A DNA stretch of 55,565 nucleotides, counting the filler, from Porpidia crustulata (taxonomy: Eukaryota): the NCBI GenBank assembly GCA_964255105.1. It is 3 parts of 3 records of this genome, joined end to end, with 100 filler letters (N's around TTAATTAATTAA, not from the genome) between each part and the next. Parts side by side here need not be neighbours in the genome. Positions count along the whole stretch, not along the records: positions 1 to 18,488 come from CAXUWE010000178.1; 2 more parts are not named here. One strand, given 5' to 3'. The position numbers were made by a program, and so were the translations under genes. The notes under the pieces were generated by a model. The model made no database searches. It was given only the letters and a program-made list of their open reading frames with translations, and was not told the origin of the DNA. The stretch's first letter is position 1; every line of letters starts with the position of its first letter. Of the stretch, positions 1-55,565 are shown in pieces.

Positions 1-113
1 GATATCTTCCGAGGTACATTGTCTCCTTGACATTCTGCTCACAAATATCAAAGGCCAGAATAATAATAATACATCGAACCATTCATCAGATCAATCAGAT
101 CATACCATCATAC

Positions 114-1700
114 CTATCTCGCAGAACCATTCACGCTCGCCCCAGAACTCCCACCTTGCCAATCCGCAAAGTCCTTCTGAATCTTCGTTAATTCCTTTTT
201 CAAGTGCGAAAGCTGTTGGTGGTAATCTTCCAGAATCTGCGTTGGAGTCAGCTATCGGATCCCTCTGAACCCACCAAGAATATCATTTACGCACCTTGCT
301 CGCCCTCTGCAGAACCTCCTCGTCAATCTCCCTCGAGGCCCCTTCCGCCAGATTCTGCCCCGCCCTCTCGTACGCCCTCTGCAATTGCCTCCCTTGCTCT
401 CTCACACTCACCATCCTCGCCCAAATTTCTTCGCCTCGCCCGCTCAGCGCGGGATCAAAGACATTTCTCTCCAAATTGACGAGTTGCCTTCTTAGTTCTT
501 CTTCCGCGCTTTCCATGGCGTACCCCCGATTTTTGAGGACCTGCACCTTAGCCGCTAGCCCTAAACACTGGTGGCTAAGTTTGAGATGTTTCCGTCTACA
601 AGTAGCAGCTCGCGTCGAGATATCCACGTCATGCTTTCGAAGAAGCATCTCCAAGCCATCATTGATTTCATGCAATCGCCCTTGTAGTAGCATCAGATAT
701 CGATGCTGATCTCTCATTCGTAATCCTAATTGTTCAAAGCCTCTGACCATAACTGGGACGGCCCCGGGACTTGGTTTCTTGCGTAGCGCTTCCTCCCACT
801 GCGCTTCGTCGTCTTCGACGCTTGGACTGAAGAACGGGGCCTGTTCGGGAGGTACGGAATTATAGAGGTATGTCCGAAAAACGGTGTTAGCTGATTGAGG
901 GTTCCACTTAGAGAAGGCGACTTCGATTTGATCTGTTACAGTCCGAGGGCCTTGAAAGAACAATCAGCATACTATAAGAAGTGTGAGTCGGACTGAAACA
1001 TACGTGGCCATACGTCTGGATTTTGGAACATCCTCGATTGTAGCATCGAGCCTTGTTGCTGGCCTGGGGGCTGCTGTTGCACATTTCGGTTCGATGCTCC
1101 AAATATGCTGCCACCTTGCGGTTGTTGAGGCTGCTGCTGGTTCGTACTGCCTCCGAGGATATTACTGGTTCCCTGCGATGGCTGTTGAGGCTGCTGCTGG
1201 TTCGTGCTGCCTCCGAAGATGTTACTGGTTCCCTGCGATGGCTGTTGCTGACTTCCGCCGAATATACTACTTGATCCTCCAAAAGCGTTGCTTGCATTTG
1301 CTTGCGGCTGCTGAGTTGAGGTGCTACCCAGCAAAGTGGTTCCCCCAAATAAACTGCTATTACTCGTCGGCTGCTGCTGAGACCCACCACCACCACCAAA
1401 GATATTGCTCGTCCCCTGCTGCTGCTGTGGTTGGCTGATGCGATCGAACAAGTTACCCGAACTCTGCTGAGGTTGCTGCTGTACAGTGCTCCCAAACATA
1501 CCACTTGCGGCCGGTTGCGCTTGCACCGTAGCATTTTGCCCGAAGAGACTGCTACTTGCTTGCGGCTGCGAGCTCCCGGTGTTGGTGTTCAAGCTGAGGC
1601 CAAAGGGGCTCGGTTTGTTTTGGTTTGCGCTGGCTTGAAAAGGATTCGTATTCGAGAATGGGCTGGCGCCCGCGGCTTGCGGCTTGCTAAAGATTGACAT
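114..1700 (-). CDS. NUP57: FG-repeat nucleoporin Nup57/Nup54 family
   Basis: N-terminal Q/S/G-rich FG region (SLFG, NIFGG, SIFG) followed by the Nup54-type domain KWNPQSANTVFRTYLYN...WEEAL...GFEQL...EEIWARM. Spliced with introns 951-1003 (GTATGT..AAG) and 237-294 (GTGCGT..CAG); ATG at 1700, TAG at 114-116. Confidence 0.9.
1123..1247 (-). repeat. 60-bp tandem duplication within the FG region of Nup57 (QQPSQGTSNI[F/L]GGSTNQQQP)
   Basis: Sequence at 1141-1187 and 1201-1247 aligns with an exact 60-nt period and few substitutions. Confidence 0.85.
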
Positions 1701-2023
1701 ATTGAGGGAATTGCAAGTGGAGCGATGGGACTTGCTATCGGAAGGAGTAAGGATGAGCAGGGCACGAAGCACTTAAGAACTACTTTGTATTGAAGCTGCT
1801 GGAAATGACATCCTAAGCTGCACCTTTCCGACTTTCAAGGATAAGCAGACAATCAGCAGCAGCTTCTGGGATGATGTTGCGCGTAGAATCCAGTGAACAT
1901 CAAAATTCCCAAGCGCGTCCCAAGCTCCGCAACCAATCACAACCGCCCAAGCTCCCTCACTAGTGTCACTACCACCGAACCTCCACTCCCACTCAACCCC
2001 ACCACTCCATCACAACACCAACA

Positions 2024-2763
2024 ATGGCAGCCCGTCAACCAAGGTGACCCTCCCTCTCCTCTCTTAAGTACCATCCTAAATTCTCTGCTGACCTGTCCGC
2101 CAGATTCAACCAGAAAGTCCTCCTCGACACGACCCCCCTGCCAGACTCCGTTCCCAAAATCCCCGAAATCGGTACCAGTTCCGCGCCCCTGCTCAGTGCC
2201 TCCTTCTTCATCGGCGCGAGATGCAAGGCGTTCAACGACGATTACATGGTGTGCAAGACGGAGGCGAACGGGAGGGGGGAGGTGGAGTGCATGAGAGAGG
2301 GGAGGAAGGTTACGAGGTGTGCGGCTAGTGTGTGAGTACAGATTTCCCATTGGCGAATAGGTGGTATGATGTATGAGAGATTTACGGAATGATACCCGTG
2401 AGGTGCGAGGGGATGGGCCTTATGGTAGGAGGTCGGGAAGGGTGGCAAGTGGAGGGCGGAGCTGATGCGTAATGGATGAATAGGTTGGACGATATAAACA
2501 AGGAATGCCTAAAAGAATTCCGGAAGCATTGGGAGTGCCTGGAACAAAATAATCAACAACTATGGCACTGCAGGAGGCCTGAGATGAAGCTCAATGGATG
2601 TGTGTTTGACAAGCTGGTGAGTCCACACCTTCCGGATCCATGGCCGCAGGTTTCCAATTGAAGTCACTCGTCGCAGAAAATGGAGAAAACGATACCCGGG
2701 ACTCCGGAGAACGAGACCCCAGTTCACCTCCGAAAACGACAAATTTATTCTCAGAACTGGTAG
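2024..2763 (+). CDS. NDUFA8: NADH:ubiquinone oxidoreductase 20.8 kDa subunit (NDUFA8 family, twin CX9C)
   Basis: Spliced product MAARQPRFNQKVLLDTTPLPDSVPKIPEIGTSSAPLLSASFFIGARCKAFNDDYMVCK...CMREGRKVTRCAASVLDDINKECLKEFRKHWECLEQNNQQLWHCRRPEMKLNGCVFDKL...PVHLRKRQIYSQNW*; three introns; paired CX9C motifs. Confidence 0.92.
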
Positions 2764-3294
2764 AGGGTTGGCTGAAAAGTGGTGCGGGCGTTTTATAATG
2801 GTGTACATACAATTTCTTCAAAGCGACAGCATAGGAACTGAAAAGAAGGACATATTATTAGGCGAAGCAATCAAAGTACATTGCTGGCTACGGTTCACTT
2901 CTGCGGCCATATGAATGTTGGATCGCTGTCTAGATCCATAATGCTTTCACTTGCCCATCGCAGTAGGCCAAGATAGTAATGGCCCTAGTGACATTGTGTG
3001 GAACAAATTTAGACCCGTGTGCGTCAAATTTTACTTCTGTTTAAAAAGTAGTGAATCCAATTGCCATTTCCTAATGATCTCTGCGCTTCCGGTCAAACTT
3101 TGCTAGATCTATCAACGGCGCACTCCGAGAGGAGGGGTATCAAAACGTTCAGTGAAACCATCATCATCAGGTAGGAACGTAGCTAATACAATTGCGCCGA
3201 GACTAGAGATTGTGTTGGACAGATTGAGGATGACAAAGATATCGTGAGCAAGAGCAATTCCAAATCGATATGATCCATAAAGGAACTTAATTAG

Positions 3295-6200
3295 TTAAGC
3301 GATATAGGCTTTCAGCTCACGTGCCTGCCTTGCCAGGGGTGGTATCTTGCGGAGTACAGGATCTTGGGGATCCGCTTCGGCGATGAGCATATACTGGCTC
3401 TCCAATCGTTGACTTAGCACGTCCAGGATCCTGGGCGCAACATCTTGGATTTCGGGGTCCTAAGCAATGTTAGGAATTTGAAGGAACAATAGGAGAAGAG
3501 TAGCTAACCCTTGGATTCAATGTCATGAAAACATGCTCGAGCCAAGTCAAGCGCTCCGTCACATGATTCTCTAATGACGAGGTGACGGCAGCACCTACAG
3601 AGATGCCCACAAGGGGAGAGAGTTGCCGGACAAAGGATGGATCGCAATGGGCGAGATAGTCATCAAATATCTTGACTTGCCGTTCAGATTGGAGCCACTA
3701 CCTTGGCGTTAGTTGTCTTTTAGCCTTCGTCGCTGGTTTTTGCACTTACTTGAATGGTACAATCCTCGAATCCACCTTGATTCATCAAAGCACTCAGCCT
3801 CTCCACCTCTTCCTGCTCAGGGGATCTCTTGACTGCGTGAACCTTTGCCAAAGTATGTGAGGCGTCCTGATCTTCTCCTGAGCGACTACGGCTGGCGCTG
3901 ACTTGATGGTCTTGAGCTGCGTGTTGTAGCTTCAGGATCTCTTGCTGAAATTCAGACTGTGCAGCAGCCATTGTATGGACGGTTTCGGAGAGTCCACGGA
4001 CAAGATCCGTCAATTTGTCGATTTTGGCACTATCGTCGCGATGCTGCACCTCTGCTTTTTGCAACTGTTCACGAACCCGACGTTCTATGTCGCCACTAAC
4101 CTTTGCAGCTACGTCAACCGCAAGCGCCTTGAAGGCTGGTGAGATATGAGAGTGCAGCGTGGAAGAGAACTCCCTTTCCACATGGCCTGTAATCTTGCCA
4201 GTAATCTGGTCCGAAATGACGCGCAAGACTTCACGATTTTGAACACCACGGCCAATCGCTTCTGGTAAAGCAAGCTTCAAGAGCGGGGGAATCGCATGAT
4301 GGAGCTGCTGTGTTAGAACTTCTGTGATTCTCTTGTCGAGTGTGGATGCGGTAATTTGTGTAATGGACGGGAGAACAACCTGCTCAAGTTTGGCTTGGAT
4401 AATACGATCGAGGACTCTTTCCACATTATCTCCAAGAGTGCTTGAAACAAGGCGGAGGATCGCGTCTTGCTTTGCTGCGCCTGAAGCATCCTGTATCCTC
4501 TTGTCTTCGTCGATTCGGCGGTACAGAGCCTCGAGCTCTTTACCAAGGACTTTATTGAACTCGGCTGACACACCCTTCTCTATCTTTTTGAGCTCTTTGT
4601 CCAAGAAATCGCCGGAGACTCCAAGGTTGATTGAGTCTCCATTTGTAATTGAACGGGAAGAAGATGGTTTGCTCTCGCTTTTTACTTTTGGCTCATGGTG
4701 AGCCACCTCTGATGATGTGGTCGGAGCTCTCTGGGCTACGTTGGCATAGGTACCCGGGTTCGGGACTACTGGATGGACAGCCGCAGCGTCTGTCGGAGCG
4801 CGAAAAGGGGTATCTGCCACAGTTGTGCGTTTCTTCTTTTTCTTCTCAAATTTATCTGTGCTACTAGTGTCATTTGCAGTACGCTCTGGCCTTGTCAGCG
4901 CTACTTCCCCGGCTGGTAAGTTATGGGCTTTATCGGACGAGGCTGGAGCATTGCCAGTTGGCTCTTTAGGGAGGACAGTAGTAGCTGGTGCTGCAGATGT
5001 AGCGGTAGAAGATAGAATCTCCCCGTAAGCAGATGACGGCTCCCTTGAAGACGCGACGCGAGACTGAGGCAATTCTTTGACGGTGATGTAACCGTCTTTC
5101 TCGGAATCTATTGGGTGAAGGACCCTGCTGTCAGATGACCAGCCCAGATCTTCTTTTTTGATGCCCAAGCAGGTAACACCTTTAGAGTGCATGACATATA
5201 ATTCGAATTGATTGGGGTCCTCATCATCTTCCGTTGGCCTCGTCTGTTCGCCATTCGGGGGTACCAATTCGATGCTACGAAGCTCACCCTTATTCGTGAA
5301 CGAGTACTCTCTCATTCCAGACATAATCGCAGTGGCTTCTGGCTTTGGAAGAGTCGTATCGTTATTGCTCCGGCGTTGCACGAACTTAGCTTGCGACATA
5401 GGCGGCAGATTATACTTAGGCGCTGACAAGTGGACGAAGTAGATGGAGTTACGGGTTGGGTGACCGACAACGACAATGCCAGAGCTCGGATGATACGTAA
5501 TACTGCAGATAGCATCTGATTCCTTCTCATGTGGGAAATTGAGCTCTTGCACAGCCTTCCCTAAACAGAGATCCCACAACTGTAGCGTATGATTCTGCTT
5601 CATACCGACAACAACGTATCGCTGCGCGATGCCTCTTGTATAGGGCTTCACTTTATCCACGAAAAGGACCGAGGTAGGCCAAGCCTTTTCTGATGCAGAT
5701 ATCGTTACGTAGCTCATCAAAGGAGTCTTGATTTCGATAGGCGCGACCGTTGACGCCGAAGCGTTGGCTTCGTGAATCAACTCTCTGACGTCCCAGAACC
5801 GAAGTCGCCCAGCCTTATCCAAAGTCACAATGACGGTGTCGTCCTCGCTGAACGCAAAGTCTTTCCCAGCTTTTCCGGTAGTTATCTTCAGACTACGATC
5901 CTTGAAATAATTCTCGGTATCGATTATCGAGCCCATTTCCACAAACTTGGAAGCACGTGCTTGAGCTGGGAAGATGATCTGGACAGATTTGCCACGTCCG
6001 ATTGCAAAGAACTCGGGATGACGGCTGCTCCTTTTTGCACGAGTTTTTAATTGCCCGCCGGAAGTATTGTCCGACAGGGCTGGAGAAGGTGGGAAGATGA
6101 GGCTTTGACCCTCCATATCACCCTGAAATAAATCCTCTTCAGGTTTCGCGATAGTGACCCAGTATACGGTACCGCTAAGCCCGGTGGCTATAATGGATTG

Positions 6201-7970
6201 AGTACCACGTATTGGACTCGCTAGATGGGCTGTAGATATTGATACGTTGAAGATCCGATCCTTTGTGTCAGCAAATAGGTGTTTCGACAAGCCATCATCT
6301 TGCCGTATGACTCGAAGGCCTCCAACTTTTGGGGACCCGTAGACAATGAATTCGTTGGTGGCCGTCGCCAGGGTACGGTCCGTTTGATCAAACTCCTTCT
6401 TCAGGCGTGCTATGTTGATTACAGAGTCGTCCCGAACGGTTTGTTGAGAGAGCTCCTTCGATGATATCTCAATCGACACAAATGGTCGCATTGGAAATTG
6501 ATAGACGGGAATCACGCGACGGTGCTGATTTGCACGGGTGTCTTCGACTTCAGCACTCTCCCATCCATCAGCTTTGGACCCTTGCGCAGCATCATCAATG
6601 ATGTCTTTGACGGCCTCTGCCACAGGTACCGGGAAAGTTTCTTCCAGGAGCCCGTCATTTTCCTCTTTATCGAGTTCCTTCTTGACTTCCACGGCTGCAC
6701 AGTGGATCTTCTCCTCAATGACATCTAAGGTTTCTTCCTTTGCACGCTCCAACTCCTCCTTCTTAAGGTCCGCTTGCTTTTCCTTTTCTTCTGCTTTGGC
6801 AAGCGCATTCTCGACTTCACGGTCAACTTGATCCCCAACTTCACTCAACGCCTCAGCGACTGTACCAGCATTACGACTAGGGGCGCCAATACCCATCAAT
6901 GCTTCGATCTGACTCGGACCATTACCCTGGGCAGCTGGTCCAGAAGATTCGGTACTCTGGCGAATTTTACTGCCAGTCGGAGTGAGCTTTCTCCTGGTAC
7001 TATCCTGCAAAGGGCCTGGCGACGGCTCGTGCACCTTGCGTTTATGGCCCTCTCCATTGATTGATCTTGGCTGCGTGTTGCGAGGCGACGAAGCTGCGAG
7101 CTGCTCAAATGGATTGACGTATGTGAAGATCGAATCCTTCTTTGACTGGGGTTGTACCTCGGCTTTGGGCAGATCCTCCGGAGCGAACGGTGTTGGCTGT
7201 CCCTCGTCACTACTGCCAAATACCCGGATTGGCGAGTCTCCACGGATATCGCTTGGCACGATCGGAGAGCGTGTCCCCAGTGACGTCCCAGCAAGCTTCT
7301 GCGAGATCTGGTCAGCTGTTCGGTCATGTTGCCGAGATGGGGTCGGTGTCGATCCTGTAGCTCCTGCGTGAGTCTCCGGAGAAACTGCTGGCGGCGGATT
7401 CGATTGGTTGAGAAGGTTCAACAGAAAGTTCTGGTGGTTCGACGACGACGAGGGTGCTACGTTCTCGCGCGTTGGAGGTGAAGACATCTTGCCCATCGAA
7501 GACCCAACCAAGTCGGAAGCGGATATTCCACGCCCATGTACACTATGCGTGCTTGAACTGCCATAGCCAGAACGCAGCATGCTTGGAGACTGGTGCTGAG
7601 TGGCGGCTGGCGGAGATGAAACTGGTTGACTGAATTTCAGCAGATTGAGAAGACTAGCAGTTCGGTCGTTGTTGTTGTCGCCAGCTGGTACTGGCGTACC
7701 AGTTTTGCTCCTTGCCATGCTACCGGGCAGGTCTCTTGGCTGGGAAGCATTCATAGGTGAGAAACTTGATGATATTGTAGCTGAAGCTTTTCGCTCAAGA
7801 TGACTTACTTGAGGTGATTCAACACCGCGATTGAAATCGAAAGATTGACGGTTTGCGGCCGGAGCTGGGCTCTGGTCTCCAGTATGGCTGTAGCTCTGCG
7901 TGCTCGAGGATCGTAAACTGGCAAAGAGACCCTGCAGGTTGGATGAGGGGTCTCCTGCCGGGGTAGACAT
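3295..7970 (-). CDS. EDC4/Ge-1/Pdc1-like mRNA decapping scaffold (disordered N-terminus, WD40-like propeller, C-terminal helical region)
   Basis: Long first exon with LLNLLKF short motifs, a beta-propeller-like region (IARLKKEFDQ.DR, TLDKAGRLRFWDV, HTLQLWDL, GHPTRNSIYFVHL) and a coiled-coil/helical C-terminus. Two short terminal exons (WLQSERQ..., DPEIQDVAPRIL...) end at TAA 3295-3297. Confidence 0.75.
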
Positions 7971-9748
7971 TGCCTAAAGCACTGTTTGGGCCAAGTGAAG
8001 GTGAGGATGAAGGAAAGCAATAGGATGAAATAGAAGGATGTGAATGATGAAGGTTAAGTAAATGTCAGTCAACAGATGAAGTTCGAGTGATTACTTTATG
8101 GAGGACTGTATAAATGCTTTTCGCGGTGGTTGGACGGATCGGTGTATTGGTGACGCTAGCAAGCAGCTCCAAAAGTGAATCTACAAGGATCTTCATGCGC
8201 CGCCGCCAAAGCAGGCTTACGAGCACCTCAATCATACCTAACCACCTACCTACCTTGTTTCGATTTACTTAATCATAATAATAGGAAGGCTGGAGGGTAC
8301 CTCGAAAGGGGTTGGGGGAAACATGAAATAAATGACGGAGTTACTTTCTCTATGGAGGATGGAGGGTTACAGGGCCTCTCATCTCAATTTTAGGGGCCAC
8401 CATATGTTCAATTCGTCATTTAGCTAGTTCATTACACCCACCAGTGCTGCAGAACCTCAGTTGACTAATCGACGAATTGCCCAATTGAACAAGTGGATAA
8501 TTATCCAGACGACTAAGTACACGAGTACTTGAACAGGCAGGTGTCACGGTGGATGACTGAAAAGTGTGTTTGTTGGGTGCTCGTCAAGGGAATTTCAGGG
8601 GTGTTTTTAGATGAGTGAAGTAGGTGAGGCTTGGAGAGGCGGACCTGACGGATATTTGAACAATGGGTACGTGCGTCGCTGAAGGTGAACTCGAAACATG
8701 TCGCAAAGGTACGCTGCTAGCTGTTTGAGAAGTAAGTCTGACGGATATCATCGAAGTACCTCCAATGCGTGTTAGTTGGTTGACTACGAAGCGAATTCGC
8801 TGAATGACGATGCATAAATCAGGTAGGGTAGCGAGTAGGGTATTGAGTAGGCAGAGTGTTGAGCGGGCAGGATGCAAGGCAGGTAGGGTGCTTGAGAGAG
8901 CAAGGAGAGCGTCGTGCGCAATTGGTCGACAAACAGAAATGAACAATGAACTAGAATGGGACTGCATCTGCTTTTTCGACGCTCTCGACTTAAGAGCATG
9001 CATTTTAATTCTTGAGGCTCTTCGGGCCGCTTCAGGGTTAAAGTAGCCCGGAGCCCTAGGAGCAGCATTTTTAGACTGGCCAAGGAGCCTGCCGGGCTGA
9101 TCTTCCGTTTACTCGCCGTGCTGGATCGCGATTAAATGCGCGCACTAGCATTGCCAAGAAAGCGGATCAGGTGGCCTGTGATAGTTTGCAGTATCCTTCA
9201 TTGACGGTGCCATCTTCATCATCACCTTCATCATCACCGCCGCACATGCCTTCCTCGGAGCATCGTGAAAAGTAGGTAAGGCACCCTAATTGGTCTTGTT
9301 TTTAAACGAGATTCAATAAGGAAAGACACCAAGGTAAGCCGTCGATTCTCGATACCTCGCGCTTCGCTGACCCTGAAGATATGCAAGAGCAGCGTCATAG
9401 ATGGAAATCACCATCTCTGAGTAATGCCCGGCGCAAAGCAGGAACTGGTGATGAGTTGGTGTGAAGCGAGCTGTGGATTGATCACTAGGCTGCGATGGAT
9501 TGAGTGTGGGGTTGCACCGGTGTCATGTTGTCACAGTCGTCCAGAGCTGGCTGCGAGGTCCTTTCTGAACTGGTCGAACGCAAAGATATTTGACTTCACT
9601 GTTTGTGCTCGCAAAAGACACCGCTGGGTTATCGTAGATGGGAGATCTCGCAACACTCTTGCTGTCTATCGTATTGCCTGCCTCCTGGTATGCCAGTATG
9701 TGTACATGGCGCACAATCTCCTGTCCTAGCTCGACTGGCCTAAGGCCT

Positions 9749-12700
9749 TCATACTAACCATATATTGAATTGCTTCGCGCTCGACGGGTCGATAGACGGG
9801 TATCTGACCTTCAGCGTTTCGAGATCGTTCCAACGCTCTTGTTTCATGTATATGAGCGAGAGCTGTTCCACGATCGCCAACGTTCGTGGACTATCCGCCG
9901 ATAGAATCTTCTCCTTCGCAATGACGTCCAGAACTTTCAAGCATTCCTTTTCTGCCTCCTCCATGCGTCCCATTGCCGTCCGCACGTATATGTACCCTAA
10001 CATAGCAACGGTTGAGTCTGGATGGTCTTTCGGGACAACTTTGAGCAAATCATCAAGTAGGATCTCTGCTTCAACTAATCGCCCAGCACGCACATATGCC
10101 TGCGTTAAGTTTGCTTGATTCATCATGATACCGGGATGCGCCTCACCCAGCGTGCGGCGAAGAATTGGCGCAGCTTTATTGAGGATCTCGATGGCCTCTT
10201 CGGGGCGCTGACGTACAGTGAGCACTTTAGCCAAGTCGTTCATTGACCAGAGGGTGTATGCGTGCTCCTCTCCCAGAATCCTTTTTCTGGCCGTCAGTAC
10301 GTTTGACACGAGCCGCTCGGCAGCGGGAAGGTGATCTTTAGAGACGCAGAAGCTCATACCGAGCTCATTACGCGTCATGAGAGTATCTTGATGGTTGGGG
10401 CCGAAGAGCCGCTTCCGTTTCTGGAGGACTTCTACTAGTAGGGTGCGGCTGGCGCGCTGGTCGCGGAGGTGGTGATATGTGCGGGCCAGGTTGAACATGG
10501 CGGTCAAAGTCAAAGGGTCGTCGGGGCCCAGACGCTTCAGCAGGCCCTTGACGGCACGTTCGCCGACTCGCTTGGACAAGTCAAGTTTCCCAGCAAACCA
10601 GAGGGAATTTGTCAGTTCTGAAAGAGTAACGCAATACGGAACATGTTCTGGTTCCCATGGCGGCCAGATCATCCAGTCAGTTAGTGAGGGGCGCGCATAC
10701 CAGTGGGTCTCGAGAATATTGCGTTGAGCTGAAATACATGGTAGGAGATCGAAGAGATGGAAATTAGACTGCGCAAGACTGTGCTGTGCTTGAATTGTGA
10801 GTGTGTGAAATCTGCCAAGTGCCTTGGTCCTGAATTGGATGACCGCAAGCTGATATGTGCGTGCCTGCTCCCAAAGTCCATTTTCTGCAAACACCCAGGC
10901 AAAACGCTCGATCTCTACGGCCCTTTCAGCAGCATTCGGATCGATCCCGCCGTAAAATTCTTTTAGCTCTCGCAGGCAAGCCACGATGTGAGGTAGCAAT
11001 GATCTCCGAAATCTCCGGCCCGATGCTTCCATAAGTGGAGATATGCAACGTGTAAGTACAGCAATGGCAGCATTGAGCCAGCGTTTCTGGTCTGAGTCAG
11101 AGAGTCTGTCCTTCGCCCATCGCTGAACTACCGGATGTAGCGACACAACGCCCTTCTTTGGGTCGTGGTCAATGATAGAGTAGTTATAGAGGATACTGAG
11201 TGATGTTCGCAGCCGAAATTGCGAGCCTTCATTCCACTCTGGTGGGGATTCGTGGGATCGTATCCGAGTTTCATCGCTGTCCCAAGGTCTTTTGAAGACA
11301 GCCTCTGGTATAGAGTCGAAGTGCATGAACGCGGATATATGGATCAAGTCCACAGCGTCTCTATACTCCAAAGATTTGCGACTTGCAATTCTTCGGAACG
11401 GGATCTCCCATGTTGTAATTATGTTAGCTTTATAAGCGGAGTTAATGCTTCTTGATGTGATCATTTCTTTCCTGTGCCCTGTGTAGTACCTTAAGTACAT
11501 TTCCAACGTATATATCTTCCGACGAATGCTTATGCCGGCATTGGCTAGTGCAAGTGCTAAGTAGCCAAGTTCAGACGCAATTTTTTGTGCAATCTGTCGA
11601 CTGTCTGACTTTGGAGAAGGCGATTCATCCTGGGAAAATGCGGTTTTAAGCAGGAGAGTGACGGCATCCTCCGGCTCCATACCGCCAAAGCGGAGACGGC
11701 CAGCCGTGGCATGAATGTTAACATCTGGATTGCGAGTCGTGATCAGGATGTGGCCGCTGTTTCCAACAGGAAAGTATTTCGAGACATCCATTTCAGGATC
11801 GTCAGCATTATCGATTATGAGCAACCATGGCTTCGTACATTGGGAGAGCCAATGCATACCACCTATGAAGGTTGCTCCTTTCCCCATTTGCTGGCCGAGT
11901 GAGGCAAAGTTGGTTTCTGCGTTCTCTTCGCTACTTCCATCAATCCAAAACACACCCCAGTACCTTGCTTTGTTGTCTTCTGCATATCTTAAACAGAACT
12001 GGGTCTTACCGGAGCCGCCGAGTCCATATATAACACAAACTTTGTGTCGATTAGCTTCGTCTAGGTGGCTAACTTGACCTAGCTTCTCCCGCACGACCTC
12101 CGCATGAACCCGCCTACCAGTAAAGTAGGTACTGGAGCAACGTGGGACAATGAACCATTCGTTACAATTGGATCTGTTTCCATCGTCGGACATGAGATAT
12201 CGAAGTGGTGGCTTCAACAAATCTTCTGCCTCGACTTGTCGCTCGTGTTGAAGCGCTTCCATATCATTATCCCATCTACACTGTATTAAACCAGGCGCAG
12301 CGGCGATGTATCGTGTCAATGCCTCAAGAATGACTCGATAACCGGGATCGTGAACCCCCGAGAATTTAGTCATCTCGCCATGAGTTGCAAACATACCACA
12401 TCTTTCAGCATCGTCCCATATAGGCGCTGCAGAGTCCCCATCCACAATGTGCGTGCACAAGTCACCCAACTTTGTCTTCCTTTGCTCCCATAGGTTATAA
12501 ATAGCAAAGCGTTTCATTAGCGGTGCAAATTGATCGGTGATCTCTTGCAGCATCTCTGAGCCTTTGAGAAGATTCAACTCGAACTGGCTTGGGCCTAGCC
12601 TGTTAGTGAGCGGACTTTGATGCCGTAAGAGCAAGCTCTCCTTCCGTACGCCATTGTGCGGAGTTCCTAGAAACACGATTCCATGCGTGGAGATGAACAC

Positions 12701-13192
12701 TGAGCGGAGGTGCACTACGGCCTGCGCCCGTCGGGTGGAGGAGAATGCGAGTGCTCGCTTTACAAGCAATCCTCCGAAACCATGGCACACAAAAATGATC
12801 GGCCGATTAAATGCCTCTGCAAGCTGGCGATCTGCGCATAGCTCAGCCACGAGACTATTTGCAAATGGCAATATTCGATCAGCTGAGCCGTCGCCAGGTG
12901 ACGAGAAGGCGTCGCCATTGTAGTGGTAGACGAGCACTCGGACATTGTATTGCTGATGTGGGAACAAGTCCCGGAGCCAAAGGATGCCTGACTTAGTGTC
13001 GGTCCATGCCTCAAGTCCGTTCTCGAAGATACCATGTACAGCAACAATGCTGCGAGTGGGAATAAGTTGTAGCGCCGGGAATGGGACAATATTGGTAAAT
13101 ACTCACTCAACAACAGGGGCGTTTCTGGCGGCATGCGATGAAGAATCATAAGTAGCTGTAGTGGTTGGGGCCGTTAGTTCTAAGATGCCCAT
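9749..13192 (-). CDS. Fungal NLR: SesB/PGAP1-like alpha/beta-hydrolase-fold N-terminus + NB-ARC + TPR repeats
   Basis: Exon 1 MGILELTAP...PVVD, a phase-2 intron, then IVAVHG...WLRDL, FLGTPH. Walker A GLGGSGKT, Walker B WLLIIDNAD, ILITTR, YLALAL, LHPVVQ. Kinesin-light-chain-type TPR repeats (GPDDPLTL..MFNLA, GPNHQDTL..RNELG, GEEHAYTL..MNDLA). Start codon inferred; a further upstream exon cannot be excluded. Confidence 0.9.
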
Positions 13193-13639
13193 TCTCTATC
13201 TATTGCCGCGACCCCGCGCGGGCGGCAGCGCGTGCGATGGGTGGCAGGACAGACATACTATTGCTGAAGTATGGACTCGAGGAAAAGATAAAGTATGATA
13301 AAGCAAATATGGGGATGATGCCAGCTATGCCAGCCTACTGCCTCCCTCATCCAGACCCATTCGTAAGGCAAAGCAACGTTCTGAGACGAGGCTTTCAGGT
13401 TACATGGGACGGCGCATTGCATAAGTACGCGTAGCAAATCAAGCTTCGATCCAGCCCACCACATTTAGGTTTTTGGGACAGAGGAATACATATAATCCTT
13501 ATGCCGCCTGTCTTCCAGTATTTTGTTCCGCTGGTATGAGTGGCATTTTGAGAGCAAGCCGGCTGTCTCGCGTCTGTTCCATGTGATTTTGGATAGCGCG
13601 CTCGGTTTGCAATTGGCTTTCTCTTCCTTTAGCATTAGC

Positions 13640-15342
13640 ATGGCTCAGGGGTATTATCTCCTCGCCTACTTTATACTCATCGCACTTTATTGTCGGCGAC
13701 TTTTCCGCAACTATCAAACTCGCCAGGTAAGTCTTGGCATGCTCTCTCAGACGAGATGCATGCTAACATGAGAAGCAGGCCGACAAACTGTTTGCGGAGC
13801 AGCATGGATGTCTACCTGCGCCTCGAATTGAGAACCAGAGACCCTGGGGAGTAGATCGACTCGAGCAGATCTTCCGAGGCGATAGAGAATGTCGCTTGAT
13901 GGAACTCTTTCTGTTCCATTTTAGGCAAACTGGAAACACTGTCGAACAAGTTTTTATTGGCTCGACTGCCTTCGACACGATTGAACCTGCCAATCTCGAG
14001 GCCATACTTTCAACCAAATTTCAAGGTATCTATCTGACAGATACCCAACTCCACCATTACATCTGGAAATATCTAAAATCCAGCAGATTTTGATATGGGC
14101 CCGCGTCGAGACATAACACTTCCCATGTTCGGTGACGGCATCTTCACTCAAGAAGGTCCAGCATGGAAGCATTCTCGAGACTTACTACGAACTCCACTCC
14201 AGCATAAACAATACGAGAATTTAGACGTTTTCAGGCAAAGTGTAGAGGACTTGACCGACATCCTACGCAGTCAACCTGGTGTTGTTGATCTGCAGCCCCT
14301 CTTCTTCCGTCTTACCCTCGATATTACAACGGAATTTCTTTTTGGCGAGTCAGTAAATAGTCTTAAAGCACCCAAGTCCGTCGGCGAGCAAAGCTTTGGC
14401 GAAGCATTCAATACAGCCCAGGAGTTCGTAGCGACCCGCTTTCGGCTCCCTGATTTTTACTGGGCAATAGGAGGGGCTAAGTTCAAGAAGGCTTGCAACA
14501 ATGTGCACTACTTTGCGGATCAGATCATTGATCGCAATCTGTCGCGCAGCTCTGCAAAAAATCGCGTCTTTCTGGATGTTGTGGCTGAGAGCACAGCGGA
14601 TCGCGATGCTTTAAGAGGCCAAATTATCAACCTTCTCGCAGCAGGTCGAGATAGCACAGCTTGCTTGCTCACATGGACTTTCTTCCTGCTCGTTCGTCAT
14701 CCGAAGGCCCTGGAGAAGCTGCAAGAGGAAATCAATCGTAATTGCCTCGAATTAGCGAGTTTTATGCGGACAGACCTTCGAAAAATGGGCTACCTTCAAA
14801 AAGTCCTCAAAGAGACTTTACGACTGTACCCATCTGTCCCTGTAAACACCCGTACTCCAAACAAGGCTACTGTACTTCCAACTGGCGGAGGCCCAGATCG
14901 GACTGCTCCAGTGTTCATTCCGAAGGGCTCGACCGTAGCTTACTCCGTATACGCCATGCATAGACGGGTGGACCTATACGGCATGGACGCTGAGCTTTTC
15001 CGTCCAGAGAGATGGGACGAAGACATGCCGATGCACCTTAGCAAGACCAACGAAGCGTGGGGATACCTTCCTTTCAACGGAGGCCCCAGGACGTGCCTCG
15101 GAAGTAAGTCTCATTTCAACCCAGAGCATCGTGGCAAATGTACTGACTGAAGTCTTTGTTTAGTGGATTTTGCGCTTACCGAAGCCGCCTATACAGTGGT
15201 CTGCCTCCTTCGGCAATTTCCTTCAATACGATTACCAGCGGGCCAAAAGGTCGAGCTTACTGGCGTAGAGAAGCAGACCGTGACTCTCGTAATTCAATCA
15301 ACAGAAGGTTGTATGGTTGACACTACTTCTAGAGAAGAGTAG
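13640..15342 (+). CDS. Cytochrome P450, CYP52 clan (alkane/fatty-acid hydroxylase-like)
   Basis: N-terminal TM anchor, GDGIFTQEG..WKHSR, I-helix AAGRDST, ETLRLYP, PERW, heme motif FNGGPRTCLG; three introns; last exon MDFALTEA...* ends TAG at 15340-15342. Confidence 0.92.
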
Positions 15343-15396
15343 GAGAACAGTACAGCATTAATTGATTTGGAGTAGATTTCAACAAATGCCAAAGAA

Positions 15397-16531
15397 CTAT
15401 CGCAGCAGCTCATCTGCTTCCTGAGAGCGTTTCGAGTCTAGCATCTCAATAGCATACTTCCAACGTCGCGAGATGACCTCAGGAGCTTCCTTTGAGTACC
15501 GGATCAAAGCGGCCACAACGATTCTATATCCAGGAGAGGTGTTACTCTCGAACTTACACATGTTCACATGGTCATAGGGAAGACCGGCTCGTTCCGTATT
15601 ATCTAATATTGGTGCTGCGGAAGACTCTTCGACGACCTGCCAGGCATCAGCAGTGAAGATCTCCTTCCAGAAAGGCAGATTTACATACGAAGTCCTGGGT
15701 AATTCCCATATTCATCTTTTCCTGCTCCCAGAAGAAGAAAATATGAAATTTCTTCATGAGCGGTACAAACATGTCGGTGATATTCTGCAGCACCTCTGAG
15801 CCTTCTTGTAGGGCATCAAGAAGCTGGCCTTCGGTGTCTACGACCTTGGAGGGTGCCAAGGCTCCGATCATGCGACGAGTGGTTGAGGCGAGCTTGACTT
15901 TGTTGCTACCGTCATGAGGCGTTCCCAAGAACAAAATCCCAAATGTCGAGACGTAGATCGAATGCACGTGCTGAACATACTTGCTGGTCCTGCTTGCAGA
16001 GTACGCCAGTGCCTGTAAATAATCAAACTTTGACTCCCTTCTGCTTCTGAGAGACCTCATGCATCTTACCCGTTTCACGATAATGCCACCAAGTGAGTGG
16101 CAAATAAAGATGATCGGCCGTTGCGTCGCGTCTTCCAGCTATTCTCTCGGTCTTAATAGCCAGAGTGGTCACCATGCGGTCCAACAGGCTTACCTCGCGG
16201 TCTGCCACCAGTTCGGCGACCAACGTTTGCGCATGTTGCAGAATACGATCTGACGAGGTCTTACCCAACACTGACATTACCATCGCGTTGTAACCATAAG
16301 TCAGAACGCGAGAATTCTTCAGATGCGAGGGCAGGAGGCCGGGATCCTTGAGCCACATCTTATCTGATCCTCTCGATGTCCATGTCGTGAACGGATCGCC
16401 ATTGAGCCCATGTACGGCAACGACGCTGTGCGCATTAGTAGGCTATCGTAAACTCGCGAATGAATCTTCACATGCTCCACAATCGGATCGCTACCTCTAT
16501 ACAATTCGGTCAGGCCGGTATTTGGCGTCAT
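15397..16531 (-). CDS. Stand-alone SesB/PGAP1-like alpha/beta hydrolase, paralogous to the NLR N-terminal domain
   Basis: Five exons: MTPNTGLTELYRGSDPIVD-VVAVHGLNG..MWLKD..RVLTYGYNA..LVAELVADRE..RPIIFICHSLGGIIVKRAL..FLGTPH..FFFWEQ..VVEESSAAP..DHVNMCKF..RW..EADELLR*. Nucleophile-elbow Ser codon at 16094-16096. First intron is GC-AG (16426-16475). Confidence 0.88.
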
Positions 16532-17220
16532 ACGTAGAGGGGTCCCTAAACGAAGTCCGAGAGACAAGTACGGGACACTTCCACGACAATATGAAAAACA
16601 GTTGATCAAAGGCAAGACAGGTCCGAGGGGGATATCGTAGGATGAGCTAAAGGAGAAACGCTAAGCGTTGCGTAATGTGCTGTTATATAATCATAATATA
16701 TTCAGAGAAAACTGTTTCACGACATGTGTAACCTGAGACCATGCACTGCTTCATCTAGTGCAGGATCGTTACTTAGGGAGTGTCCAGCGTTACTCGTCCC
16801 CGGCTGAGAGTACAGCAGCATGCAGGGGGGCAGAAAAATCCATGCCGCATAACTCGATCCCTACCAATATCAATCAGATTTGACGATTGTTTCATGGAGG
16901 TTTTTGTCGTCTAATCTTGTTTTTGGCGTTCATCGTCACTTGACTTTGTTGCGTTCAGGTGGTGTGTTCCACAGATACAGTTGCAAATTTGGTGACGATG
17001 GGTAGCAGTGGAGGAGATTTTTCACATATAGAATTTTAACCGAAGGTCTTTCGGGTACTCAATAAGGCTACGCGGTTAGAACTTCCGTGGAAGATTCCAT
17101 CGACGAGTCGGCATCAATCACGTTTACAAATCATTGTCGATACCTTCACCACCCTCAACCGCCGAAACCATCGTCTTCGAAATCCGTCTTCGCCTGCAAG
17201 AGCTCGCTTTCTGTGTTATC

Positions 17221-18222
17221 ATGGCCGAGTCTCCTGACACAATGCAGCCTTCGATTTCGAAAGCTCCACCAGAGGAAGCTTCAATCACCACTACCATTGT
17301 ACACCATGGAACGCCGCACACCTTCCCTTTTTCCCCTTCTTCAACCGTCGTTGATCTTTCCAACGCGATCCACGCCAGCCTCGCCATTCCCAGTGAAAAC
17401 CAGAAATTCATGATAACCCCCAAAATCGGCATCCTGAAACCTCCGTTCGCCACTATCCCCCTTACATCCCTCCTCTCTAAGAAAATAATCCTACTTGCCC
17501 CTACCCCTTCCGAGCTTTCCTCCCTCCAAGCGGCCTCCTCCGCTCGCTCTAGCTCTCGCCCCAGCGTCCTCAAACCGGTAGCCCCTTCGCGAAACCGCGA
17601 TTGGCGCAAGGCTCAAGACGAAGCAACATATACCTTCCACACCATTATTCCTCTTTCCTATCTCCCCGAACCGTCTCGCTCCCAACGCTTTCTCGAGCGC
17701 CTCCGAGATGATGCCGGCATCAAAGCCAGCATGCGCAAGCATCAATTCTCTGTTGGTATTTTAACAGAAATGAACCCGGCAGATCACACCACACACGAGT
17801 CTCGGACACTAGGTCTTAACCGCAACAGAGGCGAAGTCATTGAATTGCGCCTACGGACGGATGCGTACGATGGGTACAGGGATTACAAAGTCATTCGTAA
17901 TACGCTGTGTCATGAGTTGGCACACAATGTCTTTGGAGAACATGATAAAGACTTCTGGGCGCTGACCCGAGATATCGAGAAGGAGGTCTCGGCGAACGAT
18001 TGGAGGAGTGGAGGACATGCACTCTCAAATCAACATTTCTATGATCCAGGGGATCATGGTCTGGACGGAGAGCACGTGGATAGTGGAGGCTGGACAGGTG
18101 GAGAATTTGTCGTTGGCGGAGCGTCCGGAAACGGGATCAGCAGAAGGGAAGCAATGGCGAAGGCTGCGGAGGAGAGAATGAAGAAGCAGCGCGATGCTGG
18201 GAAAGGAGGTACGAAGGAGTAA
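17221..18222 (+). CDS. Ubiquitin-like + WLM-domain zinc metalloprotease (Wss1 family, DNA-protein crosslink repair type)
   Basis: N-terminal UBL-like segment (HHGTPHTFPF..TVVDL..IPSENQKF), WLM motifs LTEMNP, LGLNRNRGEVIELRLR and HELAH; intronless. Confidence 0.88.
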   Translation: MAESPDTMQPSISKAPPEEASITTTIVHHGTPHTFPFSPSSTVVDLSNAIHASLAIPSENQKFMITPKIGILKPPFATIPLTSLLSKKIILLAPTPSELSSLQAASSARSSSRPSVLKPVAPSRNRDWRKAQDEATYTFHTIIPLSYLPEPSRSQRFLERLRDDAGIKASMRKHQFSVGILTEMNPADHTTHESRTLGLNRNRGEVIELRLRTDAYDGYRDYKVIRNTLCHELAHNVFGEHDKDFWALTRDIEKEVSANDWRSGGHALSNQHFYDPGDHGLDGEHVDSGGWTGGEFVVGGASGNGISRREAMAKAAEERMKKQRDAGKGGTKE

Positions 18223-18437
18223 AGTGCAGGCTTTTCATCACTTGATGATGCGAATCCATATAACGGTGGTAGGAAAGTGTAGTGGTGTCTAAGAAGGCGT
18301 CACCTGTGACCTATGGATGCATTTATGAAGGTAGATACGGACTATCATACGATGAATTGACTGAAAGGAATTTTGAAATGGCAAGCGGCTGTTTTAGCAA
18401 GCCGAGCGAGCTCACATAGATAAGATCTTATCTACTC

Positions 18438-18488
18438 TACTCGTTCCCACCCCCAAACGGTCCGCACCCCCAAACGGTCCGCGCTAAT
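18438..18488. mobile_element. Terminus of a pogo/Fot1-like DNA transposon (TIR with internal direct repeat), cut by the contig end
   Basis: TA + CTCGTTCC + (CACCCCCAAACGGTCCG)x2 immediately before the N spacer; a near-identical 33-mer recurs at 24448. Confidence 0.6.
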
Positions 18489-18588
18489 NNNNNNNNNNNN
18501 NNNNNNNNNNNNNNNNNNNNNNNNNNNNNNNNTTAATTAATTAANNNNNNNNNNNNNNNNNNNNNNNNNNNNNNNNNNNNNNNNNNNN
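18489..18588. other. Artificial contig spacer (N44-TTAATTAATTAA-N44)
   Basis: 100-nt block whose core gives stop codons in all six frames; identical to the spacer at 37066-37165. Confidence 0.97.
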
Positions 18589-18690
18589 TGTGGTTGGGTG
18601 GCATTTTGGTGTTTTATTGAAAGTCGTGTTTTCGTGGGGGGCGTGGCCAACTAGAGGGTTTGGCCAACTAGGGGGTAGATCACCTTAGTA
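18589..18690 (-). mobile_element. 5' end of a Fot1/pogo-like DNA transposon including a probable transposase start (MPPNH...), truncated by the gap
   Basis: Reverse complement reads TA-CTAAGGTGATCTA-CCCCCTAGTTGGCCA-AA-CCCTCTAGTTGGCCA...CAAAATGCCACCCAACCAC: a TA target site, a TIR with two internal direct repeats and an ATG at 18604. MPP starts are typical of fungal Fot1-like transposases. Confidence 0.6.
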
Positions 18691-18959
18691 TGTTCGCATC
18701 CCTAGGACAACGTCTCACTGGTTTGTACAGTGGGCTGCCAGGATTATCGGGCACCATACCTACTCAGGCTGGTTCACAAAAGGTTGATTTTAGGCAGAAA
18801 CTCTCGCTTCCGTGTCCGAAGATTAAAAACCAGGTACTTAGAAAGATACGGTACATTCGAAGTAACCAACACAGGTAACCCAAATTATGTACACCAGTCA
18901 CCAAGAGGTGCCAAAAGTCCCTGGAGCAGTTCAATAGACGGGATTGTCTCGCTTACTAG

Positions 18960-19044
18960 TACACACCCCTAGTTCGGCCACGCTGACTTCAACTCGATCA
19001 TGCAACCCTAACCCTTAGCATGGTGGCCGAGCTAGGGGTGTGTA
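18960..19044. mobile_element. 85-bp MITE-like element with 22-bp TIRs and an internal AACCCTAACCCT
   Basis: TACACACCCCTAGTTCGGCCAC (18960-18981) versus GTGGCCGAGCTAGGGGTGTGTA (19023-19044), 21/22 complementary, TA at both ends. Confidence 0.75.
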
Positions 19045-19631
19045 TGGGTAAGGTAAGTACTCCGGTGATGGATGACACTTGTGATTAGAAAGAACTTTTT
19101 CATGCAGCCAGACAGAAGCTTACTGCTAAGACAAGGCAAAAGGGATCGTTAATTCAATGTGAGTTATGGAATGTTTGAGCAGAACTCATTCAAAGCAGCA
19201 GCGAGCGTCAAAACTCTTGCACTCGAAAGTGACGACTCGTTAATGGATATACAGTTCAAAAAACTTCATCCAAAGTGAGCAGTGTGATCATGACTGCACG
19301 TGTACAGCAGAACAACACGAATCAAGTTATGCTGAAAGCGATACCTAGTGATCTTGAATTTCGTCATGGTTTGTTACTGAAACATTTAAATCCCATGCGC
19401 TCATGAGAAGTCCTTCACATAGTAAAATTAGGTTGGCATTGGCGTTTTGCAAGGTAAGGATGAACTCCAGTAGCCGCCATCATGTCGCTTGCCACTTGGT
19501 TATTACCTATTTATTAGCCGCGATATCAAACTTGCGTCCTCAATCCTCAATTAGAGAAATACAGACAGAACAACCCGGCATGAGAGGCCATATTTTCGCA
19601 GAACTCGCGATTTCACATACTGTTAGAGTCA

Positions 19632-21137
19632 ATGGTCAATATTTCGTCGCCCAAGATTGAGCATGAGCTTTTCATGTCATGGGTCAAAGCTCAAGGTGTC
19701 GGTATATTTGGTGTTGAACCAGCCCAGATCGAAGGGCACGGCTTAGGAATAGTTGCGCATAGGAAAATCGAGGTACAATGGATAATTTAGTCCAGAAAAC
19801 ACAGCTGTCGGCTAAGCAAGATGTCAGGCTGGCGAGGATATTGTAAGGGTACCAGCTTCTGCTCTTCTCAGCACAGAATCAATTTGTGCAGGCTTCCGTG
19901 ACAGAATCAATTGCAAAGATCTCGACGTTCATGGCTTGTTGGCTTCATTCCTAGCTTTCGGTGGCAAAGACGTTCTTCCTTACGCACCTTGGCAAGCTAC
20001 ATGGCCCTCCCCTGCAGACTTTCGGGATTCGATGCCTGTCCTATGGCCTCTGGAGATGAGGGACTGCTTCGCGGGCAAACGAAGCAATATGATAATGGAG
20101 GAAAAGTTCTTCTCCCTACCCCCTAATATTGGAGGGCAAAGGACCACTCTGATGACCCAATCGCCAGTGCCATGTTTGTTACTGCAGCAGGAAAAGAAAT
20201 TGAAGAAAGCTTGGACAACTGCATCCAAGGTCTTTCCCGATTCAACATATGAAGCATTCAGCTACTTTTGGCTCGTTGTTAACACCAGAAGCTTCTATTT
20301 CGAGCTCCCAGGAAACAAAGTTCAACCAGCTCGAGAAGATCGAATGGTACTTTGTCCCTTTGTGGACTATTTCAACCATGCCGATCACGGGTGTAAGGTA
20401 TCTTTCAATGCGACTGGTTTTACCGTTACAAGCGATAGAACCTACGGTAGAGTTTCATCTCGTTAGTACGTACGCAGAAACTAATGAAGCGCAGACGTGG
20501 GGGAGGAGATCTACACATCATATGGCAGGCATAGCAACGATTTCCTGATGGTCGAATGTACGTAGCACAAGTCTCAATTGGCCTTTGAAGAACTAACGCC
20601 ATGACCACCAAAGATGGGTTCATTCTTGATACCAACAAATGGGATTCCCTACCTGTCACCGACTTACTTCTACCAATGATCAAGTTGCCGTGGAGACACC
20701 GACTGGAACGTGCAGGTTATCTCGGGTGATAAACCCCACGCACCAAAAACACATTAGGTCTGACTTTGTGCTCAAGGGACTACACCGTTAGCCCTGAAGG
20801 TGTCTGCCACCGTACCCAAGTAGCTGTGCGGACGCAGACTTTGACTCGCCGAAATTGGTCGAAGTATGTGGCCGGTCTTGAAGTAGATGACGCAGACAAC
20901 GAGGTTAAGGCAGACGCGCTAATCTTATCCCGGATTCTGGAAGTTTATTATGCTGAGGCTGAACACGCCTTGATTTGTATGGTAGAGTGTGCGGATAGGA
21001 TTAAGCAACAACCAAGGGAAGTGCTGGTGAGGAGATGGTCGCAGATTAAAGAGCTGGTTGTAGAAGCTGTCAAAAATGGGATTAATGCGACGGAAGGAGC
21101 GAGGTTTTTGAGCGAGAGGATAGGATTATCAAGCTAA
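19632..21137 (+). CDS. SET-domain lysine methyltransferase (SETD4/Set11-like, non-histone type)
   Basis: GHGLGIVA SAM-binding motif, WLVVNTRSFY, LCPFVDYFNHAD and SYGRHSNDFLMVEYGF after splicing about four introns. Confidence 0.85.
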
Positions 21138-21268
21138 TCAACGAATTGTGTCTGATGTAAGAAATGCGCAATATTTACAACGATTCAAGGATTATCCTCC
21201 GTTTTGCGGTAGACACCGATGCAATTTAGCCGCGTCGCCAGACACCCAAATGAACATTAGCCTCCATA

Positions 21269-22693
21269 TTATGGACGTATCGGTAGAAGATCATCATTCT
21301 TTTTTACAAGGCTTGCTTTCGCTTTTACCTCGTGTAAAAGCATGTAGTTTGTCACACACTTGATACCAAGCTCCTCACCCCTCCTGATTATATAGCCAGT
21401 AACATAATCTATATCGTTTCTCTGTCCGGACCGAACATCGCGCAGCATAGAGCTAGCACTCTCAGCGGTCTTGTCCGCGATATAAATCGTCTGCATCTCA
21501 AGACGATCAGGCCCAAACCGCACTTTGACGTTCGGTACATTTTGAAGCTCTGGTAATGACCTGATGACCAGCGATATCTCGGCCAGTAGTAGCCTCATAA
21601 TCCGGGAAACGCTAAGTTTATTTATGAGCTCACCATTCGTACAACCAAGCACAGAAGTCAAGGGGCCAATAATGGCATTGACCGCAAGTTTTTCCAACTG
21701 GATCTGTAACAGATCTGTTGGAGGAAACGCCACTGCCGCTAGCACTGGTGTCCTGGTCATAGTTCGGAGAAGATAGCGGGCCGAGGGAGTGGTTCCATAT
21801 ATTGAGAATTGACCGCCAGGTTGTCGAGGAAGTAGGCCAAAAGCAGTGGTACCTATGCCTTCGTGAACGATCGTATAAAGCTCGCTAGGACGCGAATGTA
21901 CTCTATGGCTGGTAATTCCAACTACATAGTTTGGGCGGGTGCTTTCATCTGGGAAAACTTTTTCGTTCAATTCTTCAACTATACCCATTCCGTTTTGCAG
22001 TAATACGATGGTAGATTCTTGGCTGAGGCGGTGGGCGATCGACCATACCGCTCCCAAGACGTTCGATGCTTTGACAGAAATTATAATATTGTAGATGGGG
22101 TTCCAGCTGGCTCCTTCGGCTTCGTCCGTATCTGCGTTCATGGTTTGTTCTCGCTCCTCTGGTGTTAGCACCGCATTTTCCACATCATGCAATACCCCAC
22201 GTTCTATTTCTATTCCTGCTTCTGGGGAATGGGACCCGATTGGCCCGTCAACTAGGTACTGGCTGTTTCGAGAAATAAACTCCACCTCGAACCCACGTCG
22301 GATCTCCGTGAGACCATTTGTAACCACTTGGATACAAGAATCGTGTTCCCGCCAAGTGGCCAACGAGCTAGGACGGCGAAAACATAGAGTTATGGGCGGG
22401 CGGTTAGGGATGCCTGCGAATGCATGTGCCACGAATTTTCCAATATTACCGGCGCCCAGTATATGAATCCTTCTTGATACTGTCTTGCGACTCTTGGATG
22501 TTAGTGCTTCCCTTCCATTTTTCGGCAGCGCCTTATCCCAGTCCATCTTTGAGGTTACGAGCTGCAAATTTTCATTTGTAGGGCCTGTATCTGTCTCCAG
22601 ACTACCGTCTTCGTCATCTTTCCTCCTCGGCCACCAATAACAGGAGTGTGTGGTAGAAAAGTTCTGGTGCGTGACCACCTGGCCCAAGCTCAT
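21269..22693 (-). CDS. Ketopantoate reductase (PanE/ApbA) family protein
   Basis: IHILGAGNIG Rossmann motif, SVKA, LLQNGMG, EKLAVNAIIGPLT, SSMLRDV..G..NDIDYVTGY. The start is uncertain; the first in-frame ATG was used. Confidence 0.85.
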   Translation of the reverse strand: MSLGQVVTHQNFSTTHSCYWWPRRKDDEDGSLETDTGPTNENLQLVTSKMDWDKALPKNGREALTSKSRKTVSRRIHILGAGNIGKFVAHAFAGIPNRPPITLCFRRPSSLATWREHDSCIQVVTNGLTEIRRGFEVEFISRNSQYLVDGPIGSHSPEAGIEIERGVLHDVENAVLTPEEREQTMNADTDEAEGASWNPIYNIIISVKASNVLGAVWSIAHRLSQESTIVLLQNGMGIVEELNEKVFPDESTRPNYVVGITSHRVHSRPSELYTIVHEGIGTTAFGLLPRQPGGQFSIYGTTPSARYLLRTMTRTPVLAAVAFPPTDLLQIQLEKLAVNAIIGPLTSVLGCTNGELINKLSVSRIMRLLLAEISLVIRSLPELQNVPNVKVRFGPDRLEMQTIYIADKTAESASSMLRDVRSGQRNDIDYVTGYIIRRGEELGIKCVTNYMLLHEVKAKASLVKKNDDLLPIRP

Positions 22694-23134
22694 GTCAACT
22701 TGTAACCATACCAATGGCCAGCCGGATCTTCTGGCCCAAGCCCGTGAGAGCGGCCACCCGAAAATGCAAGGAGACAGGATGAGGGGCTGGGCCCAATGCT
22801 GCGGACAAATCGACGTAAGGTCACAATAACATGTAAAAGGTTCGCGATAATCAGCTTGATGCTTAAAGCGATATCGTGGACTGAGATCGAAGTATCGTCC
22901 TTGTAATGATTTGGGAGATGGTTGTGTCCTATCAAATGTCTTACATCACCAACAACAGATGAGAAAACCTGACTCATGGAAGTATGAATGACTCAGCATA
23001 CCTTAGTTATCCTTGTTTAGCTTCCACTAGTCCCTAAGGCATTATTGGACATCGAGATTTACCAGCTTGCCAGCATCCGAGGTAGGCATTCGTATGTCTA
23101 CAGCTCATTGGAAAATCACCGAGTGCGTGTGAGA

Positions 23135-24017
23135 ATGGAAAAAAGTGATCTAGTACCACTCATCGAGTTCCTTGACAGCAATATTGATGATTTGGAGGAA
23201 GCAGTGTCGCTGCTGCTCAAGAACAATCTGTCCGAGATTGCCAGCAAACTTCCTCTCCTAGACAGATCACAACTTTACGTTCTCATTACATACTCTATTG
23301 AGTCAATTTTGTTTTGTGTGTCTCATTCCAAGTTCCTGGTTACCACTTATTAATTAGGACAGCGTACTTACGATTGAAAGGCATTCATGCAAAAGTACAT
23401 CCTGTATTTCGAGAATTGATCAGGGTGAAACAATATTTCGAAAAGATCATGACTGTTAGATCTGATGGTCCGAGTAAGAGATCAGCGACTGTGGACAAGG
23501 CTACCGTACAAAGGTTTATCAAACATGCGCTGACAGCGAAGAAGCCTTACGATGTCATTCAAGAGAAACATAACCAGGAGATAGACCCTGGCACTCATGT
23601 CAGTTTCAAGTCATCTCCGAATAAGCATATAATAAACGGCGCTCGAAGTATTGCGTCGGCCTCTCAATCTTCCTCGATGAGTAGCACCGACTCAGAGCGG
23701 ATGATCCCTAGTACTACCACTTTGGGGTCCACCACGGAGCTATTCAATGCAGACTCCCAAAAGAAGCGCCCAAGGCATGTAGGGGTGAATGAGAAGTATT
23801 GCGAACGCCAAACCAACGACAAGACTAAGCCAAGAACTAACGGTGAGACTCTATGGTGCTAGCTCACTGCCTGCCTACTAAGAACCAAAAATCAGAGTCA
23901 ACTATCCTTGATGATTCACCACAACCTCCGCCAGCATTTGATAGCAATACCAAGGGACACATATTAAAAAGAAGGGATCGTAAGCGTGCACGCCGAGCAA
24001 CAGCTAAACGAGTATAA
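23135..24017 (+). CDS. LRP1: Exosome-associated C1D/Rrp47 (Sas10/Utp3/C1D family)
   Basis: LPLLDRSQLYVLITYSIESILF|AYLRLKG..HPVFRELIRVKQYFEKI..VDKATVQRFIKHAL; basic C-terminus; two introns. Confidence 0.85.
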
Positions 24018-24447
24018 GGGTCTATCTTGCGCGGACAGAGACTACTTCGCTAGTCTTTCGACAGCCCCGACAGCGAGTTGGGGTTGAGTCCGCAGCAAAG
24101 GTCTAGATATCGGCTGGCTTATTGAGAAAAGTTCAGGCACCAAGACTTGCAGCCATGGTCACGCTTTAACAGGCGCTGATTATACTGAATCGTAGCCTGC
24201 GCGAGATGATATCTCCTGCGGATCCGTGAGGGATAACCATTACAAACTCACCATAGCTAAGGCTTCTGGAAAATTTCCTGCAAGGATTGTAAACATGGTC
24301 CAAGGATCATCAATCAACAAGATTGTAGGGATTCTAAAGTAGTTAATGGTATTTAACGTAATTTCCAGTATTACCTCCGTGGAAGTGAACCTCATAATCG
24401 TTTTGCTGTCATTGCATTTGTCGCAATTCATTTTTTAGGATCCATGA

Positions 24448-24556
24448 TACTCGTTCCCATCCACCAACGGTCCGCACCCCCCGCCCCAATCAAAACTAGT
24501 CGACATAACCCTAACCCTAGGTGCTGCGGACTGTTGGGGGGTTTAGGTCTGGACTA
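24448..24556. mobile_element. Degenerate miniature element related to the TIR at 18438, with an internal TAACCCTAACCCTA
   Basis: 24448-24480 matches 18438-18470 at 30/33 nt; partial inverted arm TGCGGACTGTTGG at 24525-24537. Confidence 0.6.
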
Positions 24557-24703
24557 CTGAAGTGCCGCTTTCCCGCTGACACAGTTCTTTCGAGTACACT
24601 CTTGACTTACTCCTCTCTTCAATCCGTCATTTTCTCATAGTCCCCATTTCAAAGCCCTACGCACAACAGTCCAGCTTACTTATCGACTGAATCCAGATCA
24701 ACC

Positions 24704-25280
24704 ATGCCTCGCCAGCGTCGTGGTGCTGCTGCACCAGCTCGTAGCGCCCCTGTTCACCCAACTGTTACCCCCAAGAGGCAAAATGTAACGCCACCACAGC
24801 AGCCCACACGCTCCGCGAGCACCGCAGCAGGTCCCCCAGCTACTGCTCAGCAAGCTGGTGTTCCAGCTCAACAAGGAAAGGCACCTGGACTATTCGGTCA
24901 GATGGCTTCCACCGCGGCGTGAGTTTTACCAGTGCCGTCAAATGGCGAACATCTGCGCACTTATCATGTTATGTTTGACGAAACACTTGCTTACAATTAG
25001 CAGCGGCGTAGCAGTTGGTTCTAGTATAGGCCACGCAATTGGCGGCTTCTTCGGCGGTGGTTTCAACAATACCCCGGCAGACGCCCAGCAAACAGACCCC
25101 GGGATCACGCAGCAGAGCCAAGATGGAGCTTATCAAAGCAATGGTTGGGGGGATCGGAGCTGCGAGAGAGACGTAAAAGGCTTTACCAAATGTCTGGATG
25201 AAAACCAGGGAAACATGCAAATTTGTGGATGGTACTTGGACCAACTCAAGGCTTGCCAGGCTGCGGCGAGCCAGTACTAG
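24704..25280 (+). CDS. MIX17: Mitochondrial intermembrane-space CHCH protein Mix17/CHCHD2
   Basis: MPRQRR..GLFGQMASTAAGVAVGSSIGHAIGGFFGGG..C(X9)C...C(X9)C; one intron. Confidence 0.95.
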
Positions 25281-25510
25281 ACCTTGCAGCTCGGGGATGA
25301 TAAAGCGCCAAGACAGACACCTAATAAATTTCACAGAGGAAGCATTTGAGCATAGGCAGCGAGGTTGCGAATCAACATCACCAGAACCAGCTTGGTCAAG
25401 CCAAAGCATATAAAATATCAACCGTAAGCCTTAATTCCCTTTACGCATATTTTCATAGATATCTAGTATACAGCGACACTTTGGAAAGACGTGATACATC
25501 GTTGCGTTGT

Positions 25511-27258
25511 TCAATCAGTATCATCTGCTCTGTCCCTTCGGGGTTCGTAATTTAGCTGCCTTGCATTAACCTAGGCTGGACAATCGAGCCTATAAGTATA
25601 CGCACGGGAGATGGACATCTTACCTGATTACCGTTGTGAAGCTGGTGATCATCACGGCCCTCACGTTGCAGATGTAGTGTACGAACGTTGACGTCGTTTC
25701 CTGTTACTGGTGCGGTGGGACCTGTTAGTTCTGGCGTCATTCGTGTCGAAGGACCAGATTCTTGTTGAAAAGTCCGTCCAAGTTCAAGGATTGTCCCCAG
25801 AGCATCAGTAATCATGCTGGTCCCTGTAGAAATCATACTATGACGAGAAGACAACCACTTAGATATCAACCCCGGAGTTCCAGCATAAGCAGCTGTGTAG
25901 CCTTGTACAGGTACTATCACAAGATTTACGCTGGGTGTGAAATTGAGTGATTGTAGGCTTTGCTCTTCCTCGGAAATAGTAATCGCTCGATTTGGCGATG
26001 GCGTAAGAATTTGCTTGAACGTGTAAGGTATATCTCCATTGTTCCTCCTCTGTTCATCGACCCAAGCTCTGACATCTTTACTCAAGGTCATTTCCGAAGA
26101 GAACTTAGATCTAACTGTGCTCCCATCAAGAATCCGTACTTGTACGGCACAGTCTTTCATTATCCTTGGTCTAGATTCAGCGACCTCACTCGATATCTGT
26201 CGATCGACAAGGCCGCCCGCGCCATCATTGCCATCAGCCCTTGCCCTTGCCAGCTGCTTTCGGAGTTCTTCTTTCTCTTTTCGAGCTTGCCCATCGCTTT
26301 TGATTTCTCTCAAAATTCTGTCTCTCTCTAGCTTCGCTTCCGCTTGGCGTTTTCGCTGTTGCTGAGCATACATAGCTTGATTAGTCTTAGCAGTGCTGGG
26401 TGCAATCTTGTTGGACTCCCGTCGCGCCTCTGCTTTGGCTCTTCGCTCCGCCTTTTCAGCGGCGTCTTTATCTCGTTTATCAATGTCGAGCCTTCGTCGA
26501 CGATCCGCAAGCATTTCCTGGACTGTAGAGGTTGTTCCCGAAGACGTTGCGACGGGTGTTGGTGGTACGTGTGTAGCGCTTAAGGCCGTCGGTGAAGCAT
26601 CAAGTGTTGCAGTATGGCTAGACGAGCCTGAAGCCCCAATAAGGGTGTCAGAAGCTGACTATAAGTTAGTAGTTCCAAGATACAAGAAAGTATTCCCTCT
26701 GTAAGAGGCTCCAAGGGCTTATCTGAATATGTACTAATTTCCAAGGTTCGAAGCATCGCTTCCTTGAATTGCTGTTTGGTTGCGCCAGCGCGAAGATCGA
26801 GGAGAAGTTGACCAGCGCTACATTATTGTCGTCAGTATTGTACAATCATAAGAGTAGCTTTGTGTTCTGGTTATCTAGTTCAGGAGCATTCACCGGATGA
26901 CAGTTACAGATGGTACAACAGTGACTGGAAAATACGCTGACAATAATTCGGCCTCCTGTGACCCAGCATCTATGCGGAGAGTCACAGCTTTGGCGGCCAA
27001 AGCTTTAGAGATCTGACAGATAAAAATTAGACCCTTAGTAACCCTTTCAAGGCATAAGCTCTACCTCATCGTTGTGAAAATATTGCTCTTCCCATATTAT
27101 ACTGTGAGCGCCACTATCTGGCAGTAGCATTTGTCGTCAGCCATGAGCTCCCACTTGGAGCTCTATTCGAGGAAGTTACCTCTGACGAAGCAAATCACAT
27201 ATTTTGATTCTTGTAGAGCAAGCGCAATTCCCGTATGAAGATCTCCATCAAAGAACAT
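25511..27258 (-). CDS. UBX-domain protein (UBXN4/Ubx7-like: thioredoxin-like N-terminus, coiled coil, UBX)
   Basis: MFFDGDLHTGIALALQESK..CFV, coiled-coil region, CAVQVRILDGSTVRSKF..PYTF..EEEQSLQSL..PSVNLVIVP, C-terminal NGNQ|LNYEPR..*; multiple introns. Confidence 0.87.
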
Positions 27259-27350
27259 CGTTGTTCATGCTCGATGCACTCGAACAGTAGATAGTCGAAG
27301 TAAAGGAAGGGGGGTGGTGGATGCGCTCCGCCCGCCGCTCCTTCCCAACC

Positions 27351-27490
27351 TACTCGTATACGCCCCTCAATCGAGCACACCCCTCAATCGAACACTCCAC
27401 CTAGGGTTGGGGCAGGCAAGTTATGGGACCCTAACCCTAAGAAAGATATTCGATTGAGGAGTTTGTTCGACTGAGGGGTGTATACGAGTA
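27351..27490. mobile_element. 140-bp MITE with 44-bp TIRs (internal direct repeat CCCCTCAATCGA), TA ends and an internal ACCCTAACCCTAA
   Basis: Left TACTCGTATACGCCCCTCAATCGAGCACACCCCTCAATCGAACA versus reverse-complemented right TACTCGTATACACCCCTCAGTCGAACAAACTCCTCAATCGAATA: 38/44 identical. Confidence 0.85.
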
Positions 27491-27577
27491 TCGCAAGCTT
27501 ATACACTACTTCTCGTACTATAATTATGGTCATATACATTGGTCGAACTCAGACGACTTCCTTCAGCCTTTCGGCTT

Positions 27578-28745
27578 ATGTCAACTCTTAATATGGCTAC
27601 ACTAGTACGGCAGACGGGGTGGTGTACACTAAAGGCTCAAAAGCGTCTTCGAATCTTACCTTTCGTTCGATATGGACGACATGCCTTATCTCGGCGATGT
27701 ACACATACCCCAGCAGAGGACCCCAATTTTCGATCCATCGTTGACAAGCCCCCCACTCCAGTAAGAAGCGGCAAGCGACATGGCCCTGGCCTTATAATTC
27801 TAGGTAATGTCCCCCGATCACGAAGCTTCATGAACAACAACTGACCTCATGTAAGCCTTGATCCCATTTACAGCCTTCGCCCTAGGAACATGGCAAGTCT
27901 TTCGATTAGGCTGGAAGACAGAATTGATTGCTAGATTCGAAGATCGTTTAGTCAGAGAACCTTTGCCTTTGCCACCTCGAATTGATCCGTCCGCCATTAA
28001 AGATTTCGATTATCGTAGAATTTACACCATTGGGCATCTACGACATGATCAAGAGATGCTCATTGGTCCGCGAATACTCAACGGGACTAACGGGTATCTG
28101 GTTGTGACGCCTTTAGAACGACTTAATGACGGTTCCACAGTACTGGTGAATCGAGGATGGATTCCCAAAAAATTTGTAAGACAGATCGACAGAAAGGACG
28201 AAGGCTTACCTATGGGCGAAGTCATCGTTGAAGGCTTGCTACGAGAACCCTGGAAAAAGAATTTCTTCACGCCCGATAACAATCCAGAGCTGGGAGAATT
28301 TTATTTTCCGGATGTTGAGCAGATGGCGAAGCTAACGGGAAGCGACGCCGTGTGGATCGAGGAGACTATGGGTACTTCATGAATGATTCGAAACATAACG
28401 ATCAACCGGAGTACGTCTAACATCACTTCAGAACCAGACCTCCTGAAATCTTACGATAGAGAAGCAAAGGGTATTCCCATTGGTCGCCCAGCCGCGGTGA
28501 ATCTAAGAAACAACCATACCCAATACATCTTTACATGGTAAGCGCCCTCTTGGCTTCCTTAACAGAAACACACCCCTCTCCTCCATTCCTCTACCCAGTA
28601 TTTCTGTCAGTATCCAAATGGAGAAACTCACGAGCCACAAAACAGGTATGCTCTGTCAGCGGCAACTGGGATAATGCTATGGATGGTGATAAGGAGGTCA
28701 TCCTCGGCTATTACGAGAAGAGTCCGCTACAAGACTGAATGGTGA
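27578..28745 (+). CDS. SHY1: SURF1/Shy1 cytochrome c oxidase assembly protein
   Basis: AFALGTWQVFRLGWK, FDYRR, VLVNRGWIP, FTPDN, VNLRNNHTQYIFTW|YALS; three introns. Confidence 0.95.
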
Positions 28746-28826
28746 TGTCAAACTAAAGTCCAGCGACTCGTAAACGGGGTATTGTTGATCACAGCTTCGT
28801 GTGACGTCCTCGATTATCTCAACTGC

Positions 28827-30570
28827 TCACCATGGAATTACGCGGATGACTTGGAGTAACTCTCTAGGCAGATTTGTTTGGGCCAGAGAGAAAAGTGTTG
28901 CCCTGTTCGTCACTTGGCGTTGCCTGACACGATTGTTCAGCAAGATCTAGGACCAGTGGAGTTGATTACAACCTGGTCTTAGTGCACACTTACCGTTTCA
29001 TAACACTAGCAATATCTCTCTCGTTGATCTTTCTTCGGCCCGCATGCCCAGCGTACGTCCCTAGATCATCGCCAAGCTGTTGAAAGAACCAATCACTTGC
29101 GATCTTGATACTTTCAAGGCTCTCACTACTGATGCTGGTTTTTCTCATTCCTATCGATATCGCAAGCGTCGATGAGAGGCTCTTCATGATACCAGATGGA
29201 AGAGACGAATATGGTAGTCCTTGGCGGGAAATCTTTATGGATTCCGGTGCTTTGGATTTGCCCTTGAGCTCAGGTGCAGCTCTGGTAAATGAGATCGGAA
29301 CGACCTCAGTCTGCCAATGATCCGGACCCTCGTGGCTGCCACTCCTATTCCTCCGAAGCGACGGTTGAAGAATAGATCGTTGAACGAGAGTTGACTTCCC
29401 AACATCGTCGTACTCGAAAAGACCCCATGGGACCGAGTCGATTCGACGGCTTTCCTCCGTATTCGACCCATCATCTAATATGCGCCGCAGATCTTGTTTG
29501 TCGACCCTTCGCACCATCAGCTGCCTGCCAAATCTTACTAAAGGGAAGCCTACCGACCCTAAAACTACTTCTCTATCACGTTCATCAAGATCATCTATAG
29601 AATAACTGTGTTGACGTTGCACAAGGTTATAGTTGACAGAGGTATCCATGGGGGTGTCCAGTTGTAGCTCACTCGTGTCCCAAAACCGGTCCATTGTCCT
29701 CATAATTTCAATACCTCGTCTTGGAACATTTCCGTCTGGTTGCTCGCTAATCCCATGCCTCGCCATTTCGACGGATCTTTCAGTATGGTCGCCGTCATCG
29801 ATTCGCAGGGAAAGCCGAGGTGACGGTAATTGGAAGCCATCTTCAACGTCTATCTCTCCTGACTCCTCGACGTTCAGCGACAACTTCGGTTCAAGGATAC
29901 TTGGACTTTGCGCAAGCTCGTCTTGATTTTTGTCTCCTAGCATCGGATCGGGCGAAGCTTGTCTTGGTTTAGTTGTTCGGGCAAGAACTTATTATTCGTC
30001 AATGCCACAATCTATCTAGCACTACTGAAGTAGTCCAAGCACATACTTCTACTTAGATTCCTCATGGCCTCTCTGGGTGTCTCGCGTTTTATGCGCCCGC
30101 TTCTTCGCCGATCACGTGCTGGTGTAAGCTTTGCCGCCCGCCGCTGTAAAGCTTTGATTGCGTGCGGTGTTGTTGGAACACCTCTTCCGGCAGATATTGG
30201 CTGTAACATCTTGCCGCCTATGGGTATTCGCGAATGGTATTCTTCTGGGCTTGTCGCGATTCGCCGTAGGGAAGCCGGCCGAGATCTGGATGCCTGTCCT
30301 AGCGGTGTTGAGGGATTATTGATGATTTCCGCGAGAAGCGGGAGCTTTGAACAATTAAATCAGATGTTAGTTTCAATTATACATACTTGAGAGTTCACTT
30401 ACACCAGCATGCGTCGTCTGCATGGTTTCTGCTCGCTCAACTTGCCTGAAACCTCCAGGGTGAGGTATTGCGTGCAGTAGTCTTGGCGCAGAAAGCTCAT
30501 CCTCAGTACCAGGGTCTATATCGGCATTCCTCGCCCGATAGGGAGGGATGTTCACACGTGGGGATGACAT
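28827..30570 (-). CDS. CENP-T (Cnp20-like) kinetochore protein with C-terminal histone fold
   Basis: PTTPHAIKAL..RRRSGR..RETPR..LSR N-terminus, LPSPRLSL, and C-terminal ISRQG..YSSLP..ASDWFFQQLGDDLGTYAGHAGRRKINERD..MKR|QRQ..FSLAQ..LPRELLQ. Confidence 0.82.
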
Positions 30571-30806
30571 GCTCCAACTAGGTTCAGGATTCCACTCAGT
30601 ATTTACGGTTGAAGTAGTAAACAAACTAGTATGCAATAGCAGCCGGCGGAACGCACGACGGAGCGCACAATCAAGCGCAGACGTGCGGGTAAAATAGCTC
30701 CAATGTCATGCCTACCTAGGCACGCTAGGTGGCTAGGTAAACGTACTACCTCGGGTATCGTGTTCTTCTCATTAGATCTGTCCTACAACGGTCGATACAT
30801 GACACC

Positions 30807-31905
30807 ATGATAATGCCTCATCCTATTCATTCTTTTAGTCTTCCCCCAGGTACAGACCCTCGTGATTGGTCTTCAACCTTGTTGAACTCTCAATTGCCCT
30901 CTCAGCTCACCAAAAGAAAAAGAGACGAAATTGAAGATGTCGGTTCAGCCATTACTGCAGAGAAAAAAGTCAAGAGGAAAAGGCCGGAGAAAGTAAAAGC
31001 CCGCCACGATGAGAACCTTGACTTGGAGCGAGGGCTTAATATCGCCATCGGAAATATGGACAGCCGTTTGCTTGTAGAATACGTCTCGCAGAAGGAACCA
31101 CGACTTGCGCAACATCGAAGCACTGTAGAAGTAGAAGACTTGCGTATAATAGGTAAGAGATCTAGTAGTTATTGTTCCGTAACTTGGGTTAGCACTGAAT
31201 ACCAAGACTGCATAGAGAAAGCTTTTCTAGATACCAGCGATTGGGGGAAATCAAGGCTTCTCCATGATTTACCAGGGTTTTTAGATCGATACTGCTGTAG
31301 AGAAGGACAAAAGAATGGATTGTCTTTAGCTTCTGAAAAGATGGGAGCACCACATACGATTGTTGTCACTTCTGCTGGGCTACGTGCAGCAGATATCATC
31401 AGGTATAGCACCTAGACAAGCCTCTCTAACTTTGCTAAAGATCTTGAAGAGTTCTACGGACATTTCAGACGAAGGGTGCAATTGTAGCTAAACTTTTCGC
31501 GAAGCACATCAAGCTTGGGGACGCCATTGAGTATGTAAAGAAAACAAGGTAATCAGGTCTAATTCCATGTCCCTAGGGGAAAAAACTGAAAGGCGCGGTA
31601 CCGGTGCTAATATGTAGCAGAATTAGTATTGGGGTGGGGACGCCTTCAAGAATAATTGACCTATGGGATGCAGGTACGATTACAGCTCTTCGCTTTCCCT
31701 TGCAACTCTGCTCATTTTTATAGGAGCCTTAACTTTCGATAAGCTTGAGCGAGTGATTTTGGACACCTCCCATATTGATCAGAAGAAACGAGGGATGTTT
31801 GACATGCGCGAGACCCAACAACCACTAATGCAGTTACTAAACGTAAAAGATATAAGGGACCGATATAGTAGGGACGATGGTGAAGTCAGGCTTTTGTTCT
31901 TTTAA
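30807..31905 (+). CDS. CMS1: Cms1/CMSS1 90S pre-ribosome factor (degenerate helicase-like)
   Basis: GAPHTIVVTSAGLRAAD, VAKLFAKHIKL, IGVGTPSRI, LDTSHIDQKKRG.FDMRET; several introns; exact start uncertain. Confidence 0.88.
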
Positions 31906-32413
31906 GGCAATTATATCACTCATCATTATGACTTACCGAGAAGGTCAACTTCCTGTCGGTTTCCTATGATCAAAAGTACACAATTTGTCAGACTAAAATC
32001 GACTGCGTCATGTATCTTCATTGGTCGGTGCTTATCATAACATCCCTAACGAGCATAACGCGTGAAGTTTTGGTCTAGAGACCCACCTTTTCCAGCCCAA
32101 CACATTATCGTGACTCGACTACCTAGGGAAGGAAGTCACCACCTACTGGGAAATTTATCCTGAGACCTTCCTTCCATCACACTTAGTCTCACACGGCCAA
32201 ACCTTGTCTACCAATTAAAAGGCTTACGTCCATCACCTCTTCTTGTTTTCTTCTTCTTCTTCTTCAAAAAATTGGTATACCTTGTCTTGGACGATTACTT
32301 ATTCAAGAGGCCAATCCTGTCTGTCGTTACCTCGCTCGCAACTCGTTTCACCTCAACTCTGCAATCCCCTCGTCACCCACATTTATTACGCTCGAGACGC
32401 TTTAATCAGCATC

Positions 32414-33065
32414 ATGAAGGTCCACGGATTGATCTTCTTCTTCGGCTTGCTACTGAATGTTATCAGCTTCGATGGTCTGCCATTGCCTGGTCAGCTCCAA
32501 GCCTACCGATTAAGCCTTAAACTGTTAATTTCTGACGTACTACATAGACTGCCTACCCAAGTGTTGGAGCAATTCGAAGTATGTCAGTGACTGCAGCAAT
32601 GGGGTGAAATGTCTTTGCCAAGATTCCCATTTCCAAAGTGTAAGTCTGCTGTAATAGGTATGGGCTTTGGGCTAGTAAATGGGGCTTACATCTGTGCAGG
32701 TTGTACTACAATGCCTCTATTCTCAATGCCGAACTACGGAGTTTGGATCTGCTCTTCATCATGCTCTGTGTGAATGCTCGGACTTGGGATTAGATACCTC
32801 GGATTTCCTACCACCTCTCATCCGTCAGCAAGGACTTCGCAGGAGAGCCAACCTCGATACCATTGACGCTACTGCCTCGGCTTCCGCTACTCACTCGGTA
32901 TCCCGGCGGTACGCGAGCGTTTCAGCTGGCATTCATTCTCGTCCCACACGAAGCGCTGATTATGGCCCCACACCGACTGCTACAGTACCATTCCTGATGC
33001 CTACCACTCTAACAGCAGCTCTTAGCATCGCTAGCACTAATGGTGCCATACTTGAGCAGCTATAG
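32414..33065 (+). CDS. Small secreted CFEM-domain protein
   Basis: Signal peptide MKVHGLIFFFGLLLNVIS; spliced PDCLPKCWSNSKYVSDCSNGVKCLCQDSHFQSVVLQCLYSQCRTTEFGSALHHALCEC matches the 8-Cys CFEM spacing; S/T-rich tail; two introns. Confidence 0.75.
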
Positions 33066-33983
33066 CACAGATCCTAGGATTTCATGCACGTTTGGATGCT
33101 CCAAATCCTCCTCAGATGAGAAGAGTATCACCCTATTGGACTCGAAAACCTCTGATCTACTCTGATTCCTGCTAGATATGGTCTGTATTACGCTGGAGAA
33201 GCTACCGCCTGGAGGTTGTCGACACGAGAGTCAACATCCGGTTGCTTATCGCCGTGATAGAAGACATTCAGTATCTATGGCGTATGAGGAGCATTTCATT
33301 GTACTAGCGTATTGAGCACCTCATATCGTGCCAAGCTTGTCTATCATAGGCGAACATATTACGCAAGAGCCATTCTGACTTGGTATTGCTTCATTATAAA
33401 GCCTAGCTACCCACATGCCACAGAGATTAGTAGCGAATATTAAACGGCGACTGAGCTCTAACCGAGCTCGGTTGGATTATGCAGGTTTCTCGGGTGGATG
33501 GCAATTATTGGTCCAAGTGACTAATTACGCAAAGATTGGCTTTCTGAAGTATTCTATGTGACAGACTTCATGAAACATGTGCATTGATTTATTGGCTTTC
33601 TGTGCTATGAAAAGCCCAGCCGTAGTTGAGCTAAGCTGCGAATAATTTAGAATGCCTTTTAGTTTTTCTATGATTGTGGGCGCCTAAGTCTAACTTATGG
33701 CGGTAGTGTCGTTGCGTAGGGGTTGACAGCCGAGGCGGGCTTGAGGCGCATAATTTTCATAGAAATGAGAATAGTCAAAAAGTAAATTGAGTAACGGACT
33801 GAAACCTTCCATGGTCCGAGGGGCATTGCCAAAGCAGGCCGAAACTTGGGCAGAAACCAACTCTTACTTATAGGAGCACCCTCGACTCAAAACACTCGTT
33901 GCAGCATCTCAGACATTACTTGTGCGTCGTTGGCGAGAACCGCATTCCAATTTAGCCAGCACAGTCTTGAGGGTGCAAACACA

Positions 33984-34879
33984 ATGCTGCAAACCCTCAA
34001 AGCGGAGGCCGTTACTGTAAGGCGTACACAATCACCAATCTTGTGCCTCCGAGGCGGCGGTGCAGACCGAAACCGAAAGGAGGCTAGGAGGAAGAAATTT
34101 GCGCCACATATGAATGGAGCACCAGAATCTCAGCCAACGGGCGTACAAGGCGCGGATCCGGGTTTTCCACCGAAAACAGAATCGAAGATAGTTGCACTAC
34201 CTCCACAGGCTTCAGAACATCCAGATGCAGTAGATACTAAGCGTGTTTGCAATGACGTAAGGGTTGATGGCAATCCCGGTTCTTCGAATGAGATCTCGAA
34301 CGATATCACAAAGCCTCAAAGATTCATTGTGTTTATAGGTACGTAAGGTCACGAATCGACGATAAAGTACTCTTTTACCACCAACACGATGTGAGATAGG
34401 CAACCTGCCGTTCTCGGCAACCGACGAATCCATCAGACAGCACTTTGTGAAGGTGCAGCCATGCTCAGTCCGTCATCGAACGCAGAAAGGCACTGAGAAG
34501 TCTAAAGGCTTTGCTTTCCTAGAATTTGATAATTATGATCGAATGAAAACATGCTTGAAGCTATACCATCATTCCACTTTCGACCACAGTGGGTCCACGT
34601 CGAGGAAGCTGAATGTCGAGCTTACGTGAGAACCCCAAATGTCTTTAAATATCATGCTCTAACTGTGAGGGAAGCGCTGGCGGTGGCGGTCCCAAAAGCA
34701 AGGACCGGAGACTAAAACTACTAGCTAAGAATGAGAAACTAAATGAGCAGCGGAGGCGAAGGGTCGAGGATGCGAAGCAGACCGAAAAACCAAGAAGACC
34801 AACTATTTCTAATAAGGGCATCAAAAATTTCGATTTGGACATCCACCCAAGTCGAAGAGGTAGGGTGGTGGATAAGTAG
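33984..34879 (+). CDS. NOP6: RRM nucleolar RNA-binding protein (Nop6-like)
   Basis: RFIVFIGNLPFSAT (RNP2), SKGFAFLEF (RNP1), RKLNVELTAGGGG, KNEKLNEQR, DIHPSRR; start uncertain. Confidence 0.82.
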
Positions 34880-35338
34880 ACTGTAGTAGTTAGAAACCAA
34901 GAATGCTTTGTACATGCACTCATACACGTTACGTCTAAAATTACAATTCATTTTGAACAGGTGACTAGAATTCAAGTATGGAAATCTCTAAACTGCTTTC
35001 ATTGGCGGCATCCAAATCTAAGTAGAGTAGCTACCATGTGCTTCAAAACAAGCGGACCGATCTGATGAAATTGAATTTCTTACGCCTCCTAAGTGTAGGG
35101 AGGCGTAGGCCAACCCCGGACATGGTATATTTACGTTCCTGTATCGATGGTAATTCAAAAGGGATGCGCCCCTCCCAAAAGTTCCAAAATCCGCCGAGCA
35201 ATGCGCTACACACCTTTCGCTTCGCAAAAAGTCTCATGGTCCTCTTTCGATCAAAACTCGCAGGAAGGAGGCAGGAAGCTCTTCAGAGCACCGTAGGACC
35301 AGGAGCCAACAAAGCCTCTGGCCGGCCGCCGTACATGG

Positions 35339-36170
35339 TCAAAGGATTGTACACTTTGCCCCCCTTTTCGACGGTTTGTTGAGCGGCCGCGGATTTAATA
35401 CTGCCCTTTCTCCTGTCAGCTTGGTATCCGTGTCTTCGAGGCTGTTGAAATATACCGAATCGCCTCATCAAAGACACTCTTTAAGTTTCGTTGCGTTAGT
35501 GCAGAGCATTCTAGATATTTATGAGCTCTGATTTCTTTAGATACCTGGAGCGCATGCTCATATGACACCGGTTCCATCCTCTTCTGCCGAAGCGTATCCA
35601 TTGTCGCTCTGTCTTCTCTCAGATCCAGCTTCGTTCCCACTAGGATAATGGGAACGTTGGGCGCATGATGTTCGATTTCCGGAAACCATTTCGCTTTCAC
35701 GTTATCAAATGATGGCGGGCTAACGATAGAAAAACATATCAAGAAAACGTTTGTTTGTGGATATGATAATGGTCGTAGTCTGTCATAATCTTCCTGTCCT
35801 GCGGTATCCCATAATTGAAGGCTTATAGGCTTCCCATCCACCATGACGCACGCAGAGTAATTATCAAACCTGTGTTTTCCAATCAACAACGCGCAGCAGC
35901 AAGACCTCAATACTGCAGCTTACACAGTGGGTATGTATTCTCCTGGGAACGCATTTGTGGTATAGGATATGAGGAGACAAGTCTGCCTTGCTTATCAGCA
36001 GGTCTCTTATGGTTGCGCACAATTGGGAGAATTGCTACCTTTCCCACAGCCCCATCTCCAGTCACGACACACTTTTAGATCATCAACAGTCAGCACAAGA
36101 CGCTAATGTGGAAGATATCAGTCTCATTGTTCCCTACCTTCAGAGACTGCGTGCTAGGTGCAGCCGCCAT
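35339..36170 (-). CDS. racA: Rho-family small GTPase Rac
   Basis: [89 protein letters not shown] (CAAX); four introns. Confidence 0.96.
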
Positions 36171-36669
36171 TGGCGTACCGGTGGCAATAAGCCTGGATCA
36201 GTGATCAAGAAACAGCTGTGGTAAGTGGACAGCCCAAGACCTGGATAAGATTTGCGTTCTTCAACCACAGCTTCAGAGCAACCGCAAACAAAGCTAGGGA
36301 CAGTTGTTGTGGTGGTCGCCAAAAATCCCAGTCGAATTCAAACTCTATAAGAATGATGATGAAAAGATGAGAAGAATAAAATCGTTCTGTGATATTTCAA
36401 GGACATCAACGGCGTTTGAGACGTAGAGATTGTGCGAGCCAACGAGAGAGCTGCGATCGAGGAAGGGATCCTTCGCGTCTCAGAACAGCATTGACGCACG
36501 GACTTGAGCTGAATTTTTTCTGCCTATCAATGAACTTCTCAGATACCAAGACGATCGAATGCTTGTTGCGAAGTTTATTAATATATCGAAATCTGAGAGG
36601 TGAATGCCTCAGCTCTGAGACGTGCCAAGTATCGCTGCGGGTTAGCCGAGTTCGTCGAATCGCTTGAGA

Positions 36670-36860
36670 TTAACGTTCTTACAAATAATTCGAATAAATG
36701 TTATAAAATTTGTGTATAACAAAGAATTTTAAACATTTAATAATTTACTATAATTATTTTAAAATATAATAAAAAGATTTAAAATAAAAGATTTAATACA
36801 AAAATCGATGATTTAAAAGACGATTTTTTGTATTTAAACTACGAATTTTGTTGAGATATA
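36670..36860. repeat. Very AT-rich, RIP-like repeat relic containing an inverted repeat
   Basis: Abrupt AT enrichment with many TpA and retained CpG; TTTAATACAAAAATCG (36792-36807) pairs with CGATTTTTTGTATTTAAA (36821-36838). Confidence 0.55.
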
Positions 36861-37065
36861 TGATGGGCTGACTTAGGGTGAAAAGGGTTGTGGATTAAGT
36901 CGGTCTAGCTACGTGTCTATATATCGGAGGTCAGGTGATCTTACTAGCGTAAGCACCCCGAACACCTAGTCGTAGGACCTAGATGCTCTATTTTCAACAA
37001 TTTCTAAAGAATGTTGGAAATATGCAATATCTGCTCATGTCTATATGTCCGTATGACTAGGGGTT

Positions 37066-37165
37066 NNNNNNNNNNNNNNNNNNNNNNNNNNNNNNNNNNN
37101 NNNNNNNNNTTAATTAATTAANNNNNNNNNNNNNNNNNNNNNNNNNNNNNNNNNNNNNNNNNNNN
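37066..37165. other. Artificial contig spacer (N44-TTAATTAATTAA-N44)
   Basis: Same structure as the spacer at 18489-18588. Confidence 0.97.
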
Positions 37166-37906
37166 GATACAGAAAATTTGGAGATGGGAGTTTTGATGTA
37201 CAACAAACCACTGAATTGCCACTACAACAAACAATGGTTCAGTATCCGAAGTCCCAACCATCCGTTTCCAATCCAACCTCCCAAACCTCCGATCCCTTAT
37301 ACAGCGTCCCAGCAAAGGTCGTAAAACCATTTCATACGAATGAAATCAATAACGTTGAGTTAAACGTGTCTGCTATAACTACCATCTCCTTTCCCTCCGT
37401 TAGTAAAGTACCTAGGATAGATGTCTTTCGGGAGACAATGAAGATCCAACACTGAGCCATTAATACCAGCTTTTCGTGGTGGCTTTTCCCGGAGGGTGAA
37501 TTAGAAGTTGGCTTTGCTATGTCAGGAAAAGGTAGAACATTGATAGATATCATCCTAGCGTACGTAGTGTCCTAAGATGGCTCCACCAGTCCAAGTCCCT
37601 AAGGCTTGGACCCGGTTCAAAAGGGGTCCTGAGGTACAGGAAGACCTGCCAGTCTACAGCCAACATCGCAATCGTGTGCAACATAGATTTGCAGGTCGCG
37701 AATCAATGGTGAGGCTTCTTGAGCTTGAGAGGCTGGCATTGAGCGACGCAGCTTCGCCCTTCTTCCTAATTTCAGCTTCCTCACGTGGACGAACAAGACA
37801 GCCATCATCCACATTTTCAAATCGCCAAGGCTCCAGTAATCAGTTGAATCTGAAACCTCAATTTAGGAGACTTGATGGGCTTTGTGGACTCGAAATTATT
37901 ATATTT

Positions 37907-39262
37907 TCATCGGACGTCAAACGTCCATACCTTGACGACCCCATCATCACCAGTACTAACAATCACTTCCTCGTCCTCACTTCTCTTGCCCTTGTCTGCT
38001 CTGCGGGCCCACTGTACGTGATTGATCTCAAAAACACCGTGAGCATTATTTAATCTTGCCAAGACTACCCAGTCCGTGACGTGCAAGTCTCGTTCGGCCG
38101 CCTCGGAGGCCTCTTCTTCTCGCGTAGCCCCGGCTTCGGCGGCTACTTCGTCGCCATTCTCGATACCCGCCATGGCATCGTCCTTCGTCTCGGTACGCGG
38201 CGGTTCGATCTTCGACTTCCATCGCTCCTCATACACGATGATCGAGCCATCGCCGCCGGTACTGACTATACGGCCCGTCTTCTTACTCCACGATACGGAA
38301 TATATCGTTCTCTCGTGTGTTTGTGGTAATCGACCTTCTTCCACCCAATCCTCTTCGATACTACCGGTGCGAATAATGCTGAGCTTATTCTGCTGCGGTC
38401 CCCTCTCTTTCGGCCGTCGCCTCCAGACCCGGATGGTTTTATCGTCCGAGCAGCTGAGTAGCCTCGGCCCTGAAACCTCTCTCCTCGTCACCCAAGCCTG
38501 TTGTTCTTCGGTTCGCGCGCTCTCCACATCACCGGCGATCCTCATACCCAGTCCCTCCCACTCTACTGCCCAAACGGTACTGCTGTGACCCTTGAGAATC
38601 CCTACGCACCCCCAATCATCAATGTCCTCTCTCCACAGCCTGATATCATCATCGTAGCTTCCACTAGCCAGCATTTCTTCCTCTGGATGCCAAGCCACAC
38701 TCTTCACGTCCCCTTCATGCTCTTGCAGTACTGCGATCGTCTCGAAATCATCTTCACCAACCTCTTCCCATATCCAGACGCTCTTGTCCCTTGAGCAGGT
38801 AGCTAGATAGTTCCCTCCCGCTGACCACGATACAGACTTGACTTCGCTCTCATGCCCATCCAGTACAATCGCAAACCGCCACTCTTCCGCATCGTCCTCC
38901 TCTTCTACGTTGTCGCCTCCGGGTGTAAAATCTTCTTCCTCCTTGGTCTCAGGTTTTGGATTCATATCCGTATCCCATCGTCTCCAAATCCCCACGCTAG
39001 CATCGAAACTACCGGTAGCAAGTACGCTCTCCCCTTTGAGATGTGGTTTCCAAGCACAAGTACGGACACTTCGTTTGTGGCCCCCGGTAATGGTGGAGAG
39101 AAGAGTAAAAGAAGTTAGAGAATATATACGGACGGCTTTGTCGGAGGAGCAGGTTGCAACGATTGGAAGAAATGGATGAGCTGCGGTAAGCCAGGCGCGG
39201 GAAAGAGACGGAGGGGTGAGCGGAGACAAGAGAGAAATTGTTCCTGAAAAATCAGAGGCCAT
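37907..39262 (-). CDS. CIA1: Cytosolic Fe-S assembly WD40 protein Cia1
   Basis: RAW..AHPFLPIVAT, GGHKRSVR, LDGHESEVKSVSWS, CSRDKSVWIWE, QEHEGDVK.V.WHP, AHGVFEINHVQW, STGDDG; intronless. Confidence 0.95.
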   Translation of the reverse strand: MASDFSGTISLLSPLTPPSLSRAWLTAAHPFLPIVATCSSDKAVRIYSLTSFTLLSTITGGHKRSVRTCAWKPHLKGESVLATGSFDASVGIWRRWDTDMNPKPETKEEEDFTPGGDNVEEEDDAEEWRFAIVLDGHESEVKSVSWSAGGNYLATCSRDKSVWIWEEVGEDDFETIAVLQEHEGDVKSVAWHPEEEMLASGSYDDDIRLWREDIDDWGCVGILKGHSSTVWAVEWEGLGMRIAGDVESARTEEQQAWVTRREVSGPRLLSCSDDKTIRVWRRRPKERGPQQNKLSIIRTGSIEEDWVEEGRLPQTHERTIYSVSWSKKTGRIVSTGGDGSIIVYEERWKSKIEPPRTETKDDAMAGIENGDEVAAEAGATREEEASEAAERDLHVTDWVVLARLNNAHGVFEINHVQWARRADKGKRSEDEEVIVSTGDDGVVKVWTFDVR

Positions 39263-40087
39263 ATTTCGAGACGGCCGAGAATACTGGGATGATTTGTAGT
39301 GGTCGGAAGTACAGCAGCAATTGAGCATCGGAGAGTTTGGCTATGGATCTGGTATCAGAGAGGAGAATGACATTACTTTGACAGTTGCAATCATCAGGCG
39401 ATTACACTCTATACAAGTCGAGTCGATCGCTAAATATCAACACAATATGCACAAGTCACTGCTGAGCTTTCACTAGGGAGTCAACTAGGGTTTTGTCATA
39501 ACTTTTTTAGCATCTGATTAGATTGCCGATGATAACAGGCTACCCTAGTGATCAGGGCTTAGCGGGAGCTTGCCGGAGGTCAGATACTCTAGGGCAAGAA
39601 CCCGTAATTTCTCGCTTTAGCTAGCCCCTATAACCGTTCAAAAAGCTCTTAGATCATAGGTACTCTTCCGTAAACACACAATCCATGGTAAATGATTGTA
39701 TTTTTCATAGATTCGTCTGCAATCATACCGTGAGGCTATCTCCAACTATCGTTATACTAGTTCATCAGGTCATTAACAGGATATTGCTCCCATTTGATCC
39801 ACCAGCTCTATCGAGCTAGCATTAGAAGCCAAGTCCCTGTCCGTCGGGATTAAAGTACTCCTACGAAAGCAACAAGATCAAATAGGTTTCCACGATGAAG
39901 AGCAGAAAATCTCCTATCACACCCACCAATCTCATTACTTATCAAAAGCAAGACCATCATTGCCGCTAGCTACTCTGCACAAGTATAACATCATTAACCT
40001 GACAATCGTCAATCATTAAAGCCAGAGAGGATCGAGGCGCAGATAAATGCGTATACCCAAGCGGATCACGAGTGGATCACGAGCGGA

Positions 40088-42732
40088 TCAATATGTCGGG
40101 AGTGGACGTGTTACTGTGTCTGGTCTTTCACGGTTGTTGATGGTGTCAACGATTAAAATCTCAGCCCAAGACTCCCGGTCCGTGTATGGCAGAGCAACCA
40201 CAGCTTCCGCATGGTTGCCTAGTCGCCTGAGCTCAAGGTCATGAGTACCTGTTCTCGGGCGATCACTTATGATGACACTCCATTCGTTATGGACCTCAAT
40301 GCCCGAATTTGACTGGGCCGAAGCTAGAGCTGTTGATGCTGTTCTCGACATAGTAGAGGCAGCGTGTTGGCGGGATAATGATGATCTTGAAACTGGATGA
40401 CTCCGGGCGGCAAAGGAGGGTGCATGCCGTAGCGCATGACTGGTGACAAGTGCCGCATACTCTCGACGGACCCTATTTTCGAATAAACGATTGTCATGCG
40501 CGTGCTCAAAGCAGTGTTGCTGAGTCTTAAACAATCGCCAGGGGACGAATACAAAATCTGGAGGTAAAATGATATTCTGGTGAAGATCTGCAATTGTCCT
40601 GAAGGTGATCATATCCGTTGATCGTGGTTCAGGGTCTTGGACGGTACCACGGCAGGGTGCGCGAAGTGGCCGTGATACCAGCCGCGCTTCAACAGAGATT
40701 TGCCCAGGAAGAGGATCAAAAAGTTGATGAATGGCTAAGAAGAAACCACTTAGAAATTCCCGTTCCTCAGGATTGATGTTTTCTTTGATCATATGTTCCG
40801 TAGCGGCGAGACATTCGTCAACATTCATGTCGTTGAATAGACTCAGTACGTCTATTTGCCCTCCACTAAGTCTAGGAATGCTCAATGCAGCCGTAGGCAC
40901 CAAACTTCTTGCATCACTTCGGGCAAGCACTTCAAATCCTTGTTGGTAAATAGGCCGGACAGCGAAGAATGCGACATGAACGCCTGAAGTATACATGTGG
41001 CTTTTCCCAGCTTCGACTTGCATGCGTTCAAGACGTGGCAGCAGCTGACCATGGGCAACCTCCATGCTCCGAGCAAGGGCCTCGATGATCTGTGCTATCG
41101 TCGCAAAACGAAAACCCGAAGATTGAAAATGAAGGCATTCGTCTCGTGTGGCGCGACGTATGAGAAAGAGAAGTTGGCCACGGCTGGATACAGACACCGA
41201 AGAACCACGTTCCTCAAACTCCAAAGGGTTGAAGTTGGATGATTTGGAGAAGTGGTTTCGCATGCCAGCGAAGAAAGTTTGACTCCCTTTCGTCAAAGTT
41301 CCAGTCTTTACAATATCTTCGAAAAGCAGTCCAAGGTTCTCGATAGGCTCCTGGATCATGTCGGCCAAATCTCCCGCGGCGGCAAGGAATAGTTTCCTAA
41401 AAAGTTGGGAGTACTCCTCAATGTCTTCAATTCCATATGTGATCCGCGGCAATGTCATTGGCGAGATATCCTCAGACTGGAAATACTGTTTAAACCCGGC
41501 GCTAGATTGGGTAAGATTGCTCCGGTCCCGAGCACTTGCACGTATTGCAGGAATTATATCAGCAATACCCTTCCAGCAGCGTGACGCTCGATAAATCCAA
41601 CAGAATGCAGGATGCTCGACATTGAATACACCCTCAAAGGACTATCAAGAGGAAATTTAGCTAGGAATCGGTGCATAGCTTTGTTGACTCACTTGGTGGG
41701 CATCAGAATCCGTTATCTTGCAACACGGCAAAAGTCCACCTGGAGTGACCATAATTTTCCCATCGGCGTCGAAGATGGCGCAGGCAAGCGAGACTCGCTC
41801 TGCTCTTTCGGCAGCTCGCCTCCTAGACCATTGTCCGAGCCAGGCCAAAACAAAGAGGACGACACAGCACCCTAGTGCCTTTCAGCGTATTAGCTGAATG
41901 GTCCAAGCTACGATATATCAAGACTGCCTACCAGACAGAGCACAACCACAACGGTTGCACGTCTCGACAAACCATTCCTTGGACTTGCTGTACCTTCCTT
42001 GAGTCGATAGGTGGTACCCACTGTGGCGACCCAATGCATTCCAGATACCGAAGTTGCGAGCAATGCGGCACAGGCCAGTCGTTTCAGCCAGCTGTTCGTC
42101 CAAGTGGATGTGAGGTAAAATAATATCCCCATGGCGACCGTGCTTGCGACAACGGCGATGATAGCAGATCCGACCACATAGCCTACTCCATAGTTGGGAG
42201 TGTAATTCGCGATTCCACCCTGTCCCATATAATGCATGCCGCATACAGCGGCACCGGTGAACCACCCTGCGAGCAGGGTGGTCACCACATTTACATTTTC
42301 GACCACGCTGAAGAAGTAGAAAGAGAAAGCGACGACACAAATTGGCAAAAAGAACGAAGCCGCGGTGAAGCCTGGACTGTATCCGATCTGAAGTTCTGGC
42401 TCCCCGTTACCCATTTGAATTGCCCTGTTACCGATGAAGTGCATTGACCAGATGGCTACGGCCCCCATTGATGATGCAGCGGCGAGTAAAAGGTACCTCA
42501 GATAGGTCAGCATCGCCTAATGAAAAATTGGGCTTTAGAACATCGTGCGATGCAGTGATGCTTACCAGTTGTACAGACCCCGAGGTGACGTCCTCCGATG
42601 CAGCAGCTCCACCGTGGTCCATGCACCTGATAAGCTTACCAGGAACGAAAGGATGATATAGCCCGGATTATATGTGTGCGCCACGAATTGGCCCGCTGAC
42701 TCACTGAAAACTATGCTCACTAGTACTGACAT
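40088..42732 (-). CDS. MHYT-domain membrane sensor protein with a large cytoplasmic C-terminal region
   Basis: YIILSFLVS..GAWTTVELL..., AIWSMHFIGN, VCGMHYMG, VSGMHWVA repeats, followed by LACAIFDADGKIMVTPGGLLP and a soluble domain; introns near 42500-42565, 41875-41930 and 41640-41690. Confidence 0.88.
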
Positions 42733-44760
42733 CTTGCGAGGTTGCGTACTGTGCTGCCTCTTATAGGGGGGATTGATACGAAAATAAAGCCCAAGATCTT
42801 CCTTGGTATATCAAAGCCTGAAGAATGAGCACTGGGAATATTGATATACAGACCGACTCCTTTTCATCATCGAAGCCTGGGCCGCTCTTGTGCCCTAATC
42901 GGGGCTTCCCCAAGCTACTCCTAGCTATCGCAGAGCATCAACAGGGGTGCACAGGATATGAACAACCTCGGTGAAGAATGTTTGGTGTGAACACTGGAGA
43001 TGTCGGTCCCGTCGCTTCTATGCCGTACTCTGAGATGCCACAAGCATTGCTTGAACGCTGTGTTTGATCGACAGAGCTGTATCGAAGATGAGCCGCCTCC
43101 GAGGAGGTTTGGTAGCGCCGACGTTGGAGAGTGTATTATGCAGTCCAGCCACTACCTATCAGTCAAGCTTATTGCCGCCTCTTTACTGCACTTGGAGATT
43201 GCAAAAGCTACTGCTAGCTGTTGCAGTGGATCAACAGCACTGCAAGCGATATGAGTGGTCTCAGTGGAGCGTTGGCAGTGGAAAAGACCGGCTAACAAAG
43301 ACGAGATAGTGAGAAGAGCTTCTGTCAACTGCTCAAAGAGCTACTCGACTGCTGTATCTTGAAAAGAGGATGAGGAGTGGAATTGACGCAGAGAATCGAT
43401 GTGTCATTGGAAGCACAAGAAGCGGCAGTCACGACTCGAGAAAGGACTCCACTTGCCTTCATAACTTTACGCGAAATACGAGAGGCATCGATGGGCCCGA
43501 TCGTGAGATGAATCCACCCCATCAAACCGTAATCAGAAATCGAAGTCCAATGCCACGTAGATCTGCCTCAAAGAGCTCCATCTCCCTCACCTTGGAACGT
43601 TCCTCTACCTCCTCTATCGTGGCAGAAGTCTTCAAGTCAATCACACATCTCTAAAGCTGAGGCGGCTTTCTGTCATGATCGGATCCTAGGCTCGTAGATC
43701 CATTCTGACGGTTGGTGGTGCATCGCGTTTCGTGAGCCTGAACTCCGGATATCGGATCCGAAGTGTGGGAAACCCGGGCACGCGAATATCTACGTCGCTC
43801 TCGCCCAGGGACTTGAGTGATTCACTTCAGCTTTCGAGATACGTGACTACGCCATCTCGCCATCTTGTCAAATGACTCTAGGAGGTCCAACACCGTTCGA
43901 GGATCCGTTCGTAAGCCGAGCCTGTTGGACAGAAGCCAGAGGCCTTGAGCAGCCAGACTCCAGCTGAAGGAGGTGGAGCACCATGCGAATGCTCATAGTA
44001 CAATTCCATTATTAGCTAGAACGTCCCTAAATCCGTTCCAGTTACTCTCTCTAGATTTTACCGTGGAGGGCGTGTTGAGTGTCAGAAATCTCACAATGAT
44101 ATTTCAATGTAACTGCCAATTCCTGCAGGAACCATGGTATAGAGGCGTAGAGATGAGGCGGTCAAGCTTTCGCTTATCTCTTCGTGTGGGTTTGCCGATT
44201 TCATCGTGTACGGTCAAAGGTATTCACAGTCACTTCGATCGATGTTGGGAGAACACTAGCGCGGATACTCTGACGTCCACATCATTAAAAGAGCTCAACA
44301 AACATACCTCTCCACATAAATCGAGAGGACACCCTTCATATCTCCTCTGTTAAAAGTCCTTTCCCTCTCAACAAAGAGACCTCGCTTTCCATACATCGTG
44401 CATATGTGACTGCGTCATGGTCTGGGGCTGTTCACAGTTCGATCAAGGGATGAGGAGAGGAGAATGTGGCTTGATAGGTAGGGTAATTGATGTAGTAGTG
44501 GAGGAAGAATGGATGCCATCGAGGTAGTCGGTGCAGTGTACTTCCTAGTGGACAGGTGTGAAAATTCAGGCAAACGTTTTACGTCCGAAGCCTTGTAAAT
44601 GTATCAGTCAAGCAGCAGGCAATTGGCGTCGCACAGATCAAGCAGGAAAGTCGTCATTTAGAGTTGTAGAATAAAAATGCATTGAGCCATTTACATATAC
44701 TGCATCTGTAATACTCCTACGATGTTTATCCAAACTATCGACCCAAAGCGTGGAGCCATC

Positions 44761-46339
44761 CTACTCCTCCACCTCTTCTGCCTCGCTGCCTAATTCCTCC
44801 TCCACTATATCTCCACCGTCATCACCACCTGCATCCTCCGCCTCCTCATCACTAGAGCCGCTCCCTTCACTCTCCCCTGCACTACCGGGATCAAAGTTTT
44901 CGTCCTCTTCCTCCTCATCATCTTCCAGGTCCTGCGCTTCCCGAGCCGCTTTCTGTAGGTCCCCTTCTTCCGCATCAGAACCCGCGTCTTCTCCCTTCTC
45001 ACCTTTGACGCCGTTGATGTTCAGCTTCTTTGCTCGCCGCTGTTCGGCCATGCTTGCATCTTGCAGCTGATGTCGCTTTATGTAAGCGTCGATGCCGGCA
45101 AAGTCCGCTTGATCCAGCATTGAGAATTCGAACTCGTGGGTGTCGGAAGCTACGTTGGTGGTGATTACGAGGTTGAACGTTCGTTGTAGAACAGAAGTGT
45201 ATGAGACTGAGTCGATAGCGTCAAAGGAGAAGAATTCAAGAGGCTTCTTGAAGCCCCAAACTATGCCAGTGGGCAGAAAGAAAAGGAAACCTTACAGGAA
45301 TTAGCTTGTAGATCCATGGGGCTTATTCTCCGAGCAAATGCTCATGAAAAAGAAACATAACAAGAGAGGGAGATTGATGATTATAGTGACGAACGGAAAT
45401 GTACGGTCAAGTTTCGGATAAGATAGAACGATGAATAAAACTCAAGACATGCAAACGTCAAGTAAGCACAATCGGACAGGTGAAGGACAAAGGAGACTTG
45501 ACCAGAGATGTCGATGAACACAATGAGGGTACGGAACAGACACACCATCTTTGCTTCCTCGGAAAGCTTTAACGTGTACTGCCTTCTCTCCCTTCCTATG
45601 CGCCTGGACTGCGTGACTAACAAATTCTTTCTCGTCCGGTTCAACCATGCTTATCCTTGTGCTTTTCAAATAGTCATTAAGTACTCTACGCAGTATGTCC
45701 TTGTACGTCTCATCAGGTGCAAGGTCCATCTCCGTTCCGAAAATGCCTGCCTTTGGGACAGTGTCGGGCACGGTCCAGAGGACTTGCTCAGCCGGAGTTC
45801 TGGTGAACACGCAAAAGTTGTGTTGCGCTTGAGCTTTTTCAGGCACAGGTAGACAGATGACGTGCTGAACATTACTCCACCGTATTTGAAATTCGGGCTC
45901 CCCAGTGGAAGGGTTTATTGCGCGGAGTCCCTGATTCGATTTTCCAAGCTCCAAGGTGAGTTTCTTTCGTTGCGGTATCGAGAAGGATATCTCTCTTATC
46001 GCGCTGTAAGATCCGGCCTCGTAGTATCCATTACTCGTTTTATTCCCGTGTGTGTTTTCCTGCTTTATCTCCAGTCTAACATCCCCATCCCCATCCCCAT
46101 CGCCGTTCAATTTTCTTTTTTTTGAGGCCTGAGAATAATCGTTTGTACTTCTAGTTGAATTCGGGGACGGTATCAATGTGGATATTTCTTGAAAAAGTTG
46201 CTCTAATTCTGGATATTTGGCTTAAAGGGCTGATCAGCTTGGCGAACATAGCGCCCGGGGCGATGACCTTACCGATGGCCGCATAGGTCCTCTTCTTCAA
46301 ATCGGGCCGCTCCACAAATGCGTGATCGATGACAGACAT
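44761..46339 (-). CDS. Rtt106/SSRP1-like PH-domain histone chaperone
   Basis: [73 protein letters not shown], acidic tail; two introns. Confidence 0.85.
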
Positions 46340-46541
46340 CCCAAAAGCTTCGTGATGTTGATTATCGAAAGGTCAGCCCAACTTATTCGCGAAAGCGGGT
46401 TTGACATACGCGGCTAGCGCCAAACCCCCGGTCATCGCGAGCGAATGTATCAGACTATCAGTGTCTAAAAGTAATATATTTCCTATTCCTATCGAAAGAT
46501 TACTTTTATGACCGCCTACCAAGCTGCGTGATGTACACCCT

Positions 46542-47813
46542 TCAATATACCCCCTTACTGTTTTCCCCGTCGCCGTCCAAGTCCTTAGTTTCAACCTCAA
46601 TCTCCTCTTTCCCAATCCCCCTTTTCTTCGCCTCTTCCAGCATAGCCACGGTTGCCGTGGCCCCAACCCTTGCCACTCCCAGCGCTTTTACTCTGATCAA
46701 GTCATCCAGTGTCCTGACACCCCCTGCAGCCTTTATTTGCACATTTTCGCCACAATGCTGCCTCATGAGTTTCAAATGTGGAATGGTGGCACCAGCGTAA
46801 TTGTACATGCCATTGGGCTGTTTGACAAAGCCGTAACCTGTAGATGTCTTGACAAAGGCAACTCCCACACGAGTGCATATTTTGCAAAGCTTGACTATGT
46901 GTTGATCATCCAGGTAGTCGTTTTCGAAAATCACTTTTAGGATTGGCGCCACGCTGTTGGCAAATATTAGCCATTGAGCTTCTGGAAAATCCATTGCTTC
47001 GAACAATATCAATCCGTCAGGCATCAGGTACTTGAGAGCTCAAACATGGCAATTTCCAGCTGTATTATGCGGTGGTAGAGCGTGGACATCGAAGCCTCAA
47101 GCAAGGGCCACCATTGCTATTGACTTTGAGACTCCAGAAAAGGCTTCCAAGCAATGCGAAAATTCACTGATTACCCGTAAAGTTGCGATTCCCCTTTGAA
47201 ACATTTGTAGTATCATATGTCAATAGAACATGCTAGGCAGTACCTTGAACCAGACAGCATGAACGGTCTGCATTCTCGATTCGAGGAGTGGTATTCCTGA
47301 GCACATTGAGATAATAGAAGCCTTCATTCAGACAAACAATAGCGGGCACCATGTGCAGTAAGGATCGTCAAGGACTAGGATCCCAGAAGAGAATTTTGCT
47401 CACCCGGACTTCCCACCCTTTGTGACAGCCTCATTCACCCATGCAATCTCCTCTTCAACATAAGTCCAATCGTTACCAAGGACCTTTCCTACATTGACCA
47501 CCATGTCTATTTCCTGCGCCCCAGCCTTCACTGCCTCTGCAGCTTCGTGCACCTTGACAGCCGTAGTGTTATTCCCATGTGGAAAGCCTATTACGGCGCA
47601 TATCATTACGCCACTGCCGGCTAGCACTCTCAGGGCTTGGGGTATTGAGTAAGGCTTGATGCAAGCGGTAGCTACTTTGTATTCCCTGGAGATCTTCAAG
47701 CCTTCTTCGATGTCATGGTCCGTCATAGTGGGGTGAAGGAGCGAATGATCGATCATCTTAGCGAGGGAGGGCAAAGAGACTTGGATCTTTGGAGTTGCTG
47801 TGGAGAATTTCAT
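46542..47813 (-). CDS. deoC: Deoxyribose-phosphate aldolase (DERA)
   Basis: MIDHSLLHP, VIGFPHG, GAQEIDMVVN, LKVIFE, FVKTSTGY, IKAAGGVR, RVGATAT; single 450-nt phase-2 intron 46954-47403. Confidence 0.93.
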
Positions 47814-48644
47814 TTTGCTTGTCTCAATGGTTGAACAATTGGAGCTGCTAAGGATTTGTGAACGCAGGTCTTGCGCTTGCAACAATCACAACTAGTCGGT
47901 TTAGCGTCGCCGTTGTACCTTCGATCAAGCCGTTGAAGTCCCATCTCCAACTACTGCTTTCGAAATCGTTGTAGTAATTGAGCGTGCTCTTTGAATTCAA
48001 GCATCATGGCTGTTTCGTTGGCACGTCGTGGAGGAGCAATACTTCAGATCTTCGCTACGAGATCTCATACCGATAAAGGTGCTCAGTACTAAGGTATGTA
48101 CAGAGGGCTGAAGCGAAGGCAACATTCCTGCCCAGACAGCGATACCTCTACATCTTCACCTCGCCTTTGGCTTGCTTTTACATATGTCAGGAACCGGGAA
48201 AACGGGACGAAAAGACAAGTTAACGGCGCGTCTATCGTATGGTGCGTTTGGAACGAGCGGCAGTCGCATCAAGGTATCTGTTGGACCGGAGCTGAGAATG
48301 ATATGAATACATCTATTCAAATAGCATCATTCTATGCTGTGTAACACATCCACAGCATACGGCCCACACCTACCTCTAAGGTTTAAGCAAGGCAAGTCCC
48401 GGCGCTGAACGGTTGAATCCATAATGTTGGACGTTAGAGCAATGGTACGTTCCAACAGCTCTAGATGAGGCAAAGTCATGTCTAACACTGCTTCCCCACT
48501 GCATGTATGTGCCGCCACGTACTGTATGTTTAGATCATACTGCTTTTCCAGTGAGTGAAAATAACTACTTCTATAGCTCCATCAACTCTTCAATCATTGA
48601 TTGAACAATGTTCTCAAACTTCATGTACTATTATTATTACAATC

Positions 48645-48666
48645 CTCTCTCTCTCTCTCTCTCTCT
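48645..48666. repeat. (CT)n microsatellite
   Basis: Uninterrupted CT dinucleotide run of about 11 units. Confidence 0.8.
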
Positions 48667-48784
48667 TTCTTGGATCCAGCTTTTTGCCGAGGAAGCAGTG
48701 ACTCTCATGCCATACGATTACATCCATTCAAGTTAACATCACTATGTAAAGAGTCTCCCTTCTTGGTCTACGTGTCTAATCAGC

Positions 48785-50697
48785 ATGTTTTTATTTCTTC
48801 TGCTTGCCAATGTATGGCAAGGTGGCGCATGGCCAATATCGCATAGTTCTGGCGATGAATTCCCGTCATCTCCTCTTGCAAGTATACCGAGCTCGAAGCA
48901 ACTAAAGCGAGGGAACTCAACTGCACCCACAATATCTTAGCAATCTGAGCCACAAGTCCATAGAACATCTCAAATCTTAACAAGCTATGTTATTACATTA
49001 TCATTGTGTGTTTGGACAGCAATTCATCTGAATATCGTACGTTCCACAATACATATACAATAAGACGATGATGGCTAATCCATATACCATAGCCAAGACA
49101 ACATACCTCAGCCGTGAGGCATTACTTGAGAAAAACAAGATGGTTATTGACGGGTCTTTTTGCTCCTGAAATGATTGTTTATGCAGCATGGAGTCAATAC
49201 AAATCAGCCTCTCTTTTGACAAAAGCCATGAATGATTTGTTTGAGGAGACTCAGCAGCCGCGCAAGCATACATGGAGCACTGTGCATAGCTTCTATGCCT
49301 GTATGGGTGGATTCGTCATGGATACTGCCAGTCCTTCCGTGGAAATTTACACTCGAGACTCGCCTCGTCTGGCATTAGGATGTCGAGGCGTGCTTTTTGT
49401 TGCCAGACATGGAGGGCATATCCCAGACATATCGAAAGCAGATATCTTCGACCGGAGTAAAGCAGATAACGTGGGGAAATGCTTAGTGTGTCTCCAAGCT
49501 GGTTGGGCGATTATCCAATGCGTCAGCCGTCTCGTATGCCACTTACCGTTGACCTTGCTCGAAATCAACACACTTGGCCATGTCCTGTGTGCCTTTCTCA
49601 TGTATTTGTTCTGGCTTAAGAAACCGCTGGAGGTCAATGAGCCAATGGTAATAACCGGAGAATGGACCCACCCTATGTGTGCGTGGCTAGTAATGAGCGA
49701 TTCTCTCGATTCTGGTACAATCAAACGGAGTATCGAATTGTCAGGCCTGTACGTGTATCCAAGTAACACGAGGGAAGTGCCTTCTTCGACGGGATGGTCT
49801 CCAGAGCTTGAGTTGGACTTGACATGTCTCGCCATTGAGCGCACAGCTGAGACCAATGTAGACGCAACGGTCTCAGAAACAGTTTGTGAGAATACGGTTC
49901 TCAAAGTTGATGAACAAGTCCAAACTTTTGCGAAAAATCCGGATCCTTCGCTCGTGTGCTTGAAAGACAACGAGGTACTGAGTGGTACGGTGTTCGGGCT
50001 TCGACCGAATTTCGAGGCGAGGGAAGGCAGCATTGTAAAAAGCGATTTACGAACGCGTATACTTAGCCTAGATCGGGCCGCTATCACAAGATGGCGACTG
50101 GCCTCGGTTTTCATCTCTGAACATCCCAGCATTCTTACAGGAGTTGACTGAATGCAAGACCCATCAGAAGGGCCTTTGATACTCGATGAGTTTGAGTTCT
50201 CAGGCCTCGTAATGCTGGAGGTACCAGACTGGCCCGGCCTCGATCAATTGTCTGAACATACAACTTCGACTGTTGCAAAACTGTGTGCAGCGACGACCTT
50301 ATACGGCGGCATCCATGTAGGAGCCTGGAATTCGGTCTTTCCCACTGCGAGCGAGTGCCTGGGTTGGAGAATGTCCGCTGGGTTCATCACTGGCTCTGGT
50401 CTGGCGGTCAGCATCGTTGCATTGATGAGACACTGGAAAAATCAGCAAAACGGGAAAGATGCGGTTAGAAGTTTCAGTCATCGGTATCTGTCGATGAGCC
50501 CGAGAACACAACATGCGATGATGACCGGATTCAGGGAATTTGTTTTCTGTGCCCATAACTTGATGATTGTGGGTATTGTTCCGACATTTATTGTGGCACG
50601 GCTCTACCTCGTTGCGGAAGCGTTCATGAGTCTGCGCAGTCTACCCATTGAGGCGTATCAAACACCTGCTTGGACGCAGTGGATACCTGCCCTTTGA
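48785..50697 (+). pseudogene. Probable pseudogene of a fungal multi-pass membrane protein family (..CVWTAIHLNIP..APE..FYACMGGF..DRSKAD..LTLLEI..WLKKP..ARLYLVAEAF.SLRSLP..AY.T..W..IP)
   Basis: One reading frame from ATG 48785, through one intron after HLNI, to TGA 50697, broken by in-frame TAG 48938-48940 and TGA 50149-50151. Confidence 0.78.
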
Positions 50698-52637
50698 TTC
50701 TACCTTCCAAGGTTATCTAGTAGCCTACCATGGTTCCGCAAACCTATCAAGGACCGATGGCGAACGCGGTTGATTTACTTGACCTGATACAATACAACTT
50801 TCCATAGACACTGCTTTCAATCGACTCCCCGGCCAGCAAGAGCACAGACGGAATTCCAACAGTAGTTTGCCTCCAAGGGGTAGCGACTACAGATGTCAGG
50901 TATTTTACGGAGTGGAATACATATCAGGAGTTCCTTTTTCTAGATATTGGGCAGCCGACTGTTGGAGACCATTGATGATCACACGTCAGCACCGCCTCAA
51001 CCAATTGTGACAGGCTGAACGGTCTCTGATGGCCTTTAAATCCTCGGAATCACGACTTGTACCTCCACATTTCCTGCCAGTCTAGCGAGGTATTTGAGCT
51101 CGAAATTCGCTCGAAATGCAGTTCCTAATACAATGTTATAGACATGCTGTGTGCACAATAGGCCTGTTACGTGATCCACGGCAGAAAGCACATATCTAAT
51201 CATCATCCTACCAAGTTCCTGAAAATCCTTTATCAAATCGAAAGAATCTACCCCCCCTGCACCGCTAGATGGCATGGGCATAAGAACTGTCCTGAAAACA
51301 GTCTACGTGTGTCGTCTCCTCAACCAAATACTAGAGAAATGTTAAAGCGATCACGAATGATGAAGGAAGGACGTAGAGACTCGTGCGGGTAAAGAATTGG
51401 AATGGTGAAGAACAATCTTTCTAAAAATCCATTGGAAATGTACAGATGTGCAAGACATGTCTGCTAAGACTCTAGGCCGAATTAGCGCTGAATTTGGGCC
51501 TCTGATTGGGCGCGGGGGCCAGCCCCATGCGATCTGGGACCACCCTAATAATCGTCTTTAAGCACACTAATCGCAATCTACACATATAGCATGCAGAATC
51601 GTCGATACGGCGCAAGGATCATCGTAGCTTTATGGCCGCCTGCAGCACAGCAAACATGCCGTCATTTCCATTATCACTCTGAGAAGCGAGAACTTGACGA
51701 CCCCTGGAAAGTGGAAGCGATCAACATACACAAAGTCATATTCAATCCCAGTGCCACGGAAAGTGTAGCGTCCGAAGCATCTGAGAGTGGCCAACACGTG
51801 TAAACAAAGATGATGGCTATCGATTGCGCTGCGCCCTAGTGTGTGCCCCATCCCCGGATCTGTCGAATGTGGATCGACTTGGATTTTGGGCGTAATCGGC
51901 CGTATTCTTTCCAGACCCAGTTAGAGACAGGCGCAATCTGGCATCATGGCGTGGTACTTTAGTGGAATGTCAATGTGTGAATCGGGCTGTCGTCAGATCT
52001 AAGGGTCTCGCTGTTCAAAATACATGTCTCAGTGTCGATTCCTACAACACCTACTGAATGGGTGTATATTGACAGACATTTCCAATTACTAATTACTCCT
52101 TCTCAGACTGTCAGTGTATGATTTGCAAGGCTTTTATATCTTATGACGAGTAAAATTGGGCACTTCCGAGGACCAAAACTACCCTCACCACCATCCACAC
52201 ATCACCATTTACCAGTACCATATAATTTGACATGAGCAGGGATTTGCGGGGGCATAACCGACAATATCCTTGCGATCCGCCCATTCGGTAGCCGAGGAAG
52301 ATGCAATGGTTACCTGACTTTAAACAACCACCGTAATGAAGTACCTAAGCAGTAGTGTTGAGCCTGATAGTACAATGCTACGAGTCTATCATCATACTAC
52401 GTAGACCCCGAAGCCCCAGCCTTTGACTGCGCTTCATGCGCGCCTTTCCTGTTGCATTCTTTCTCATTGGTCCCTTCCTTTTTCATGAGACATCTTCTCA
52501 CCGACGACAACGCATGAATGTTTGATGTTGCGTGTTTGCTACAAGCACCGTGCCGCTTGATACCGGTGGGGTCTTCTGACTGCTCCCTCTCCTCGCTCAT
52601 CGCAGTCTCTTCCTCTCACTCTCTCACTCTCTTCAGC

Positions 52638-54437
52638 ATGCCGAACAAATACTCCCATGCGCTCGTTCTCTCTCACTACGAGGCACGAGGTCTTGTTGAC
52701 TTTTACAATCACCCCAATCGACAGACTCCAACGACTTCTCCCGTCTCGGTGGATAGAACCCATTTTGAGCATCGCCAGCAAACTCCTCGAGTCACAAGGT
52801 ACACGCCTGCCCCTCCTCCAGTGACCAATACTCCTCCGATCACAACCTCGACACGACAACCATCGATAGCCTCGAAACCTACAACGCCAGTCATCGCTGC
52901 ACCCCGCACCGTCTTCGACGATTCTCCCCCATCTACCCCGGAGCCACCCCGCTACAGCATCGCTCGGAGATATGCTCCCTCCACAACCCGACGTTCCCGC
53001 CGTTCGTCCCTCGATTGGGAGCCTCGCCTCCCAAGCAGGACAACTCCGCCTGCTACGTCTCGAGGCTACAGACACATCGAATCAGATCCATTGGCTCCGC
53101 CCCGCTTGCCTCCCGACCACAAATCTATTCCTCCAATCACCACAACTCATCCACAGCCATTAGGCTTGAAAGAGCTATCCCAAAATACCATAAGACCGTT
53201 CAAAGTATCTTTGGAACATGTGGAGGTTAGTCCAACGACAAAGACGGCACCCCATTCACTGGGATTGAAAGAGCTGCACCAGAATACCATAAAACCATTC
53301 CAAGTATCTTTGGAACATGTGGAGGCTGGTCCAACGACCAAACCGGCACCCCGTTCACTGGGATTAAAAGAACTTCTGAGAGGCATACAGGCGCCACACC
53401 GTGTATCCTTGGATTCAAATGATGCTCGTCCAAGCATTTCGAATTTGTTTGCACCACGTCCTCGAACTGCTGGTGCTACTGAAACATCTACATCGCCAAT
53501 ACCATCCCGTCCACAGACTCTCACCCCTGCTCTGTCGTCCCAATCTAGCCGCTCATCCCATTGTACTACCGACTCAATAGTAACACAAATCTACGCTCCA
53601 GAATCCATATCTCAACCACCAACTCCGCCGCGGTCATCGGCCTCCTTTGAAACGGCAATATTCGCTCCTCCAGCCTCTCCGTCCAAGAGTTTACCACATC
53701 ACGAACCTCCAGCTATACCTCCTCGATCATCGTCCATCCCTAGGCCACGCAGTTCGTCAGCTCATCATCCTGACTTTGACGCATTCAGCAGTACCAATTC
53801 CCCAACTATGAGCTCACCAAATTCGACATTCACAAATTCATCCTCTTTTCACCAAACTCCTCGCACATCCTACTCTCGCATTACGCCTTCACTTCCTTCG
53901 AAATCCCCTGAGCGCGAATTCGACTTTCATCCTGACAAAGCTTCTGCGATTAATCCGGAGGTTGTCCCGTTTTCTCACGAGCCTGGCGAGCCGTGGGGCG
54001 CTCTTGAAGAGCTCCCGGCCATATTTCGTGTATCGATGGATTCGGAGCAGTATACCTTGGACGTACCGTCTACTCGCAGTTCCTCCTTTGACGAAGCCGC
54101 CCCACCCCCTATAACCCGAACGCCTCGCACCAAGGGCCTCAATCCCACAACAACTAAAAAGCCACGTAGAATGTCCCTCACCCTATTCAGGCCTGATTGT
54201 GAAGCCATCTTGTACGATCAGACAACTTCCGGACCCGCGCCGATCCCCATTACCACGGTCAAAGATGCAAGAATCCAGGAGAATAGTGCTGTGATGATTG
54301 ACAAGGAGTACGGGAAGAAAACCGGGAAGAGGACGAGTTGGGGCTTAATGGGTCGAGTCAGCGCCGTGAGAGATCCGTTCGAGGATAAGAGGCGAGGAAG
54401 AGGATTCAGTCGGGCTGTTGGGACGGGGTTCATGTAG
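52638..54437 (+). CDS. Pro/Ser/Thr-rich, probably disordered protein of unknown function with three 33-aa repeats
   Basis: About 600-codon uninterrupted ORF; codon-periodic internal repeats; no recognisable folded domain. Confidence 0.7.
   Translation: MPNKYSHALVLSHYEARGLVDFYNHPNRQTPTTSPVSVDRTHFEHRQQTPRVTRYTPAPPPVTNTPPITTSTRQPSIASKPTTPVIAAPRTVFDDSPPSTPEPPRYSIARRYAPSTTRRSRRSSLDWEPRLPSRTTPPATSRGYRHIESDPLAPPRLPPDHKSIPPITTTHPQPLGLKELSQNTIRPFKVSLEHVEVSPTTKTAPHSLGLKELHQNTIKPFQVSLEHVEAGPTTKPAPRSLGLKELLRGIQAPHRVSLDSNDARPSISNLFAPRPRTAGATETSTSPIPSRPQTLTPALSSQSSRSSHCTTDSIVTQIYAPESISQPPTPPRSSASFETAIFAPPASPSKSLPHHEPPAIPPRSSSIPRPRSSSAHHPDFDAFSSTNSPTMSSPNSTFTNSSSFHQTPRTSYSRITPSLPSKSPEREFDFHPDKASAINPEVVPFSHEPGEPWGALEELPAIFRVSMDSEQYTLDVPSTRSSSFDEAAPPPITRTPRTKGLNPTTTKKPRRMSLTLFRPDCEAILYDQTTSGPAPIPITTVKDARIQENSAVMIDKEYGKKTGKRTSWGLMGRVSAVRDPFEDKRRGRGFSRAVGTGFM
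53160..53420 (+). repeat. 99-bp coding tandem repeat (LGLKEL...VSL[E/D])
   Basis: LGLKEL starts at 53160, 53259 and 53358 (99-nt period); the first two units are highly similar. Confidence 0.85.
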
Positions 54438-55192
54438 GTTCTGATGCGGAAGAATTGCCATTGGGGTGGTCATGAGTCCTAGATGAGTATGGAAAAAGAG
54501 GACATGGTTATGGATTCATCGTTATGGAAAAGTATTTACGAGGCTAATACCCTGGAATTATGAACATTGATGGAAGGTGTAACGTTTGGGAGTCCGGTAT
54601 TCGCGAGGAGATAATAGATTGTAGGGTTTTGATAGTAGTGATACCTTGAATGTATCTATGGCTAGCTGCAACTATCTATCAGGAGTATGGCCATCAGCAC
54701 TGAGTTGAAGTATAACAATTTTCCATTGTTCGGGGCATCGGACAAGCCCAACAGTCATTATTAGCATTCTACACCAATTGAATAATCAAAACTTTGATAG
54801 AAGCATCAAATCGATTTATTCTTCAAGAAGTATTCGCTATCTCTATCACACTTTTGTACGTTTTAGTTATCCTGACTGCGAAATCGTAACAAAATTAAGA
54901 CTTGCTGTCGTCGGAATTAGCATCGCGGAAGCACTGCAAACAGGCATAAAATGCCAGAAGAGCATTGACTGGTCACTGAGAAGCTTTTTCTTAGAAGGGA
55001 TGAGCGGCGGTGTAGTTATATTGTGATGCGTTGACGGTGCAAATGGTTATAGATTGAAGTCTTCTCAGCCATAGCGCGCCTTACCGGGCTGACGAATTCC
55101 TAATATCCACTCCTAACATCCACATACAACCCAAAGCTCCCTACCCACCACGTAAGAGTGAGGGTCATCCCCTCACACACCCATCTCCAACA

Positions 55193-55565
55193 ATGCAAAA
55201 ACTTCTCCGCCGCACCGCCCAAGCCAAAGCCCAAGCATCCCGCCGCGCAAAGGCACTAGCTACCAAAACCCGCTCAGCAGAACGCAAAGTCCGGCACGCC
55301 CGCGCCAACGCGTTCATCAGCGCCGCCCGGGGCGACATCAATTCCGCCCGCCAAGCCCGGCGTGAGGACTACCTCCTCGGTCCTCTGGCGCCGCGGCGAG
55401 ATGTCGGGGCCAAGCAGGATACGTACGGGACGATGGACGAGAAGCGATTGAGGAGTCCGTCGTTGCAAGGGATTGGGATGGAAAAGAGGCAGAAGGAGGA
55501 GTGGACGGGGATTCGACAGGGGGATCGGGTGGGGGTTACGAAGAAGGGGGAGAAGGATTATGGGG
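55193..55565 (+). CDS. MRPL40: Mitochondrial ribosomal protein uL24m (KOW; YmL40-like), 5' part, runs off the window
   Basis: MQKLLRRTAQAKAQASRR..ARREDYLLGPLAPRRDVG..YGT..IRQGDRV.V..G..D.G; open to the window end. Confidence 0.8.
   Translation, partial: MQKLLRRTAQAKAQASRRAKALATKTRSAERKVRHARANAFISAARGDINSARQARREDYLLGPLAPRRDVGAKQDTYGTMDEKRLRSPSLQGIGMEKRQKEEWTGIRQGDRVGVTKKGEKDYG

What the first reader, a model, noticed from the sequence alone, without database searches (positions are those of the whole stretch)
9749..16531. Candidate three-gene immune/lipid-signalling module: pseudo-hydrolase NLR + CYP52-clan P450 + active paralogous hydrolase
Seen in the sequence: the NLR (hydrolase-NB-ARC-TPR) and the P450 are head-to-head, with about 450 nt between start codons. 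The P450 and the stand-alone hydrolase are tail-to-tail, with only 54 nt between stop codons. The stand-alone protein aligns with the NLR N-terminus along its whole length (IVAVHG/VVAVHG, LVAELCADR/LVAELVADR, RPIIFVCH/RPIIFICH, FLGTPH, LKGSEMLQEITDQFAPLMKRF/QEGSEVLQNITDMFVPLMKKF, WEQ, SAAP, GYRVI/GYRIV, terminal W..E.L...R..EA..LL helix). Established knowledge: SesB-like hydrolases are common N-terminal effector domains of fungal NLRs, and adjacent NLR/effector gene pairs are usually coupled by amyloid motifs (HET-s/NWD2, sigma, PP). No amyloid-type motif is evident here. Inference: ligand-activated NLR oligomers recruit the free hydrolase through homotypic hydrolase-fold contacts, with the dead domain acting as an adaptor. 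The released fatty acid or lipid would then be oxidised by the co-regulated P450 into a signal or toxin, or the P450 product would be the NLR ligand. I do not know of this architecture being characterised, but I cannot search the literature.
Basis: partly seen in the sequence, partly recalled or inferred. Interest (0 to 1): 0.85.

Follow-up and report, generated by a model that had tools for sequence, protein, structure and literature searches.

The report
Conserved fungal NLR–P450–hydrolase gene trio
An immune-receptor-like fungal gene whose lipase-like head has lost its catalytic serine sits beside an intact sister lipase and a fatty-acid-type P450, and the same trio is kept together in five classes of ascomycete fungi, which points to an undescribed lipid-linked sensing module.

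Summary
A 1128-aa hydrolase/NB-ARC/TPR NLR has CHGFGG in place of the nucleophile elbow. It lies head-to-head with a 509-aa P450, 447 nt between the ATGs. The P450 is tail-to-tail with a free hydrolase (CHSLGG), 54 nt between the stops. The free hydrolase is 45% identical to the NLR N-domain over 288 aa.

The new result is conservation. Of 45 distinct metagenome loci that carry the free hydrolase, 23 hold all three genes; among loci with at least 5 kb on both sides, 17 of 21 do. NLR and P450 are divergent in 22 of 23 trios, while the flanking genes differ. Adjacent locus tags or shared contigs show the same linkage in named genomes of five Pezizomycotina classes.

Every linked NLR domain lacks Ser (30 Gly, 1 Glu). 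Every free copy keeps Ser, apart from two near-identical duplicate loci that were not rechecked. The two groups are sister clades. All parts are under purifying selection, dN/dS 0.07-0.18.

So the module is real and ancient, and the free hydrolase is not a recent partial duplicate. The proposed mechanism remains untested. Six literature searches found no description of the trio.

The parts
9749..13192 (-). NLR gene (1128 aa): exon 1 at 13192-13107, intron at 13106-13050, exon 2 at 13049-9749 including the stop
   Evidence: Reading of the sequence and splice sites. Pfam finds NB-ARC and TPR. Full-length orthologues are 44-82% identical.
12212..13048 (-). N-terminal lipase-like alpha/beta-hydrolase domain of the NLR (residues 30-308). 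It lacks the nucleophile Ser and ends in a long helix of about 45 residues.
   Evidence: 45% identical to the free hydrolase. AF2 model pLDDT 87, pTM 0.88. Best solved matches are the phospholipase PlaB (Z 20.2, rmsd 2.8 A over 223 residues) and bacterial lipases. dN/dS is 0.09-0.12.
12779..12787 (-). Codons Cys-His-Gly of the elbow CHGFGG. The Gly codon (12781-12779) stands where the free paralogue has the nucleophile Ser.
   Evidence: Sequence. This alignment column is Gly in 19 of 20 linked NLR domains and Glu in 1.
11444..12070 (-). NB-ARC NTPase domain (P-loop GLGGSGKT)
   Evidence: Pfam PF00931, 33.8 bits, residues 327-535 of the exon-2 translation. P-loop seen in the translation.
9851..10534 (-). 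TPR repeat region
   Evidence: Pfam TPR_12, TPR_10 and MalT-like TPR, residues about 839-1066. No tandem DNA repeats. dN/dS is 0.14-0.18.
13193..13639 (.). 447-nt region between the divergent start codons of the NLR and the P450; presumed shared promoter
   Evidence: Coordinates. NLR and P450 are divergent in 22 of 23 distinct trio loci. No enriched k-mer was found.
13640..15342 (+). Cytochrome P450 gene (509 aa): exons 13640-13726, 13779-14025, 14087-15103, 15164-15342. It has an N-terminal membrane anchor; the heme Cys codon is at 15094-15096.
   Evidence: Pfam p450 scores 179.6 bits. Orthologues are 64-90% identical over exon 3, and many are named 'alkane hydroxylase'.
15343..15396 (.). 54-nt gap between the convergent stop codons of the P450 and the free hydrolase. 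The 3' UTRs must overlap or abut.
   Evidence: Coordinates.
15397..16531 (-). Free DUF676/SERAC1-like serine hydrolase (306 aa with the GC-AG intron model): exons 16531-16476, 16425-16194, 16138-16070, 16012-15689, 15636-15397. The nucleophile Ser codon is at 16096-16094.
   Evidence: Orthologues of about 306 aa are 70-89% identical over exon 4. dN/dS is 0.07-0.13.

Best explanation
The three genes are a selectively maintained unit. It arose once, early in Pezizomycotina, when a DUF676/SERAC1-like lipase gene was duplicated and one copy was fused to an NB-ARC/TPR switch and lost its nucleophile.

Most likely working (inferred, not shown):
1. The TPR/NB-ARC part senses a conserved cue and oligomerises.
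2. The clustered serine-less lipase-like heads do no chemistry. They act as a docking or activating platform for the intact sister hydrolase, a pseudoenzyme/enzyme pair.
3. The hydrolase removes an acyl chain from a membrane or storage lipid.
4. The ER-anchored, fatty-acid-type P450, co-expressed from the shared divergent promoter, hydroxylates the released chain. The product is either a signal or a change to the membrane.

The cue is probably common or endogenous rather than a polymorphic non-self marker.
For: SHOWN
- Linkage. Of 45 distinct free-hydrolase loci, 23 carry all three genes, 7 more carry the P450 and 1 carries the NLR. Most of the 14 'hydrolase only' loci are contigs with under 1 kb of room. 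Read from the table, 17 of 21 groups with at least 5 kb on both sides have the trio, and 20 of 21 have the P450.
- Order. The gene order varies among 23 trios: 7 like the window, 12 NLR< P450> HYD>, 3 HYD> <NLR P450>, and 1 tandem. The genes stay adjacent throughout, and NLR and P450 are divergent in 22 of 23.
- Flanks. The window's flanking genes have no hit in any of the 79 loci. Only 5 of 253 pairs of trio loci share any flank ORF.
- Named genomes with adjacent locus tags: Fonsecaea pedrosoi Z517_03764/03765, Xylographa soralifera MMC17_007179/007180, Lecanora helva ACLMJK_009252/009253. Tags two apart for NLR and hydrolase occur in Icmadophila, Squamulea, Bathelium, Ikaeria and Flavoplaca.
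- All three proteins lie on contigs of equal length in Clohesyomyces, Lojkania and Westerdykella. Five classes were checked.
- Nucleophile. The linked NLR domain has Gly in 30 of 31 loci and Glu in 1. The free copy has Ser in 25 of 31 directly and in 4 more after a recheck; 2 near-identical duplicates were not rechecked.
- His, the FWE glutamate and the HG of the oxyanion region stay invariant in the dead domain.
- Trees. The non-Ser NLR domains form one clade (SH-aLRT 99), sister to the free hydrolases (89; joint 92), with Ser-type NLR domains outside. The subclades run in parallel.
- Intron 1 is at the same position in both genes.
- dN/dS is 0.07-0.18 for every part.
- The dead domain still folds as a lipase or phospholipase.

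INFERRED: docking of the free enzyme on the dead domain, the lipid substrate, and the order hydrolase then P450.
Against: - No direct evidence of interaction, co-expression or chemistry.
- The trio is not obligatory. L014 and L044 have the hydrolase and P450 with 10 kb on each side and no NB-ARC/TPR gene, so the enzyme pair can stand alone.
- The loci were found by hydrolase motifs, so how often the NLR or the P450 occurs without the hydrolase is unknown.
- Several of the 23 groups are close relatives, for example L057, L058 and L059, or L026 and L028.
- dS is near saturation (0.5-1.5), so the dN/dS values are rough.
- No shared promoter motif was found.
- Co-divergence of neighbouring genes is expected from common descent and does not by itself show interaction.
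Confidence: 0.45

Rival explanations
1. The information flows the other way. The hydrolase and the P450 make or destroy a lipid-derived small molecule. The serine-less pocket of the NLR head is the receptor for it, as in alpha/beta-hydrolase-fold hormone receptors (GID1, D14/KAI2; recalled). The NLR is then a sensor of the pathway's product or substrate.
For: The pocket residues other than the nucleophile stay invariant in the dead domain: His223, W187-E188, H5-G6 and C88-H89. It is under selection as strong as the NB-ARC (dN/dS 0.09-0.12). The Gly at the elbow is itself conserved, which would keep a pocket that binds but cannot cleave. The enzyme pair also exists without the NLR (L014, L044), as expected if the NLR is an added sensor.
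Against: In known NLRs the repeat domain senses and the N-terminal domain executes. The conserved TPR half would then have no assigned role. The cap region between strands 6 and 7 is variable in length and poorly modelled in the NLR domains, which is odd for a specific ligand pocket.
Confidence: 0.25
2. There is co-regulation only. The hydrolase and P450 are a small metabolic pair for hydrophobic esters, fatty acids or alkanes. The NLR is kept next to them by a shared bidirectional promoter or by chance retention, with no functional link to the enzymes.
For: Hydrolase-P450 pairs occur without the NLR (L014, L044) and in a merged Talaromyces atroroseus model (P0087). P450 orthologues are named alkane hydroxylases.
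Against: The NLR head is the closest paralogue of the neighbouring hydrolase, and the two have co-diverged since one duplication. Linkage survives at least three kinds of rearrangement while the flanks turn over. The NLR is constrained along its whole length.
Confidence: 0.12
3. Guard or integrated decoy. The free hydrolase is a target of inhibitors or effectors from competing organisms. The serine-less copy on the NLR mimics it and triggers the receptor when it is bound.
For: A dead copy of a host protein fused to an NLR and encoded next to the real one resembles plant integrated-decoy NLRs (recalled). DUF676 hydrolases recur in conflict systems: the atlas clusters include NACHT_sigma-bearing fungal proteins and bacterial 'ABC-three component system' proteins (a lead only). 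Three NLR orthologue models carry a C-terminal HET domain.
Against: Loss of Ser would abolish capture of covalent lipase inhibitors. There is no sign of diversifying selection or presence/absence variation. The conserved P450 has no role in this model.
Confidence: 0.1
4. The free hydrolase is a recent partial duplicate of the NLR's 5' end, drifting without constraint.
For: None beyond the adjacency and the co-linear alignment.
Against: Orthologues of about 306 aa are 70-89% identical over exon 4 across classes. dN/dS is 0.07-0.13. It has three introns that the NLR lacks. The free clade is as deep as the NLR clade.
Confidence: 0.01

Closest known systems
Fungal sesB-like/NB-ARC/TPR NLRs (Dyrka et al. 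2014, PMC4986451, passages read; e.g. Podospora Pa_2_10340)
   Same: The same three-part architecture. The N-domain is homologous to sesB-like/DUF676/SERAC1 lipases.
   Different: Here the lipase head has no nucleophile Ser. The gene has one-to-one-looking orthologues across five classes. The TPRs are not repeat arrays. The gene is tied to two enzyme genes. The Ser-type NLR domains form the outgroup in the trees.
Adjacent NLR/effector gene pairs coupled by amyloid motifs (HET-S/NWD2; sesA/sesB/het-eN; Daskalov 2012 PMC3321046 and PMC4344463, seen as search listings only)
   Same: An NLR and a free protein homologous to an NLR effector domain are encoded side by side.
   Different: No short prion-type motif was found. 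The NLR carries the whole domain and the free protein ends in a helix. The coupling, if any, must be by another route. A P450 is part of the unit.
EDS1/PAD4/SAG101 lipase-like proteins of plant NLR signalling (recalled; only reviews seen in the listing)
   Same: Lipase-fold proteins whose catalysis is dispensable pair with each other through the lipase-like domains and act with NLRs and small molecules. This is the nearest working analogy for a dead/active lipase-fold pair.
   Different: No EP domain, no detectable sequence relation, and here the dead domain is fused to the NLR itself. This is an analogy only.
Legionella pneumophila phospholipase PlaB (PDB 6zth/6zti)
   Same: The best solved structural match to the NLR head: Z 20.2, rmsd 2.8 A over 223 residues. 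It is a phospholipase with the same compact lipase core.
   Different: 12% identity. PlaB is an active bacterial enzyme with a different C-terminal domain. A shared fold shows no function.
Cyanobacterial SesB-like/NB-ARC/TPR gene with conserved stop-codon readthrough (earlier scan note e1-3079508, unchecked)
   Same: It would also yield a free hydrolase together with a hydrolase-NLR fusion.
   Different: One gene and recoding rather than two paralogous genes. Its hydrolase was not reported as dead. No P450.

Membership tests
Fungal NLR (STAND), sesB-like/NB-ARC/TPR class | Central NB-ARC NTPase domain with a P-loop | tested here: met
   PF00931 at 33.8 bits against a cut-off of 23.5. GLGGSGKT seen in the translation.
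Fungal NLR (STAND), sesB-like/NB-ARC/TPR class | C-terminal TPR repeats | tested here: met
   TPR_12 at 117 bits and TPR_10 at 95 bits.
Fungal NLR (STAND), sesB-like/NB-ARC/TPR class | N-terminal sesB-like alpha/beta-hydrolase (lipase) domain | tested here: met
   5129 relatives at E<=0.001, many of them at the N-terminus of NLR-length proteins. Lipase fold. Pfam Abhydrolase_6 reaches only 22.4 bits, below its cut-off of 26.3.
Fungal NLR (STAND), sesB-like/NB-ARC/TPR class | Catalytic Ser in the lipase elbow (the domain is predicted to be an active lipase or esterase) | tested here: not met
   CHGFGG in the window. Gly or Glu in all 31 linked NLR domains. Among 65 stored proteins of at least 700 aa, the elbow reads Ser in 36, Gly in 22, Glu/Asp/Arg in 1 each, and is not recognised in 4.
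Amyloid-coupled NLR/effector gene pairs | A short prion-forming motif at the NLR N-terminus matched by one at the C-terminus of the neighbouring effector | tested here: not met
   No prion-motif family among the Pfam hits of the NLR, and none in the three hydrolase exons scanned at E<=0.01. The NLR N-terminus is a full domain. Dedicated amyloid-motif profiles from the literature were not available here.
DUF676/SERAC1-like serine hydrolases (the free protein) | Alpha/beta-hydrolase with an x-H-S-x-G nucleophile elbow and a conserved His | tested here: met
   CHSLGG and the conserved His in the window. C109, H110, S111, G113, G114 and H250 are invariant in 12 orthologues.
DUF676/SERAC1-like serine hydrolases (the free protein) | Match to Pfam PF05057 | tested here: inconclusive
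   The three window exons scanned one by one gave no hit. Many full-length orthologues carry a precomputed PF05057 hit. The nearest atlas clusters are DUF676.
DUF676/SERAC1-like serine hydrolases (the free protein) | Esterase or lipase activity | not testable with these tools
   Needs an enzyme assay.
CYP52 family of P450s (alkane/fatty-acid omega-hydroxylases) | P450 fold with the heme-thiolate motif FxxGxRxCxG | tested here: met
   PF00067 at 179.6 bits. FNGGPRTCLG in the spliced protein.
CYP52 family of P450s (alkane/fatty-acid omega-hydroxylases) | At least 40% identity to a named CYP52 member (P450 nomenclature rule, recalled) | not tested
   No named CYP52 reference sequence was at hand. 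The only support is source names, 'cytochrome P450 alkane hydroxylase', and the nearest solved P450s, CYP97, CYP4B1 and CYP102.
EDS1/PAD4/SAG101 family | Lipase-like domain followed by an EP domain | tested here: not met
   No such family among the Pfam hits of the NLR. The free hydrolase ends after one helix. Considered as a working analogy only.
Plant-type integrated-decoy NLR pairs | A sensor NLR with an integrated domain, paired head-to-head with a helper NLR | tested here: not met
   The head-to-head partner is a P450, in the window and in 22 of 23 trio loci.

The most novel reading that the evidence does not exclude
Pezizomycotina carry an ancient, vertically kept NLR pathway that signals through lipids. 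An NLR with a pseudo-lipase head pairs with its own active sister lipase, in the way the EDS1 family pairs through lipase-like domains. Together with a dedicated P450 it makes a hydroxylated lipid messenger, or remodels membranes, in response to a conserved danger or developmental cue. This would be the first fungal NLR with a defined enzymatic output arm, and the first pseudoenzyme/enzyme pair in NLR signalling outside plants.
Probability: 0.2. Interest if true: 0.9.

Novelty: new variant of a known kind. Interest (0 to 1): 0.72.

Why it matters
Fungal NLRs are numerous, but almost none has a known ligand or output, and most are too variable to compare between species. This one is the opposite. 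It has a single-copy-looking orthologue in five classes of ascomycetes, including lichen fungi, plant pathogens and black yeasts. It is always tied to the same two enzymes, and a catalytic residue was removed once and never restored.

That gives a tractable entry point of three small genes, with predictable biochemistry and many culturable hosts, into how a fungal NLR is wired to an effector arm. It also gives a natural case of a pseudoenzyme and its active paralogue kept as neighbours. And it shows that a sizeable share of 'sesB-like lipase' NLR heads cannot be lipases: 22 of the 61 recognisable elbows in NLR-length proteins sampled here read Gly. That changes how this annotation class should be read.

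Tried and rejected
- Complex prediction of the window's NLR N-domain (A2) with the closest full-length free hydrolase (A1, P0002, 87% identical to the window's over exon 4). Score 0.00, verdict 'no answer', and the alignments were not used. This says nothing either way.
- RNA evidence. No RNA holder is listed; the one run found is not on record as RNA and may be the source sample.
- Structure of the free hydrolase from the 12-row alignment. The model was poor (pLDDT 62.6), so it was not used for a fold search.
- Promoter motif. No 6-8-mer in the 20 NLR-P450 intergenic regions exceeded shuffles. The fatty-acid regulator site CCTCGG (recalled) occurs 13 times in about 20 kb, near chance.
- Tandem repeats in the NLR: none.
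- Shared synteny beyond the trio: none for the window's flanks.
- Names and accessions of cluster members: the database was switched off. The window's own genome is not held.
- Earlier scan notes on this genome or sequence: none.
- Literature. Searches found no description of an NLR-P450-hydrolase cluster or of a serine-less sesB-like NLR clade. 'P450' and 'catalytic' do not occur in PMC9815663 or PMC12258605. 'Active site' does not occur in PMC4986451, and its three hits for 'serine' concern proteases. Supplements were not read, and subscription journals are not covered.
- The merged models P0087 (P450 plus hydrolase) and P0048 (hydrolase plus NLR head) were considered as natural fusions. This was rejected as likely annotation run-through: the junction residues look out of frame. 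They are used only as evidence of adjacency.

Full report
WHAT IS THERE

The window is fungal DNA with short introns. The closest named relatives of its proteins are lichen-forming Lecanoromycetes: Xylographa, Icmadophila, Letharia and Lecanora. I rebuilt the three genes from the sequence.

- The NLR runs on the minus strand from 13192 to 9749 with one 57-nt intron and encodes 1128 aa. Pfam finds NB-ARC (33.8 bits, cut-off 23.5) and strong TPR matches. The N-terminal 300 residues reach only a sub-threshold Abhydrolase_6 score.
- The P450 runs on the plus strand from 13640 to 15342 in four exons and encodes 509 aa. It has a hydrophobic N-terminal anchor and the heme motif FNGGPRTCLG.
- The free hydrolase runs on the minus strand from 16531 to 15397 in five exons.

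The free protein aligns with NLR residues 30-308 at 45% identity (E 6e-78). The alignment stops where the NB-ARC part begins. The elbow reads CHSLGG in the free protein and CHGFGG in the NLR.

One correction to the hydrolase model. Orthologues begin M..GLxELYRGxDPxVD-IVAVHG. The window encodes this if exon 1 ends at 16476 and the intron has a GC donor. The same GC donor stands in the four nearest relatives (L005, L006, L031, L034), while more distant ones (L003, L012, L019, L049) have GT at the same place. That gives 306 aa, the orthologue length. It also puts intron 1 at the same codon and phase as intron 1 of the NLR.

THE FREE HYDROLASE IS OLD AND CONSTRAINED

Exon 4 alone (108 aa) finds proteins of about 306 aa that are 70-89% identical. 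They come from Lecanoromycetes and Dothideomycetes, with further relatives at 49-65% in Leotiomycetes, Sordariomycetes and Eurotiomycetes. Sources name them DUF676 proteins, 'Protein SERAC1' or, oddly, 'ribonuclease-like protein p/mrp subunit'. Against three relatives, dN/dS is 0.07-0.13. The 'recent partial duplicate' reading is excluded.

THE TRIO IS CONSERVED

A scan of metagenome contigs with an alignment of 12 free hydrolases returned 79 loci. I searched them with the window's three proteins.

- 59 loci belong to the free-hydrolase clade. At 98% nucleotide identity or more they collapse to 45 groups.
- Of the 45 groups, 23 have all three genes, 7 have hydrolase plus P450, 1 has hydrolase plus NLR, and 14 have the hydrolase alone.
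- Most of the 14 are contigs with under 1 kb of room.
- Read from the table, 17 of the 21 groups with at least 5 kb on both sides have the trio, and 20 of 21 have the P450.

The order is not fixed. Seven groups match the window (HYD> <P450 NLR>). Twelve have NLR< P450> HYD>. Three have HYD> <NLR P450>. One (L020) has NLR and P450 in tandem. NLR and P450 are therefore divergent neighbours in 22 of 23 groups, and the hydrolase stays adjacent through inversions.

The surroundings are not conserved. The window's neighbours are Nup54, an EDC4-like protein, a WLM protease, PanE and a UBX protein. None of them has a hit in any locus. Only 5 of the 253 pairs among 23 trio loci share any flank ORF, and all 5 are near relatives.

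Named genomes agree.
- Adjacent locus tags for NLR and P450: Fonsecaea pedrosoi and Xylographa soralifera.
- Adjacent locus tags for P450 and hydrolase: Lecanora helva.
- Tags two apart for NLR and hydrolase: Icmadophila, Squamulea, Bathelium, Ikaeria and Flavoplaca.
- All three proteins on contigs of the same length: Clohesyomyces, Lojkania and Westerdykella.
- NLR plus hydrolase, or NLR plus P450, sharing contigs of only 24-58 kb: Lophiostoma, Melanomma, Hypoxylon argillaceum and Ustulina.

NLR orthologues cover 99-100% of the query at 44-57% identity in Dothideomycetes, Eurotiomycetes, Leotiomycetes and Sordariomycetes (classes checked).

THE DEAD/ACTIVE PAIRING IS CONSERVED AND AROSE ONCE

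In all 31 loci where a hydrolase domain is followed by NB-ARC/TPR, the nucleophile position is Gly (30) or Glu (1, L020).

The free copy reads Ser directly in 25 of these loci. In 6 the tblastn alignment ran through an intron next to the 23-codon exon. Four of the six were rechecked by motif search (L003, L007, L009, L056) and have CHSLGG. L004 and L008, near-identical to L003 and L007, were not rechecked.

All 22 named NLR orthologues that I inspected have Gly or Glu at this position. In an alignment of 20 linked NLR heads, the His (H223), the FWE glutamate, the HG after strand 3 and the Cys-His before the elbow are invariant. The Ser was lost, but the rest of the site was kept.

Two trees agree: FastTree on 144 rows and IQ-TREE (LG+C20) on 61 rows. 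The non-Ser NLR heads are one clade (SH-aLRT 99). The free hydrolases are one clade (89). The two together (92) exclude the Ser-type NLR heads. The subclades of the two sisters run in parallel, for example window+L005, L019+L020, L026+L027+L032+L045+L039+L056+L030, and L012+L016+L057/59. That is what one ancient duplication followed by co-inheritance predicts.

The dead head is not decaying. Its dN/dS is 0.09-0.12, the same as the NB-ARC (0.08-0.10) and the P450 (0.12-0.13). The TPR half is a little looser (0.14-0.18). dS is near saturation, so these values are rough.

The AF2 model of the window's head is confident (pLDDT 87, pTM 0.88). Its best solved neighbours are the Legionella phospholipase PlaB (Z 20.2, rmsd 2.8 A over 223 residues) and bacterial lipases.

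HOW IT MOST LIKELY WORKS

What is shown: a three-gene unit maintained by selection, a pseudoenzyme/enzyme paralogue pair, a membrane-anchored P450 of the fatty-acid/alkane type by name, and an intact NB-ARC switch.

What I infer: the NLR is the switch and the two enzymes are its output arm. On oligomerisation the serine-less heads would form a platform that docks or activates the free sister hydrolase. Its acyl product would then be hydroxylated by the P450 (confidence 0.45).

The main rival reverses the flow. The dead pocket would be the receptor for a product of the enzyme pair (0.25).

Less likely are co-regulation without interaction (0.12) and a guard or decoy arrangement (0.10).

Whether the module is 'immune' is open. 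The architecture, the DUF676 family's recurrence in conflict systems (a lead only) and three orthologue models with a C-terminal HET domain point towards immunity. One-to-one orthology, purifying selection and the lack of repeat arrays point to a conserved cue rather than polymorphic non-self recognition as described by Dyrka et al. 2014 (PMC4986451, passages read).

The trio is not obligatory. L014 and L044 have the enzyme pair with 10 kb on each side and no NB-ARC/TPR gene. L014 has a Ser-type DUF676-NACHT-ankyrin NLR nearby instead.

LIMITS

- The loci were found through hydrolase motifs, so NLRs or P450s without a hydrolase neighbour could not appear.
- Several trio groups are close relatives.
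- Genes in the loci were located by tblastn, not by full gene models.
- No expression data exist here.
- The complex prediction gave no answer.
- The CYP family was not assigned.

COMPARISON WITH WHAT IS KNOWN, AND NOVELTY

The sesB-like/NB-ARC/TPR architecture is common, and sesB-like heads are read as lipases (PMC4986451; PMC9815663; PMC12258605; passages read). Adjacent NLR/effector pairs are known, but they are coupled by amyloid motifs, which are absent here.

Six searches found no paper that describes a serine-less sesB-like clade, a conserved NLR-P450-hydrolase cluster, or any of six orthologue locus tags. Supplements and subscription journals were not covered.

An earlier scan note (e1-3079508, unchecked) reports a cyanobacterial gene of the same architecture. 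There, stop-codon readthrough would give a free hydrolase as well as a fused one. That is a parallel worth testing, not evidence.

I class the finding as a new variant of a known kind, and score its interest at 0.72.

Noticed in passing
window 16426-16475 (minus strand); L005, L006, L031, L034: Intron 1 of the free hydrolase appears to be a GC-AG intron (donor GCAYGT). It is conserved in the window and its four nearest relatives. More distant relatives (L003, L012, L019, L049) have GT at the same position.
   Followed up: partly
L014:16153-20113 (+): In this close relative (hydrolase 77%, P450 74-79% identical), no NB-ARC/TPR gene lies next to the P450. About 3.7 kb away sits a different NLR: a Ser-type DUF676 head, then NACHT, then ankyrin repeats. 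A further DUF676 copy lies at 5920-6528.
   Followed up: partly
P0453 (Verruconis gallopava), P0469 (Tothia fuscella), P0447 (JGI record): Three gene models of NLR orthologues run on for about 550-600 aa past the TPRs into a HET domain (residues about 1190-1376). This is either a true fusion or a HET gene conserved just downstream.
   Followed up: partly
P0048 (Alectoria sarmentosa, 514 aa): A merged model of the hydrolase followed by the NLR head. Both are degenerate, with the elbow region and many conserved motifs disrupted. This is either pseudogenisation of the module in that lichen fungus or a poor assembly.
   Followed up: no
P0087 (Talaromyces atroroseus, 785 aa): A P450 and a hydrolase merged into one model. 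The junction looks out of frame, so it is probably annotation run-through. It does show the pair adjacent and on one strand in a Eurotiales genome.
   Followed up: partly
L023, L024, L025: Hydrolase genes at least 98% identical have different neighbours on three contigs. Two have the TPR half only of an NLR on the opposite strand, and one has a P450. This points to rearrangement, segmental duplication or strain variation.
   Followed up: no
trees: Both sister clades split into two deep subclades, and named Dothideomycetes appear in both (Rhizodiscina against Trematosphaeria and Alternaria). Loci of the second subclade are much more distant from the window in all three genes (NB-TPR 29-33%, P450 37-48%). 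The whole trio may have been duplicated early.
   Followed up: no
window 1-9000 and 17000-55565: The trio sits among housekeeping genes: Nup54 and an FG-nucleoporin, an EDC4-like protein, a WLM protease, PanE, a UBX protein, CENP-T, CMS1 and a WD40 protein. It is not in a secondary-metabolite cluster or a repeat-rich region. GC is even at 0.41-0.52.
   Followed up: partly
names of P0028, P0032, P0038 and others: Many Dothideomycete orthologues of the free hydrolase are named 'ribonuclease-like protein p/mrp subunit'. That does not fit a DUF676 alpha/beta-hydrolase and looks like a propagated misannotation.
   Followed up: no

Follow-up and report, generated by a model that had tools for sequence, protein, structure and literature searches.

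A fungal NLR clade whose SesB-like domain lacks the nucleophile serine, clustered with a cytochrome P450 and an intact sister hydrolase

At the N-termini of ascomycete NLRs, SesB-like domains belong to the most frequent types, and in the available portions of the surveys they are treated as active lipases: They have been classed with effectors that act directly as enzymes, as opposed to adaptors (Dyrka et al. 2014, PMC4986451), and grouped with hydrolases (Daskalov review, PMC10197012), and an active-site serine motif is described for all SesB-like proteins (Graziani et al. 2004, PMC516043). The locus considered here encodes an NLR with the domain order of the known sesB-like/NB-ARC/TPR receptors, and its hydrolase-like domain falls among Ser-bearing SesB NLR domains in our tree. 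It differs from the published sesB-like NLRs, as the available parts of PMC4986451 and PMC10197012 present them, in that the nucleophile is missing clade-wide and an intact sister enzyme is encoded separately. The het-eN/sesA/sesB locus of Nectria haematococca likewise combines an NLR with a stand-alone SesB hydrolase, thought to be the effector; according to the accessible text of PMC3321046 and PMC516043, the pairing element there is a short amyloid motif, whereas here an entire hydrolase domain is common to both proteins and a P450 is present as well. The design is a variation on the known NLR-plus-clustered-effector arrangement.

Comparisons can also be drawn with more distant systems. In the caspase-8/cFLIP pair, an active enzyme assembled on a signalling platform is regulated by its catalytically dead paralogue; the fold is unrelated to that of our proteins, and here the dead copy sits within the receptor. 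Members of the EDS1 family join a class-3 lipase-like domain to an EP domain, and Pfam detects neither domain on our NLR or on P0134, an orthologue of its stand-alone sister hydrolase. The lipase-like proteins EDS1 and PAD4/SAG101 form heterodimers that act in immune signalling downstream of NLRs, with catalysis partly dispensable (the available text of bioRxiv 10.1101/2021.12.15.472806 reports the EDS1 triad to be dispensable in Arabidopsis and needed in N. benthamiana). EDS1 belongs to another lipase family, is unfused to an NLR and keeps its triad, so the analogy with EDS1 drawn in a preliminary description of this DNA stands in a loose sense. The Bcvic1/Bcvic2 and plp-1/sec-9 pairs consist of NACHT-ankyrin or patatin NLRs with a SNARE partner, are highly polymorphic and include neither a P450 nor a sister hydrolase; a lipase domain acting without catalysis appears as speculation in the part of the Bcvic preprint available (bioRxiv 10.1101/2022.04.03.486892). 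Catalytic loss in SesB-like domains is not described in the accessible portions of PMC9815663, PMC12258605, PMC12881547 and PMC13449251. P450s were absent from, or unrelated in, the fungal-immunity literature searched by term, and no description of an NLR–P450–hydrolase cluster was found in titles and abstract openings; the cluster is apparently undescribed, and supplementary tables of the surveys may list these NLRs as sesB-like.

The window, by which we mean the whole stretch of DNA analysed (55,565 nucleotides from Porpidia crustulata, filler included), is fungal, with its closest named homologues in lichen-forming genera such as Xylographa and Icmadophila. A six-frame scan finds only two elbow-type motifs in it, VCHGFGG and ICHSLGG, in the NLR and in the stand-alone hydrolase gene, respectively (Table 1). 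The preliminary description had called the stand-alone gene the neighbour of the NLR; the two are in fact separated by a P450 gene, whose orientation is divergent relative to the NLR and convergent relative to the hydrolase. The interval between the NLR and P450 start codons is possibly a shared promoter, and the divergent orientation recurs in most scanned loci. All exon models are predictions from splice signals and orthologue lengths, and that of the stand-alone gene gives the length usual among its named orthologues. The NLR reading frame runs uninterrupted from 13049 to 9749 after a short first exon, in keeping with the earlier statement that the NLR ORF is otherwise intact. A GC donor is predicted for intron 1 of the hydrolase (16426-16475). 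Elsewhere in the window, long ORFs without a Pfam match lie at 40088-41458, 49114-50151 and 52518-54437, the last in a stretch of strong GC skew (-0.30).

Table 1. Features of the three-gene locus (window positions) and, in the last row, the short-motif segments at related loci (positions within each locus record).
Feature	Position	Strand	Basis
NLR gene, 1128 aa: Ser-less SesB-like domain + NB-ARC + TPR	9749..13192	-	Gene model, Pfam, 177 homologues
NLR predicted exons	13192-13107 and 13049-9749	-	GT-AG intron; N-terminus resembles P0006, P0007, P0019
Putative pseudo-hydrolase domain, SesB-like alpha/beta-hydrolase fold; terminal long helix runs to NB-ARC	12212..13049	-	AlphaFold2, fold matches
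Gly119 codon GGT, nucleophile position	12779..12781	-	Sequence, alignment column counts
Glu38, oxyanion loop HG-I-F-E (active relatives HG-L-x-G: Gly)	13022..13024	-	Column counts
Oxyanion HG, His codon	13034-13036	-	Sequence
Span with retained presumed-triad acid and His (Glu217 12485-12487, His252 12380-12382)	12380..12487	-	Column counts; roles from motif position
447-bp interval between divergent NLR and P450 start codons	13193..13639		Gene models
509-aa cytochrome P450 with hydrophobic N-terminus and the heme motif FNGGPRTCLG	13640..15342	+	Gene model, Pfam
P450 predicted exons	13640-13726, 13779-14025, 14087-15103, 15164-15342	+	
Stand-alone SesB-like/DUF676 serine hydrolase, 306 aa, HGLNG / CHSLGG / WE / DH intact	15397..16531	-	Gene model
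Stand-alone hydrolase exons	16531-16476 (GC donor), 16425-16194, 16138-16070, 16012-15689, 15636-15397	-	Predicted
Ser111 codon TCA, nucleophile of stand-alone hydrolase	16094..16096	-	Sequence; Ser in 54/55 of clade
Short-motif NLR segments	L022:9749-10210, L033:7280-7798, L034:1795-2154, L038:206-616, L042:6468-6926		

Judged by its domain architecture, the NLR is a predicted fungal immune-type receptor, with a central NB-ARC containing a P-loop and C-terminal superstructure-forming repeats of the TPR type. Its Pfam matches comprise a weak Abhydrolase_6 (E 2e-4), NB-ARC above cut-off (E 3e-8), TPR_12 (E 4e-34) and TPR_10 (E 2e-27); the Walker A (GLGGSGKT) and Walker B (LLIIDNAD) motifs noted earlier are in place, the former in 113 of the 120 homologues listed. 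The N-terminal domain has the fold of alpha/beta hydrolases and a DUF676/SERAC1-related sequence, and shares 44% identity with the stand-alone model over the best tblastn segment. AlphaFold2 models it with a pLDDT of 86 and a pTM of 0.84, and its fold matches are lipases and phospholipases (best Z 19.3, rmsd 3.1 over 223 aligned residues; PGAP1 Z 14.8). What it lacks is the active-site serine of SesB-like proteins, replaced in the window by Gly119.

The stand-alone protein, by the same kind of evidence, appears to be an intact, putatively active serine hydrolase: Its clade keeps Ser in 54/55, Glu in 54/54, His in 55/55 and the oxyanion Gly in 51/51, and P0134 matches DUF676 above cut-off (E 6e-6). 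No sequence match of the hydrolase to solved structures was found, nor did Pfam detect an amyloid motif (sigma, PP, HRAM) on P0134 or the NLR. The window hydrolase stops at the last helix of the domain (ELLR-stop), as do its closest full-length orthologues, and the core 306-aa protein has no C-terminal extension able to carry such a motif. Public records give many orthologues of the stand-alone protein the label "ribonuclease-like protein p/mrp subunit", which looks like a propagated misannotation. The P450, whose heme motif is present in 114 of the 120 matches listed, has orthologues annotated as "cytochrome P450 alkane hydroxylase" in their source records, and its nearest solved structures are distant; we liken it to CYP52, that is, to a CYP52-clan alkane/fatty-acid hydroxylase.

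The preliminary description had set the Gly codon of the NLR against the Ser codon of the stand-alone gene, with the oxyanion HG, the acidic WE residue and the C-terminal His kept in both. Both codons were re-read on the minus strand and agree with that account, as do the retained residues, the acid and His being Glu215 and His250 in the stand-alone protein. It had further proposed an alignment of orthologues, and a homologue search with the NLR returned 177 proteins, the named genera among them belonging, as we place them, to Lecanoromycetes, Dothideomycetes, Leotiomycetes, Sordariomycetes and Eurotiomycetes. Among the 120 listed, the nucleophile column holds Gly in 94 (including the window protein), Glu in 9, Asp in 3 and a gap in 14, so that Ser occurs in 0 of the 106 with a residue at this position. 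Because candidates in this search had been gathered by words of the Ser-less query, and the search was biased to that extent, it was repeated with the Ser-bearing P0134 as the query and without the word index, taking the best 150 of 10,194 matches; the clade pattern was unchanged. Pooling gave 275 domains past the coverage filter, of which 9 without an elbow match were dropped, and a FastTree phylogeny of the remaining 266, with the nucleophile column masked, separated three groups. At the nucleophile column, the NLR-type clade (n = 139) has Gly in 123, Glu in 11, Asp in 4, Ala in 1 and Ser in none; the stand-alone clade (n = 55) has Ser in 54 and Leu in 1; and the outgroup (n = 71, many of them longer SesB NLRs) has Ser in 70 and Cys in 1. 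Three apparent "Gly" elbows in the outgroup were rejected as pattern matches on the HGLGG loop, in agreement with the alignment column. The absence of Ser throughout the clade excludes a strain-specific lesion, named at the outset as grounds for refutation, or a sequencing error in the window. The NLR-type clade contains three or more paralogous subgroups; domains with Glu as the elbow residue form a group with Xylariales and Sordariales names among its members, and Asp occurs in two separate parts of the tree.

Clean switches between the sister clades are confined to two columns, that of the nucleophile and the one three residues past the oxyanion HG. The latter, a second clade-wide change that the preliminary description had not included, is Glu in 105/116 of the Ser-less domains (Glu38 in the window), as against Gly in 51/51 stand-alone proteins and 65/66 of the outgroup. 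The rest of the presumed triad is largely retained in the Ser-less clade (acid 137/139, His 133/139). The segment from GTPH to the next motif, which is probably the lid, is shorter in the core of this clade (median 28 vs 37 residues) and also less conserved. Such a pattern raises the question of whether the domain has altered its chemistry rather than lost it, with the His-Glu pair activating water or substrate, or with Glu38 or an elbow Asp/Glu serving as nucleophile. Ser-independent enzymes of the alpha/beta-hydrolase fold do exist, and the coupling of Glu38 with Ser loss, the widespread His and the acidic elbow residue of 15/139 domains would suit this reading; but the His is replaced in 6/139 and Glu38 in 11/116, the elbow drifts among Gly, Glu, Asp and Ala in a manner consistent with relaxed chemistry, and an intact sister enzyme is kept beside the NLR in the cluster, and we regard altered chemistry as improbable.

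An estimate of dN/dS on the domain, also proposed at the outset, indicates purifying selection. Pairwise NG86 values from six informative, non-independent pairs are 0.10-0.15 for the Ser-less domain, 0.10-0.15 for NB-ARC and 0.15-0.25 for TPR (two further pairs were near-identical and uninformative, and two containing introns were not computed). Values this low rule out a decaying domain, and the pairwise ratios give no sign of diversifying selection on it. The Gly codon is GGY at 15/23 loci, one transition away from Ser, and yet Ser is never seen, whereas Asp, Glu and Ala are; this hints, short of a formal test, at selection against regaining Ser. Thus, of the preliminary interpretation of this domain as a pseudoenzyme, the conserved Ser-less domain is firmly borne out, and the lack of catalysis is read from motifs; on those motifs, the NLRs would carry an ancient pseudoenzyme domain throughout the clade.

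The origin of the two copies was addressed with an IQ-TREE phylogeny of 58 sequences in which both diagnostic columns were masked, rooted on distant SesB domains (intron read-through leaves four of the eight distant outgroup rows misaligned at the elbow). All 20/20 dead domains (SH-aLRT 99.4) are sister to all 14/14 stand-alones (90.4), with a joint value of 99.8, and the two clades together nest among Ser-bearing SesB domains. FastTree agrees with this placement except for an outlier, the Gly sequence P0413, which falls just outside the dead clade. The first intron has the same position and phase in the window's NLR and stand-alone hydrolase, and the free enzyme ends at the helix end that in the NLR leads to NB-ARC, i.e., where the linker begins. 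From the sister clades, the common first intron and the matching end, we infer that the effector domain of the receptor was duplicated and that the copies then divided the labour between them.

NLR, P450 and hydrolase form a conserved three-gene cluster across many fungi. In ten named genomes (Icmadophila, Squamulea, Ikaeria, Bathelium, Zopfia, Melanomma, Clohesyomyces, Lojkania, Westerdykella and Lophiostoma), the NLR and the hydrolase are two accessions or locus tags apart; this spacing was found in 5/5 genomes looked up (Zopfia, Melanomma, Clohesyomyces, Lojkania and Westerdykella), and the middle accession is a P450 in 3/3 checked. These pairs were preselected for likely co-location and therefore show that the cluster recurs, not how frequent it is. 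NLR and P450 also occur consecutively in three Aspergillus species (A. steynii, A. melleus and A. turcosus) and in Tothia, Ustulina, Hypoxylon argillaceum, Phaeosphaeriaceae sp. PMI808, Xylographa soralifera and Fonsecaea pedrosoi. Exceptions are Lachnellula subtilissima, with NLR and hydrolase five accessions apart, and Xylographa bjoerkii, whose close orthologues lie on different contigs with locus tags far apart; for Alectoria fallacina, X. trunciseda and Lecanora helva, the tags of the NLRs and hydrolases listed are also far apart, and the proteins come from different paralogue groups. Merged public gene models include P0207 (Talaromyces atroroseus UA08_08098), which joins a P450 to the hydrolase, and P0168 (Alectoria sarmentosa), which joins the hydrolase to a piece of the NLR domain.

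A less biased sample comes from a metagenome scan in which 67 loci were chosen by NB-ARC patterns alone. Ser-less NLRs with some flank occur at 28 of the 67, not counting five further ones that are short or truncated, and the 28 fall into 18 groups at 90% DNA identity. The P450 is present at 16/18 groups, the remaining two having <2 kb upstream, and the hydrolase at 14/16 informative groups (in one of them cut by a contig end), two groups being uninformative. Gene order and orientation vary slightly among loci. At locus L001, the hydrolase is reduced to a ~125-bp 3' remnant (L001:7355-7482) beside an intact NLR and P450, and the survival of only this last part suggests a recent deletion; the NLR there remains open and constrained (dN/dS 0.145 vs the window). 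At L008/L009, no hydrolase was seen in flanks of 10 kb upstream and, at most, 2.9 kb downstream. Absences of the hydrolase at metagenome loci hold for the flanking sequence covered. At the seven loci with Ser-bearing SesB NLRs, neither partner was seen, with flanks >6 kb in two only. Six other ORFs of the window match none of the 67 loci, from which we conclude that the cluster moves as a unit; set against the conserved linkage, this also argues that the neighbourhood is not due to chance. At one locus (L001:17536-23249), a NACHT-type NLR gene and a Ser-bearing SesB-like gene form a separate pair, arranged head-to-head, at 4-10 kb downstream from the cluster.

The relationships described so far bear on a further possibility, namely that the Ser-less domain is an integrated decoy that mimics the free hydrolase, the real target of an antagonist effector or inhibitor, with binding to the decoy tripping the NLR. 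The stand-alone hydrolase does have the dead domain as its closest paralogue, and guard pairs of a fungal NLR and an adjacent gene (Bcvic1/Bcvic2, plp-1/sec-9) are discussed in the available part of bioRxiv 10.1101/2022.04.03.486892. A decoy would, however, sit oddly in the N-terminal effector position, most members having no other output domain; the pairwise ratios lack the diversifying signal, and the tighter link of the NLR with the P450 would go unexplained. We judge this reading very improbable.

Several NLRs of the same NB-ARC clade lack the hydrolase domain altogether (L022, L023, L033, L034, L038 and L042, the last of them broken). They begin instead with a short segment carrying a motif like GHxFxxxxIxGxxVHxGDxY, which to our eye resembles HET-s-type amyloid repeats and lacks a Pfam match in 4/4 searched; it is possibly an amyloid signalling motif, whose partner gene was not seen in the flanks. 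The P450 adjoins the short-motif NLR at 5/6 of these loci, L038 being too short, and no hydrolase was found in the flanks of the six, which extend 10 kb on both sides only at L022/L023. These NLRs nest within the dead-domain clade with weak support (0.52), and the loci, from three metagenome records, probably reflect a single replacement event. Since they keep the P450 while no hydrolase is seen, the dead domain behaves as an exchangeable module for signalling, and the P450 goes with the sensor part. A related NB-ARC–TPR NLR with a helical N-terminal region (L039:1459-7295; weak PigL_N, E 0.12) likewise lies divergently to a P450 that is 48% identical and broadly of the same type. Three Ser-less SesB/NB-ARC/TPR proteins from separate records, P0060, P0084 (Tothia) and P0088 (Verruconis), bear a C-terminal HET domain, which may be a real fusion or a merged gene model; the HET-bearing Tothia NLR adjoins a P450, and none of the 67 loci showed a HET gene next to its NLR. 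Taken together, these arrangements suggest that the P450 belongs with the sensor part, the dead/live hydrolase pair being one of several outputs.

The same modules count against a purely metabolic or detoxification unit of P450 and esterase, with the NLR-like protein as a regulator or scaffold that has no part in non-self recognition or cell death and whose dead domain may hold the hydrolase inactive instead of activating it. Conservation across several fungal classes and the low dN/dS of the TPR region would fit such a unit, the latter contrasting with hypervariable allorecognition NLRs as the accessible literature portrays them. The NLR–P450 core, on the other hand, also bears modules of immune type (the amyloid-like motif, the helical domain of L039 and HET in three proteins), and we attach only a very slight probability to the metabolic reading.

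We favour, at about even odds (a probability of roughly 0.5), a reading in which a SesB-type effector gave rise, by duplication, to an adaptor that is a pseudoenzyme tethered to the receptor and to an active hydrolase that is free, while the P450 belongs to the sensing side. It builds on four computed results: the fixed Ser loss, purifying selection, the sister relationship and the three-gene linkage. In an ancestral SesB–NB-ARC–TPR receptor, the enzymatic effector domain would have been duplicated; the free copy would have retained catalysis, while the tethered copy, having lost the nucleophile and gained an acidic oxyanion-loop residue, would have died as an enzyme and become a non-catalytic adaptor or regulatory subunit. 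The P450 is conjecturally placed as the object that the TPR/NB-ARC part monitors, either as the protein itself or through an oxidised lipid that it makes. The receptor would then oligomerise, and clustered pseudo-hydrolase domains would recruit and switch on the sister hydrolase through a presumed like-with-like contact, regulation running from the dead copy to the live one; cleavage of a lipid ester by the activated hydrolase would constitute the putative defence or cell-death output. The evidence points to such a partnership with the sister hydrolase, a more specific role than the "lipid binding or scaffold" of the preliminary description.

Several observations count against an adaptor. A constrained NLR persists without a visible intact hydrolase at L001 and L008/L009; His and Glu are kept at 96-99%, beyond the obvious need of a pure adaptor; X. 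bjoerkii and Lachnellula subtilissima break the linkage; and the domain replacement is probably one event, in a weakly supported group. Linkage alone, moreover, is not evidence of contact between NLR and hydrolase. A predicted complex of the two Icmadophila proteins (P0019, residues 20-312, and P0129), run without alignments or control folds, scored 0.01 and carries no weight either way. The retained residues would also suit a ligand-binding module, in which the Ser-less pocket binds an oxidised lipid that the P450 and the hydrolase produce or set free, thereby gating the NLR. Non-catalytic alpha/beta-hydrolase receptors of the GID1, NDRG and neuroligin types are known; HG, Glu and His are kept at 92-99% with a new conserved Glu presumably next to the pocket, the two enzymes would make a two-step lipid pathway, and the domain is under strong purifying selection. 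Yet the presumed lid is shorter and less conserved than in the free enzyme, the P450 linkage persists where the dead domain has been replaced, and the NLR would be left without an evident output domain. On balance, ligand binding seems unlikely.

For the tethered adaptor with its free sister enzyme, the conserved cluster suggests a signalling module in which the dead copy helps to control the live one. A whole clade without the nucleophile alters the picture of SesB-like domains as active lipases and offers a clear case of an effector domain split into dead tethered and live free copies. To our knowledge, hardly any fungal NLR has a known trigger or output; because this cluster names a candidate input (the P450) and a candidate output (the 306-aa hydrolase), a minimal pathway could be rebuilt with three genes. 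More tentatively, and at somewhat less than even odds, the cluster may represent a new mode of fungal NLR signalling, in which a P450 or an oxidised lipid is sensed and the signal is relayed by a pseudoenzyme–enzyme pair of the same fold in place of a built-in enzyme or an amyloid motif. If that is true, the NLR–P450 pair would be a conserved sensor core into which outputs are plugged (dead/live hydrolase, amyloid-like motif, HET, helical domains), and it would indicate, for the first time in a fungal NLR, a trigger that is a small molecule or linked to a P450.
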